The notes under the pieces: model-generated
Databases searched by the model: none
What the model saw: the letters and a program-made list of their open reading frames with translations, nothing else
What the model was told of the DNA's origin: nothing
In this document: positions 1 to 64,000 of the stretch, one piece after another
Numbering within the stretch: the first letter of the stretch is position 1
How the letters are laid out: the number at the start of each line of letters is the position of its first letter
Source: an uncultured Gammaproteobacteria bacterium
GTDB taxonomy: Bacteria; Pseudomonadota; Gammaproteobacteria; CAWCPV01
Assembly: GCA_963797555.1 (NCBI GenBank)
Contig: CAWCPV010000011.1
Coordinates: forward strand, 1 to 64,000
DNA: 64,000 nucleotides
Direction: 5' to 3'
Program-made: the position numbers and the translations under genes

Positions 1-176
1 AACTGAGACACTACCAGGGTGGAGGTGCGGATCGGGGTACCGGAGGCATCGGAAACCGGCCCGGCCCACCACCGGCTCTCCACGCCGCGCTGTCCGCGGG
101 CCCGAGAAGGCCGGAGTCGCCGGATCGGCGGCCCGAGCGGATCTCGGCTCGCTCGCCGCCGCCAGCCGCGTACTCA

Positions 177-392
177 GAGGTTGGGAAGAAATCGTCGCGA
201 GCGGCCCGAGAGCGAGGCGCGCGGAGCGCAGCGACGAGACGTATCAAGCAGATAGGCGAGGAGCGACCGAATGGCAGGACAGCCATTCGGCACGTCCGCG
301 GGACGCCCCAAAGGGGTGGCGTACAGGGAGGTACGCCATGACCGCCGCGCAACGCCGCTGTCGGGGCACACAGCAGATTTGTTCACAAGCTC
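177..392. mobile_element. MITE, full-length 216-bp copy
   Basis: Imperfect terminal IRs GAGGTTGGGAAGAAATC / GATTTGTTCACAAGCTC, TCA on both flanks (174-176, 393-395); highly similar, same-length copy at 51479-51694. Confidence 0.85.
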
Positions 393-1905
393 TCACTAGA
401 TCGGCGCTCCGAGGGTCGCGAAACCCGTCCGGCCGCCAGATCGAAGCGTTCCTGGATAGCCGCATCCGGCGCCTTGCCCAGCAGGCTCACCAGAACGATG
501 GCGGCCATCGAGAAGGCGAAGCCGGGAACCAGCTCGTAGAGGTCGAAGATGCCGCCGCTCAGCTTCCGCCACACCACCACGATGATGCCGCCCACGACAA
601 TGCCGGCGAGGGCGCCGTCGCGCGTCATGCGCCGCCAGTACAGGGACAGGAGGATGGTAGGCCCGAAAGCTGCCCCGAAGCCGGCCCAGGCGTGGGCCAC
701 GAGGTCTAGTACTTTGCTGTCCGGCTTGAAAGCCAGCCAGCAGGCGACGCCGGAGACCGCGAGCACCGCGCCGCGCCCGACCCACATCAGCTCGCGAGGA
801 CTCGCGGCCGGCCGCAGGAACGCCTTGTAAAAGTCCTCGGACAGCGCCGAGGCGGACACCAAGAGTTGGGCGCTGGCGGTGCTCATGATCGCGGCCAGGA
901 TGGCCGCGAGCAGCGCGCCAGCGACAACCGGGTCGAAAAGCAGCAGCGACAGCTTGCTGAAGACTTTCTCGCTGTCGCTCCCGGACAGCGGCGGGCGGAA
1001 GTAGCCCACACCGGCAATGCCCACGAGCACCGCCCCGAGAAGCGTGAGTGTGACCCAGCTCACCGCGATCCAGCGCGCCTCGGGATCTGTTCTTTGGAGC
1101 GGATGGCCATGAAGCGCCGGGCAGAATGTGGGGCTGACCGAAGTACCCCAGACCCCATCCCAAGAGGGAGACGAGGGCGACCACCGACAGGGTGCGCCCG
1201 TCGGAGGACACCCAGGGGTTCAGCATCGCCGTGTCGGACAACGTCAACGCCGCTAGCGTCCGCTCCCAGCCGCCTTGGTGCAAGATGGCCATGAGCGGGA
1301 GCACCACGAGCGCGACTAACATCATTAACCCCTGAGACCATTTCCGTCCAGCACACCGCGAAGAATCCGCCGATGAAAGTGTAGGCCACCACTACCAGAG
1401 CGCCGGCGGCGACGGCCCAGCGATAGTCCAGGCCGAACACCGACTGGAACAGCTTGCCCCCGGCGACGAAACCGGAGCTCGTGTAGAAGGCGAAGAACAG
1501 CAGGATGAAGAAGGCGGTGATGACCCGCAGGACCCGGGTGCGGTCGTTGAAGCGGCGCTCGAAGAAATCGGGCAAGGTCAGCGCGTTGCCGGCAAGCTCC
1601 GTGTAGCGGCGAAGCCGACGCGCCACGAGCCGCCAGTTGAGGTAGGTGCCGGCCAGCAACCCCAGGGCGATCCATCCCGCCCGGAATCCGAACGTGTAAG
1701 CGAAGCCCGGGAGCCCGAGCATCAGCCATCCGCTCATGTCCGACGCCTCCGCGCTAAGAGCGGACACCCAGTAGCCCAGACGTTGGCTTCCCAGGATGTA
1801 GTCCGCGAAGTCCTGCGTGGAGCGGTAGGCCACCACCCCGATGCCCATCATGGCAGCGACATAGACAGCCATGACGGCTGTGATCAGGGAGGCGTCCTGC
1901 ACCAT
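383..1905 (-). pseudogene. putP: Na+/proline symporter PutP, split by about 3 frameshifts (real or sequencing error)
   Basis: SALSAEASDMSGWLMLGLPG, GWGLGYFGQPHI, RFMAIRS, AAIMSTASAQLLV and AWAGFGAAFGP motifs spread over three frames. Confidence 0.85.
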
Positions 1906-2168
1906 GGTGGGCCGTACAACCGTTCTTGGCTAGGGGCGTGGAGCTGGTAGATTGCCGCACCGCGGTGCGGGTGTCGATAGCGTTAAGCTCTCGGCATGCC
2001 GTCGCGGAAAGAACTGACCGTGAGTCCACCGCCCCAACCGTGGCGCCGCCCGCTCACGCGGAATACCCGGCCCTGCATCCACGTCAGCAGTATGGACAGC
2101 CGGATGGACTGGCGGATAGAATCGCCAAGCCGACTGGGCATCCATCTCTACTTTTTGGGGGAAAACCA

Positions 2169-2429
2169 ATGAAAAGGATCGCTGTCGTATTTGCCGCCTC
2201 CTTGGCCTGCTTGGTTCTGTCCGGACCCGTCGCCGTCAGCGCGGCGGAAGCGACCAAGGCTCCGACCAAAGCTCTGACCCCGCAGCAACAGCGGATGAAG
2301 GACTGCAACAAGGATGCGGCCGAAAAGAAGCTGCACGGAGCCGAGCGCAAGAAGTTCATGAAGGAGTGCCTGTCTACCAAGCCCAAGGCACCCGCCTCCG
2401 AGACTGCCCCGCCGCAGCAAGGGAAGTAA
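2169..2429 (+). CDS. PsiF-repeat family secreted protein
   Basis: Signal peptide, then QQQRMKDCNKDA...GAERKKFMKECLS (PsiF repeat). Confidence 0.85.
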   Translation: MKRIAVVFAASLACLVLSGPVAVSAAEATKAPTKALTPQQQRMKDCNKDAAEKKLHGAERKKFMKECLSTKPKAPASETAPPQQGK

Positions 2430-2785
2430 ACGCCGACCCGGAGAACCGGGCCACCGCGCTCAACGGATCTCTACCGGTAGAGCACGGGAAAGCAGCCCGG
2501 CCGGAGCAGCAGGCGCACCGCCATCTGGTGCCTGTGCCTCCCGGCCGGGAGGTCCGCGACATCTCCTCGAAAGCCCGGCCGACGCCGGGCTCGACTCTTA
2601 CGCGAGCATTGACCTCATTCCCTGGCACGAGCCTGCCGCAAAGGCCGTACTCTCCAACAACTCTTCGCGGCGACCAGGACATGGTCTCCGATGGCCGTCC
2701 ACTGGGCAGGCAGCGCTGGGACACCGCAGCTGGTGATCGAGGCGGCCGAGCTCGCCTCTTCAGGGCGCGCCCCCTGGCCGGGGCC

Positions 2786-4365
<1,580 letters not shown>

Positions 4366-4480
4366 GATTCGCGGGGGCTTGTTACCCACTCGGGACGCAC
4401 AACATCGGTTTGCCATGCCTGGATGTGCCGCGCCCCGGCCTATTCCAGCACGCGATTTGGCCGCATTTCCCTCGGTGCAA

Positions 4481-4700
4481 TCAGCCTTTGTATTCGATCA
4501 TGTAGCGGATGGCAGCCTTGATGTCGTCGATGGTGCACGTCTTGCACGTGCCCTTTGGCCGCATCACTCGTTCCCCGCACTCGGCCCTTCGTGCCAGCCT
4601 GTCGATGTTCTCCTCGGTGGGTTCCGGCCACGGCCATCGGTTACCGCAACGGACGTATCCGCGGGCTGCGCGCCCAGCGCGACCTGAGCCAGGAGCCCGA
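4481..4700 (-). pseudogene. Cytochrome c5 duplicate lacking the heme-binding segment
   Basis: Near-identical to 10619-10900 but missing the segment (~10785-10856) that encodes CRLCH. Confidence 0.8.
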
Positions 4701-4815
4701 TGACTTCCCGTCGCCCAGTCGACCCTCTTACCCACAGCGCTGCCCGAGAACGAATCGGCTTCGCAGATCTGCTGACGAGTCCACAAACGAGGTCAGTCAA
4801 TTCCGTGCGGTCTGG

Positions 4816-6086
4816 TCATCGGCTCGTGTTGATGGCTTCGGCGGGGGGGGCGAAGCCCTCCGGCCATCGAGTCCTCTGGTCGTAATAGGAGTGCAGATCG
4901 GCTTCACTGAGATCCGCACCGCTCAGGTCTACCCCGCTCAAATTAGCCCCGGTCAGATTCGCATGAGACAAGGCGGCCCCTAGCAAATGAGCTTCTGCCA
5001 GGTCGGCCGTAGACAGGTCCGCATGGTTCAGTCTGGCGTCAGTCAGGTTCGAGCCGACCAGGTTAGCGTGGTGCAAAGTCGCATGACTCAGATTGACCCG
5101 ACTCAGGTTGGCTCCGGGCATATAGGCTTCGAACAAGAATGCCTGGCTGAGGTCCGCGTCAGTCATGTCGGTCCGGGTCAGGTTCAGCTTGCTCAACACG
5201 GCGCCCACCAGCTTCGCCCCGCTCAAGTTGGCATTTTCCAGATTGGAGTAAGCCAGATCTGCCCTTTCGAGGTTGGCTCCGCTCAGGTTAGCGCCTGCGA
5301 GATCAGCCGCTGCCAGACCGGCCCCAGTCAGATCGGCGCCCGCGAGGTCAGCGCCCGTCAGTCTGGCCTTATCGAGCGCGCATTCGATCAGGATGGCCCC
5401 GCCTCTGAGATTGGCCCCGCTGAGGTCGGATCCCACCAGCTTGGCGCGGGTGAGATCGGCGCCGATGAGGTTGGCGCCCGCGATATGTGCGCCGCTCAAG
5501 TCGGCCCCACGTAGCTTGGCCGCGCGCAGATTCGCTTCGGCCAGCCCGGCGCCTCTCAGGTCGGCCTCGCTCAGGTCAGCGGTACTGAGTGCGGCCTTGT
5601 TCAGCGTTATCCCGCACAGTCTGGCCCCGGTCAGATCGACGTTCGCCAAATCGGCCTCGGTCAGATCTGCTTCGGTGAGGTCGGCTCCCCGCAAGATGGC
5701 GCCAGCCAGACGGGCCCCACTCATGCGGGCGTTTCGCAGGTTGGCGCCGCTGAAGTCGCAGCGCTCCATCTGTATGCCGGTGAGATCGGCGGCGCTCAGG
5801 TCAGCGCCCCGAAGCTGGACCTCCGTCGAAGCCACCCCGGTCAGATTGGCCCCGCACAGCCTCGCCTCGGTCAAGTTGGCCCGGCTGAGATTCGCGCTTC
5901 GCAAGTCGGCCCCCCCCAAGTCGGCCCATTCCAAGCTGGCGCCGCTCATATCGGCACCCTTGAGGTCGGCTTTGCTGAGGTTGAGCGTAGTGAGCTTAAT
6001 CCGCTCAGGTCCAAACCGGCCAATCGTGGCCGCTCTCCGGCTTGGATCAGCGCCAGCATCAGTTGTTGTCGGGTAATCTCTCCCAT
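4816..6086 (-). CDS. Pentapeptide-repeat protein with a -1 frameshift near 5997
   Basis: Continuous A(D/N)LxX repeats; C-terminal YDQRTRWPEGF; N-terminus MGEITRQQL. The paralogous copy reads CTTCAAT where this one reads CTTAAT. Confidence 0.85.
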
Positions 6087-6328
6087 TCCATTCCTCTGTC
6101 CGGGCCGTTCCGGGCGGAATCGTTCCGCGGCCACCGCGAGTCTCGCCTCACGGTGGCCGATTGTCTTCGTAAACCCGCTGAGCAGACCGCCAAGTGAGGC
6201 CCGCATCACGGGGTTTCCAGCTATCCGCATAGCCCGCCCGTTGGGGCGGGCGCTACAGCGCCTTCGGATGCTGCGCCCCGGCGGCGTTTGTCGGGCAAGG
6301 CCGGGCCGAGAGGCGTGCCGATGCCTCC

Positions 6329-6772
6329 CTAGGCCCTGGGCGAGGTTTCGCCGGGATCCGTGCGGCGAGGGTGTCGGCTGGCTGCCCAGGGATCGCCGTG
6401 CTCCCTCACCTCGGTGATGGGGATGCAGTCACCCACCGAGTAATTATTGAGCGTGGTCCGCTTGTGCACGACCGAAACGATGTAGCGCTCGGGTCCGTCC
6501 TGAACGCAGATCACGTCGAACTGGTCGCAGAGGCAGGGGCTCAGGGCCACGAGGGCGGCGGGGTGCGGCTTTGCCTCCCCCGTGTGGATGAACGCCACTC
6601 TGCCTGGGAGCAGGCTTTGTCCTTCGCGGGGCGCCGCGCCGCAACGGAACCACGGCTCGCCCAACCTGCTCTCCACCTCCGACAGGGTTTCCTGAAGCGG
6701 GCCTTCCCCCGGCGTCAAATGGAAGACGGACACGACATGTCCCTTGTGGACAGCTTCCTTTATCGACAGCAT
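6329..6772 (-). CDS. Hypothetical protein (MLSIKEAVHKGHVVSVFH...)
   Basis: GGAGG RBS before the ATG; protein-like composition; no family recognised. Confidence 0.55.
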   Translation of the reverse strand: MLSIKEAVHKGHVVSVFHLTPGEGPLQETLSEVESRLGEPWFRCGAAPREGQSLLPGRVAFIHTGEAKPHPAALVALSPCLCDQFDVICVQDGPERYIVSVVHKRTTLNNYSVGDCIPITEVREHGDPWAASRHPRRTDPGETSPRA

Positions 6773-6843
6773 CTTCGGTATCCTCCATCGGTCGGGCCGG
6801 CGGGCAGGTCTGCGGGGCGCTGCCCAACGCCACAAGGTAAGCG

Positions 6844-7044
6844 TCATGATACTGCCCCTGATAGCCCGCCTCCCCCAAGTCGGCCCCCCAAGCTGGCGTC
6901 CATCATATCGGCACCCTTGAGGTCGGCTTTGCTGAGGTTGAGCGTAGCGAGCTTCAATCCGCTCAGGTCCAAACCGGCCAATCGTGGCCGCTCTCCGGCT
7001 TGGATCGGCGCGAGCATCAGTTGTTGTCGGGTAATCTCTGCCAT
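6844..7044 (-). pseudogene. Truncated duplicate of the pentapeptide-repeat gene N-terminus
   Basis: 6872-7230 is a direct repeat of ~5912-6272; starts MAEITRQQL and degenerates after ~55 codons. Confidence 0.8.
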
Positions 7045-7249
7045 TCCATCCCCTGTCCGGGCCGCTCCGGACGGGATAAGTGTAAGGTCGCGGCCACCGC
7101 GAGTCTCGCTTCACGGTGGCGATTCGTAAAGGGAGACCGCCAAGTGCGGCCCGCGTCACGGGTTTCTAGCTATCCGCATGGCCCGCCCTGTTGGGGCCAG
7201 CGCTACCGCGCCGGCGACGCCTTCGGATGCCCGGAACCGTCGGTCTGCG

Positions 7250-8653
7250 CTACGCCGCGGCCTGGGCCGATCCTTGCCTCTCCGACTGTGCGGAGTGGGG
7301 TTGTGCCAGGTTTTCAGCCAGGATTTCCATCAGGCTCTGAACTTTCTTGTCCAAGTGCAAGTGCTGCTGGCCGTCGTCCAAGGTCATGCGACAGTTGGAA
7401 CAGGTCGTCGCGAACAGTTCTGCCCCGGTCGCCTCCACCTGGTCCATCTTCATCCTGTAAACCTTGTAGCGCAGGGCGTCTGGCCTGTGCATGGCCACCA
7501 CGCCACCCCCGCCGCCGCAGCACCAGGCCATCGTGCCGTGCTCCTTCATCTCGCGCAGATCCAGCCCGAGCGCCTTCATGATATCCCTGGCATCGTTCAC
7601 GGCGCCGCCGCGGCGGGTGAGTTGGCAAGGGTCGTGAAATGTGAGCGACTTCGTGTACGGCCTCAGCTTCAGCTTGCCTTCTCGGATGAGCTTATTCACC
7701 AACTCGGTGATGTGTACCACTTCGAACGGCAAGGGTTTCCCATAGAAATTGGCTCCCGCCCAGCGCAGGGCAGGGTACGCGTGGCCGCACTCCGGCACCA
7801 CCATCATCTTCGCCCCGATCTTGATGGCGGTATTGATGAGCTTCAGGGAGAACTCCTTCTGCAAGGGCACCGACCCCGAGAACAAGCCGAAGTTGGTCGC
7901 CTCGTAGCCGTCGCTGCGGATGGTCCAGTCCACGCCAGCATACTGGAAGATCTTCGCCACCGCTGCGATGGACGCGGGATACTTCATGATCTCGATGGAA
8001 GAAAAGATCATCATCACGTCGGCTTGCTCCCGATCCAGCGGGATCTCGACCTCCTGCTCTTCGGCGACCCACTTGAGGCGCTCCACCAGAACCTCCGGGG
8101 TCGCCCCCAGCGGACTGCCTTCCATGTGGGCGCGCTCGGTGGACGCCCACAGCTCGTGCGGCACCATCTGGGCGGCGGCGAAGGCGTGTCGCGCGAGGCT
8201 CACCAGGCTGGCGATATCGATGCTCATCGGGCAGACCATGCTGCAGCGTCCGCAGACCGTGCAGGAGTCGTACACCAACTCCTGCCAATCCACCAGGTCC
8301 CGAACGGTGAAGCCCCTGTCCACCAACCGATACCACCAGCGGAAGGGACCCTTCTCGCGCCGATAAGTGCGCCGCATCAGTTCCAGCTTGCGGATCGGGA
8401 CATACTTGGGGTTCTTGGTCTGCACGTAGAACGGGCAGGCCTCGGCGCATTGGCCGCAGTGGATGCAGGACTCCAGCCACACCCCCGTGTCCGTCCAGGA
8501 CGAGTCGCGCACGAAGGCGCCCACCGCGCGTGCTACCCGCTCTTCATCGCTGAGGTCGCCCTGCATGTCGATGCGCTGCTCCGGTTTGACCACGGTGTGC
8601 CTGGTCTCGTCCAGGGCAAGGATCTCTGGGATTTGGGATTGAACGTCGCTCAT
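7250..8653 (-). CDS. Fe-S oxidoreductase, HdrD/HmcF/GlpC-like (two 4Fe-4S motifs plus CCG domains)
   Basis: CIHCGQCAEACP, CTVCGRCSMVCP, PECGH, HDPC, CCGGGGG, CSNC. Confidence 0.9.
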   Translation of the reverse strand: MSDVQSQIPEILALDETRHTVVKPEQRIDMQGDLSDEERVARAVGAFVRDSSWTDTGVWLESCIHCGQCAEACPFYVQTKNPKYVPIRKLELMRRTYRREKGPFRWWYRLVDRGFTVRDLVDWQELVYDSCTVCGRCSMVCPMSIDIASLVSLARHAFAAAQMVPHELWASTERAHMEGSPLGATPEVLVERLKWVAEEQEVEIPLDREQADVMMIFSSIEIMKYPASIAAVAKIFQYAGVDWTIRSDGYEATNFGLFSGSVPLQKEFSLKLINTAIKIGAKMMVVPECGHAYPALRWAGANFYGKPLPFEVVHITELVNKLIREGKLKLRPYTKSLTFHDPCQLTRRGGAVNDARDIMKALGLDLREMKEHGTMAWCCGGGGGVVAMHRPDALRYKVYRMKMDQVEATGAELFATTCSNCRMTLDDGQQHLHLDKKVQSLMEILAENLAQPHSAQSERQGSAQAAA

Positions 8654-9300
8654 GCCCGTACCCCCTTCCGCTCGAAGGCGGCCCCTTCGATGAATCGCGC
8701 CGGTATGAAGAAGAAGGCGTGCATCAGCTTGCCGAACGGGAACCAGATCAACAGCAGGTCGAATGTCAGGACGTGAATCCCGAGCATCGTCGGCGGTCCC
8801 AAACGAGTGTAAACCATGAGGCCGGTGACCAGCACCGCCAGCACGATGAGCGAGCTGAGGTAGTCGTCCCAGTCCGAAATGGCCCGTAACACCGGGTTGA
8901 TCAGACGGCGCCCGAGGAGGACAACCAAGGCGAACGTCGTTATTCCGGCAAACAAAACCACCACCTCGGTGGGTAGGCCCTGCCACGATAGGCCGGTCAG
9001 GTCCTTGATGACGAATATGTGTGGCAAGGACCCGAACACCGTGATGGCGAGCCCGATATGGAATACGTAGCCCATGAGGAGCTGGAACGATGTGGCCTCG
9101 AAGAACTCACGGTGCGGCCACATGCGCGTGAACACGGTCCGCACGCCACCCCATCGGCTTGCGGTTGGGCGAGGCGTCGTGAAATCGGGCCTGCGCGCAA
9201 GGAGCAGCCGCATAGCCACCAAGCGCCAAGTGGCACCGACAAAGAACAACGCCAGGGACCAGTGAAGTGCGGGACCGCTCGCAAACTCGTACAGAGTCAT
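8650..9300 (-). CDS. NarI/HmcE-like membrane b-type cytochrome
   Basis: Five hydrophobic segments, conserved His (FHIG, PHI, IHV), FPFGKLMH motif; stop overlaps the next ATG. Confidence 0.85.
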   Translation of the reverse strand: MTLYEFASGPALHWSLALFFVGATWRLVAMRLLLARRPDFTTPRPTASRWGGVRTVFTRMWPHREFFEATSFQLLMGYVFHIGLAITVFGSLPHIFVIKDLTGLSWQGLPTEVVVLFAGITTFALVVLLGRRLINPVLRAISDWDDYLSSLIVLAVLVTGLMVYTRLGPPTMLGIHVLTFDLLLIWFPFGKLMHAFFFIPARFIEGAAFERKGVRA

Positions 9301-9401
9301 GACTTCCCTCCTCTCCTTGGGGGTTTTCCCCTGTCCATGTTTGGGTCGCCCCGTCGGGCGAGCCGCTTAAGTCGGGACTCAAATAAGTTACGATTACCGT
9401 T

Positions 9402-9430
9402 AAGTAAATACCAAGCCAGGCGCTTGTCAA
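9402..9430 (-). promoter_or_regulatory. Putative sigma70 promoter for the narI-like/hdrD-like operon
   Basis: Perfect TTGACA (9430-9425) followed by an AT-rich but imperfect -10 region. Confidence 0.4.
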
Positions 9431-9645
9431 GCTGGGTTGGTAAGTGAGTAAAAACCCTACCTTGCACGGCCGCCAAATCTCGTCTATAGGAGCTGTGGCG
9501 CCGAAGCGAAACGCAATAAGAAGGGTGAGGCGAACCTGCATATCAACCGGTTGGCGCTTCCTAACGGGTAGGGAATGGTTAATGATCGCGCCGGGCCGCC
9601 CGGCAGGAACCGCGCGGCCCTCAGGGCTACGTCTCGGCGGACTTG

Positions 9646-9996
9646 TCAGGCCGCCTTCAGGACGACTTCGGCCTCCTCGCTCAGCACACGGCAGATCTCG
9701 TTGAAGTCCGCCTTGGCCGTTTCCACGAACACCCCGAGGTGGCCGATCACGCAGATGGAATAGTCACCGCCCGACACTGCCCAGCCTTGGAAGGGTAACC
9801 AGTCCATCCCGGTCATCCGGCTCAGAGCAGCCACCTCGGTAGCTCCGATAAGAGCCTTGCCCGCGCATAGCGTCGCGATGTAGCGAGCCGTCTCCCTCGG
9901 GAAGTCGCCCTTGTACGATATTAGCCCCCCGTCGGCGGAAAACTCGCCAGCGGCCACCGCGCCGCCCAAACTCATCACTCGGTTGAGGTTTGCCAT
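9646..9996 (-). CDS. DUF2173 family protein
   Basis: GAVAAGEFSADG...GMDWLPFQGWAVSGGDYSIC...GVFVETAKADFNE pattern; GGAGG RBS. Confidence 0.75.
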   Translation of the reverse strand: MANLNRVMSLGGAVAAGEFSADGGLISYKGDFPRETARYIATLCAGKALIGATEVAALSRMTGMDWLPFQGWAVSGGDYSICVIGHLGVFVETAKADFNEICRVLSEEAEVVLKAA

Positions 9997-10169
9997 CAGC
10001 TACCTCCTCGCTCTGTGCGCAGAGCGCATGTGCAACCCGCGAACGTCCCTTTTTCCGAGCGTTCATCTTAAAGGTTAGCACGGCACTGGTCTGCGTGGTT
10101 GAAGGGGACGTTTAGTGGCTGGGAGAACGACGATTGCTGCACCTACACGCAAGGAGGTTGGGGAGCCCC

Positions 10170-10562
10170 TCTTTGGCCTGTTCGATGCCCATGCGTTCTC
10201 GCCACGCGGCCACCGCTGGACTGTCACCGGGCAGCGGGGCATGAGGGTCGCGCTCGGGGTCTTTGGGCTTTTGTACCGGGGCGTAGACCGTGGTCCCAGC
10301 GCTGGTGGCCGCTTCAATGGCCTGCTTGTTGGCAAAGCCCCCATCGACCAGGGTCTGTTCAGGGAGCACTTGATAACGCTCGGCAAGCTGTTCCAGCATC
10401 GGCACCATCTCGCCTTGGTCGCTGCCTGCGTTGCCGAACTCGACCCCCACCACGATCTGGGTTTCGGTGTCGGTGCAAAACTGGCTGTTGAAGGCCGGAC
10501 GGAACCCGCCGTCGGCCATCTTCATCACCCGCGCCTCGGGGTCGGTGGTGGAAACCCGTGCC
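10170..10562 (-). mobile_element. IS1182-family transposase internal fragment
   Basis: RVSTTDPEARVMKMADGGFRPAFN...SDQG...LVDGGF; no start and no C-terminus. Confidence 0.8.
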
Positions 10563-10618
10563 TGGCCGCGCCCAAGCCTATTCCAGCACGCGATTTGGCT
10601 GCATTTCCCTCGGTGCAA

Positions 10619-10933
10619 TCAGCCTTTGTATTCGATCATGTAGCGGATGGCAGCCTTGATGTCGTCGATGGTGCACGTCTTGCACGTGCCCTTTGGCCGC
10701 ATCACTCGTTCCCCGCACTCGGCCCTTCGTGCCAGCCTGTCGATGTTCTCCTCCGTCGGCTCCGGCCACACGAATCGGTTACCGGGCTGGGGAGCCCCGT
10801 GCAGACCCACGTCGTGGCACAGGCGACAACGCTCCTCGTAGACGGCCTTTCCCCGCGCAACGGACGTGTCCGCGGCTTGCGCACCCAGCGCGACCTGGCC
10901 CAGGAGCACGATGATCAACGCAATGAATTTCAC
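10619..10933 (-). CDS. Cytochrome c5 family protein
   Basis: Signal peptide, CRLCH heme motif, GAP, MRPKGTCKTC (axial Met plus c5-type CxxC). Confidence 0.9.
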   Translation of the reverse strand: MKFIALIIVLLGQVALGAQAADTSVARGKAVYEERCRLCHDVGLHGAPQPGNRFVWPEPTEENIDRLARRAECGERVMRPKGTCKTCTIDDIKAAIRYMIEYKG

Positions 10934-11898
10934 GACGCACCTCCGCGTCAGATGAGCGAGCCGGGCAGCTCGCTCGGACGACCTCTCCCCCCAGAACGCT
11001 GCCCAAAAATGAATCGGCCCGCGCCCAGGGCATTCGTCCATGTTGCTCTTCCCTGTGAGCGACATCTTGCATCCAGGCGGGCGAGCCGTCAATCACCGCG
11101 GACATCGCATGAGGTGATCGGTCGGCTGACTCGGCAGGAAGCCCCCAAGGGGCGGATTCATGCGACGTCGGATATTTTTTGGCTTGTTTAAGCACAAGGT
11201 AACCACGGAACCAGAGCCCGAACCTGAGCCCGTTGTGAGCGCACTCTCGCACACGGTTCTGACAATTTATTCAGAAGCTTTCAGTCCTCTGCTCCATGGC
11301 CGGGCGACGCCGTCCTCGGGGCTCTGGACTGGAAGGCCGTCCATCAGAAGCTGCGCGGCAAGGCGCGCAAGGCGCTGCAGCGTATGTGGGGGTACTTCGA
11401 GAGCGCCGCTCACCGGCCTACCAGGACGTATTTGGCGGCTCGCTATCACTATCGCCTCGGGGGTCCTGGAAGGGGCCTGCCCCTGGGGTGGTCAACGACC
11501 GTATGGAAGGCGCTGAGGTGCACCGGGTCTTCAAGCGCTCTCACGCCGTGCTAGCGCTGCCTAACGTCTCTCTCAGCCCTGCGCCCGGCGCCCATGGCGT
11601 TTCGCATGAAACAGAACTCTCTGCCCCTGTATCCCCAATCCGCAGCCAACGACCAGGACATGACCTTGCCGTGCGTCGCCCAGCGGGCGAAGAGAACGGG
11701 TCGCGCCCAAGAGAGACGCCGACCCTATCGAATAACGACGAAACGGGGTATCCATTTCGCTCTCGGACACCGCCGGTCCGGGTTCGGCGCCCGAGAGCTA
11801 ACGACGCCCTGCTATTTTTGGAAACCCTTGAATGGGCTAAACGGGCTAAACGTGCACGCCAAATCGGGTCGGGTAGATCGGCCGGCGGTCAGGCCTAG

Positions 11899-12240
11899 CT
11901 ACGTACTGGTCGCGGATTCAATGACTCGCCGCACCTGGTAGTGGTCGCTATGGAGCGGTCTCGCTCCGAGACGCCGGATCGCTTGGCCGATGGCCTGCGG
12001 GCTCGTGCCCCCTGAGTTCCAGAAGGCGCGATATGCCTCCTCGCTTTGCCACTGGGCATAGTTGACCACCCGGCGGCCGTCGTGGCTGGCATGGAAGCTG
12101 GCCGAAATGAAGGCGGGATGATGCCGGAACGACCTCTCGACTTCGTCGGCGATGGAGTCGATCAGTAGCAACTGCTGCGACGGATCGACTTCGAATTCGA
12201 TGATCAGCGTGTACGGACCGTTCTCCGATATCGTCGGCAT
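11899..12240 (-). CDS. Antibiotic biosynthesis monooxygenase (ABM) family protein
   Basis: HPAFISASFHASHDGRRVVNYAQWQS motif; GGAGG RBS. Confidence 0.85.
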   Translation of the reverse strand: MPTISENGPYTLIIEFEVDPSQQLLLIDSIADEVERSFRHHPAFISASFHASHDGRRVVNYAQWQSEEAYRAFWNSGGTSPQAIGQAIRRLGARPLHSDHYQVRRVIESATST

Positions 12241-13157
12241 GGTTTCCTCCGAGACAAACATTGCCAAGGGTAGATTCTGGATCCCGCGCTCCTCCAGAGA
12301 TCCTGAACAACTCTGGCATCCGCGCCCGGCCGCCAGCGAGAGCCATATCAAAAGGACCGACGGGACCAGGTAAGGTTCCTCGTGTTGCGCGCAGGGAACG
12401 ATGGTACCCGCCAAGGCGCGGACAGCAGAAAGGTTCCCGGGCGAGCCGTCCGCGCTGACAAGAACCGCAGCGTGCCGAAGAGCCCACCGACGGCGGTGAT
12501 AGTCTGGTGTTCTCACGAGGCCCATTTTAAAGGACATCTCGACTATCAGATATGCCGCCAGCTTGGCCGGATAGCGCAGCGTGAAAATGTCGGAACCGCG
12601 TTCAGTGTTTGAACGTTGCGGAGGGTCTCGTGGGTGTTGAGCGCGATTGATGTTGGATCTTGAGTCAAGCTCAAGCGAGCTAACGCAGCGCGTACACTCC
12701 ACCACCCCCTGCAACACTCGGAGCGAAGCCTCGTTACGCCTACTGGCTCGAAGCCTGGAATGTTCGCCGGCGTTCCGCGCGACGCTTCGAGAGGGTGTGC
12801 CCGACTCCAAGCGCGATCCGATTATGCACACGGCAGAGCCCATCGGAAGCGGTTCCGGAAAAGCACGCATCGACGAAGGTCTCGGCGAGCCGCAGGACGT
12901 CGACGGTCTTATGGTACGCGGCGGGGTCGACAGGGAGAAGTCCCGTCTTTTTCGCCACGCGCGAGCGAGAAGCGCGCCGGGCCTCGGCTGCTGCGCCGCG
13001 TCCGGCAGATCGGCGAGATCCGCCGGCGGGCCCCGGCCGGCGTCAGGTGCGGCGCAACGAAGTTGACGGATCCCGTTAAAGCGCCGATTCTTGCGCCGCA
13101 GTGCCCCTGAGAAGCAGTTCACATCGCGTCTTGGCCACAACTACTAGGACCGTACCG

Positions 13158-14669
13158 GTGTCTGTCCCGCGAGGCTTTCTCGGCCATCCTTGTGGGCTGC
13201 GGACGCTGTTCTTCACCGAGATGTGGGAGCGCTTCAGCTATTACGGAATGCGGGCGCTGCTGGTGCTGTTCATGGTGGATGGCGTCCAGAAGGGGGGATT
13301 GGGCTTCGACGACCGGACTGCAACGGCCATCTACAGTCTTTATACCGCCGCTGTCTACTTGGCGGCCCTACCAGGGGGCTGGGCGGCCGACCGGCTTATC
13401 GGGCACCGAAGGGCGATCTGGTACGGGGGTATCGCCATCATGGCGGGCCACTTCACGCTGGCGATCCCGGGCTTCATCCCGGTGCAGCACAAGCCACCGG
13501 TCCTGTTCTTCGGTCTGGCGCTGATCGTGGCTGGGACTGGACTGTTGAAGCCCAACATCTCGGCCATCGTCGGCCAGCTCTATCCGGAGGGCGGGGCGCG
13601 GCAGGATGCAGGCTTTTCGATCTTCTACATGGGCATCAACCTGGGCGCCACACTCGGGCCGCTGGCTTGCAGCTACCTCGGAGAGAATGTGAATTGGCAC
13701 TACGGCTTCGGGGCGGCTGGCGTCGGGATGTTGCTGGGCCTCATCCAGTACCGCCTCTCCGAGGGAAACCTCCGCGAGGCGGGGCTGCATCCGGCTTGGC
13801 CGGCCGATGCGCGCGGCCGCCGCAGGGGATGGATGGTACTGGGCGCCGCGCTGGGACTCGTGGCGGCGTTAGCCTTCTTGCTCCCTAATGAGGCCGTCGG
13901 CGCGGAAACGGTGTGGCTGGCACGCGGCACGGGGGCGGTCATCCTCATGCTGGCGTTGGCGTTTTTCGCCGCCGTGCTGCTGTTCGGAGGGCTGGACGCT
14001 GACGAGCGCCGGCGGGTCATCGTCATCGCGGTGTTCCTTCTCGGCGCTGCCGTCTTCTGGTCGGGCTTTGAGCAGGCCGGCTCGACGTTGAACCTGTTTG
14101 CGGAACGCTACACCGACCGGACGTTCTTGGGCTCGCTATTTCCCGGCGGCAAGCACCCGGCCGGCTACTACCAGTCCATCAACCCGTTGCTCATCATCGT
14201 GGGCGCGCCGGTATTCGCCTGGCTCTGGGTGGCCCTGGCCCGGCGCAACCTCGAGCCGTCGGCACCGGCCAAGTTCGCGCTTGGGCTAGTCCAATTGGGT
14301 CTGGGCTTCGCCGTGATGGCCTGGGCGTCCTGGGTCGTGATCGCGCAAGGCGGCAAGGTCCTGCCCATTTGGCTTATCGTTACCTACCTGCTGCACACGA
14401 CCGGCGAGCTTTGCCTCAGCCCCATCGGCTTGAGCTGGGTGAGCAAGCTGGCGCCGCCCCGCCTGGCCGGCCAGATGATGGGCACGTGGTTCATGGGAGC
14501 CGCGCTTGGCAACCTCGTCGGAGGCCTGATCGCCGGCTACTTCGGGCGAGAGGCGGTCGAGCAGATGCCGGCTCGCTTTCTCGTCATCTCAGCGACCACC
14601 GCCGGCGTGGGAATCCTGTTCGGGCTCTCTGCGCGTCGGCTCACAGCCATGATCGGAACGGTGAAGTAA
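13158..14669 (+). CDS. POT/PTR family di-/tripeptide:H+ symporter
   Basis: EMWERFSYYGMR, GLLKPNIS, FSIFYMGINLG, GELCLSPIGLS. Confidence 0.95.
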   Translation: MSVPRGFLGHPCGLRTLFFTEMWERFSYYGMRALLVLFMVDGVQKGGLGFDDRTATAIYSLYTAAVYLAALPGGWAADRLIGHRRAIWYGGIAIMAGHFTLAIPGFIPVQHKPPVLFFGLALIVAGTGLLKPNISAIVGQLYPEGGARQDAGFSIFYMGINLGATLGPLACSYLGENVNWHYGFGAAGVGMLLGLIQYRLSEGNLREAGLHPAWPADARGRRRGWMVLGAALGLVAALAFLLPNEAVGAETVWLARGTGAVILMLALAFFAAVLLFGGLDADERRRVIVIAVFLLGAAVFWSGFEQAGSTLNLFAERYTDRTFLGSLFPGGKHPAGYYQSINPLLIIVGAPVFAWLWVALARRNLEPSAPAKFALGLVQLGLGFAVMAWASWVVIAQGGKVLPIWLIVTYLLHTTGELCLSPIGLSWVSKLAPPRLAGQMMGTWFMGAALGNLVGGLIAGYFGREAVEQMPARFLVISATTAGVGILFGLSARRLTAMIGTVK

Positions 14670-14759
14670 AACGGCAACGGAATGCCGCCCGCGTGGCCGA
14701 ACCTCGTCAGACTTCGGCATGTGGGTGCACGGCGATCTCCACACCGTGCGTCGCGCGGT

Positions 14760-14835
14760 GGGTTGTTCTCGCTCCTCGCCAACTGCCTGGATAGGTCTCG
14801 TCGCGGTGTGCGGGACGATTTCTTCCAAAGACATC
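14760..14835. mobile_element. Degenerate MITE copy, reverse orientation
   Basis: TCGCTCCTCGCC...GTCTCGTCGC...GACGATTTCTTCC matches the reverse complement of the MITE at 177. Confidence 0.5.
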
Positions 14836-14869
14836 AGGCCCCGCGGGGACACGGCATGATACTGGGCAC

Positions 14870-14916
14870 GAGCAGCCGTTCACGTTGCTGCCCGAGCCAC
14901 GGTATTTTCAAGTCAG
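14870..14916 (+). mobile_element. Solo end of an IS110-type element
   Basis: CACGTTGCTGCCCGAGCCACGGTATTTTCAAGTCAG is nearly the reverse complement of 39125-39160. Confidence 0.55.
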
Positions 14917-14934
14917 TCAGTCGTAGCGCCATCC

Positions 14935-16002
14935 CTAAGGCGCGTGGGGCCGGGCGCTGAGGCGGTGCACCGCCTCTACGAGGACGGCCACCCGCTGCGG
15001 GTCGACGCCGGTGTGGATGCCGTGCCCCAAGTTGAAGACATGTCCGGTCCCGGCACCGAAGCTCTGCAGGATCCCTGCTACCTCGGTCTCGATCCGCTCG
15101 GGGCTGGCGTACAGGACCGACGGGTCCATATTCCCCTGCAGCGCCACGCGCCCGCCAACCCGCACTCGGGCTGGCCCGAGATCGGTGGTCCAATCCAGCC
15201 CTAGCGCATCCGGACCGGCGGCCGTCATCATCTCCAGCCACTGGCCGCCTCCTTTGGTGAACAGGATGACGGGCACGCGGCGCCCTTCCCTGACACGGGT
15301 GAGCTCGGCGACCACACGCGCCATATAGTGCAGCGAGAACTCCTGGTAATCGCGTGGGCTAAGCACTCCCCCCCAGGTATCGAACACCATGATCGCCTGG
15401 GCGCCCGCGGCCACCTGCGCGTTGAGGTATCCGATCACCGCGTGCGCCAAGAGGTTCAGTAGGTCGTGCAGCAGCGTGGGCTGGCCGAACAGCATCCCTT
15501 TGACGCGGGCGAAATCCTTGCTGCCGCCGCCCTCCACCATGTAGGTGGCCAGGGTCCAGGGGCTTCCGGCAAACCCGATTAGGGGTACGCGCCCCGCCAG
15601 CTCGCGGCGGATCAACCGCACTGCGTCCATGACGTAGCGCAGTTCCTGTTCTGGGTCCGGTACGCCTAGGGCACGCACATCTGCGGCAGTGCGCACGGGG
15701 CGTTCGAAGTGCGGTCCTTCACCCTCCGCGAAGTACAGTCCCAGTCCCATGGCATCGGGAACAGTGAGGATGTCGGAGAACAGGATGGCGGCGTCCAGCG
15801 GGTAGCGCTCGATGGGCTGGAGCGTCACCTCGCAAGCGAGCTCCGGCGTGCTGCAGAGGGTCTTGAAGTCGCCGGCACGGCTGCGGGTGGCGCGGTACTC
15901 GGGCAGGTAGCGGCCGGCCTGACGCATGATCCAGACGGGTGTGACATCCACGGGCTCGCGCAGCAAGGCGCGCAGCAGCCGATCATTCTGCAGGGGATAC
16001 AT
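14935..16002 (-). CDS. hemE: Uroporphyrinogen decarboxylase
   Basis: [31 protein letters not shown]. Confidence 0.97.
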
Positions 16003-16106
16003 CGCCCATAGCTTAAGGAAAATCCGGGATCGGAACAACGAAGCCCTGGTTGCCCGCGGGTGGTGCCGGTGCTACGGTAACGGCGGTCCAACAGGCCGGC
16101 GCCGGG

Positions 16107-17136
16107 ATGATCGAAAACTGGAAGGATGAGAAGCAGTCCGCTTATCTGTATCGTGTGATGGCGGATCGCGAGACGGATGCGGTGCGCCGAACCCTGTTCG
16201 CCGGTCTTGCCGAGGAGGCTGAGAAGCAGGCTCGACTGTGGGCGGACAAGATGCAGGCTCAGGGCAGTCCGCCGCCTGCGTTCCGTCCCGCGCTGCGGGC
16301 GCGGTTGGTGGCCAGGCTGGTGCGGGTGCTGGGCCCGCGGCGGATGCGTGGGATACTCTCGGGGCTCAAGGTGCGCGGTCTCTCCATATACCGCGGACCC
16401 ACCCTGCCCGGTCACCCGATGCCGACCTCCGTGGACCAAGTGGGTCACCGCCACCGGGGCGTGGATGCGGGAGGCAACCTCAGGGCCGGGGTGTTCGGCA
16501 TCAACGACGGGCTGGTATCCAATACCAGCCTCATCTTGGGTGTCGCTGGCGCCGCGCAGGATCCCAAGGTGGTGTTGCTGTCGGGGGTCGCGGGTCTGTT
16601 GGCGGGTGCCTTCTCCATGGCGGCGGGAGAATACCTATCCATGCGTTCCCAGCGGGAGCTGTTCGAATACCAGATTGCGCTGGAGCGCGAAGAGGCTCGA
16701 TCTGTACCCCCAGGAGGAAGCCGAAGAGCTGGCGCTCATATACAACGCTCGCGGCCTTCCCATGGACGACGCCCGCAGGATCGCCCACGAGCTGGTGGGG
16801 CGGCCGGAGCAAGCCCTGGACGCTCTGGCGCGCGAGGAACTCGGCCTGAACCCCGACGAGCTGGGCTCGCCCTGGGGGGCAGCGCTTTCCTCCTTCATCG
16901 CTTTCGCCGCCGGCGCCGTCGTGCCGGTCCTTCCGTTCCTGTCGGGAAGCGGCCGTCATGCCGTGGTGCTGGCCTCGGCCCTCGCGGGCTCGGCGCTGTT
17001 CGCCGTGGGTGCGACGTTGAGCCTGTTCACCGGGCGAGGGGCCATCGCAAGCGGCATCCGCATGGTGCTGATCGGCGCCGCGGCCGGAACGAGCACCTAT
17101 CTCATCGGTGGGCTCTGGGGTGGTCGCCTCGGATGA
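16107..17136 (+). CDS. VIT1/CCC1 iron/manganese transporter with N-terminal ferritin/rubrerythrin-like domain; frameshift near 16690
   Basis: LRAGVFGINDGLVSN, AGAFSMAAGEYLS, REELGLNPDELGSPW in two frames. Confidence 0.85.
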
Positions 17137-17274
17137 TGCCCTCGACCCCTCGTTGGTTTGTGAGCTTTCAGAGCGCGCCAAGGGCTTGGTGGCATGGGTG
17201 CGGCCTCCTTCCGCCCGCGATGGAAGCCCGGCAGCCCCGAGTGCGGCTCGGACCGAGGCTTGAGGAGCCTGGCA

Positions 17275-17835
17275 ATGATCGGGAAAAAGAACGTGATATT
17301 CGGTTTCCTGTACTTGGTGCTGACGGCGGCTCTGGGTCCCTACATGGTCGTAGAGCAGCGCGTCGTCGAGCCCTTCGAGGAGCGGAAGCAGGAGGCCCTC
17401 GGTCGCCTGCAGCGGATCGAGGCAGCCAACTTCGAGCAGGATCTGGAGCCAATGAGCGCCGATGCGATCGCCAAGACCAATAGCCGCGCCCTATTGGCCC
17501 TGAACGATTATCTGAACGCCGAGGCCCGTCTCGAGGCCATCAAGGGCGGACCCCATACCCACGGCAATCTCGAGGCGCTGCTCAACGTCGCGCTGGGGGT
17601 GGCGCTTTGCTTCATCGCTGGCGCCTATTGGTTCAAGCAACTCCTGAGCTGGACGTTCATCGCAGGAGCGTTGTTGCACTCGGGCATGCTGTATCTGGCG
17701 GTGATATTCGAGCAGGGCTGGGCTGGGTCGGTCTTGAAGACCGGGATCGGCCCCGTGCTTATTCTATCCGGCCTCGCTTTGGCCGGAATTGCCGCCGCGG
17801 TCGGTTTTCAGGGTCGGCCGGTAGAAGATCGCTGA
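17275..17835 (+). CDS. Conserved hypothetical membrane protein
   Basis: MIGKKNVIFGFLYL...HTHGNLEALLN...LHSGMLYL; about four TM segments with His residues. Confidence 0.75.
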   Translation: MIGKKNVIFGFLYLVLTAALGPYMVVEQRVVEPFEERKQEALGRLQRIEAANFEQDLEPMSADAIAKTNSRALLALNDYLNAEARLEAIKGGPHTHGNLEALLNVALGVALCFIAGAYWFKQLLSWTFIAGALLHSGMLYLAVIFEQGWAGSVLKTGIGPVLILSGLALAGIAAAVGFQGRPVEDR

Positions 17836-17836
17836 C

Positions 17837-18787
17837 ATGTACCGGTTGTTCCCGCCGATCAAACCGTATGTCACCCATACCCTTCCGGTCTCCGACCCCC
17901 ACGTGCTGTATGTCGAGGAATGCGGGAGTGTCGGCGGTCTGCCGGTGGTGGTTTTGCACGGGGGGCCGGGTGCGGGCTGCGAGCCTTATCATCGTCGGTT
18001 CTTCGACCCGGAGGTGTTTCGCATCGTGTTGTTCGACCAGCGCGGGAGCGGGCGTTCGACCCCGCACGCAGAACTCGGCGGGAACACCACCCAGGACTTG
18101 GTGGCGGACATTGAGCGGGTCCGTGAGCGCCTCGGGATAGAGCGCTGGGTCGTCTTCGGAGGCTCATGGGGCTCGACGCTTGGGTTGGTCTACGCAGAAA
18201 CGTACCCGGAGAGGGTGCTCGCCTTGATCGTGCGAGGCGTCTTTCTCGGCACGCTGCAGGAGATCGCATGGTTCTATCAGCACGGCGCCAACCGTTTCTT
18301 CCCCGATTACTGGCAGGAGTTCGAGCAGCTCATCCCGGAGGAGGAGCGGGGAGACTTGGTGCGGGCCTACTACCGTCGCCTGAGCGGACTGGATGAGCTG
18401 GCCCGGATGGCGGCGGCCAAGGCTTGGGCGCTATGGGAGGCGAGAACGTCGAGCCTGCGCCGGCGCAGGGACCTCATCACCCATTTTACCGAGCCATACA
18501 CCGCGCTGAGCCTGGCGCGAGTCGAGGCCCACTATTTTGTGCACGGCTGCTTCCTGGAGGAAGACCAGATCTTGCGCAATGCGCACCGACTGCATGGCAT
18601 TCCAGGAACCATCGTGCACGGCCGTTACGACGTCATCTGCCCAGCCGAGAATGCCTGGGCACTGCACAGCGCCTGGCCTGACGCCGATCTGCGGTTGGTA
18701 GCGGAGGCGGGACACGCGGCGAGTGAGCCCGGTAACATCGACGCCTTGGTGCGCGCGACTGTCCTCACCGCTGAACGCTTCGCATGA
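17837..18787 (+). CDS. pip: Proline iminopeptidase
   Basis: HGGPG, FDQRGSGRS, GGSWG nucleophile, GRYDVIC, AGH. Confidence 0.95.
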   Translation: MYRLFPPIKPYVTHTLPVSDPHVLYVEECGSVGGLPVVVLHGGPGAGCEPYHRRFFDPEVFRIVLFDQRGSGRSTPHAELGGNTTQDLVADIERVRERLGIERWVVFGGSWGSTLGLVYAETYPERVLALIVRGVFLGTLQEIAWFYQHGANRFFPDYWQEFEQLIPEEERGDLVRAYYRRLSGLDELARMAAAKAWALWEARTSSLRRRRDLITHFTEPYTALSLARVEAHYFVHGCFLEEDQILRNAHRLHGIPGTIVHGRYDVICPAENAWALHSAWPDADLRLVAEAGHAASEPGNIDALVRATVLTAERFA

Positions 18788-19285
18788 TCGCGTTGCTGCA
18801 GCGCGTCAGCTCGGCCCGGGTGTCGGGCGGAGGGCGAAGCCCTGGGAGCCATCGGCGTGGGCCTGCTGGCATTCATCGGGGTCGAACATGGCGATAACGA
18901 GGGGGTAGCGGATCGTCTGCTGGAGCGCATCCTAGGCTACCGCATCTTCCCCGACTGTGCTGGCAAATTGAATGCGAGCGTGTCCGATGTCGGGGGTGGT
19001 GTGCTGCTGGTCCCCCAGTTCACGCTGGCTGCCGACGCCCGCAAGGGGATGCGGCCGAGCTTCAGCCCGGCGGCTCCTCCAGAGGAGGGAGTCCGGCTGT
19101 TCGAGTACCTGCTTGCCCGAGCCCGCGCGAGCCACCCAGTCGTCGCCGCGGGGCGTTTCGGTGTGCACATGAGGGTGGCTTTGATCAACGACGGGCCCGC
19201 GACCTTCTGGCTGCGCACACCTCCCCAGACGGATGATCCGGACGCGCGGCGCCGCACCGCTGGCGGACCCGCCAGCCCCTCCTGA
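18784..19285 (+). CDS. dtd: D-aminoacyl-tRNA deacylase; frameshift near 18826
   Basis: MIALLQRVSSARV start, VPQFTLAAD, RPSFS, LINDGP. Confidence 0.9.
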
Positions 19286-19332
19286 GGACGTAGCGATGGT
19301 ACAAGGGCTGTGCACCTCTCCCCGGAGATTCC

Positions 19333-19472
19333 GAGTGTGTGAATAGACCTGCTGCGCGCCCCGACAGCGCCGTTGCGCGGTGCTCGCTCCTCATCTATCG
19401 ACTGGAGACGTCTCCTCGTTGTGCTCCGTGCGCCTTGTTCTCGGCCCACTCGCGACAATTCTTCACAAGCTC
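19333..19472. mobile_element. MITE, 140-bp short form in reverse orientation lacking the central hairpin module
   Basis: Ends GAGTGTGTGAATAGACC / CAATTCTTCACAAGCTC; colinear with 51479-51694 minus a ~76-bp insert. Confidence 0.75.
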
Positions 19473-19505
19473 TCCTTTCCCGAGCCGCTGGCGGGGTAGG
19501 GCGCT

Positions 19506-20183
19506 TCACGCGGTGCGGTCGGTTGCGGGCTCGACCGGTAACAGTTGATGAAATCCGTCGACGGCGGGGAACTCCCGCACGTCGCGCGAAGGGCCGCGAG
19601 TGTCCGGTCGTCGCACCGCGAGCAGATGGCGGATGCCGTAAGCGTGCGCAGAGCGGAGCGCGGGCAGGCTGTCGTCGATGAGCACGCTACGATCGCGGGA
19701 GAAGGGCTCCACGGACTGAAGGCGGTCCCAGAAACGGGCATCCTCCTTGGGGAGACCGAGGTCGTGGGCACACACGACGGCATCGAAATGTCCGCCGAGC
19801 TGGGTGCGCTCCAACTTCAACGCCAGGCTCTCGTGGTGGGCGTTGGTCACCAGCACCGCCCGTTTCCCTGTGCTGCGAATGGCGTTCAGGAAGTCCAGGA
19901 CATGGGGGTGCACGGCGATGAGGTGCTGCACCTCTCGCTTCAGTACCGCAATTTCCAAGCCGAGCTCGCGCGTCCAGTAATCCAGACAGTACCACTGGAT
20001 CGTTCCTTCCGCCCGGCGGAAGCGGGGCTGCAGCTCCTCTTTAGCCCGCTGCAGGTCCAGCCCAAAGCGCTCCGCATACCGCCGGGGCAAGTGCTCCCGC
20101 CAGAAGTGATTGTCGAAGTTGAGGTCCAGCAAAGTCCCATCCATGTCCAGGAGGACCTCATCGATGGATTGCCAGGCGATCAC
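19506..20183 (-). CDS. yrfG: GMP/IMP nucleotidase (HAD family)
   Basis: LLDMDGTLLDLNFDNHFW, WYCLDYW, LVTNAH, IDDS. Confidence 0.9.
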   Translation of the reverse strand: MIAWQSIDEVLLDMDGTLLDLNFDNHFWREHLPRRYAERFGLDLQRAKEELQPRFRRAEGTIQWYCLDYWTRELGLEIAVLKREVQHLIAVHPHVLDFLNAIRSTGKRAVLVTNAHHESLALKLERTQLGGHFDAVVCAHDLGLPKEDARFWDRLQSVEPFSRDRSVLIDDSLPALRSAHAYGIRHLLAVRRPDTRGPSRDVREFPAVDGFHQLLPVEPATDRTA

Positions 20184-20315
20184 GAAGCTTCTCTCTCAGC
20201 GAACACCGAGACGCACCCACCTGCGTCGGTCCACTGCCGCCGCCCGGTCGTCGCGCCAAGAGGGGCCACCTGGCTGGCAGCCCGCTGCCGAGACCGATAC
20301 ACTGCGGCTGCGTAC

Positions 20316-20758
20316 CCGGGCGATGGCGTCGCGTCGCCCATCATGCGTCAACCTGGGGATGGGAATCAACGGTCGCGGCGGAGCGTCACGGCCCCGCCAA
20401 AATCCCATGGGTTGAGTGGGATGTCGGGCGGCTGAGCGGGGTTAGAAGTGAGGGGGGAGCACTGGGCTTGGGGAGGAGGAGATGGAGGAGCGTCCGGTCG
20501 CGGTGTGGTCAGGCAAGAAGGGGCGGGAGCCCCGCGGGGTGGTGTTGCGAGGGTATCAGCGCATCCCAGCGGCCCCGCTCCTCGGGCCGGATGGGCCGAA
20601 TCTGCACCTCCCCGAAGCCGCTCGCGCTGCAAACGCCCTGCAATCCTGAACCCCTGCGACACGACCTGCCCGCACAGGACACTTTCGCAGCCAAAGTCCA
20701 GCTTTCACGATGATTCCTCTGGCATCATCTGGTGGCTCGTGAGGAGCACGGAACCCTG
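20316..20758 (-). mobile_element. Decayed IS relic with a DUF4338 gene N-terminal fragment
   Basis: VQIRPIRPEERGRWDALI; shares sequence with 23035-23483; CAGGG-type end. Confidence 0.55.
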
Positions 20759-20895
20759 CGCATTGCGTGCCTGGACGGTTACAGACTTCGCGATTTGTGG
20801 CTATAGTGTCTCTTTCTGCCGCGCCGGCGGCATGGTGTTGCACGGAGCAGCCGGAGCGCGAATCTCCATCGGCGGCGACCAAGCAGGGGGTGGTA

Positions 20896-21471
20896 TTGAG
20901 TCAGAGAAAGCCCGAGCTGTACGTCAGCACCGACATCGAAGCCGATGGACCTATTCCCGGGCCGCACTCCATGCTCAGCTTGGCCTCGGCCGCTTACCTG
21001 GCCGACAAGACGCTGGTCTCCCGGTACTCGGCCAACCTCGAAACCCTCTGTGGAGCCGCCGCCCATCCGGCGACCCAGGAATGGTGGGAGCACCAACCGC
21101 CTGGAATCTGGGAGGCATCTCGGCGCGACGCTCGCCCCCCCGAGCAGGTGATGCCTGAGTATCTGGCATGGCTTCAGTCGCTCCCCGGCAAGCCGGTCTT
21201 CCTGGGCTGGCCGGCGGCGTGGGACTTCATGTGGGTCTATTGGTACCTGGTGCGCTATACCGGCCACCGGCCCTTCGGCGAGACGGCGCTCGACATCCGA
21301 TCCTACGCGATGGGCATGCGCCGCAGCGAGTTCTCCAAGACGGCGAGGTCGTACCTGCCGCGCCGCTGGTTCGATGGGCTGCCGCACAATCACATCGCAC
21401 TGGACGATGCCCTGGAGCAAGGGGCATTGTTCTGCAACATGCTTTCGGAGAACCTGGATCGCGGGACCTGA
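20896..21471 (+). CDS. DEDDh 3'-5' exonuclease (Rv2179c/DUF5051-like)
   Basis: [14 protein letters not shown]...WDF...[10 protein letters not shown]. Confidence 0.8.
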
Positions 21472-21521
21472 GGCTCGCGCCCATGGGCAATGACATGTGA
21501 TCATGAGCGGGGAGGTTTGTC

Positions 21522-21703
21522 ATGCTGGCCGGAATCGTGCTTATCATTGCGGGTGTCTTGATTGCCGTTTATCGCTGCTTGCGCTCGTCGTAGCGGCGTT
21601 GCTCATCCTGCTGGGTGCCTTGTTGCTCAGCGCGGCGTATTATGAGCGCAAGCTGAGGCGGCACCACGAGAATCCGGTGATCGAGTTGTTCTTTCGATTC
21701 TAG
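21522..21703 (+). pseudogene. Small membrane protein, frameshifted
   Basis: GGAGG RBS; MLAGIVLIIAGVLIAVY then LLALVVAALLILLG in another frame. Confidence 0.5.
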
Positions 21704-21865
21704 CCGGCGCACCCCGCAGACTCGTCCGAGCGTCGTCCAAGGCCGGTCTGGCCCCTCGTAGCGAGCGCCTCGGGGCGGGTGACATCTTCCGGCGGCTGCG
21801 GTCTAACGAGACGCACAGATCCGACCCCCGACACGAGCGTCCAGACCTTCGGAGGGATGGAGTAT

Positions 21866-22525
21866 ATGTTCGGATCCCACAAGCGCGTGCGTATGCCGAC
21901 AGCCGAGGATGCCTTGCGCGGTCGGGCCGACAGGATGCCCGTGCCGCCCCGCCATCACGTCAACGGGCACCCCATGGAGCCCCCCTATCCGCAAGGAATG
22001 GAGACGGCGATGTTCGGCCTGGGCTGCTTTTGGGGCGCCGAGCGGCGCTTCTGGCAGACACCGGGTGTCTTCAGCACTGCCGTCGGCTATGCCGGTGGCT
22101 ACACTCCGAACCCCACTTACCGAGAGGTGTGCAGCGGGATGACGGGGCACGCAGAGGTGGTGCGGGTGGTCTATGACCCGCAGGTCGTGAGCTACGAAGA
22201 CTTGCTCAAGGTGTTCTGGGAATCCCATGACCCGACGCAGGGTATGCGGCAGGGAAACGACGCCGGTACGCAGTACCGGTCCGCCATCTACACATGCGGC
22301 GACGCCCAGAAGACAGCCGCCCTGGCCGCCCGCGACGCCTACCGGCGGGTCTTATCGGCAGCGGGGTATGGCCCCATCACCACGGAGATCCATGACGCCC
22401 CCGAGTTTTACTACGCCGAGGACTATCACCAGCAGTACCTGGCCAAGAATCCTGGCGGTTATTGCGGGCTGGAGGGCACCGGGGTCGCGTGTCCAGCGCC
22501 CGAGGCTAAAGTTTCAGGGGCTTGA
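21866..22525 (+). CDS. msrA: Peptide-methionine (S)-S-oxide reductase
   Basis: [37 protein letters not shown]. Confidence 0.97.
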
Positions 22526-22947
22526 CCGGCGATTCCATCCACTCCTTCGAGGTGTGCCAGTCGACGCGCAGGTCATCGACGAACAGCTCGACCTCGTTCC
22601 CGTCCGGGTCCCGCAGATAGAGGCTCTGACTGACCGTGTGATCGGCCACGCCGTCGAGGGGATAACCGTGCTCCAAGGCTCGAATCTCGGGCTTGGCGCA
22701 GCGCGTGGATGCCTTCCCCGACCTTCCAGCCGATGTGGTAGAGGCCAATTCGCCTGCCCTGCAACGGCCCGGGCGCGTCACCCACCTCGATGAGCAACAA
22801 CTCGTGGTGGGTCCGACCCCCGGTAAGAACTGCGGCGCGACCGCCGAAGGTCGTCCCTGTCAAGGAAAGCCCCACGACCTGCGAGTAGAAGTCCAGGGCG
22901 GGCCGCAAGCGGCGCACATACAGCACCACGTGTCCGAGCTCGGGCAT
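22506..22947 (-). CDS. VOC/glyoxalase family protein; frameshift near 22690
   Basis: [42 protein letters not shown]. Confidence 0.8.
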
Positions 22948-23034
22948 GGTCTGCTCCTGCCTCAGTGCCGGTCTGACTCACCTTTCAGTCTATACGCCTA
23001 TCGTCGCTCGGGCCCGTCACGGGCGTCTCTAAGC

Positions 23035-23483
23035 CACGGTTCCCGTCAAAGTCCGTTGGTGGGGGCGGTTGGGTGGCGGCCGGGGAGGGATCCCTGCCAC
23101 ACGGGTTTCGGGATGCAAGGGGGGAGATGAGCACGTGTTTCGGCCGGCCATGAGCAGCATAATGCCCGTTGCGGCGGGAAAACCCAGCGCCGGCGAATGG
23201 CCCTCGAAGACCGCCACATAGCGCAGCCGCTTGCGCCTGCTTGCCGAACAGCGAGCGCAGGCGCAGACAGTGATACGAGCGTATCAGCGCATGCCAGGGG
23301 CCCCGCTCTTCGGGCCGGATGGGCCGAACACGCACACACGGAAACCTCTCGTATTGCCGAGACCGCCCTATCGCGAACCTCTGCGGCATGCCCCCGCCGA
23401 TGGGACACTTCGCAGGAAAAATCCAGTCTTCAGGAAGCCTTCCGCGGCTTCATGGGGCTACGAGCGGCCGGGACGGAGCCCGG
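23035..23483 (-). mobile_element. Second decayed IS relic with DUF4338 fragments
   Basis: VRVRPIRPEERGPWHALIRSYH...GFSRRNGHYAAHGRPKHVLISPL; imperfect IRs CACGGTTCCCGTC / GACGGAGCCCGG. Confidence 0.6.
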
Positions 23484-23574
23484 GCGGAGCGTGCGGCTCC
23501 GGTCGCGGTATCCCGGAGCGCTCATGGCCGTCTGGTGTGGGCCGGGTGGGAATGCATGCGCCCAAGGGGGCTCC

Positions 23575-24390
23575 ATGAAGCACGCGCTGTGCGACCTGGT
23601 CGATACCGTGGCTGCCTTGGCGAGGGCAGCGGGCGAACGCATCCTGCGAGTCTATGACACCGACTTCGACGTGTCTCAGAAAGAGGATCGCACTCCAGTG
23701 ACGGCCGCCGACCTGGCGGCCCACGCGGTGATCAATGCGGGGTTGGCGCGGCTGACGCCGCAGCTTCCACTCCTCTCCGAGGAGTCCGGAACGGTGCCCT
23801 TCGCCGAACGTGCCTCCTGGACGCGGTACTGGCTGGTCGACCCGCTGGATGGCACACGCGAGTTCATCAAGCGCAACGGGGAGTTCACCGTTAACATCGC
23901 CCTCGTTGATGAAGGCGAGGCCGTTCTGGGCGTGGTCTACGTCCCGGTGACGCGGGTTTGTTACATGGCTTGCCGCGGGGCCGGCGCCTTCAGGCAGGAT
24001 CCCGGGCGAACCCCGCAGCCCATCCACGTTCGCACCTACCGTAGCGGTCGGGTGACAGTCGCCGGCAGTCGCTCCCACGGAGGCGAGGCGCTGCAAGCGT
24101 ACTTGCAGCGGCTGGGCGATTACGAGCTCGTGAGTTTGGGCAGCGCCCTCAAGTCGTGTCTCGTGGCAGAGGGCAAGGCCGATCTCTATCCGCGCTTTGG
24201 GCCCACCTCAGAATGGGACACGGCCGCCGCTCAATGCATCGTGGAGGAGGCGGGCGGCCGCGTGACCGATACACGGATGCAGCGGCTGCGCTACAACGCC
24301 AAGGAGTCGCTGATCAATCCGAGCTTCTTCGTGTTTGGAACGGGAAACAAGGATTGGTCCACATGTCTGCCCGAGGCGGGTGCGGGCTAG
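23575..24390 (+). CDS. cysQ: 3'(2'),5'-bisphosphate nucleotidase
   Basis: PVTAADLAAH, LSEE, WLVDPLDGTREF, SEWDTAAAQ. Confidence 0.95.
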   Translation: MKHALCDLVDTVAALARAAGERILRVYDTDFDVSQKEDRTPVTAADLAAHAVINAGLARLTPQLPLLSEESGTVPFAERASWTRYWLVDPLDGTREFIKRNGEFTVNIALVDEGEAVLGVVYVPVTRVCYMACRGAGAFRQDPGRTPQPIHVRTYRSGRVTVAGSRSHGGEALQAYLQRLGDYELVSLGSALKSCLVAEGKADLYPRFGPTSEWDTAAAQCIVEEAGGRVTDTRMQRLRYNAKESLINPSFFVFGTGNKDWSTCLPEAGAG

Positions 24391-24423
24391 GCTCGGGCGG
24401 CCCGGGAACAGGGGGCCGACGCG

Positions 24424-25686
24424 TTAGTCTGCGGGGGGTCGCAGCCCCGCGATGGGGCCGCTGGAGGGGACGTATTCCCAAGGGGGTACGCCGCACTCCG
24501 TGGGGTCGGCCACGGAGCGGATCTCGATACTCGTCTCGGCGCTGGCCGAAACCTCGTGCATGAGGTCGAGCAGGACGGGCGCCTCGTAGCGCTGTCCGTG
24601 AGGGTCCCTCACCAGTTTCACCCTTGGTCGGAGGCGGTGCTCGGGGTGGACGGCGATCACCACTGCCAGGTCCCCCGTGCTAAGCAGCACCAGGCTGCCG
24701 ACGGGATAAATGCCGACGCACTGGATGAACCCGAGCACCAACTCCTCATCGAAGTCCTTCTTGCGCCAGCCGTACATGTGCTTGAGGGCCTCGTAGGGCG
24801 TAATAGCGGGGTGGTACACGCGGTCGCTGGTAATGGCATCATAGACATCGACGATACCCGCGATGCACCCGAAGAGTCCGATGCGGTCCCCTTTGAGGCT
24901 TCGGGGGTAACCCTTACCGTCGTAACGCTCATGGTGGTTCTGCGCCACTTCGATGGCCTTGGGAGGAATGCCGCGGGTTTTCTCCAGTATCTCGACACCC
25001 GCGTCCACGTGGCCCTTCATCAGATCGAACTCCTCACGCGAAAGGGTGCCGGCCTTGTTGAGAATCTCGGCGGGTATCCGCATCTTGCCGATGTCGTGCA
25101 GCAGGGCGCCTAGACCGAGCAGGTTCAGATCGGCCTCACTGAGCCCCAAGTGGCGGCCGAAGGCCAACGCCAGGATGCACACGTCGATGGAGTGGAAGGT
25201 GGTGTAGTTATCCTTGTCGTTGAGCTGCGTCAGGAAGAGCAGTGCGTCGGGATTGCGCATGATACTGGCGGCCATGTTCGCCACCACCTTCTTGGTCGAC
25301 GCCGAATCTACACTGCGCCCCAGACGCGCGTCCTCCAAGACGTTTCCGATCAAGGCAACGGTGTCTCCGTGAGCGGCGACCGCGGCGTCGATCTCATCTT
25401 CGGCAGCTATCTCGTAGGGGGGCGCGGGAGGCGGGGCGGCCGCCGTTTTCAGCACGGCCGCCTCGAGTTTGGCGTCCAGGTGACCCATGTTCTCGGACCC
25501 CGGCGCGTCCGCTCCCCGCTCCGGGTCGATATAGACGTACTTGCAGCAACGTCTGAGCTCGTCGACTTCCGCCGCTGATGCTATCACGAAGCCTTGCAGC
25601 CGGAAGGGAGTCTCTAGCCAGGGACGATCCAGTCGGCATACGAAAATGCCCGGTTTCAGGTGCCTGACGTCCACAATCTTCTCCAT
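24424..25686 (-). CDS. HD-GYP phosphodiesterase with DUF3391-type N-terminus
   Basis: LDRPWLETPF, HSIDV, LHDIGK, HHERYDGKGYP, DVYDAITSDR. Confidence 0.92.
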   Translation of the reverse strand: MEKIVDVRHLKPGIFVCRLDRPWLETPFRLQGFVIASAAEVDELRRCCKYVYIDPERGADAPGSENMGHLDAKLEAAVLKTAAAPPPAPPYEIAAEDEIDAAVAAHGDTVALIGNVLEDARLGRSVDSASTKKVVANMAASIMRNPDALLFLTQLNDKDNYTTFHSIDVCILALAFGRHLGLSEADLNLLGLGALLHDIGKMRIPAEILNKAGTLSREEFDLMKGHVDAGVEILEKTRGIPPKAIEVAQNHHERYDGKGYPRSLKGDRIGLFGCIAGIVDVYDAITSDRVYHPAITPYEALKHMYGWRKKDFDEELVLGFIQCVGIYPVGSLVLLSTGDLAVVIAVHPEHRLRPRVKLVRDPHGQRYEAPVLLDLMHEVSASAETSIEIRSVADPTECGVPPWEYVPSSGPIAGLRPPAD

Positions 25687-25717
25687 CGCCTGTTTGCCAC
25701 TCCCGACTCGAAAGTCC

Positions 25718-27419
25718 TCAAATCGGGAGTCCACCTCCCGCCTCACGAAGGTCACCCGTAGCGCTCGACGCAGCGGCGGAACGGCCAGGAACGTGCCAGG
25801 GGGAGGCCGCCATCCACTGCCCGAGAGCCTCCGCGCTGACCGGAGGACTGATGTGGTCTCCCTGCGCTTGGTCGCACTCCTGGCCAGCGAGCTTCGCCCA
25901 CACCCGAGCGTCACACACTCCTTCGGCGGTGACCGACATACCCAGGTTGTGCGCCAAAGCGATCGTTGCACGTACGATGACCGTGTCGTTGTCGTTCTGG
26001 ACCATACCCATGACGAAGGACTTGTCGACCTTGATCTCGTGGATTGGGGAGACGTCTCAAGTAAGCGAGTGACGAGTATCCGGTCCCGAAATCATCGATG
26101 GACAGCTGCACCCCAAGTTGACCGAGCCGGGACAGGATCTCGTGCGCCCTCTCTTGGTCCGCCATGAGCGTGCTCTCGGTGATCTCCAGCATCAAGGAAC
26201 CCTGAGTTACCTGGCTCGACGCCAGTAGTCCCGCCAGCATGTCCGGCAGTTCCGGGTCCAACAGGACCTTTGCCGAGACGTTGACCGCGACCTGTAGGTC
26301 CAGCCCGTCCTGCCGCCACTGCGCGCATTGTTGCAGGGCCTGGCTCAAGACCCAGCGCGTCAAGGGTCGGATGAGGCCGGTGCGTTCGGCCAAGGGGATA
26401 AACTCGTCGGGGGGCAGCAGCCCATGGTCGGGATGCGGCCAGCGCACCAGCGCCTCGGCGCCCGTGAGCGTGCTGCTCGCCATGTCTACCTTGGGCTGGT
26501 AGTAGACGACGAGCTGTCCGCCATCAATGGCCTTACGCAGTTCGCCGGCCAGTGTCAGGCGGTGCGGGCTGTACTGGTCATGTTTCGGGGAGTAGGTGGC
26601 TACGGAGAAACCGCTGGTCTGTTTCGCTGCGTACATGGCGACATCGGCCTTCTGCAATAGGGCGTCTGCATCATCCCCGTGGTCTGGGTAGAGGGCGATC
26701 CCGATGCTGGCCAGGAGGTCGACGTTCAGTTTCTCGAGGGCGAAGGACGGCTCCAGCGCCTTGAACAGCTTCTCTGCCACGGTACGAGCGTCTGCTGCAC
26801 TGCGGATGTGGGGAAGCAGCACTGCGAACTGATCTCCCCCGAGACGCGCGACGGTGTCCGGCTCCCGGACGCCACCCCGCAGCCGACCAGCGACCCGTTT
26901 CAGCAGCAGGTCCCCACTGAAGTGGCCGAGCGTGTTGTTGATCTCCTTGAAGCCGTCGATATCCAGCACCAGCAGCGCGGCTCGCGCCCGCTCCCGGCGC
27001 GCGACGACAATGGCCTGGTGAAGTCGGTCATGTAGCAGAATGCGATTGGGCAGCTCGGTGAGCCGGTCGTGGGTGGACCCGTGCAGGGCCTGCAGCTCGA
27101 GGGCGGCGGTCTGGGCGCGGAGCTCGCTGGTCTGATCGACTACCATGGCTCCGGCCTCGTACGCCATGATCGAGCTCATCACCTGACCCCACACGGCAAA
27201 GACGAAGGGAGTCAAATCGAGTGCCCAGAGGGCGAAGTTGCTGCGCTGCGCCGCCATCATCCCATGCAGGCTAAAGCTTCCCGTTTCGAACAGCGCCACC
27301 AGCAGAGTGGCAACGACGATCGCGCCGCAGGCGATCAGCACGCCGACCACGGCGTACCCACTCGCCCTGGCCCGAAGCAGCCGGACGTTCTCCGCCAAGA
27401 TCTGGTTCGTGGGACGCAT
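25718..27419 (-). CDS. Membrane GGDEF-EAL protein; +1 frameshift near 26044
   Basis: HDRLTELPNR, GGDQF (degenerate GGDEF), YQPK, EAL, EITE, DDFGTGYSSL, then IKVDKSF/AEGV in the next frame. Confidence 0.9.
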
Positions 27420-27845
27420 GGCTGGGCGGCTAGGGGTGGAGCCCACTGGCGTCACGCTGGATGGAGCGCCGCCGAAGACGTAGCCGCTGCGGACATCGCT
27501 GCCTGGGGCCCGCGCCCGTTGCATTGTTAGCCAAGGCTTGAAGTGTCCCTCCCAATACAGCGGCCCGACCTCAATTCCCTCCACTCGCACGGCTCGGCCC
27601 GTGAGGATCTCCGAGCGCGCGCTGCTCTACCTTCCGGCTCGGAACGGCGCGCGGGAAGCGGGCGTTCACTTGCGTGCACATGCCGCCGATCGGGAGCGGG
27701 CCACGGCCGGTGGCGGTGTCGACGTCCCTCCCGTCCCTCGGTCCGAGCCTAAGTATAGCCTCAGCGCACAGCCTGCATAGCCCTGCTCCCTGTCGCCGTC
27801 ACCCTTTCGCCGAGCTACAGGTTGCCGGTTGCCCCGCGGGGGCCA

Positions 27846-27957
27846 GAGCTTGGGAAGAAATCGTCGCGGGCGGCCCAGCAACAGGGCGCACGGAGCGCAG
27901 CGATGAAGTGCATCAAGTCTATAGGCGAGCGGCACACAGCTGATTTCTTCCCAAGTC
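27846..27957. mobile_element. MITE, internally deleted 112-bp copy
   Basis: GAGCTTGGGAAGAAATC...GATTTCTTCCCAAGTC followed by TCA. Confidence 0.75.
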
Positions 27958-28240
27958 TCAGTTCGGGAGGTCGTGCCTTCCTCTCCACGCCGTTCGCAAG
28001 GGCCGGATCGGCGTGAGGACCCCTCCGGTTCCTGCGGTAGCGGCTGCCAATCTCGGCTTCTGTGAATTGACCCGCGGTCCCATCGGGCATTAGACTCCGC
28101 TGAGTCGGCGCTCGATCACGCTGACGTGCGCGCCTTTACCTGTGCGCTCGTCCTTTGCATCAGGGCTCTGCACGAGTAGGGTGCTGTGGTGGGTGCCGGG
28201 TCCAGTCGGGTGAACGGCCGGTTCGGATTAGGGGGGCATC

Positions 28241-28609
28241 ATGGAGGTTTCCATCCTTTTCGGCAGATTCCTGGTGCGTCAAGGTCTACTCACCGAGCGC
28301 GATCTGGCAGAGTCGGTGAACGTTCAGTCGGAGTTGAACCACAACTATCCAGCGACCGTCCTCGGTGACGAAATGATCACCCTCGATGAGTTCAGGAAAT
28401 GTCTGGCGTATCAGCGCCAGAACGGGGTGACCTTCCGGCAGGCCCTGTTGGCCCTGAATGTAGCCAATGGCGACAGCATCAGAGCCATGGACGAAGCGAT
28501 CCGTAAGAGCCGCATCAAGCTCGGCGAGATCCTCGTCAAGAGGGGGCACCTGACGGAAGACGATCTCGAGAAGGCGCTCCAGCGGTTCGGCGAAAACGCT
28601 CACCGCTGA
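28241..28609 (+). CDS. Small protein with MshEN-like (c-di-GMP-binding type) motifs
   Basis: LFGRFLVRQGLLTERDLAESVNVQ and KLGEILVKRGHLTEDDLEKAL resemble RLGxxLxxxGxxxxxxLxxxLxxQ. Confidence 0.7.
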   Translation: MEVSILFGRFLVRQGLLTERDLAESVNVQSELNHNYPATVLGDEMITLDEFRKCLAYQRQNGVTFRQALLALNVANGDSIRAMDEAIRKSRIKLGEILVKRGHLTEDDLEKALQRFGENAHR

Positions 28610-28806
28610 GACCCGGCCCAAAGTGGCTGGAGGGTGCACCCCGTGGCAGCCGCACTACCTGCCGTGCCCCGCCTTCGGGGGAACAGGTGGTATTACCCAT
28701 GGCGTTATACACATCTCCCCGTAGCTAGGGCTGCTGCCCCTCTGGACACAGCCCCCGGAAGCTGATTCAATGCCCCCATCGTTCACCAGGTGACGAGGGG
28801 GAGCAG

Positions 28807-29680
28807 ATGGAGAAGGGGTTGCCGAGGTGGTTGGGTGGGCGCGTGCTGAGCGCGGGGGAGCTTGAGAGCATACGGCGGGAGGCTCGGCTGGCGGAGCCCC
28901 GAGTGCGAGCCGAGGTGGCGCGGCGGGTGTGTCGGGTGCTGGGGTGGACCGATGCAGCCGGTAGGCCCAAGCTGATGAGCTGTCGAGTCGGGCTGCTGCG
29001 GCTGCATCGGGCAGGCTGGATTCGAGCTGCCGGCGCCGCGCAACGGTAACGGCAATGGGAAGGGGCTGTCGCGCGAGCCGCAAGATTGGCCCGCTGAGGT
29101 ACCGGTGGTGGGCGCAGTGCGGGATTTGCAGGGTCTGCACTTGGCGCCGGTTGCTGACCCGGCGGACTCGGCGCTGTGGAATGGGCTCATCGACCGGTAC
29201 CATTATTTGGGCTACCGGCCGCTGCCCGGTGCCCAGCTGCGCTATCTGATTCGCTGGGACGCGGGTGTGGTGGGGGCCATGGGCTTCGGGGCCGCGGCCT
29301 GGAAGGTGGGCGTGCGCGACCGCTGGATTGGCTGGGATGCGCCAAGCCGTGCGCAGCACCTGGGGCAGGTGCTGAACCATGCGCGGTTTCTCATTCTGCC
29401 GTGGGTGCGGGTGGCGAACCTGGCCTCCAAGGTCCTCGGGCGGGCCGCGCGGCAGGTGCCGGGCGAGTTCGAAGAGCGCTACGGGGTACGCCCGGTGCTG
29501 CTGGAGACCTTTGTCGAGGCCGGCCGGTTCGCGGGCACCTGCTACCGGGCGGCCAACTGGCATCATCTGGGGCAGACCACCGGGCGGGGCAAGCTCGACC
29601 GTGAGGCGCTGCCCATCAAGGATGTCTATGTGTATCCGCTCGATGGCCGCTTTCGCCGGGCGCTCGGGGGAGCCGCATGA
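28807..29680 (+). CDS. DUF4338 (Druantia DruA-like) protein; +1 frameshift near 29023
   Basis: WNGLIDRYHYLGYRPLPGAQLRY, RDRWIGW, RFLILPWV, NLASKVL, LLETFVE, GTCYRAANW. Confidence 0.85.
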
Positions 29681-31011
29681 ATGCCCTGGCCGAGGAGCTG
29701 GCCGCCATCGACTTGGGTGATGCGCGCCTCAACCGCCGGGCGCGACGCACCCTGGAGAAGCTGGGAGCCCATCCCATGCAGAGCATTCCCACCGCCTGTG
29801 GCGGCTGGGCCGAGACCTTGGCGGCTTATCGGCTGTTCGACCATCCCCAGGTCACCGCCCAGGCGGTGCTCGAGCCCCATTACGCCTGCACCGAGCAGCG
29901 TATGCGCGAATACTCGGTGGTGCTGTGCATCCAAGACACCACGGAAGGGGACTATAGCGGCAAGAACGACATCGTCGGGCTGGGCCCGCTCAACTACGAG
30001 ACCCGCCGTGGATTGTACCTGCACCCCACCCTCGCCGTGACCCCCGAGCGGGTGCCCTTGGGGCTATTGGATTGATGGAGCTGGACCCGCGAGGCGGGCA
30101 GTCTGGGCAAGGAGCAGGGCCGCCGGCCCATCGAGGAAAAAGAGAGCCTGCGCTGGCTGGAGGGTTATCGACGCGTCTCGGAGCTCATCGAGTCCCTGCC
30201 CGAGACCCAGTTGGTCTATGTCGCCGACCGCGAGGCCGACATCTACGAGGTGCTCGCGGAACGCGCCGCCACGCAGCCCTGCGCCGAGTGGCTCATCCGC
30301 GCCGAGCGCGCCCGGCTCGCAAGCGCGCCGGTGCTGGCCGAGGCCGAATTCGACCTGCCCGCCACCGCTAGGCGTCCGGCGCGGCGCATCCACCAGCAAC
30401 TGCGCGTCGCACGCCTCACTTTCAAGGCCCCGCATCGCTCGGACCGCACCCTGGCGGACATCGAGGTGAGCGCCGTGCTGGCCCGCGAGGTGGACCCGCC
30501 CCAGGGCGAGGAGCCCATCGAGTGGCTGCTCCTCACCAGCCTCCCCGTCGAGACCGCCGAGCAGGCCCTGGAGAAGCTGCAGTGGTACCTCTGCCGGTGG
30601 CAAATCGAGGTGTTCTTCAAGATCCTCAAAAGCGGCTGCCGCATCGAGAAGCTGCAGCTCGAGACCCTCGAACGCCTGGAGCCCGCGCTCGCCTTCTACC
30701 TCATCATCGCCTGGCGGGTGCTCTACCTCACCCTGCTCGGGCGCGACTGCCCGCAGATGCCCTGCAACGTGGTGTTCGCCGAGGAGGAATGGCGCGCGGT
30801 GTATATCGTCACCAAGCGCCAGCCCCCGCCTGAGACACCCCCCTCGCTCGATGCGATGGTGCGTATGGTGGCGAGCTTCGGCGGCTTCCTCAATCGCAAG
30901 GGCGACGGCTTCCCGGGTCCGCAAAGCCTGTGGATCGGGCTGCAGCGAACCCGCGACTTCGTGCTCGCCATGGACGCACAACGGGCCTCACAGAGCCCGA
31001 GATGTGTATAA
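29677..31011 (+). pseudogene. IS4/IS50-group transposase with an in-frame TGA at 30073
   Basis: LGDARLNRR, IQDTTE, YVADREADIYE, YREK signature YLCRWQIEVFFKILK. Confidence 0.9.
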
Positions 31012-31184
31012 CGACATGGGTATTACCTCCACACCGACACACGGTCGGGATATCCTGACCGACGCTCGTGCAAGCTCGCCAGTCAGGAAATTGCCGCACG
31101 AGTTTCTTGCAGTGGCCCGTTGATCGATGGATGTCGGTCGGGCTTGCGTGCCCGATTTACAGGACTGGCGGAGTTCGGTATTCC

Positions 31185-31400
31185 GCCCGGCACCTGCACT
31201 TCACCCCCACCTCTTCGTCCTGGATGAATCGGGCCGAGCGGTTCTTCAGCGACCTGGGCGATTTTCTCGCCGAAGGCAGCCTAGCTCCGTCAATGCGCTC
31301 GCTGAGGCCATCGTCGCCTTCCTCGCTGAGCGCAAACGCCCACCCCAAGCGCTAGTATCTGGAACGCCAGGGGCGAGGACATCCTGCCCAAGATCGTTCC
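31185..31400 (+). mobile_element. IS630-family transposase C-terminal relic
   Basis: HLHFTPTSSSWMNRAERFFSDL...SVNALAEAIVAFLAE. Confidence 0.7.
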
Positions 31401-31458
31401 CCCGTGGTGGGCCTATAATGTGGCGACCATAGCGAGGCATGTATCACGGGCGGATGCG

Positions 31459-32148
31459 ATGCGCGTGCTGGTGATCGAGGACAATCGGGACCTGGCTGCA
31501 AACCTGTACGATTTCCTGGAAGGGAGCGGCCACACTGTGGATTCGGCAGCGGACGGGATAACGGGTCTGCACCTTGCGCTCGTCAACGATTACGACACCA
31601 TCGTGCTCGACCTCATGCTGCCGGGCATGGATGGGCTCGATGTCTGCCGCAAGCTGCGCGACGACGCCCACAAGGACACACCGGTGCTCATGCTCACGGC
31701 CCGCGACACGGTGGAAGACAAACTGGCCGGCTTCGACAGCGGAGCCGATGACTACGTGGTCAAACCTTTTTCTCTGCGCGAGGTAGAAGCCCGCCTCAAG
31801 GCGCTGACCCGCCGCGGGCACGCAGGTTCGTCCCGGCAGGTGCTGCGCGTTGCGGACCTCAGTTTCGATGTGGGCACCCTGCGTGTGCGCCGCGGCGACC
31901 GCGACATCGATCTGCCTCCGATCCCTCTCAAGATCCTGGAACTGCTCCTACGGAAATCACCCCGCGTGGTGTGGCGCCGGGAGATCGAGCAGACGGTCTG
32001 GGGAGACACCCCTCCCGACAGCGACGCGTTGCGCGCCCACATCCATGTGCTGCGCAGCGCCGTCGACGGACCCAGCCAACAGCCTCTGCTGCGTACCGTC
32101 CGCGGCATCGGCTATCAGCTCGCCGCTCCGGATGCGCTATCGACGTAG
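31459..32148 (+). CDS. OmpR-family response regulator (ColR-like)
   Basis: VLVIEDN, VLDLMLPGMDG, MLTARD, GADDYVVKPF, LRTVRGIGY. Confidence 0.95.
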   Translation: MRVLVIEDNRDLAANLYDFLEGSGHTVDSAADGITGLHLALVNDYDTIVLDLMLPGMDGLDVCRKLRDDAHKDTPVLMLTARDTVEDKLAGFDSGADDYVVKPFSLREVEARLKALTRRGHAGSSRQVLRVADLSFDVGTLRVRRGDRDIDLPPIPLKILELLLRKSPRVVWRREIEQTVWGDTPPDSDALRAHIHVLRSAVDGPSQQPLLRTVRGIGYQLAAPDALST

Positions 32149-33511
32149 TCTGCGCCATCGTGTGGTGCTCGCCTTCGCCCTGTTTGGCGGCGCGGTGAGC
32201 CTGATGCTAGCGTTCGGCCTGTACGTCTCCACCATGGATCTGGAGAAGCGGCTGGTGGACGAGGCCCTGGCCGCGGATCTCGACGACTACCTGGCGCAAC
32301 TGCGTGACGATCCGCATTCCCCGCCGCCGGCGTCCTCGAGGCTGAGGGTATACGTACGGGCTGCGGACGAGCGCGGCGGCGATATCCCGACCGGGGTGCG
32401 CGGGCTTGGCCCCGGTCGCTACCAGATGGTGTTGGGAGACTTGCCTTATCGGGTACAGGTGGCCGACCGGGACGGCAAACGCTTTTATTTCTTGTTCAAC
32501 GAAAGCCAGCTGGTGCGCCGGCGCCACTATGTCCTGGGCTATCTGGCGGGCGGCGTGCTGGTCATGGTGGTGATGTCTGCCGCGGGTGCCCTGTGGCTGG
32601 CGGGTGGTGTCATCTCGCCGGTGACGGAGTTGGCCCAGCGTGTGCGGGGGCTGGGTCCGGAGGGAACCTCGCGCCCGCTGGTCGAAGATTTCCCGGGCGA
32701 TGAGGTGGGTGAGCTGGCGACAGCCTGCGACCGTTACCTGGAGCGGCTGCGCGGCTTCATGGATCGCGAGCGTGCCTTTACCGCTGATGTCAGTCACGAA
32801 CTGCGCACGCCGCTCGCGGTCATCAACGGCGCGGTCGAGGTCCTGCTCGCGGACGATAATCTCTGCGAGCGGACTCGCAACCGCATCTCGAGGATCGAGC
32901 GCGCGGCGCAGGAGATGTCCGAGATCATTTCGGCGCTCTTGGTGCTGGCCCGCGAAGATGCAGCTGGCGCCCCGCCCGCGGCGCCTTGCGCCGTGGAGGC
33001 CCTGCTCCACGAGGCCGTGGACAAGCACCGCTATCTCCTCGCAGGCAAGCCAGTCGAGGTCGCGCTCACGGTCGATGCCTCCGTTTCACTGCCGGTGGCG
33101 CCTACGCTACTCTCCATCGTGCTCGGCAATCTAATCCGCAATGCGTTTTCGTACACCGACCAAGGGCTTATTCGCGTGGGCCTGACAGGCAAAGGAGTGA
33201 CCGTGCAGGATACCGGTTCGGGGATGCGCCAGGAAGACCTGGCGCGTGCTTTCCAGCGCTACCACCGCGGTGCCAATCGCCCGGGCGAAGGTATCGGTCT
33301 GTCCCTGGTCAAACGGATCTGCGACCGCTATGGGTGGGACATCGCGATCCGCAGCGAAGAGGGCAGAGGGACCGCGGTACGTCTCGTGTTTCACCGGACC
33401 GACACGCGAGGTCCGGCCCCCGGTGGGCCAGCCGGGCCGTCTGCTGCCGCTATCTTAACTAAAACTTCACGAAACGATTACACTTCGTTAACGTCGCTGC
33501 CGCTATCCTGA
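32132..33511 (+). CDS. HAMP-containing sensor histidine kinase (ColS-like)
   Basis: Two TM segments, DVSHELRTPL, NLIRNA, DTGSG, GIGLSLV. Confidence 0.93.
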   Translation: MRYRRSLRHRVVLAFALFGGAVSLMLAFGLYVSTMDLEKRLVDEALAADLDDYLAQLRDDPHSPPPASSRLRVYVRAADERGGDIPTGVRGLGPGRYQMVLGDLPYRVQVADRDGKRFYFLFNESQLVRRRHYVLGYLAGGVLVMVVMSAAGALWLAGGVISPVTELAQRVRGLGPEGTSRPLVEDFPGDEVGELATACDRYLERLRGFMDRERAFTADVSHELRTPLAVINGAVEVLLADDNLCERTRNRISRIERAAQEMSEIISALLVLAREDAAGAPPAAPCAVEALLHEAVDKHRYLLAGKPVEVALTVDASVSLPVAPTLLSIVLGNLIRNAFSYTDQGLIRVGLTGKGVTVQDTGSGMRQEDLARAFQRYHRGANRPGEGIGLSLVKRICDRYGWDIAIRSEEGRGTAVRLVFHRTDTRGPAPGGPAGPSAAAILTKTSRNDYTSLTSLPLS

Positions 33512-33555
33512 CGAGCGCTCGGTTCCCCTTGCGCCCGCCCGGAGTAGCGACGCTG

Positions 33556-35400
33556 ATGCCACGTAAGGCCACAACCTACGCAGTCTGGCTTGGTCGCCTG
33601 GCGCCGTTTACCCGCTGGTGGCCCCTGGTCAATAAGGAGACCATGCGCCGCGATGTCCTCGCCGGCCTGACCGGCGCCATCGTAGTGCTGCCACAGGGGG
33701 TGGCGTTCGCTACCATCGCGGGGATGCCCCCCGAGTATGGTCTCTATGCCGGCATGGTGCCGGCTGTCATCGCCGCGTTGTTCGGGTCGTCCTGGCATCT
33801 GGTGTCGGGACCAACGACAGCGGCGTCCATCGTGCTGTTCTCGGCCCTCAGCGTCTATGCGGAGCCGGGGACCGCGCACTATGTACAGCTTGCTCTCACC
33901 CTGACGCTTATGGTCGGGTTCATCGAACTCACGATGGGTTTGGCTCGCCTCGGCACGCTCGTGAATTTCATCTCCCACTCGGTGGTGATCGGCTTCACCG
34001 CGGGCGCCGCTATCCTCATCGCCTCGAACCAGCTCAAGCACTTCTTCGGTATCGAGATCCCGCGCGGCGGGCATCTGCACCACACGCTGCACGCGTTTGC
34101 CACCCAGGCGGACCAGATCAATCCCTACGTGACGGCGATAGGCATGGTGACGCTGCTTTCGGGCGTCGCCATCAAACGCTACTTTCCGCGGGTGCCGTAC
34201 ATGATCGTGGCGCTCCTGGCGGCGAGCTTCGTGTCCGTTGCGCTGAACGCCTTCCTAGGGCTGCAGCAGACCGGAATCCAGACCGTGGGCGCCTTGCCGG
34301 CCAGGCTGCCACCCCTCTCCGCGCCGGATCTCTCGTTCCATACCATCCGCATGCTGGCACCCGCGGCCTTGGCTGTGACCCTGTTCGCTCTGACCGAGGC
34401 CGTGTCGATCGCCCGAGCTCTGGCAGTGCGCGCCGGGCAGCACATCGACGGCAACCAGGAGTTCATCGGCCAGGGTCTGTCGAACATGTTCGGCAGTTTC
34501 TTCTCAGCCTATGTTGCCACCGGTTCCTTCAACCGCAGCGGCCTGAACTACGATGCGGGCGCCCGGACGCCGCTGGCCGCGGTGTTTGCGGGGGTGATGC
34601 TGATGGGCATTGTGCTGCTGGTGGCGCCGTTAGCGGCCTATCTGCCGAATGCAGCCATGGCCGGCGTGCTGTTCCTGGTGGCGTGGGGCCTCATCGACTT
34701 CCACCACATTCGCCAGATTATCCGCACCAGCCGTTCGGACACCGCCATCCTGGCTACGACCTTCTTCGCTACGCTGTTCCTGGAGCTGCAGTTCGCGATT
34801 CTGTTTGGAGTGATCCTGTCACTGGTCCTGTATCTCAACCGCACTTCGCGCCCCCAGATCTACGTCCGGGTTCCCGATCCCGATGATGTGGACCGCAAGT
34901 TCACCACTAATCCCGCACTGCCGGAGTGCCCCCAACTGCGTATCATCCGCGTCGACGGCTCCCTGTTCTTCGGCGCTGTGAGCCATGTGGAGGAGACATT
35001 GCGGACATTCGAGGAGGAGGACCCGGGCCAGAAGCACTTGGCGATCGTGGCCTCGGGCATCAACTTCATCGACGTGGCCGGGGCCGAGTTCCTTGCGCTG
35101 GAGGCCCGGAGGCGCCGCGCGCAGGGCGGCGGTCTCTACCTCATACGGGCGAAGCCAGGGGTGCTGGCCCCGCTGAAACGTGGGGGCTACTTGGAGGACA
35201 TCGGCGAGGAGAACGTCTTCTCGGGCAAGACGCATGCCCTTGCCAACATCTTCGAGCGGCTGGACAAGGAACAGTGTGCGTATTGCACGCGGCGCATCTT
35301 CCGAGAGTGCCAGACCCTGCCGCCGCCCAAGGGAGGCACGGGACAGTGGACACCAGCCAGGAAGGCTGCCGGTGTTCCCGCCTCGGTGGAAGCCGCGTGA
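33556..35400 (+). CDS. SulP/SLC26 anion transporter with STAS domain
   Basis: DVLAGLTGAIVVLPQGVAFA, SGPTT, GSFNRS, DGSLFFGA, INFIDVAG. Confidence 0.95.
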   Translation: MPRKATTYAVWLGRLAPFTRWWPLVNKETMRRDVLAGLTGAIVVLPQGVAFATIAGMPPEYGLYAGMVPAVIAALFGSSWHLVSGPTTAASIVLFSALSVYAEPGTAHYVQLALTLTLMVGFIELTMGLARLGTLVNFISHSVVIGFTAGAAILIASNQLKHFFGIEIPRGGHLHHTLHAFATQADQINPYVTAIGMVTLLSGVAIKRYFPRVPYMIVALLAASFVSVALNAFLGLQQTGIQTVGALPARLPPLSAPDLSFHTIRMLAPAALAVTLFALTEAVSIARALAVRAGQHIDGNQEFIGQGLSNMFGSFFSAYVATGSFNRSGLNYDAGARTPLAAVFAGVMLMGIVLLVAPLAAYLPNAAMAGVLFLVAWGLIDFHHIRQIIRTSRSDTAILATTFFATLFLELQFAILFGVILSLVLYLNRTSRPQIYVRVPDPDDVDRKFTTNPALPECPQLRIIRVDGSLFFGAVSHVEETLRTFEEEDPGQKHLAIVASGINFIDVAGAEFLALEARRRRAQGGGLYLIRAKPGVLAPLKRGGYLEDIGEENVFSGKTHALANIFERLDKEQCAYCTRRIFRECQTLPPPKGGTGQWTPARKAAGVPASVEAA

Positions 35401-35582
35401 GGAGGCCGCGGCTCGGTTGACGCCATCGCCCGGTCGGGGGAGCCCGTCCACGGTGGGTGGAGCGCCCTTCGCCACCTCGGTCCCCCGGTGGCCGGTTGCG
35501 TTACCGGGCGCGAGCGCCGATTCTGTTGCTCGGGCGGTGGTGCCAGGCTATGGCATGGCCCAACCAGCGCATATCCCCCACA

Positions 35583-36623
35583 CTACTGCGGGCCTTCGGT
35601 GGCCCCCGTCCGCCGAGCAAGCTCTTCGTCCACGATTTGGGCAAAGCGGGCGAAGGGCTGCGCACCCATCAAAGGGATGCCGTTGATGAAGAAGCCGGGG
35701 GTACCCGATACCCCGGCTTGCTCGCCCTCCTTGAGATCCTCCTGCACCGTGGCCTGGTATTTGTGGCTCGTTAGGCACTGCTCGAAACGCGGCACGTCGA
35801 GCGCCAGCTGTCTCGCGTAGCCGACGAGACTCGCGTCATCGAGCTTCGACTGGTGCTCGAACAGGATGTCGTGATATTGCCAGAATCGTCCCTGCTCGGC
35901 CGCGCAGCGGCTCGCCTCCGCCGCAGCCTCCGCCCCCGAGTGGATCGACGTCAGCGGGAAGTCTCTGTACGCGAGGCGGATCTTGCGGTCGTATTTCTTC
36001 AGCAGCTCGTGCAGCACGGGCAGCGCCCGCTTACAGAACGGGCACTGGTAGTCGGAGAACTCGACGATGGTAACGGGCGCGTCGCTATCGCCCAGAACCC
36101 GTGCGGGGTCGAAGCCGACCGCCACGCGTGGAGGCACGAGCATGACCCGCACGTCGGCCTTCCCCCGCAGACTTTGTAGATACGCGGCACGCACCCGCGC
36201 CACCTTGACCTTCTTCAGGAGTTCCCGAAGCTGCGCCTTGATCTCCTCCAGTGGGCGCTCGATCTTGGCTTTCTGAGCCTGGTAAAAGCTCTCGACCTCG
36301 CTGTCGGTCGGCTCGGGCACCTTGGAGAACACCTCCTGTTGCAGCAAGTCCTCGACTGAGATGGCTTTCGCCTTCGCTGCCTTGTCAAGCAGGCGCTGGT
36401 CAATCGCCTGCTCGATCGCATCGTTCTTGATCTGGTATTCCTGGGTACGCAACTGCTGCAGCTTCGAGCGGATCAAGGGCAGGATATCCTGCTCGGTAAT
36501 CGGATGGCCATCGACGCTCGCGAGCGGCTCTTCGGCCTCCGCCGGCCCTACGGCGTGCGCGCTGTGTCCCGTACTACCCAGCAGGAGAGCTAACGACAGC
36601 AAGGCCAATAGTCTCAGGCGCAT
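35583..36623 (-). CDS. DsbA-family thiol-disulfide oxidoreductase with N-terminal SurA-like helical region
   Basis: Signal peptide; IVEFSDYQCPFC, RDFPL, GVSGTPGFFING. Confidence 0.9.
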   Translation of the reverse strand: MRLRLLALLSLALLLGSTGHSAHAVGPAEAEEPLASVDGHPITEQDILPLIRSKLQQLRTQEYQIKNDAIEQAIDQRLLDKAAKAKAISVEDLLQQEVFSKVPEPTDSEVESFYQAQKAKIERPLEEIKAQLRELLKKVKVARVRAAYLQSLRGKADVRVMLVPPRVAVGFDPARVLGDSDAPVTIVEFSDYQCPFCKRALPVLHELLKKYDRKIRLAYRDFPLTSIHSGAEAAAEASRCAAEQGRFWQYHDILFEHQSKLDDASLVGYARQLALDVPRFEQCLTSHKYQATVQEDLKEGEQAGVSGTPGFFINGIPLMGAQPFARFAQIVDEELARRTGATEGPQ

Positions 36624-37383
36624 GGTTGCTCCTCGGTTGGCGTCCAACGTTGCCGCAGGCCGCCTGGTGCCCCAACGAATCAAAAGGTTAGCATGCGGTT
36701 GGATGACTTCTCAATGAGCCGTGGTGGCAGGCGAAGCGGGCTAGACCGTGGGGTGGGGCAGGCGCTGGCTGATGAGCGCGGGTAGAGCTGGCGCCTGGTT
36801 GCATGGATCCATGATCGATGAGGAAGTCCCAGAGAGAGATGTGGAATGCCGCGCCAGGCGGTACACAAGCATGTCCCGCTGCCGACGGCACCCCCTCCCT
36901 GCGCCGCAGAAGCTAAGCACCTCTAATGGGTCTCATCGAGCGCTGAGCGAATTCTACGCGGCCCACGGGGATATTGCGCGCTGCGGGGTACCCCACCAGA
37001 GGCGCACCCACTAGGTTGGACCTGATCGGCCAAGTCTTGATCGATTCGAAGGAGCAGAGTCAAACAAAAACGCGTGGAACACTGGAGTCGTCTCCCTCTG
37101 TCTCGCCCGACAAAGGAAATGACCCCCTCCGCGGCGGCTTCCTCAAGCTCCTTGACGGGTCTCATCCCCGTCCCTAGGCGAGCGCAACCGAAATCCGGCC
37201 GGAACCCCTGTAGTCACGTCAATGCAACCCCAACCCCAACCCCAAAACTCAACACCTGGACTCATCGACGGAGTTTGACGGGACCGTGGAGGCTGGCCGG
37301 ACGGTGTTGCCGCAGCGGGACCGGGACAATATGCTCGCTAAACACCACCCGCGCGGTGGCATCTCAGCGTAGAGTTCCCAAAC

Positions 37384-37716
37384 ATGCCAAGACTCCGGAA
37401 GATCGCGTTCTCTCTGCTCCTGTCGTCCGTCGCCATGTCCGCATTCGCTCAGTACGGCAACCCGGAGTACTGGTCGGCGGGCCCTATCCATTATGGCCCG
37501 TGCTGGCGCCAGCCATACTACGGCTATCCTTACCCGTGCGGCCAGGGAGCGCCCTGCACCTCGGGGGCACCTGCCGGGTCCCGAACGCAGGGCCGTGCCC
37601 CGAACCCGGCACAACCCTACGCCCAGCCAGGCCCAGTCTACCCGGGGTTGTCGGCAGCCCCGGGGCAAGTGTGGGGAGGCCGTTACTTCGGAGCGTTCCC
37701 CTATGGGTACCAATAG
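37384..37716 (+). CDS. Secreted Gly/Pro/Tyr-rich protein, possibly sulfur-globule-protein-like
   Basis: Signal peptide ending SAFA; mature part rich in YG, PY and GP. Confidence 0.6.
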   Translation: MPRLRKIAFSLLLSSVAMSAFAQYGNPEYWSAGPIHYGPCWRQPYYGYPYPCGQGAPCTSGAPAGSRTQGRAPNPAQPYAQPGPVYPGLSAAPGQVWGGRYFGAFPYGYQ

Positions 37717-37834
37717 ACCATGCGGGGAGGGGGATAGCTGTACAGCATGGTGCAAAGGCCGCGGCAAGCTCCTCCGGTTGGGGGCGACGGGTGGGTATGC
37801 CTCTCTCAAGAAACAGAACTGTAGGCAGCCGTTT

Positions 37835-38879
37835 TCATGCGGCTGCTCCTATCGGGTTGATTTGGAAGCCCAGCGCAGTGGCGCGGCGCTTAAGGGCGGC
37901 GATACTGCGTTCGCGCTGCTGCTCGTAGCGCTGCTGGCCCTGATCGACGAAGGTCTCGCCGCGGGTGAGCATGAAGTACACCATGCGCGCGAGCTTGTGT
38001 GCGCTTTCGAACCGCTCCAAGTCGGTGCCGATCTCGCTCCAGATCTTCATCACCGAGTCCAGCCCCAAGCCGTTGATGCGCGTGAGGTCGGCACCCGCCC
38101 AGTTGGCGAGGTGCTGGCGCACGTCGAACTGCGCTCGCGCCCTGCTACCGGCTCGCGGCGCTTTACCCAAATCGACGCTGACGGCTCGGCGAGCAGCGCT
38201 TGCAGCTTGAGATCGCACTCTCGAAGATGCTGCGCGATGTCCTCATACATCCCCAGCGCCTGCTTGAGCACGAACAGGTGCTCCTCGCGCCAGTTGCCCG
38301 TCAGCGCTCGCGCGATGTCTTGCTCGCTGGCCCGGATGCGCCGGCTGACGGTGCCGCGCCAGCACCCGCGCATCGCGCTGGCCGGACACAATGTCGCCGA
38401 TGATCGCCTGGCCCGTCACGTCGCTGATGACCTCGGTGAGCTGGATGTTCATCTGCACTAGCGCCTTTTGCATGCGCTGCACCCAACTGGCCTGCTCGGT
38501 GAGCCGCGGGTCGCAACGCTGCGCGCAGCAGCCCATGGCTCACGAGCTTTTGCAGCCACTGGCAGTCCTGCACGTCGCTCTTGCGCCCCGGCACGTACTT
38601 CACCTGCCGCGCATCAACCCGCCACACCTTCAAGCCGCGGCTCTCCAACACCTCGTACACCGGGACCCAGTACCCCCCAGTGGACTCCAGCGCCACCCCA
38701 TCGACCCCGCAGGCGAGTAGCCAGTCGGCCAGGGCGTTGAGGTCATCGGTCATCGTAGCGACTTCGCGCACCGGGGCATCGCTGCTATGCGCAGGCACTG
38801 CCACCCAGTGACTCGATGCCCCTACCTCCACCGCCGCCGCGTTGGGAAAAACCTCCTCTTCTCGCTTGCGCATCGCCAT
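37835..38879 (-). pseudogene. IS110-family recombinase with frameshifts and internal deletions
   Basis: VALESTGGYW, VPGRKSDVQDCQWL, RMQKALVQMNIQL, HKLARMVYFMLTRG. Confidence 0.9.
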
Positions 38880-39075
38880 GGCCTGCTCCACTATCGTTGA
38901 GGAACGGCCTCGATCTCTCAAACGGGATGCGGCTCGCGCCGCTCACCCATGTCACCGACGATTCCCGGACCATGCTCAGAGACGAGCTCGCACCAAGGCG
39001 TCGGCTAACGCCGCGGGCTCGCACCCATGACGTGTCGGTCATCTCGGCGCTGCCGCTCACCTTGTACCTCATCGG
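38880..39075 (-). ncRNA. Candidate IS110 bridge-RNA-encoding non-coding end
   Basis: ~195-bp non-coding segment directly upstream of the IS110 gene; call rests on position only. Confidence 0.35.
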
Positions 39076-39124
39076 CGCTTCTTCCAGAACACCTGGCCCG
39101 CGCGCGGGATTGGGTTGCTCAGAG

Positions 39125-39425
39125 CTGACTTGAAGATACCGTGGCTCAGGCAGCAGCGTGAGCCGGCTGTTGTTGCGGCGTCACGCGATAGCCGAGGCTC
39201 TGCAGGCGCCTGACCAAGCGGTTCACAGTGACGTTCCGGGCGGCATCGGTCGAGTTTAGTGCGCCCCGATCTCACGGTAAGGCTCATGGCGTTGCACGAG
39301 GTGATAGCCGATCACGAGGATCGAATGCGCGACGGCCAGAATTGCCCGTTTCTTGCCGCGGTGCGGGCCGCCAGGCGATGATACTGCGCCGACAGATAGT
39401 TGTTCTTGGTGCGGGCGGCTGCCAT
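39125..39425 (-). mobile_element. Second IS110-family C-terminal fragment plus right end
   Basis: AARTKNNYLSAQYHRLAAR / GKKRAILAVAHSILVIGYHL. Confidence 0.75.
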
Positions 39426-39560
39426 TACGGGTACAAGAACCACCTGCCTGCCCACACGCGGGTGCGCAGGTACGAGGTGACCGATCCCACCGTGCACGAC
39501 AGTCCGGTGTTTGAGCCGCTGCTCGACCGCGCCAACACCAACACCAACACCGAGGTCTGA
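39420..39560 (+). mobile_element. IS5-family transposase fragment
   Basis: HYGYKNH...VRRYEVTDPTVHDSPVFEPLLD. Confidence 0.65.
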
Positions 39561-39601
39561 GCCGAGCTGCCTGCCGTTCCAAGGAAACCGAACGGCTGCT
39601 A

Positions 39602-39667
39602 GGGTCTCGTCGCTACGCTCCGCGCGCCTTGCTCTCGGGCCTCTCGCGACGACTTGTGCGCAAACTC
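39602..39667. mobile_element. Half MITE copy, reverse orientation
   Basis: GTCTCGTCGCTACGCTCCGCGCGCCTTGCTCTCGGGCC...CGCGACGAC matches the reverse complement of the MITE left half. Confidence 0.65.
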
Positions 39668-39752
39668 TGACCTTCTCGAGAGCCCCGGCGCGCTCGCGCA
39701 AGCAAGGGTCGAAGCGCCCCAGGATACAAGCTTTGCCCGCACGGCGATCGCA

Positions 39753-41051
39753 TCACAGGCCTCCACTCCGCTGTTCGCAGTACAGGTGCTGCCGCGTCCA
39801 TGGTATTCGGTTGTTCGACTGACGGGTAAAAACAATCTGGAAGAGCTGCAGGTCCCCTACCGTAAAAGCCGTCTGTGAGCCTGCCAGGTAGAGCCGCCAT
39901 GCCCGTACGAATGGCTCGCTGAACATCTGCCGTACGGTGTCGATCGCCGACTCATAGCGCCGCAACCAGTGCTCCAGGGTCTGGGCATAGTGGAGGCGCA
40001 GGTTCTCCACGTCGAGAACTGAGAGCCCCTGGGGCTCGAACAGCTTCGACATCTCCGACAGGCTCGGCGGATGTGCGCCGGGAAAGATGCGTTTCTCGAT
40101 CCAGGCATTCATCTTGCCTGGGCTGTTGCGACCGATCGTATGGATCAAACCGTAGCCCTCCGCCTTCAGGCTGCGGTCGATCACCTCGCCTAAGCGGCGG
40201 TAGTTATCCACACCAACGTGCTCGAGCATGCCTACCGATGCGAAAGCGTCGAATTCGCCCCGGATCTCGCGGTAGTCACCCTCGATGTATTCTACGCGGT
40301 CCTCCAAGCCCTCCTTGCGCGCCTGCCCGTGGGCGAAGCTTATCTGCTCCGTGGAGATGTTGTACGCTTTGACCGTCACACCATAGTGCTTGACCAAATG
40401 TAGGGCGAGCGATCCCCAACCACAGCCGGCTTCGACCACGCGATCGCCCGGCTTGAGAAGCAGCTTGCGCGCGACGTGGTCCATCTTGGCGATCTGCGCC
40501 TGCTCCAACGTCGCGGACGACGTTGGGAAATAGGCACAGGTATAGAGCATGCGCTCATCGAGCCACAGCCGGTAGAAGTCGTTACCGATGTCGTAATGAT
40601 GGTGGATATTGTCCCGCGACCCCAAGAGCGTATTACGCCTACGCCGGTGAGTCGTGGCTTGCAGCTTCCGCTCGAAGCCGTCTCCGGCCGCGGACATCGC
40701 CCGCGAGACGGCCTCGAGAAACCCCACCAGGGGCCCCTCGACCTCGATGCGGCCGGCGCTGTACAGCTCACCGAACTGAAGATCGGGGTGGGCGACCAGC
40801 CTCCACAGTGCCCCGCGATCTCGGATCAGAACGCGGGTCACCGGCGCCTTAGGGTGTTCGGGAACGGCCTGCCCATCCCACAGCATCAGCTGCACGGGTG
40901 GGTGCCCCAGGGTGGCCAACATCCTGCTCAGCAGCCAACGCTCCGCGGGATAGACATGGCCGGTGCTGGGGGAACCGCCCGCCGCCTGGCCCGGACTCCC
41001 ATCCCTCTCCGACGCGGAGACGCTCCAGACTTCGGTCTCGTTCCCGCTCAT
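39753..41051 (-). CDS. Cyclopropane-fatty-acyl-phospholipid synthase family methyltransferase
   Basis: NIHHHYDIGNDFY, YTCAYF, EAGCGWG, SVGMLEHVG, IFPG, HYAQTL. Confidence 0.92.
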   Translation of the reverse strand: MSGNETEVWSVSASERDGSPGQAAGGSPSTGHVYPAERWLLSRMLATLGHPPVQLMLWDGQAVPEHPKAPVTRVLIRDRGALWRLVAHPDLQFGELYSAGRIEVEGPLVGFLEAVSRAMSAAGDGFERKLQATTHRRRRNTLLGSRDNIHHHYDIGNDFYRLWLDERMLYTCAYFPTSSATLEQAQIAKMDHVARKLLLKPGDRVVEAGCGWGSLALHLVKHYGVTVKAYNISTEQISFAHGQARKEGLEDRVEYIEGDYREIRGEFDAFASVGMLEHVGVDNYRRLGEVIDRSLKAEGYGLIHTIGRNSPGKMNAWIEKRIFPGAHPPSLSEMSKLFEPQGLSVLDVENLRLHYAQTLEHWLRRYESAIDTVRQMFSEPFVRAWRLYLAGSQTAFTVGDLQLFQIVFTRQSNNRIPWTRQHLYCEQRSGGL

Positions 41052-41339
41052 GACTTCACCCAATACACTTGTAAAGAATTTCGGGAGTTAGCTGACCGGA
41101 CGATGGTGGCCGGTCAAGCAGTCCCCCCCCGGCACACACACCGTTGGCGTCGCAAACGACTCCGCTACCCTCGGCGCCAAGTCGCACGACAAATTGGAAT
41201 TTATATACCCTTTGTACTGATCCGGCGCCTGCGTGCACAATAAGTGCACAGCGCGTCCGACCGCCGCCTCGACACGGCGACCTTATTCTGCCACAGCCCC
41301 CTGCGACCGTCGATACTGCACCGCTGAGCTAGACTTGCT

Positions 41340-41725
41340 TGTTCTCCCGCCATAGGCATGGTCCTTCTCACGCGAGCCGCTTCGTCCGCCAGCTTCGAGT
41401 TCATCGGCTCGACCGCCAACGGTTTTCCGCAGAGAGGTTCGCCTGTGGTCTCGGTGGATACAAGAAAGAAGCGCGAGGTGGAGCGCTTAATGCCCAATCC
41501 TTCTTCATCTTCCTCAAGCAGCTCGAGCGCCTCAGCACAGGAACCGGCCCGCGCCTGGCGGTCATAGCAACACTCGGACAGTCCAAGAGCTTGCCTTTCG
41601 TTCGGAGATCGATGCGGGTATTGATGAGACAGGGGGGGAAGTCGCGGACGCAGGTACGAAAACCTTGGCCGTTACGCGGTGTGACTTTCACGGCGAGTGG
41701 AACTACAGCCTGTCTTCCCATCCCG
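41340..41725 (+). mobile_element. ISAzo13-family transposase relic
   Basis: FEFIGSTANGF...PVVSVDTRKKRE and DFHGEWNYSL, with most of the gene deleted between them. Confidence 0.65.
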
Positions 41726-41926
41726 CATCTCGCCACTTGAGATGTGCATGGGGTGCTGCATAGGGTCCTTAGAGGCGTCAAGGGCGTGACAAGGCTCGTA
41801 TGGAAGTTTATTGTGTCGTGCAGCGATGTTTTCGTCCACGCAGCGGTCGGCCGGTATTGTGATCCCGCGTGAACGTTGTGCCAAGCGAACGACTGTGCCG
41901 GCAGGCGAACCGGGGAGCCCCGCCGC

Positions 41927-42376
41927 CTAGGGCTGAGGCCACTCTGGGACACCGCACTCGGGACACTGCAGCTGAAGTATCCAGATCCACTGTAGCATTC
42001 TGCGGTGGTCCGGCCCGTTTGGCCAGGGCCCTTCCAATCGGGGCTGGAGCGCGTTGTAGCTGTCCAGAAGGAGTATCGCCGGCGTGTTCTGGGTCAGGCG
42101 CCTCAGGACCGCTCGGTTCTGGTCGATGAGCAACGGGAACGGCGGCGCCTTCCCCTTCGGCGGAGTGGGACTGACGGCCAGAACCGCGACGCCAGCGTCA
42201 ACGTACTCCTCCCAGTGCCGGGCGACATCCAGCAGGGCGGCGTCATCGCCTCCTTCACAGCAGATTAGCAGAACGGGCTGGCGATGCTTATAGTCCCAGA
42301 GCGAGACCCTCCGGCCTTGTAGATCTGCTAGGGTGAAGCTCGGAACGACTGAGCATGGTGCGGGTAGGTGTATCAT
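41927..42376 (-). CDS. Redoxin/AhpC-TSA-like protein with C-terminal CPEC
   Basis: PSFTLADLQGRRVSLWDYK, VLAVS, PFPLLID, LQCPECGVPEW. Confidence 0.7.
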   Translation of the reverse strand: MIHLPAPCSVVPSFTLADLQGRRVSLWDYKHRQPVLLICCEGGDDAALLDVARHWEEYVDAGVAVLAVSPTPPKGKAPPFPLLIDQNRAVLRRLTQNTPAILLLDSYNALQPRLEGPWPNGPDHRRMLQWIWILQLQCPECGVPEWPQP

Positions 42377-42559
42377 ACGGCCCATTTTAGGCAACCTGCC
42401 GGTTGCGGCTCGAAGGTTCCAACAGGGGGTGTTGGGCCAGAATCCACGGCGTGCCGACGAGGTCCGGGGGGTCCGCCACCAGTCTCCATGAACGAAGCGA
42501 GGCTCCCTCTCAGCCTGCAGTATGGGCGCTGTGGCGAGCCTTTACGCAGGAGCGACAGC

Positions 42560-43501
42560 ATGCGTTTGGCCTCGTCGATAGTCGTGTTAGCGCTGGTGCT
42601 GATCTGCGCGCCGTGCGGTGGTGCGGATGAACGCTCCCGTGATGATGGCCGCTCCGGGGCGTTGACTTCCTCCGTTGCCGGCCCTGTTGAGACCCCGGCG
42701 GTTGCCGAGCTGGCGGCGCCACTGAATCCCCAGCATCTCCACCTGATCTCGGAGGTGGCACTGGTCGCCGACCAGCACACGGGAAGGGTTCTCTACGCCA
42801 AGAATGCCGATGTCCAGACGCCCATCGCCTCCATCACCAAGCTCATGACAGCCATGGTGATTCTGGATGCGGGCCTTCCCATGGAGCGCCGCATCCAGGT
42901 CAGCGCCGATGACGTGGACCACCTCCGTAACAGCGGCTCCCGACTGCGGGTGGGCTCCGTACTCAGTCGACGAGAGCTTCTCCAGTTGGCGTTGATGTCC
43001 TCCGAGAACCGAGCGGCGGCTGCGCTGGCTCGGACCTATCCCGGAGGGACGGCCGCCTTCGTCCCCGCCATGAACCGCAAGGCCAAGGATCTGGGGATGC
43101 GCAACACCGTCTTCGTGGATCCCACCGGGCTCTACAGCGGGAACATGTCCGTTGCGGAGGACCTTGTCAAGATGGTGAAGGCGGCTTTCCGTTATCCCCC
43201 CATCCAGCGGATAACCACCACGCCCCGTTACCTGCTCATGCTCCCCAGGTTTCGCCGCCCGCTGGAATACCGGAACACCAACGCCCTGGTCCGCGATGGG
43301 ACTTGGGACATCGGTCTCAGCAAGACCGGCTACATCAGTGAGTCAGGGCATTGCTTGGTGATGCAGGCGACCGTCGCCGGGCGGGAGGTGGTGATCGTGC
43401 TGCTCAACGCCCAAGGCAGACTGTCGCGCTTTGGCGACGCCAACCGCATCCGCCGCTGGATCGAGGCCGGCGCGACCGGGCGGCATTCGGCACGCGGGTG
43501 A
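42560..43501 (+). CDS. pbpG: D-alanyl-D-alanine endopeptidase (PBP7)
   Basis: ASITKLMTAMV (SxxK), SSEN, KTGYI, RFGDANRIRRW. Confidence 0.88.
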   Translation: MRLASSIVVLALVLICAPCGGADERSRDDGRSGALTSSVAGPVETPAVAELAAPLNPQHLHLISEVALVADQHTGRVLYAKNADVQTPIASITKLMTAMVILDAGLPMERRIQVSADDVDHLRNSGSRLRVGSVLSRRELLQLALMSSENRAAAALARTYPGGTAAFVPAMNRKAKDLGMRNTVFVDPTGLYSGNMSVAEDLVKMVKAAFRYPPIQRITTTPRYLLMLPRFRRPLEYRNTNALVRDGTWDIGLSKTGYISESGHCLVMQATVAGREVVIVLLNAQGRLSRFGDANRIRRWIEAGATGRHSARG

Positions 43502-43549
43502 GGCATGGTCGCGCCTGAAACCTTCCCCGCGGCGGACAGACGCCAAGGA

Positions 43550-43819
43550 CTAGGATGCCCCCGGGGCGTGTGGGCCGCGCTTCGGTTCGCACGGCTTCTG
43601 TAAGTAACAGGTGAGCAGCGAAGAGGAGGCCGTCAGCGCCCAGAACAAGAAGAAACCCAGGGAATAGGCTTCGAGGCGCGTCACCTGGGGAGAGAGCCCG
43701 TCCCCCAGGATCTCCGCCGGGTCGAATGCGGTGAAGAAGAGGATAGTGGCGATGCCGGCGGTGATGAAGGACGGCCAGAGCACGGCGATGACCTGCTGCA
43801 CTTTGGGGATAGATGACAT
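43550..43819 (-). CDS. Small membrane protein of the cco cluster
   Basis: VLWPSFITAG...FDP...YSLGFFLFW; lies directly downstream of ccoG. Confidence 0.7.
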   Translation of the reverse strand: MSSIPKVQQVIAVLWPSFITAGIATILFFTAFDPAEILGDGLSPQVTRLEAYSLGFFLFWALTASSSLLTCYLQKPCEPKRGPHAPGAS

Positions 43820-43880
43820 GTGGGTTAAATTCTCCCGGGTTGAGTTGCGTCTTTCGGCGTGGCTGCCCCCGCCCGCAGCG

Positions 43881-45122
43881 CTATTCGGGTCCATGCGCAG
43901 CCCGGTCGCCTGAGAGCTTGTGAATAAATCGGCTGCGGGCTCTTTCATCCATATTCAGGATCTTCACTGTGTACACGTTCTCTATCAGACCTTGATCCGT
44001 TTCGCGATACAGAGCATTCCGATCTCGGAGCACGTCGACGGCTAGCGGAACCCTCTTGTCCAGGGCGTAGCCGAAGGCACCTGTCACGGAGACGAGGATG
44101 AGGCCGTAGATCAACACGCGCGGTCGCGTGGACTTACCCTGCACGGCATTCTCGGTCGTGTAGCGGATCAGCCCCTTGGGATAGCCCATCTTCTCCATGA
44201 CATCGTTGCAGGCGTCGATGCACGCGGCGCAGGCGATGCACTGATACTGCAGCCCGTTGCGGATAACTATGCCGGTGGGGCAAACCTGCACGCACATCGT
44301 GCAGTCGATGCAGTCGCCCAGGCCCAAGATGCGGTGATCGGCGCCGCGCCGGCGCGACCCGCGCGGCTCGCCCCGGCCCTCATCGTAGGACACGATGAGT
44401 GTGTCCTTGTCGAACATCGCGCTCTGAAAGCGCGCATATGGGCACATGTAGACGCACACCTGTTCCCGCATCCAGCCGGCGTTGAGGTAGGTGGCGAAGC
44501 CGTAGAACAGCACCCAGAAGGTCTCCCAATGTCCGGTGCTGGAGGTGAGGATCTCGTGAGCCAGATCCTGGATGGGGGTGAAGCACCCCACGAAAGTGAA
44601 CCCCGTGAACAGCGAAAACAGCAGCCACACCGCGTGCTTGGTCCCCCGGACTAGCGCCTTGTGCGGGCCCCACGGGAGCCCGTCGAGCTTCATCTGCTTG
44701 GCGCGATCGCCCTCTATCTTGCGCTCCAGCCACATGAAGACCTCGGTCCACACGGTTTGCGGACAGGCGTACCCGCACCAGACGCGCCCTGCCAGCGCCG
44801 TAAAGAAAAACAGGGACAGGGCCGCGATGATCAGGAGCAGCGTGAGAAAGAAGAAATCCTGCGGCTAGAATACCCAGTCGAAGACATAGAACTTGCGGTT
44901 CGGGAGGTCGAACAGCACCGCCTGCCGCCCTCGCCACGTCACCCAGGCCAGACCGTAATAGGTTCCGAGAAGGAGCACGACAGCCATGACCCGCAGCAGC
45001 GCGAAGATGCCGTGGACCTCGCGCGGGTAAATTTTCTGACGCTTGGCGTAAAGCTCCTGCTCGAGCTGAACGTCAGGCGGCTCTTGCGCCCTTGTCGCGA
45101 CCTTTGGCAGTGGCGTGTTCAT
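43881..45122 (-). pseudogene. ccoG: cbb3 oxidase accessory ferredoxin CcoG; internal TAG, C-terminus lost at a MITE end
   Basis: QKIYPREVHG, F*PQDFF (TAG at 44865-44867), GRVWCGYACPQTVW, CIDCTMCVQVCP; MITE end at 43914-43941. Confidence 0.9.
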
Positions 45123-45348
45123 GGCGGTGGTGGAGGCTGCGGGAGACCACTGTCCCGTCGGGTGCGTCAGGGGCTGGCTCGGGCTGCTCCGCGTGGACGG
45201 GAGTGCCGACTACCATCAGCCGAAGCGGGAGCCGAATGCGCGCAGCGTACGGGGAGCGGACGCGACATCAGGCGTTGGGTTGCATTACAGCAGTACGTCA
45301 CCGGGTGCTTTCCGGGTAGGGACGGAGGCGCGGGCTCCATTCTGCTTA

Positions 45349-46252
45349 TCAAGGTTTGTGCGACAGGCTGTAGACGTATGCCGCCAGAAGATGCACTCTG
45401 GGCTCGCCCAGGAACTGCCGAAAGGCCGGCATTTGACCCTTGCGACCGTGCAGGATGGTCTCCCTGATGACCTGGGGTGAGCCGCCGTACAACCAGATGG
45501 TGTCGGTCAGGTTCGGGGCACCGATGGCCTGGTTGCCTTTTCCGTCCAGGCCGTGGAGCCGGCGCAGAAGACGAATTTCTGCTTCCCGGCAGCGACCTTC
45601 TGCCGATCGCCCGGCCGGCCCGACAAGCTCATCACATAGGCCACCAGATTGTCGAGATCGGTGTCGGTGAGGCCCAGGTCTTTGGCAGCGGGCATGCCGC
45701 CTCCGGCGCCAGCCACGCGCCCGTCCAGGATGGTCGTCTGGATGTCCTCCGGGGAGCCCCCCACAGCCAGTCGTGGTCGCGCAGATTGGGAAATCCCTTG
45801 GCCCCGCCGGCGTCCGACCCGTGGTAACTAGCGCAGTAAGTGACGAACAGGTGCTGCCCGATGTGTAGGGCTTGCGGGTCCCTGATAAGAGCCGGGAGTG
45901 CCTGTTTGGCGTATTCCTCGAACAGCGGCTCGTACTGCACTTTCGCCGCCTGCAACTCTTGTGCATATTGCTTGTCTTGACCCCATCCCAGGACACCGCC
46001 GAAGCGTCCCACACCCGGATACAGGAAGAGATAGAGCAGCCCGAAGACGATGGTGAGGTAGAACAAATACAGCCACCAGCGGGGAAGCGGGTTGTTGTAC
46101 TCCTTCAGATCTTCGTCCCATATATGCCCCGTGACCTCTCCTTTGGCGGATTCTCCCGCGCGCGGCCTCATGGTCCACGAGATCAGCCACAGGCAGGCCA
46201 GGATGTTGGCGAGGGTGACAACGGTGATGTACCAGCCGAGCGTGCCGCTCAT
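45349..46252 (-). pseudogene. ccoP: cbb3 oxidase subunit III CcoP; frameshifts and damaged heme motifs
   Basis: GHIWDEDLKEYNNPLPRWW; first motif reads CASYH; second motif frameshifted; GAPNLTDTIWLYGGS. Confidence 0.9.
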
Positions 46253-46443
46253 TCCGAGTCTCCTTCATGATTTCGGAGGGTTTTTTCGTGGCGAACGCGA
46301 TCAGCGTCCGCTAACGGCAGGTGGGCCGCCTCGTCGAAGGCCTTTCTGCGCCTCTTACTGTAGGCCCAGATCACGACCCCGATGAACACGACGGGGGTGA
46401 GAACGGCGAACAGCGTGCGCAGGGCCATGACCAGATCCATGTC
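46249..46443 (-). CDS. ccoQ: cbb3 oxidase subunit CcoQ
   Basis: [25 protein letters not shown]; position between ccoO and ccoP. Confidence 0.85.
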
Positions 46444-46445
46444 GC

Positions 46446-47050
46446 TCACTGCCGGTGGCGGTATACGCGCAGCCCCTGCAAATAGGCGACGAGGGCGTCC
46501 ATCTCGGAATGACCCTTGACCGCCGCTTGCGCCCCGGCGATGTCCTCATCGGTATAGGGGACCCCGAGAATCCGCGGACTTTCATCTTGTGGGCTGTCTG
46601 ACTGCCGTCCAGCAGGTTCTGCGCGAGCCAAGGGAATCCCGGCATGTTGGATTCGGGAACCACGTCTCGCGGGTTCATCAGGTGTACGCGGTGCCAGTCG
46701 TCGCTGTACCGCCCGCCGACTCGCGCCAAGTCCGGCCCGGTGCGCTTGGAGCCCCAGAGAAACGGATGGTCATAGACGAACTCGCCTGCCACCGAGTATG
46801 GCCCGTAGCGTTCAGTCTCGGCCCGGAAGGGACGGATCATCTGCGAATGACAGACATTGCATCCCTCGTGGATGTACACGTCACGGCCTTCCAACTCCAG
46901 CGCCGGGTACGGCTTGAGCCCCTCGATAGGCTGCGTGGTCTCCTTGAGGAAAAACAGCGGGAGGATCTCGACGAGCCCGCCCACGCTCACCAGCGCGAGG
47001 ATGAGCAGCGCCATAAGGCCGACGTTCTTCTCGACTACCTCGTGACTCAC
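46446..47050 (-). pseudogene. ccoO: cbb3 oxidase subunit II CcoO; frameshift near 46575
   Basis: [36 protein letters not shown]; C-terminus [12 protein letters not shown] in another frame. Confidence 0.9.
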
Positions 47051-47064
47051 GGCATTCCCCTCCT

Positions 47065-47247
47065 TCAGGCGGGCTGCGGCACGGCTACCGCTGCGGGCTT
47101 GGCTCCGGCGACCGTCTTCCAGACGTTGTACGCCATCAGCAGCATCCCGCTCAGGAACACCACGCCGCCCAAAAAGCGCACATAGTAGAAGGGGTACACC
47201 CGCGCGAGCGACTCCACGAAGCTGTAAGTGAGGGTGCCGTCGTCGTT
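47065..47247 (-). pseudogene. ccoN: cbb3 oxidase subunit I CcoN, last ~60 codons only
   Basis: [14 protein letters not shown]...[23 protein letters not shown]. Confidence 0.88.
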
Positions 47248-48764
47248 GGGCGGCGTACGGCGCCAGTGTGTGGGCGACCGTGAGTGGCCGGGGGCGGTCT
47301 ATTTCGATGCGGTGACTATGTTCACGTTCTTTCTCTTGACCGCCCGCCATCTGGAGATGGCTGCCCGGCACCGCGCGCTGCGCACCACCGAGGCCTTGGC
47401 CCGGTTGGTGCCCCTCATGGCGCGTCGCATCGAAGGCGGGAACGACGAGTTGGTCCCGGCGGCTGAGCTCATGACGGGTGACAGGGTGCTGATCCGGCCC
47501 GGAGAAAGCATCCCCGCCGACGGCACTGTCCTGGAGGGCAGCAGCACCGTGGACGAGGGCCTGATCACCGGTGAGAGCCTGCCTCGCCCAAGGCGCGATG
47601 GAGACAGCTTGGTGGCGGGCTCGGTCAACCGCGAAGGTCCCCTCGTCATGCGGGTCGTCAAGGCGGGATCGGAGACCCTGCTGTCATCGATTATCCGTCT
47701 GCTCGATCGGGCACAGGCCGAGAAGCCCGCCGTTGCGCGGCTCGCGGACCGCGTGGCCGGGTGGTTTGTGCACGCCATCGAGGCCCTGGCGCGCGCAACC
47801 CACGTGGTCTTCGACAAGACCGGGACGCTCACCGAGGGCGCATTCAAGCTGGAGGAGGTGGTGCCGCTACGCGATCTCCCGGTCCGAGAGGCATTGGAGA
47901 TCGCTGCCGCTCTCGATCACCGTTCCGAACATCCGATCGCGAAGGCGTTGCTGTGTGCGAGCCATGGATCTCTGGAAGCACTGGGGGTCCACGTGACGCC
48001 CGGGGAGGGTGTCACGGGGGTAGGTCTGCGGGCGCCGGTTCCGGTTGGGGACGGCCGCGTTCGCAAATGTGGCGGCCGACGCCGGGAGGGCGCCGCCGGC
48101 TCCAGGCGCGGGCGACGAAGCCACCTGGGTGGCTTTGGGGGACGACCGTGGACTGTTGGCTTGGTTCGGCTTCAGTGATCCGCTGCGCCCCGATGCTGTG
48201 GATGCCGTTCGGTCCCTGAAGCGGGAGGGTGTCAACGTCGCGTTGCTCAGCGGCGACGGAGAAGGAGTCGTGGCACGGGTGGCGCTCTCCGTCGGCATCG
48301 CTGGGGCGTGGGCTCGGCTGACCCCGGAAGCCAAGCTCGGGCGGCTCCGCGAGCTGCAGCGACAAGGGGCCTGCGTCGTCATCCATCGTGGGGGACGGCG
48401 TCAACGACGCCCCGGCAATAGCCGGTGCCCATGCCTCTCAGTCGCGATGGGCAGCGGTGCGGAGTTAGCGCAGGCCAGTGCCGACATGGTCTTGCCGGGC
48501 AGGCTCACCGACATCTCGGCTGCCATTCGGACGGCGCGCCGGACGCTCCGGGTAATCCGCCAGAACCTGGCCTGGGCTGTCGGATACAATCTGCTGGCGC
48601 TGCCCCTGGCCTGCGCGGGCTACGTCGCGCCATGGATGACCGCGCTCGGTATGTCCGCCGGCTCTCTGGCAGTGGTTCTGAACGCCCTGCGCTTAGTACG
48701 GGACAACGGCCCGAAGGCTGACACCGGTCCCCGCGCCGGTCTGCCCGCGCCCGCTCCCAGCTAG
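47248..48764 (+). pseudogene. ccoI: Heavy-metal P1B ATPase CcoI; 5' end and CPC region deleted, frameshifts
   Basis: [27 protein letters not shown] (split), QNLAWA; WFV is joined directly to HAIE. Confidence 0.85.
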
Positions 48765-48776
48765 CCCGCGGATCCC

Positions 48777-48944
48777 ATGGAGATTCTCTACCTGCTGATC
48801 CCATTGGCCGCCGCGGCGCTGCTGTGGGCGATCCGCAGCGGCCAGTACGACGACTTGGAGGGTCCAGCTTACCGCATTCTGCTGGACGAGGACGAAGACG
48901 CCGATCACCAGAGCCGTCCGCCGGAAGACGGGCGAGCATCCTAA
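48777..48944 (+). CDS. ccoS: cbb3 maturation protein CcoS (shortened TM segment)
   Basis: MEILYLLIPL...WAIRSGQYDDLEGPAYRILLD (translated by hand). Confidence 0.85.
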   Translation: MEILYLLIPLAAAALLWAIRSGQYDDLEGPAYRILLDEDEDADHQSRPPEDGRAS

Positions 48945-49090
48945 CCGCTCACCGGGAGATTCGCCGCCCCAAAATACAAGAACACTGGAGGCGCCACGCC
49001 CGCGCCGCTCCCTTCACTCCGCCGGCAGGCGGCCGCGGGAGACAAAGAGCGCCTGCGGCGTATTTTCTTCAGGCTATTATGGCGCTGGCT

Positions 49091-49972
<882 letters not shown>

Positions 49973-50019
49973 AGGCAACTTCGACCTCCTCATGTGGCTC
50001 GCCGCGCCCGGTGCCAATC

Positions 50020-50046
50020 TTAGCACTCTATTCCAGTGAGTGCTAA
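50020..50046. promoter_or_regulatory. CIRCE (HrcA operator)
   Basis: TTAGCACTC-TATTCCAGT-GAGTGCTAA: perfect consensus with 9-bp spacer, 47 bp upstream of rpoH. Confidence 0.92.
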
Positions 50047-50089
50047 ACTGCTGAAAAGTTCAACCCGACCGCAGGGCATGCCGCTCTCG

Positions 50090-50335
50090 ACGGGGCGCCA
50101 ATGGCCATTATCCCGTCCATTTGCTGGAGCCATTGCCGCGCTGCCAGAAGCCGTGATGCCAGGTCGGCGCGAACGCTCCGGCCCTGGGTCGGCTGCTGGA
50201 TGAGGAGCTTGAGCCGGGGGTTCTGGGCGGTACCCGGATGGCCGGGGAGAAGGACGGCTCACCGGCTCCGAAGTCGAAGTTGACGGGGGCTCAAGGCGCG
50301 GGGGAGCCCCTGCCGACGTTGATGAACCGTATCAC
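50090..50335 (-). pseudogene. ftsE: Relic of ftsE (possibly with an ftsX trace)
   Basis: VIRFINVGR overlapping the ftsY stop, VNFDFGAGE, GHPGTAQNPRLKLLIQQPTQGR (eroded Walker A region). Confidence 0.6.
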
Positions 50336-51306
50336 TGGTCCTCTGCGACCATCAGGGCGTCCACGAACTCCTCGGCGTCGAATACCCTCAGGTCCTCAAT
50401 ATCCTCCCCGACGCCGATGAAGCGGATGGGGATGCCCAAGCGTTTGGCGATCGCGAAGATGATGCCGCCCTTGGCAGTCCCGTCAAGCTTGGTGAGGGTG
50501 ATTCCCGTGACACCGACCGTCTCCCGGAACTGGACCGCTTGGTTCAGGCCGTTCTGACCCGTGCCGGCGTCGAGAATGAGCATCACCTCGTGGGGCGCAG
50601 TGGGGTCGAGCTTCTGAACGACGCGTCGCACCTTTTTCAGCTCCTCCATCAGGTTGGTCTTGGTGTGCAAACGCCCTGCCGTGTCGGCGATAACCACGTC
50701 GATGCCGCGCGCCCGGGCGGCCTGGACGGCGTCGAAGATCACCGAGGCGGAGTCCGCCCCGCTGTGCTGGGCGATGACCGGGATCGCGTTCCGCCGCCCC
50801 CATGCCTCGAGCTGCTCCATGGCGGCCGCGCGAAATGTGTCTCCAGCGGCCAGCAGGACCGACCGGCCTTCATCTGCGAGACGGTGGGCAAGCTTTCCGA
50901 TGGTGGTGGTCTTGCCGGAGCCGTTGACCCCAACCATCAGGATGATGAACGGCCGCACCTCCTGTGGAACATCCAGCGGCTTGGCGCAAGGGCGTAGGAT
51001 GGCGAGCATGTCTTCGCGCAACGCCGAGAATAGGCCCTGCGGATCGCGCAGCAGTTTGCGGCTGACGCGCCCGCCGAGATCGCCGATGATCTGCTGCGTC
51101 GCCTCCACACCCACGTCGGCAAGGAGCAACTGCGTCTCCACCGCCTCCAGCAGCTCTGCGTCGACCTCGGTCTTGCCGATCACCAGCCGCGCCAAGCCTT
51201 CGATGAGGCTATGGCGCGTCCGTCGGAGCCGCTCACGCAGCCGTGCCAAGCGCCCGGCGGGCGCATCTCCCGAGGCTGCGATCTTGTCTTTCTTGAAACC
51301 AAACAC
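50332..51306 (-). CDS. ftsY: SRP receptor FtsY (short, NG domain only)
   Basis: GVNGSGKTTT, DTFRAAA, DTAGRLHT, TKLDGTAKGG. Confidence 0.96.
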   Translation of the reverse strand: MFGFKKDKIAASGDAPAGRLARLRERLRRTRHSLIEGLARLVIGKTEVDAELLEAVETQLLLADVGVEATQQIIGDLGGRVSRKLLRDPQGLFSALREDMLAILRPCAKPLDVPQEVRPFIILMVGVNGSGKTTTIGKLAHRLADEGRSVLLAAGDTFRAAAMEQLEAWGRRNAIPVIAQHSGADSASVIFDAVQAARARGIDVVIADTAGRLHTKTNLMEELKKVRRVVQKLDPTAPHEVMLILDAGTGQNGLNQAVQFRETVGVTGITLTKLDGTAKGGIIFAIAKRLGIPIRFIGVGEDIEDLRVFDAEEFVDALMVAEDQ

Positions 51307-51399
51307 TGTCTGCTGTGGTGTTCTCGGCACGATCTGAAATCGAGTTATCCTAACATCGCTACCGGTCCCGGTTAAGACCGGCGGCACGTCGGAGGGGGT

Positions 51400-51901
51400 C
51401 TTCTTGTCATGGCAAGGCGGTTCGGCACATGCGGCTTGTGGGCGTGCATCCCGGGTGCTGGCGGCGCCGCAGAGCTCAGAGCTTGTGAAGAAATCGTCGC
51501 GAGCGGCCCGAGAGCGAGGCGCACGGAGCGCAGCGACGAGACATATCAAGTAGATAGGCGAGGAGCGACCGAATGGCAGGACAGCTATTCGGCACGTCCG
51601 CAGGACGCCCCGAAGGGGTGGCGTACAGGGAGGTTCGCCATGAGCACCGCGCAACGCTGCTATCGGGACGCGTAGCAGATTTATTCACAAGCTCTCACCC
51701 GAGAGTTCCTCCTGGACGACGGTCTGAAGCTCATCACCAAGTTCGATCACCGCGGCGTTGGTGGTGATTTGTGTTCTGAATGCTGTCATCGGGTGAATGG
51801 GCGACTTGGAGCAGGTGACGATAGAGGATGTGCGGCGCTGGTACCGCAGGACGCGTTCCGACGCCGCATCCATTCGGGCCGCTGGGTGCCGGTGAGCGTG
51901 G

Positions 51902-51924
<23 letters not shown>
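51400..51924 (+). pseudogene. Collapsed relic of two M16 zinc peptidase genes
   Basis: ELTREFLLDDGLKLITKFDHR, IG*MGDLEQVTIEDVRRWY, QDAFRRRIHSGRWVPVSVGG; interrupted by a MITE. Confidence 0.65.
51479..51694. mobile_element. MITE, full-length 216-bp copy
   Basis: IRs GAGCTTGTGAAGAAATC / GATTTATTCACAAGCTC; TCA duplicated at 51476-51478 and 51695-51697. Confidence 0.9.
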
Positions 51925-52946
<1,022 letters not shown>

Positions 52947-52979
52947 ACTGGCAGCCCGAGTTCGTTTTAACCTTTTTGA

Positions 52980-55005
<2,026 letters not shown>

Positions 55006-55024
<19 letters not shown>

Positions 55025-56076
55025 GCGCCGTCCGGCGGCGGACGGAACCGCGTGGTGTCGAGCGGCGTCCGCGCACGGTTCAGCCCGAGCCGCCTGCGGG
55101 ACAGCTCGAAGCGCTTGCGGATGATCTCTGCATACTGGCCCGTACCGGTCATCCGTCTGCCGAACCGGGAATCGTGGGCGTTCCCGCCGTGGCATTCGCG
55201 CACCAGCGCCAGGATCCGCTTTGCCTTGAGCGGTGCGTGGTGCCCGAGCCACTCCTCGAACAGCGCCTCCACCTCCAAAGGAAGCCGCAGCAGCACGTAT
55301 CCGGCCGCGCTGGCCCGCGCGGCGGCGCAAGCCCCGAGGACGGCTTCCAGCTCGTGGTCATTCAGGCCCGGAATCACCGGGGCGACCAGCACGCCGGCCG
55401 GAATGCCCGCCGCGGCCAGCCGCTGCAGTGTCTGCAGACGCCGCTCCGGCGACGCGGCCCGCGGCTCCAGGCGGCGCGCCAGTCCGCGGTCGAGGGTGCT
55501 GAGAGAGACGAACACTTCTGCCAGGTTCTGGACGGCCATGGCGGACAGCAGGTCTTGGTCACGTTCCACGAGAGACGACTTGGTGGTGATGGTGACCGGG
55601 TGGCCGCAGGCGGCGAGCACTTCGAGGATGCGGCGCGTCACCTGCCAGGTCCGCTCGACCGGCTGGTAAGGGTCGGTATTGGTGCCGAGCGCGATGGGTT
55701 GGCAGCGGTACCCCGGCTGACGCAACTCCTGGACCAGCAAGCTGGCCGCCTCGGGCTTGACGAACAGGCGGCTTTCGAAGTCCAGGCCCGGAGATAGGCC
55801 CAGATAGGCATGGGTGGGGCGAGCGTAGCAGTAAACGCAGCCGTGCTCGCAACCCCGGTAGGGATTGATGGAGCGGTCGAAGGGGACGTCGGGCGATTGG
55901 TTGCGAGCGATGACTGTGCGTGCCTGGTCCCGCTGCACGGTGGTCTTCAGCGCGGGTGCCTGCGCATCCGCCTCGTTCCAGCCGTCGTCTTCCGGTTGAC
56001 AGACCGTGGTGTCGAACCGGCACGCGGGGTTGCTGGCGGCGCCCCGTCCCTTGGACGGCGTCCTGCTCCACGTCAT
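55006..56076 (-). CDS. PA0069/Rv2578c-family radical SAM protein
   Basis: SINPYRGCEHGCVYCYARPTH, GTNTDPYQP. Confidence 0.92.
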
Positions 56077-56241
56077 TGGCCGATTCTAGCACGCTTATCC
56101 GTGTTCCCCTGGCGCGCCGGCCGTTCTCGCACCCCAAAGGTGTAGAATCGGGCTGTGGTGACCGCGCGAGTCGACGCCTGCGGCCCGGGATGCGTCGCCG
56201 AGGCGATCGGCTTTGGTGGAGCGGCGCGAAAGGAGGAGCGT

Positions 56242-56970
56242 ATGGTTGCCGGCAACGAACAAGTCATCAAACAGGTCCAGGCTGCCCTCGAGCTCGATCC
56301 CCGCATCAATCAGCACAAATCTCCGATACGTATGAGCTTCACGGGAGGCATCCTCACCCTCGAGGGCACCGTGGAGCACATCGCCGCCAAGCGGCGTGCG
56401 GTGCAGCTCGCCCGCACCGTGCCAGACGTGATCGTGGTCCAGGACCTCTTGCGGGTGCGGCCCTCCAACGTCTCCGGGGATGCCGCCATGCGCGACAGGG
56501 TCTGCAACGCCTTATTGCAGGAGCCGGCCTTCGGTTACTTCGGCGTCAACACGTGGCTCAAAGGAGCCCGCCAGGTCCTGAGGCAGGCGGTGGACGAGCA
56601 AGGGTGTTACTTCGAGGTACAGGTGCGCGATGGCGTCGTGACCCTGCAGGGTCGCGCTGGGAGCCTGTCTCACAAACGCCTGGCAGGGGTGCTGGCATGG
56701 TGGGTCGGCAGCCAGGACGTGCTCAACCAGACGGAGATCGACCCGCCCGAAGAGGATAACGACGACGAGCTGACGGATGCCGTCCGCTTGGCTCTGGAGA
56801 AGGACCCCTTCCTGAAGGGGACGGAGCTGAGCGTCCGCACGCGGGACCGTGTGGTGGCGCTGCACGGCGCGGTGCACGGCGAGACGGATCGCGAGCTGGC
56901 GGAGGCCGACGCCTGGTACGTGGACGGAGTGGACGGCGTCGACAACCACCTCGTGGTGCGGCCCGCATGA
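56242..56970 (+). CDS. Multi-BON-domain protein
   Basis: Three BON-like repeats (LTLEGTV, VVTLQG, VALHGAV...GVDGVDNHL); AGGAGG RBS. Confidence 0.85.
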   Translation: MVAGNEQVIKQVQAALELDPRINQHKSPIRMSFTGGILTLEGTVEHIAAKRRAVQLARTVPDVIVVQDLLRVRPSNVSGDAAMRDRVCNALLQEPAFGYFGVNTWLKGARQVLRQAVDEQGCYFEVQVRDGVVTLQGRAGSLSHKRLAGVLAWWVGSQDVLNQTEIDPPEEDNDDELTDAVRLALEKDPFLKGTELSVRTRDRVVALHGAVHGETDRELAEADAWYVDGVDGVDNHLVVRPA

Positions 56971-57069
56971 GGTGCTCGGCTGGCTACGCGCGCCTATAGC
57001 GCCCAGCGGCCGCGACAACGCCGTAGCAACCAAGGGGCGGCCTGCGCCGGGGGAGGGCGCGCCTGACCG

Positions 57070-57744
57070 ATGCCCATCAAGGACTGGCCGGCCGGGGAAC
57101 GGCCGCGGGAGAAGCTGCTGCAGCAAGGGCCGCAGGCCCTGTCGGACGCGGAGCTGCTGGCCATCTTCCTGCGCACCGGGATGCGCGGCAAGAGCGCCGT
57201 CGACTTGGCCCGCGACCTGCTGTCCAGCTACGGCGGCCTCCGCGCCCTGCTCCAGGCCGATTGGCGCACCTTCTGCCAGGCGCCCGGCCTGGGCATGGCC
57301 AAGTACAGTCAGTTGCAGGCGGCCTTGGAGATTTCCCGGCGCTACCTCCTGGAGTTACTCCAGCGGGAGGATGTCCTCACCAGCCCGGAGGTGGCCCGCA
57401 GCTACCTGACCGCGCGGCTGCGCGACCGGCCCCATGAGGTCTTCGCCTGTCTGTTCCTGGACAACCGACATCGGGTCATCTGCTTCGAAGAGCTGTTCCG
57501 GGGAACCATCGACGGGGCCACCGTGCACCCCCGGGAGGTCGTGAAGACCGCACTGGCGCACAATGCGGCGGCCGTCATCCTGGCGCACAATCACCCCTCC
57601 GGCGTGGCTGAGCCCAGCCGGGCCGACGAGATGCTCACCCGTCGACTCAAGGATGCGCTGGCGCTCGTAGACATCCGGGTGCTCGACCACATCGTTGTGG
57701 GGGAAGGGAACGCCGTCTCTCTCGCGGAGCGAGGCCTCCTTTAG
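57070..57744 (+). CDS. radC: RadC/JAB domain protein
   Basis: [29 protein letters not shown]. Confidence 0.96.
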
Positions 57745-58074
57745 CGGCAGGCGCGGAGACGCCGGGGCTGGGGCGGCTCCGCGCCTGCGGCATCGCCGCA
57801 GGTGTCTTCCCGGCTGGGCCGCGGAAGCGTATGCCGGATCGACGCGGGCCGGTGCCGAGGGTATGGCTGGCGCACAGAATTGTCAATACGCGAACCATCC
57901 GGACTTAGGCGCTAGTGGTTCACGCACCGGTCATGCGCAAGAATTTAGGACGCGATATATAGCTCAACTTTAGATAGCAGCTACGTAAACGGTAGCCGCA
58001 ACAAGCCCCAGTGGCGCTCCGGGAAGCGGTCGCGGGTGACCGCGAGCCCCACCACGATTTGGGGCGCATCGCCG

Positions 58075-58262
58075 TGCCCGTTCTTGCTGTCGCCGTGCTT
58101 CCTCGGCGCCGCCTACGACAACGGGCAACCGGACGGAAATCCTGATGATCCACCTGGGCCGGCACAAGCGCGCGCCCGCCGATTACGACACCGCGGCCCT
58201 GGTCCGCGCCACCGACGGCTTCAGCGGCGCGGAGCTCGAAGAGGCGGTGGTCAATGCCACCG
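58075..58262 (+). pseudogene. AAA+ ATPase C-terminal lid fragment
   Basis: EILMIHL...LVRATDGFSGAELEEAVVNA. Confidence 0.6.
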
Positions 58263-58329
58263 CCGGGGGGACGGGGACTCCACTGTGCCGTATGGGGTGT
58301 CCTCCCGCGAGGGGCGATTGTCCGGACTG

Positions 58330-58755
58330 CTAGCCGTCGGTCTCAGTAACGGCGGCTCGCAGGCGCTTCTTGCGGCCGCAGCGGTGCTTGGCTGCCAGGG
58401 TCCGTTCCCGGGAGGCCGCGCTCGGGCGCGTCTTGCGGCGCGGTTTGGGCTTCTCGGTTGCCCGGCTGAGAAGGTTCTTGAGGCGTTCGAGGGCGTCTTG
58501 GCGGTTACGCTCCTGTGTCCGATGACGACGGGCGTCGATCACCAGAACCCCCTCCGCCGTCACCCGGCGTCCCGCCAGACGCAGCAACCGCGCCCGCACG
58601 TCCTCGGGAAGCGCTATGCAACGAACCACATGAAAGCGCAGTTGCACCGCGGTGGACACCTTGTTGACGTTCTGACCACCGGGTCCGGATGCCCGGATGA
58701 AACGGAGATCGATATCGTTTTCGGGGATGCTGAGGTTAGCGAGGACAAGCGTCAT
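58330..58755 (-). CDS. arfB: Alternative ribosome rescue factor B
   Basis: ASGPGGQNVNKVST, RTQERNR, basic C-terminal tail. Confidence 0.93.
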   Translation of the reverse strand: MTLVLANLSIPENDIDLRFIRASGPGGQNVNKVSTAVQLRFHVVRCIALPEDVRARLLRLAGRRVTAEGVLVIDARRHRTQERNRQDALERLKNLLSRATEKPKPRRKTRPSAASRERTLAAKHRCGRKKRLRAAVTETDG

Positions 58756-58970
58756 ATGAACAGCTTACACCATCGAAGTCGAGCGTCCTCTCGGCCCGAA
58801 GGCCGAGGAGCATCAGGTGTCGTGTTGGCGCCCAGCGGTCTCCACCGAAGCGGTCTGGCTAGAGGCCAGCCAACCCGGTCGCCCGGAGCCTGCGGGGCGG
58901 CTTGATGGTCAGGGCAGTCCCGCTCGCATGGCGATATCCAGACGGAGGGCGCGCGTTCGGGCCGGGGCAG

Positions 58971-59633
58971 CTACCAGCGGGGCGGGAGCTTCCTCAATAG
59001 GGTGACGCGCTTCCCCTTGATCGCGATGTAACCACCGGCCTTGAGGTCTCGTAACAGAACGCCGACCATCTCTCTGGACGCGCCGACCATGTTTGCGATG
59101 CCTTGCTGAGTGAGCTTGCCCGTCACGAGCTGGCCATTCTCCTCATAGGCATGTTCTTGTAACACCCGTACCAACCGGCCGTACACGTCCCGCAGCGCAA
59201 GGTCACTCACCGCTTCCGTAAGCCGAGTCACCCGTTCGACCAAGTTCGCGATCAGGTTCAATGCGATCTGCGGATGGCGCCCGAGGCACTCCAAGAACGC
59301 GGCCTTGGAGATGACCAGAAAGGATGAGTCCTCCAAGGTCGCCACCGAGGCCGTCCGCGGGCAGTTCCCCAGCAGGCCGAGCTCTCCGAGATATTCTCCA
59401 GGCCCCTGGATGTTGAGCACCTTTTCCTTGCCGCTCTCGTCAGCGACGTAGACCTTCACCTTGCCCGAGACGATCAGATACAGGCGTGATGATTCCTCTC
59501 CCTTCTGGATGAAAACGGTATTCTTGCGGAATGTCCGCGTAACGGCATGTCTCTTGATGACGCTGATCTCGTCGGCCGAGAGCCCCGCGAACAGTTTAAC
59601 GTTCTCAAGCAAGGCGCTTCTGTCCCTGGCCAC
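58971..59633 (-). CDS. CRP/FNR-family regulator (cNMP-binding type)
   Basis: GELGLL..PRTAS cNMP pocket; HTH TQQGIANMVGASREMV. Confidence 0.92.
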   Translation of the reverse strand: MARDRSALLENVKLFAGLSADEISVIKRHAVTRTFRKNTVFIQKGEESSRLYLIVSGKVKVYVADESGKEKVLNIQGPGEYLGELGLLGNCPRTASVATLEDSSFLVISKAAFLECLGRHPQIALNLIANLVERVTRLTEAVSDLALRDVYGRLVRVLQEHAYEENGQLVTGKLTQQGIANMVGASREMVGVLLRDLKAGGYIAIKGKRVTLLRKLPPRW

Positions 59634-59828
59634 TGCGGCGGCAGTGTCGCCGCTGATTCGGATTGCCCCCAGAAGTATCCGTATCGTAACGCAACGTGCG
59701 CAACTTCAACGGTGACAGGCTGCAGCCTTCAACCGTTCAATCCGGCCAGCCTCCTTCGGACCGGGATCGGCAGCGGGCGGGCGAGCCTCCAGCCAGTGCG
59801 GCAAGACGGACGGGACGACCCGTCCGTG

Positions 59829-62800
59829 CTACACCCTCTCCTCGGAGCCGGCGCTATGCGATTCCAGCTCGTCGAGCAAGACCCCGGCGTCTTGCATGTC
59901 ACCGGTATCGAGACCCTCGGTAAACCAGCGGTGTACGGGGGCGAGCAAAGCCCGAGCCTCCGTGTGTTTGCCCTGTTTGCTCCACAGCCGCGCCAGGCTG
60001 GTGGCCGATCGCAGCTCCAGGGATCTGGCGTGCTGGTCGCGGGCAGTCCCGAGGGCGCGTTGGAGACACGCTTCGGCGTCCGCTTCATGCCCCGCGGACC
60101 GGAGAAGCAGCTCCCCTTTGAGCCGGTACTGCTCCGCCTCCCACACGTGCTCGCCGGTTTTCTCTGCCAGTGCCAGCGCCTCGGCCAGCATGTCTAATGC
60201 CCGCTGGATTTGCCCCGATCTCCCATGGGCCTCGGCCAGCCAGCCGAGATACCATGACACGCCCAGGTCCGCGCCCGTGGCGCGGAAGTCCTCTACCCCT
60301 TTGCGCATCTGCTCGATCCCATCGTCTATCTGCTGGCCGATCCAAAGCGTCCACCCGCGCACCACCGTGCTCACCGCGAGATGCAGTGGAAAGCCCTGCT
60401 CTCTGGCCAATGCCATGTCCTTCTCGGCCCATCTGCGTGCCTCCTCCGCGTCGCCGCGCGTGCGCTGCAGCACGGCCATGTACATGAGGGCCAAGGAGAT
60501 GCTGAAGGGGTGGGGCGGGTCTTGCTGTGCTAGGTCCAATGCTTGACGGGCGCGGGCTAGAGCCTGGTCTGGATAGCCGAGGACCCAGAGGGCCTGGGCC
60601 GCATAGATTAAACAGACCACCCCTACGTCATGCGCAGTGCGTAGGACTAACGCGCGGTCCTCGCGGAGGTCGTAAAGCGCGATACCCTGTTCCAGGTGCT
60701 TGAGAGCGCCGGTAAAGTCTCCGAGATAGAACGAGCTACACCCGACGGCGGTGTGCGCTACGAGATAAAGTACCCGCTCGGCGTACCTGTCGGCGACAGC
60801 CAGCATCTGCTGCCCCAGCGCGCGCGCGGCGGGGTGGCTACCCCGCAGAAAGTAGTGGACCCACAAACCATAATGGACCCACAGCCCGGACAGTGCGGGG
60901 GCGGCCTGCTCCATCTGCTCCAGCCGCTCCCACAAGGCTTGAGCCCTTCGGTAGGTGCTCTCCACCTCCGGATGCCCGACACCCTTCGCCATCACCAAGG
61001 CGGACCCCTGAGCCAGCAACATGTCCAGCTCGTACCCCGCGCGCTGCGCACCCTCGGGCAGCCTCGTCACAACGTCCAGCCCAGTGCGGAGATGCCCAAT
61101 GGCTTCCAGGTTCGCTGAACGCTGCAGAGCGGCCTGTCCTGCCCGCAGCCAATGGGCCACAGCGCGCTGCGGCAGGTCTGCGCCGGTGTAATGGTGGGCA
61201 ACCAGCTCGGGCTGTATCTCGGCGACTTCGGGGAAGCGCTCCTCCAAAACCTGGGCGATCCGCTGGTGGTATTGCTGGCGGGTGCTCTTCAGCAAGGACT
61301 GATAGGCAGCATCCTGGATCAAGGCATGCTTGAACAAATAGCTCGCCTCGGGCGGCTCTCCGGTCTGGTAAACCAACTGGGCATCTACCAGCCGCGCCAG
61401 TCCCTCCCGCAAGCCGGCCTCGCCGGCCTGCCAGACCGCCTGCAGCAGCTCATAGGAAAACTTCCGGCCGATGGTGGCTGCCAACTGGGCCACGGACTTG
61501 ACCGGGGCCAGGCGGTCGAGGCGGGCCATCAGGGAATCCTGCAGACTCGCAGGAATCGCTAGCGAAGCCGGCCGCCCCGCCAGCGCGTAGCCGCCTTGGT
61601 CCTCACGCACCAGCCCCGATTCCAGGATCGCCTTGAGCAACTCTTCGACGAACAGCGGCAGTCCGTCTGTCTTGGTGTAGATCTGCTCCAGAACCTGGGG
61701 CGGCACCCGCTTGCCCTGGGTGAGCTGATCGACCAGCAGCGAGACTTGGTCGTGCGTCAAACGGCTCAGGCGGATCGTCGTACAGTGTCGCGACCCGGCC
61801 CACGAGGGCTCGAACTCGGTCCGGGAAGTCAGCAAGGTCAGCATCGGGGCGCTTGGCGTCCGTTTGACCACCAGCGTGAGCAGCGCAAGCGTCGATGGGT
61901 CTGCCCACTGCAGATCCTCCACCACCAACAGGACTGGCTGTCGCTTCGCTTCCAACAGCAGCCAGCCTGACAGGGTCTCCAGGGTCTTCTCTCTTCGCCT
62001 CTGCGGCGTCAGCTGGAGCGCCGGGTAGCGGTCGTCGCACGGAATCGACAGCAGCGACGCAACGAGCGGAATGACCTGCGGCAGGGCTGAGTCAAAGCGG
62101 CCCAAGACCTCTTCCAGCTTGGCGAGCTTTTCCTCGGGAGGGTCTTCCGAGGAGAGTCTGAGTAGACGCTGCAAGTGGTCGATGACTGGGTACAAAGCGC
62201 TGTTCTGAAAGAATGGCGCACAGGAGTATTCGATCCGCAGGGCGGCATCGGACTGGGGCTGGGTCCCGCCGATCGCGCCCTCGGTCTGACCCGAGTGATG
62301 GCCCATGGCGATGGGTGCATCACCGAGCTCACTCGCCACCTCCTCCTTCAGGGACTGCACCAGGCGCGATTTGCCAACGCCCGCCTCTCCGCTCACGAGA
62401 ACTACCTGACCGTCGCCCGAGACGGCCTGCTCCCAGCAGCGGCGCAGCACGGAGATCTCCCTCTCGCGGCCTACCAGAGGAGTCAGACCAGCGGCTGGGT
62501 GTGTGGCCTCGAAGCGACTCTCCGACGCGCGAGGACGAATGACTCGCCACGCTTGCAGCGGCTCGGGGAAGCCCTTGAGGGAGTGGTGGCCGAGGTCGGC
62601 ATACTCGAACAGGCCACCCGTCAGCTTTCGCGTGGTCGGATCGACGACGACGCTGTCGGGATCCGCGAGCGCTTGGAGGCGTGCGGCCAGGTTGGGCGTC
62701 TTCCCGGTCGCCCCTCCTGTCCCCAGCCCATCACCCACTACCACCTCGCCCGTGGCGATACCGATGCGCGTCTGCAGCCGCAGCCCCGGTCGGGTCTGAA

Positions 62801-63302
62801 GCTCTCCTATCGCAGCGACAACGCCAAGGCCCGCCCGGACCGCCCGCTCTGGATCGTGCTCCATCGCGCGCGGGTATCCGAAATAGGCGAGCACGCCGTC
62901 TCCCAGGTATTGGGCCACGTGCCCTGCAAAACCCTCTATAACGGACGCGCAGCAGTGTTGGTACGCCAGGACGATCTGGCGCAGGTCTTCGGGGTCCATC
63001 CGTGAGGACAACGCGGTGTAGCCGACCAAGTCACAAAACATCACCGCGAGCTGGCGGCGTTCGGCTTCGATCGAGGGACTCGCGCGGGCTCGCGGAGCGG
63101 CGGCCGCCCGGCCGGCGGCAGCCTGTGCCGTGGCCACGATCGCTTTCAACAGCCTCTTGCGATGGCCGAGCGGGATGCCGAGCTTTTCCAGGTCCCCATC
63201 GGTGAGGTCTGGGAGCACATCGAGTTCGATCGCGTGCTGCTTGAAGAGCGCGGCATATCGGGCAAGCCCGATCTCGGCGAGCCATGCGTCCATCGCCGTC
63301 AT
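59829..63302 (-). CDS. SAM - class III nucleotide cyclase - AAA/STAND ATPase - TPR protein
   Basis: SAM (LGIPLGHRKRLL), MFCDLVG, YLGDG, NLAARLQ, GEAGVGKS, VEDLQWAD, C-terminal TPRs. Confidence 0.92.
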   Translation of the reverse strand: MTAMDAWLAEIGLARYAALFKQHAIELDVLPDLTDGDLEKLGIPLGHRKRLLKAIVATAQAAAGRAAAAPRARASPSIEAERRQLAVMFCDLVGYTALSSRMDPEDLRQIVLAYQHCCASVIEGFAGHVAQYLGDGVLAYFGYPRAMEHDPERAVRAGLGVVAAIGELQTRPGLRLQTRIGIATGEVVVGDGLGTGGATGKTPNLAARLQALADPDSVVVDPTTRKLTGGLFEYADLGHHSLKGFPEPLQAWRVIRPRASESRFEATHPAAGLTPLVGREREISVLRRCWEQAVSGDGQVVLVSGEAGVGKSRLVQSLKEEVASELGDAPIAMGHHSGQTEGAIGGTQPQSDAALRIEYSCAPFFQNSALYPVIDHLQRLLRLSSEDPPEEKLAKLEEVLGRFDSALPQVIPLVASLLSIPCDDRYPALQLTPQRRREKTLETLSGWLLLEAKRQPVLLVVEDLQWADPSTLALLTLVVKRTPSAPMLTLLTSRTEFEPSWAGSRHCTTIRLSRLTHDQVSLLVDQLTQGKRVPPQVLEQIYTKTDGLPLFVEELLKAILESGLVREDQGGYALAGRPASLAIPASLQDSLMARLDRLAPVKSVAQLAATIGRKFSYELLQAVWQAGEAGLREGLARLVDAQLVYQTGEPPEASYLFKHALIQDAAYQSLLKSTRQQYHQRIAQVLEERFPEVAEIQPELVAHHYTGADLPQRAVAHWLRAGQAALQRSANLEAIGHLRTGLDVVTRLPEGAQRAGYELDMLLAQGSALVMAKGVGHPEVESTYRRAQALWERLEQMEQAAPALSGLWVHYGLWVHYFLRGSHPAARALGQQMLAVADRYAERVLYLVAHTAVGCSSFYLGDFTGALKHLEQGIALYDLREDRALVLRTAHDVGVVCLIYAAQALWVLGYPDQALARARQALDLAQQDPPHPFSISLALMYMAVLQRTRGDAEEARRWAEKDMALAREQGFPLHLAVSTVVRGWTLWIGQQIDDGIEQMRKGVEDFRATGADLGVSWYLGWLAEAHGRSGQIQRALDMLAEALALAEKTGEHVWEAEQYRLKGELLLRSAGHEADAEACLQRALGTARDQHARSLELRSATSLARLWSKQGKHTEARALLAPVHRWFTEGLDTGDMQDAGVLLDELESHSAGSEERV

Positions 63303-63552
63303 GGCGCCCCATCGTACGAGAGCTTCGCCGTCCTTCCCCGCTCTCTCATTCCGTCCTGGCTGCTCGCTCCCTTGTCAGCGCACGCCGTTGGTCTGTCAGA
63401 AAGGCGTGGGGCCTCATCGGAGCGTCGCGGCGACAATCGGTTGGCCGTCGTAGCATCCATGGAGGTCCGGGTAACGGCCACAGGCCCCCGGTATTGGAAT
63501 ATCTAACGCAGGGGTGAGTATAACGCGGTTTAGCTTGACGTGTCGCTGCTCA

Positions 63553-63600
63553 GAGCTTCCGAAGAAATCGCCGTTAGCGGCCCGAGAGCAACACGCATGG
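63553..63600. mobile_element. Diverged MITE left end
   Basis: TCA then GAGCTTCCGAAGAAATCGCCG..AGCGGCCCGAGAGCAA. Confidence 0.55.
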
Positions 63601-63884
63601 ATCGAGGAGCTCTACGGCGTCCAAATCCTTGCGCACGAAACGCGGAGAGTAGTAGCGCGTCAGTAGGGTTGGCGCCTGCTGCCAGCTTCCCGAACACAGC
63701 AGGTCGGCCGCGGGCGTGCGACACCGCCCATGGGCCAGACGGTACTCAACCTGCCGCACGTTGGACACCGGTTTGGACGGAATGTGCTCCGGAGCGCAGG
63801 GGCGCAGGTGCTCCGTGGAGGGTTTCACCGAGCGCTATGTTAACGCAGCCGTGTGCGGGACGGCGGGAGGTCCGAATGCGCCCC

Positions 63885-63913
63885 TTGCCAGGGGAGGGGC
63901 GATCCAGTATAAA
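63885..63913 (+). promoter_or_regulatory. Putative sigma70 promoter of rpmB
   Basis: TTGCCA-17 bp-TATAAA. Confidence 0.55.
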
Positions 63914-63953
63914 GCTTTGTTCTTTTGCTACATCTACCGAGCTGGAGGTGACC

Positions 63954-64000
63954 GTGTCCAGAGTGTGTCAGGTGACCGGGAAGCGCCCTGTGACGGGCAA
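63954..64000 (+). CDS. rpmB: 50S ribosomal protein L28 (partial, runs off the window)
   Basis: GGAGG RBS; GTG start, then SRVCQVTGKRPVTG. Confidence 0.9.
   Translation, partial: MSRVCQVTGKRPVTG

Follow-up and report, generated by a model that had tools for sequence, protein, structure and literature searches.

The locus at positions 28698 to 31018 of the 64,000-nucleotide stretch analyzed here (the window; contig CAWCPV010000011.1 of an uncultured Gammaproteobacteria bacterium) raises the question as to why an insertion sequence should carry, beside its transposase gene, a second gene encoding a DUF4338 protein, a domain that it shares with the Druantia protein DruA. An earlier note had proposed that this passenger might modify DNA, either to regulate transposition or to shield the element from restriction. 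We find that the insertion sequence itself is ordinary and that its copy in the window is dead, and that the point of interest is the pairing of a transposase with an accessory gene of this kind. The explanation as a whole, in which the element belongs to a known insertion sequence group and the DUF4338 protein is a dedicated partner of its transposase and possibly a modifier of DNA, strikes us as somewhat better than an even bet.

The insertion sequence and its sister copies

Direct reading of the window confirms the description of a fully delimited 2321-bp element (28698-31018). Its 19-bp terminal inverted repeats, IRL (28698-28716, forward strand; CATGGCGTTATACACATCT) and IRR (31000-31018, reverse strand; reverse complement CATGTCGTTATACACATCT), agree in 18 of their 19 bases, and their inner 12 nt are, we believe, those of the Tn5 mosaic end. 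Two identical copies of a 9-bp target-site duplication, GGTATTACC, flank the element at 28689-28697 on the left and 31019-31027 on the right. The longest inverted pair returned by a repeat search (32 nt, 91%) corresponds to the element termini, and extends into the target duplication, GGTATTACC being itself close to a palindrome.

Two genes on the forward strand, both pseudogenes in this copy, lie within the repeats. The upstream gene, orfA (28807-29680), encodes a DUF4338 (PF14236) protein of 290 aa in its intact form (P0001), and the downstream gene, orfB (29677-31011), encodes a Tn5-like DDE transposase of 444 aa in its intact form (P0002), with its TAA stop codon sitting within IRR. The stop codon of orfA and the start codon of orfB share the sequence ATGA (29677-29680), which puts orfB in frame -1 with respect to orfA, and through this overlap the two genes are evidently translationally coupled; the earlier claim of a DUF4338 gene inside the repeats and coupled to the transposase is upheld. 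Programmed -1 frameshifting to yield an OrfAB fusion was considered and is not claimed, as the ATGA/TGATG overlap alone accounts for the frame; no canonical slippery heptamer was seen at the orfA-orfB junction on reading the sequences of the window and the Tn5-type loci. A scan of 28600-31150 for sigma-70 promoters and terminators returned no sites of either kind, and two short frames to the right of the element (31068-31432), which by eye resemble an IS630-type C-terminus, have no Pfam match. A conserved run of four to five G residues is present ∼9-12 nt upstream of the orfA stop.

The OrfB protein matches the Pfam families Tnp_DNA_bind (PF14706, 73 bits), DDE_Tnp_1 (PF01609, 34.7 bits), and Dimer_Tnp_Tn5 (PF02281, 78 bits), scores 406.5 bits against NCBIfam NF033590 (transpos_IS4_3; cut-off 160), and aligns over residues 10-421 to the Tn5 transposase structures with E=1e-30. 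In this alignment the IQDTT, DREADI, and YLCRWQIEVFFKILK (with RWQIE) segments of OrfB correspond to IEDTT, DREADI, and YTHRWRIEEFHKAWK of Tn5, in which we take D97, D188, and E326 of Tn5 to lie, and the catalytic D, D, and E together with the Y-(2)-R-(3)-E-(6)-K signature are all found in OrfB. The element thus shares with IS50/Tn5 the same three transposase domains, the D, D, E motifs, the 19-bp repeats, and the 9-bp duplication, and its assignment to the IS50/Tn5-like group of the IS4 family, as made in the earlier note, is virtually certain. IS50 has one frame and encodes only a transposase and an inhibitor, whereas the present element exceeds it by ∼0.9 kb and carries upstream a separate gene that is coupled to that of the transposase (and in relatives is fused to the transposase N-terminus). 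Because this separate 290-aa orfA lies inside the inverted repeats in all six other copies in the genome, we regard the element as a variant of the IS50 group and not as IS50 itself.

These six copies, together with that in the window, make up seven full or near-full copies that are 99.6-100% identical and have different flanks, and their first and last bases are the same in all copies that reach the respective end; the boundaries at 28698 and 31018 are therefore those of the mobile unit. All six of the others (2311-2320 bp) have both open reading frames intact, with orfA inside the repeats, such that the undamaged unit of 2320 bp consists of the 19-bp repeats, orfA (290 aa), and orfB (444 aa). 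Among the four copies with both flanks readable, a perfect 9-bp duplication is seen in the window copy and in that on contig C9, which has a duplication of its own (GGTCATGCC); the copy on contig C6 has only a 7-bp flanking repeat, and that on contig C5 has none. The suspicion that the window copy is damaged by one frameshift and one TGA is substantiated by the alignment. A 1-bp insertion (T) at 29021 on the forward strand, which breaks the orfA frame, is absent from all six other aligned copies, and the in-frame TGA in orfB (30073-30075, forward strand) is replaced by a leucine codon, CTA in five copies and TTA in one. This TGA was thus formerly a leucine codon and not a tryptophan codon, and reading it as tryptophan or selenocysteine was rejected. 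The window copy is the only defective one among the seven, an inactivated representative of an active, multicopy, two-gene insertion sequence, the multicopy nature of which the earlier note had missed.

The fold of OrfA and its relation to Mom and DruA

Intact OrfA matches PF14236 (DUF4338/DruA) at 152.3 bits (cut-off 27) over residues 104-266. Searching by sequence alone turned up no useful solved relative of OrfA, and the DUF4338 profile had no match among PDB sequences. The AlphaFold2 model (pLDDT 93.3, pTM 0.86) confidently predicts a small N-terminal three-helix domain (∼95 aa) followed by a C-terminal GNAT acyltransferase domain, and DUF4338 has been independently named as a GNAT domain in the available part of one report (PMC10853773). 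When the model was compared with the PDB by Foldseek, 143 matches had E≤0.001, and those listed are overwhelmingly GNAT enzymes. The top match is Mom of phage Mu (8bv8_B; E=3.7e-6, TM 0.57 on the target), with generic GNATs from E=5e-5 onward, a lead for Mom of no more than roughly one order of magnitude in E-value. In the BFVD search, rank 6 is taken by Mom of Salmonella phage FSL SP-031, and many long 'endonuclease-like' phage proteins are also matched; an account available in part describes jumbo-phage Mom domains as fused to REase domains (PMC7824862). The model thus points to phage Mu Mom, its best match, as the nearest solved relative of the OrfA GNAT domain. The N-terminal domain taken alone (model pLDDT 82) has no fold match at E≤0.001; with E=0.45, the Fur-type winged helix Nur ranks first, and the others are scattered winged-helix, Myb-like, and ribosomal proteins. 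With no significant fold match for this domain, both a winged helix and DNA binding by OrfA are no more than conjecture.

Mu Mom transfers glycine from Gly-tRNA to N6 of adenine in double-stranded DNA, and no other tRNA-dependent enzyme that hypermodifies DNA is known to us. Alignment of the DUF4338 and Mom profiles with hhalign gave E=0.003 over 150 columns at a probability of 10.4%, and 2.2% when the DUF4338 profile was aligned to the single Mom sequence. In this statistically weak alignment, H132-Y133 of OrfA are paired with H58-Y59 of Mom, S207 with S124, E237 with D149, R240 with R151, and Y246 with Y159. Among 151 DUF4338 members, these positions are conserved to different extents (H132, 149/149; Y133, 107/149; S207, 143/148; D or E at the position of E237, 131/144; R240, 101/144; Y246, 130/142), as are E233 (145/145) and G255 (141/141). 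According to the available portion of PMC13219725, R111, S124, and R151 are essential in Mom, H58A, Y59A, and Y159A drastically lower its activity, and D149A greatly lowers it in earlier work cited there. OrfA thus has in common with Mom the GNAT fold, the H-Y pair, an N-x-x-S motif in the beta4-alpha3 loop, an acidic residue and then an Arg after beta5, a Y-x-A-x-N-[WF] motif in alpha4, and a final strand and helix.

There are also substantial differences. R111, which is conserved in Mom homologues and not across GNATs in the accessible text of 10.1101/861617, has no counterpart in DUF4338, the hhalign alignment having a 2-residue gap there between P198 and W199, and most of the HTH-like insertion of Mom (∼175-209), deletion of which abolishes activity, lies opposite gaps; DUF4338 has instead the extra N-terminal domain. 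The same source describes the Ser and Tyr common to Mom and DUF4338 as general CoA-contact residues of GNATs (10.1101/861617, in part), so these are equally compatible with an ordinary acetyl-CoA enzyme. Intact OrfA has no match to the Mom family PF25680, PF14236 being its sole Pfam match at E≤1; Mu Mom itself scores 253 bits against PF25680. Mom is moreover a late phage gene, and the OrfA gene is found inside insertion sequences. The resemblance to Mom put forward in the earlier note therefore stands as regards the GNAT fold, recovered with confidence by AlphaFold and Foldseek, the top PDB match, and the quoted motif, which aligns to the D149/R151/Y159 region; membership of the Mom family by sequence does not stand, there being no significant sequence relationship.

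The suggested link to Druantia holds for the common domain only. Type I DruA shares DUF4338 with OrfA, and PF14236 is now named after DruA, but the PADLOC DruA models match OrfA at just 20.8 and 16.4 bits over ∼50 residues, and OrfA does not qualify as a DruA orthologue. The proteins borne by insertion sequences are ∼290 aa long, as compared with PADLOC profile lengths of 407 and 675. No Druantia partner genes (DruB-DruE) are present between the inverted repeats, where the transposase gene is the sole neighbor, and we conclude from the gene content that the window element is evidently not a Druantia system.

Pairing of DUF4338 genes with transposase genes

A survey of DUF4338-transposase linkage across insertion sequence families, as called for in the earlier note, shows a breadth of pairing that the note itself had missed. 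The best 80 of 593 related loci in a collection of genome contigs come from many phyla, and a DDE transposase lies within 600 bp of the DUF4338 gene in 71 of these 80, several of which are from one genome, such that the loci are not independent. The 71 comprise 55 with an IS66-type transposase on the same strand (48 upstream, 7 downstream), 11 with a Tn5-like transposase (10 downstream, 1 upstream), and 5 with other DDE_Tnp_1 transposases. As the closest relatives of OrfA, these loci reveal little about remote members of the family, including true DruA. A few loci have other neighbors, namely a ResIII helicase (L064), an AAA_3 ATPase (L053), and a TPR protein (L050).

Gene coupling and gene fusion are both common. 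In 10 Tn5-type loci, DUF4338 and the transposase form one open frame in five and overlap by ATGA or TGATG in the other five. Among the top 150 representatives of clusters at 50% identity, at least 32 proteins are fusions (29 DUF4338-Tn5-like and 3 IS66-DUF4338), and all 10 that were tested against Pfam were confirmed. DUF4338 is N-terminal in fusions of the Tn5-like and ISAs1 types and C-terminal in those of the IS66 type; the ISAs1 type is represented by a Thiodictyon plasmid protein with the architecture DruA + DDE_Tnp_1_assoc + DDE_Tnp_1. At least four transposase types (Tn5-like, IS66, ISAs1, and other DDE_Tnp_1) are therefore linked to DUF4338, often by fusion, and the sequence clusters concerned number in the thousands and come from one archaeal bin and many phyla of bacteria. 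The family is patchy, being present in 21 of the 301 genomes of a phylum sample. On a quick IQ-TREE phylogeny, built after exclusion of two of the 80 loci for a stop or a match below 220 residues, DUF4338 proteins group by partner type, and the Tn5 label requires 3 changes as compared with a shuffled mean of 11.3, with none of 500 shuffles as low. These patterns indicate that DUF4338 is not a random passenger of transposases.

Coupled accessory genes are familiar from two-gene insertion sequences such as IS66 (TnpA/TnpB) and IS3 or IS1 (OrfA-OrfB), which likewise have a second gene inside the inverted repeats, tightly coupled, with split and fused forms coexisting. In contrast to those accessories, the OrfA described here has an enzyme fold (GNAT) and is not a DNA-binding OrfA, and the family serves at least four types of transposase; enzymatic accessories of simple insertion sequences are rare as far as we know. 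No paper in the literature collection that was searched links DUF4338 to transposons, and elements of this kind may already be catalogued in ISfinder, TnCentral, or the InterPro architecture tables. The same genome also contains a separate IS66-type element of 2690 bp with its own DUF4338 gene inside its inverted repeats. Six copies of it have a common frameshift in DUF4338 and about eight more have a 190-bp deletion inside the gene; since these broken copies are 99.5-99.96% alike, the IS66-type element has spread without an intact DUF4338 gene in cis.

A proposed role for OrfA

Given the conserved pairing, OrfA is probably a dedicated partner in transposition and not cargo. It would be produced together with the transposase, or as part of the same chain in the fused forms, and would therefore be expected to act where the transposase acts. 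We also think it fairly likely that OrfA is catalytically active as a GNAT, in the capacity of an acyl- or aminoacyl-transferase. The most plausible substrate would be DNA, either within or close to the element or its target, and a covalent mark placed there might adjust timing, immunity, or the recognition of ends, in the way that Dam methylation modulates IS10 and IS50; that DNA is in fact the substrate is a tentative and rather doubtful part of the model. DDE transposases of four or more types are coupled, or joined in one chain, to an enzyme domain of confidently predicted fold that is nearest to Mom. If the proposal is correct, tethering an acyltransferase to a transposase would add a new level at which transposition is controlled, and might furnish tools for the targeted modification of DNA or proteins.

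The proposal would likewise offer a concrete, testable hypothesis for DruA in type I Druantia, the role of which is left unexplained in the available parts of the literature on that system; the portion of a preprint on YprA/Druantia (10.1101/2025.09.15.676423) at hand contains no mention of 'GNAT', 'acetyltransferase', or 'transpos'. At its broadest, and here we think it improbable, DUF4338 proteins might constitute a large unrecognized class of acyl- or aminoacyl-transferases that act on nucleic acids, resemble Mom, and are carried by transposons. The transposase would bring them through fusion or co-translation to the ends or the target, where a covalent DNA mark would control transposition, for instance by licensing the ends, conferring target immunity, or setting the timing. 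On this view DruA would have been domesticated from the same class to mark DNA so that self can be told from non-self, in parallel to the methylase that type II Druantia presumably carries.

Several other roles have to be weighed against a transposition partner that marks DNA. OrfA could be a protein acyltransferase that sets transposition by acetylating, from acetyl-CoA, either the transposase or a host nucleoid protein assisting the transpososome, DNA not being a substrate. We consider this unlikely, even though the fold matches that follow Mom (RimI, RimL-type enzymes, SpeG, HP0935, and Naa60) are protein or small-molecule N-acetyltransferases, and the conserved Ser and Tyr are among the general CoA contacts of GNATs (10.1101/861617, in part). 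Fusion to the transposase would suit modification in cis, and the missing R111 and HTH-like insertion would suit a substrate other than DNA. Nonetheless, N-L-A-S in OrfA, like N-S-E-S in Mom, replaces the glycine-rich pyrophosphate loop that we take to be typical of CoA-using GNATs, and we know of no protein acetyltransferase with the H-Y pair and the acidic-plus-Arg pair that OrfA and Mom have in common. The top matches in both the PDB and BFVD fold libraries also lean toward Mom-like proteins.

A role outside transposition, with the insertion sequence as mere vehicle for a selfish or beneficial cargo gene, appears quite unlikely. Such cargo might be a Mom-like anti-restriction modifier that shields the carrier replicon once it has been transferred, or a DruA-like defense module, and Mom is indeed described as an anti-restriction enzyme (PMC13219725, available in part), the Pfam family bears the name of a defense protein, and a few loci have non-transposase neighbors. 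The spread of IS66-type copies with a broken DUF4338 is likewise what would be expected of a gene dispensable for movement. However, single-chain fusion to transposases, seen for 32 or more of the 150 cluster representatives, is unexpected for cargo, and the conserved ATGA/TGATG coupling, the grouping of DUF4338 by partner type, and the low scores of the PADLOC DruA models all argue against it. Least probable, and by our estimate very much so, is a noncatalytic accessory in which the GNAT fold, without any acyl transfer, is a scaffold that binds the transposase or a nucleic acid (DNA or RNA), for instance to recognize ends, to choose targets, or to inhibit as Tn5 Inh does. The departure of the family from Mom at R111 and at the insertion would be consistent with this; the conservation of H132, S207, E233, Y246, and G255 is nonetheless what an active site would show, though a surface for binding might be conserved as well.

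Copies of a two-gene Tn5-like insertion sequence

The insertion sequence in the window lies exactly where the earlier note placed it. Reading of the sequence together with a repeat search puts the left inverted repeat (IRL) at 28698-28716 and the right (IRR) at 31000-31018; the repeats are identical at 18 of 19 positions and both element ends are flanked by GGTATTACC. Its neighbors are a small ORF with no above-threshold Pfam match on one side and an OmpR-type response regulator gene on the other. When the host genome (5.35 Mb, 20 contigs) was searched by blast with the whole 2,321 bp, we found seven full or near-full copies with 99.6 to 100% identity and different flanks, as well as truncated and interrupted copies. 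The first and last bases are common to all seven in an alignment. Both flanks are readable in four copies; among these, a separate perfect 9-bp duplication (GGTCATGCC) borders the copy on contig C9, a 7-bp repeat flanks the one on C6, and no duplication is present around the one on C5. This two-gene Tn5-like element is active in this genome, and the window copy is a single dead copy of a live insertion sequence. Its damage had been recognized from the sequence alone, and both lesions are absent from the sister copies: the window copy is one base longer than the others, with an extra T at 29021 splitting orfA that no other copy in the seven-copy alignment has, and orfB has an in-frame TGA at 30073-30075 where the others have CTA (five copies) or TTA (one copy). 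Both orfA (290 aa) and orfB (444 aa) are intact in all six other copies.

OrfB carries the three Tn5 domains (Tnp_DNA_bind, DDE_Tnp_1, and Dimer_Tnp_Tn5), scores 406 bits against NCBIfam transpos_IS4_3, and aligns over residues 10-421 to Tn5 transposase structures (E=1e-30), with IQDTT, DREADI, and RWQIE facing the Tn5 catalytic motifs; its stop codon is inside IRR.

The perfect duplications of the window copy (28689-28697) and the C9 copy are both of the form GGT....CC. Tn5 prefers palindromic G-N-T...A-N-C targets, which these duplications recall, although no judgment can be based on just two sites. Two short overlapping frames immediately right of the element (31068-31432), which gave no match in a Pfam search, may encode the C-terminus of an IS630-type transposase, and the insertion sequence may therefore have landed beside an older IS remnant. 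Elsewhere, one copy is split at element position 1670/1671 (C17:60792-62460 and 63508-64159); roughly 1 kb of other DNA separates its two parts and is probably a nested insertion. The genome also has another family of Tn5-like transposases, which comprises at least six copies (for example C9:187689-188627, C14:292392-293330, and C18:2454-3392), matches orfB at about 65% DNA identity in two stretches that stop short of orfA, and may represent a classic one-gene relative.

DUF4338 genes and their transposase partners

The DUF4338 family is huge: 7,989 of 8,000 scored 90%-identity clusters, most of them from contigs of 1-3 kb, match it at E<=0.001, as do 7,813 50%-identity clusters. Among the top 150 representatives of the latter, 29 are single chains with DUF4338 ahead of a Tn5-like transposase, and three have DUF4338 after an IS66 transposase; Pfam confirmed the fusion architecture in all 10 proteins submitted. 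PF14236 occurs in 21 of 301 genomes sampled from the phylum. Assembled genome contigs yielded 593 stretches encoding relatives, and the best 80 come from Pseudomonadota, Acidobacteriota, Spirochaetota, Bacillota, Planctomycetota, Nitrospirota, Verrucomicrobiota, Actinomycetota, and Bacteroidota, with one Gracilibacteria bin and one ANME-2 archaeal bin.

The linkage seen in the window extends to several transposase types. By a tblastn panel, 71 of these best 80 loci have a DDE transposase no more than 600 bp from DUF4338, a tally of loci and not of independent events, since several share a genome. An IS66 transposase is upstream on the same strand in 48 and downstream in seven, a Tn5-like transposase is downstream in 10 and upstream in one, and five have another DDE_Tnp_1 protein; the nine lacking a transposase include six with a short flank. 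Non-transposase neighbors at three loci are a ResIII helicase, an AAA_3 ATPase, and a TPR protein. The 10 Tn5-type loci are divided equally between one continuous frame and an ATGA or TGATG overlap, and the gene pair is bracketed by inverted repeats at three loci (L019, L063, and L088). The pairing was not found in the literature searched, with curated IS databases outside that search.

In a quick maximum-likelihood tree of 78 loci and two DUF4338 proteins of the window's genome, DUF4338 groups by transposase partner type, with host phyla mixed inside clades. Tn5-linked members form two well-supported clades, one of split and one of fused genes, with one stray within an IS66-dominated clade. 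An ANME-2 archaeal bin (L034) and a SeepSRB2 deltaproteobacterial bin (L038), whose record names both begin with E20, have DUF4338 proteins that the tree does not separate (branch length 0), reflecting either transfer between the two organisms or binning cross-assignment. On a Thiodictyon plasmid (NZ_CP020371.1, 2926-4260), the product of a gene with the annotation 'ISAs1 family transposase' is a fusion of DruA, DDE_Tnp_1_assoc, and a partial DDE_Tnp_1, in which the DUF4338 GNAT domain occurs without the N-terminal domain. At L019 (981-3378) the inverted repeats are perfect over >40 nt; because a motif like the tip of the window's repeat (CATGTCGTTACACACA) is found some 24 nt inward of their outer end, the transposase may in fact bind at an internal end, or the element may sit inside another repeat.

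OrfA and the Mom enzyme

The intact OrfA from the C9 copy matches Pfam PF14236 (DUF4338, now named DruA) over residues 104-266 with 152 bits, so the DruA domain named in the earlier note is present, but PADLOC DruA models score only 20.8 and 16.4 bits. In its AlphaFold2 model (57-sequence alignment; pLDDT 93.3, pTM 0.86), a small N-terminal domain of helices is joined to an alpha/beta domain by a short linker, modeled with low confidence, near residue 85. The predicted fold is that of a GNAT, with phage Mu Mom (8bv8) the top Foldseek match in PDB (E=3.7e-6, target TM 0.57, 196 aligned columns) and generic GNAT acetyltransferases following from E=5e-5. Against BFVD, uncharacterised phage GNAT-like proteins come first, a named Mom is at rank 6, and below it come numerous long phage proteins labeled 'endonuclease-like'. 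PMC7824862 describes jumbo-phage Mom domains fused to restriction-endonuclease folds, and PMC10853773 independently terms DUF4338 a GNAT domain.

According to PMC13219725, Mom takes glycine from Gly-tRNA(Gly) and attaches it to N6 of adenine in dsDNA. Its essential residues are R111, S124, and R151; H58A, Y59A, Y159A, W48A, and W181A drastically reduce activity, D149A greatly reduces it (earlier work cited there), and an HTH-like insertion (about 175-209) is required. These residue numbers are GenBank numbering plus 10, per an earlier preprint (10.1101/861617). In hhalign, DUF4338 and a Mom profile of 31 sequences align over 150 columns with E=0.003 and a probability of only 10.4% (2.2% with a single Mom sequence). 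The register nonetheless appears telling: OrfA H132-Y133 faces H58-Y59, N204...S207 faces N121...S124, E237, R240, and Y246 face D149, R151, and Y159, and N250 and G255 likewise match. Among 151 family members the H (149/149), S (143/148), D/E (131/144), R (101/144), and Y (130/142) are conserved. In contrast, R111 is opposite a gap, DUF4338 lacks an equivalent for most of the HTH-like insertion, and a search of PDB sequences with the DUF4338 profile gave no match; DUF4338 is thus a GNAT with Mom as its nearest characterised relative, but lies outside the Mom family.

Possible role of OrfA

DUF4338 has repeatedly been fused to unrelated transposases, at one terminus or the other; its translational coupling is conserved, and it clusters by partner on the tree. 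These findings suggest that OrfA would be a partner working together with the transposase. OrfA could instead be cargo with a role in anti-restriction or defence, which we consider unlikely beside this pattern of association. The active-site-like conservation suggests that OrfA would be an enzyme, and a non-catalytic role seems improbable. From its Mom-like features, DNA is the most interesting candidate substrate. The Ser and Tyr shared with Mom are general CoA-contact residues of GNATs (10.1101/861617), and a protein substrate, although doubtful, is the alternative to which we give most weight. The earlier interpretation holds in part, namely for the insertion sequence, the GNAT assignment, and the likeness to Mom; a transposon-encoded epigenetic module and an evolutionary link to Druantia are hypothetical.

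A second element bears on whether DUF4338 is essential. A PF14236 scan of the same genome gave 45 matches, and those beyond the Tn5-type copies belong to a 2,690-bp IS66-type element (for example C13:111891-114580 and C3:703775-706461). It has inverted repeat GTAACCGTTCA and an 8-9-bp duplication, and its 540-aa transposase gene and DUF4338 gene are convergent. A 1-bp insertion common to six of seven full-length copies interrupts DUF4338, and these six retain the transposase; in the seventh, DUF4338 is intact but a 2-bp deletion truncates the transposase. About eight more lack 190 bp of DUF4338; no copy in this genome has both genes intact. All these copies are 99.5-99.96% alike, and the element therefore spread recently without an intact DUF4338 in cis, with DUF4338 either complemented in trans or dispensable. 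This spread is the strongest evidence in our analysis against an essential role for DUF4338.
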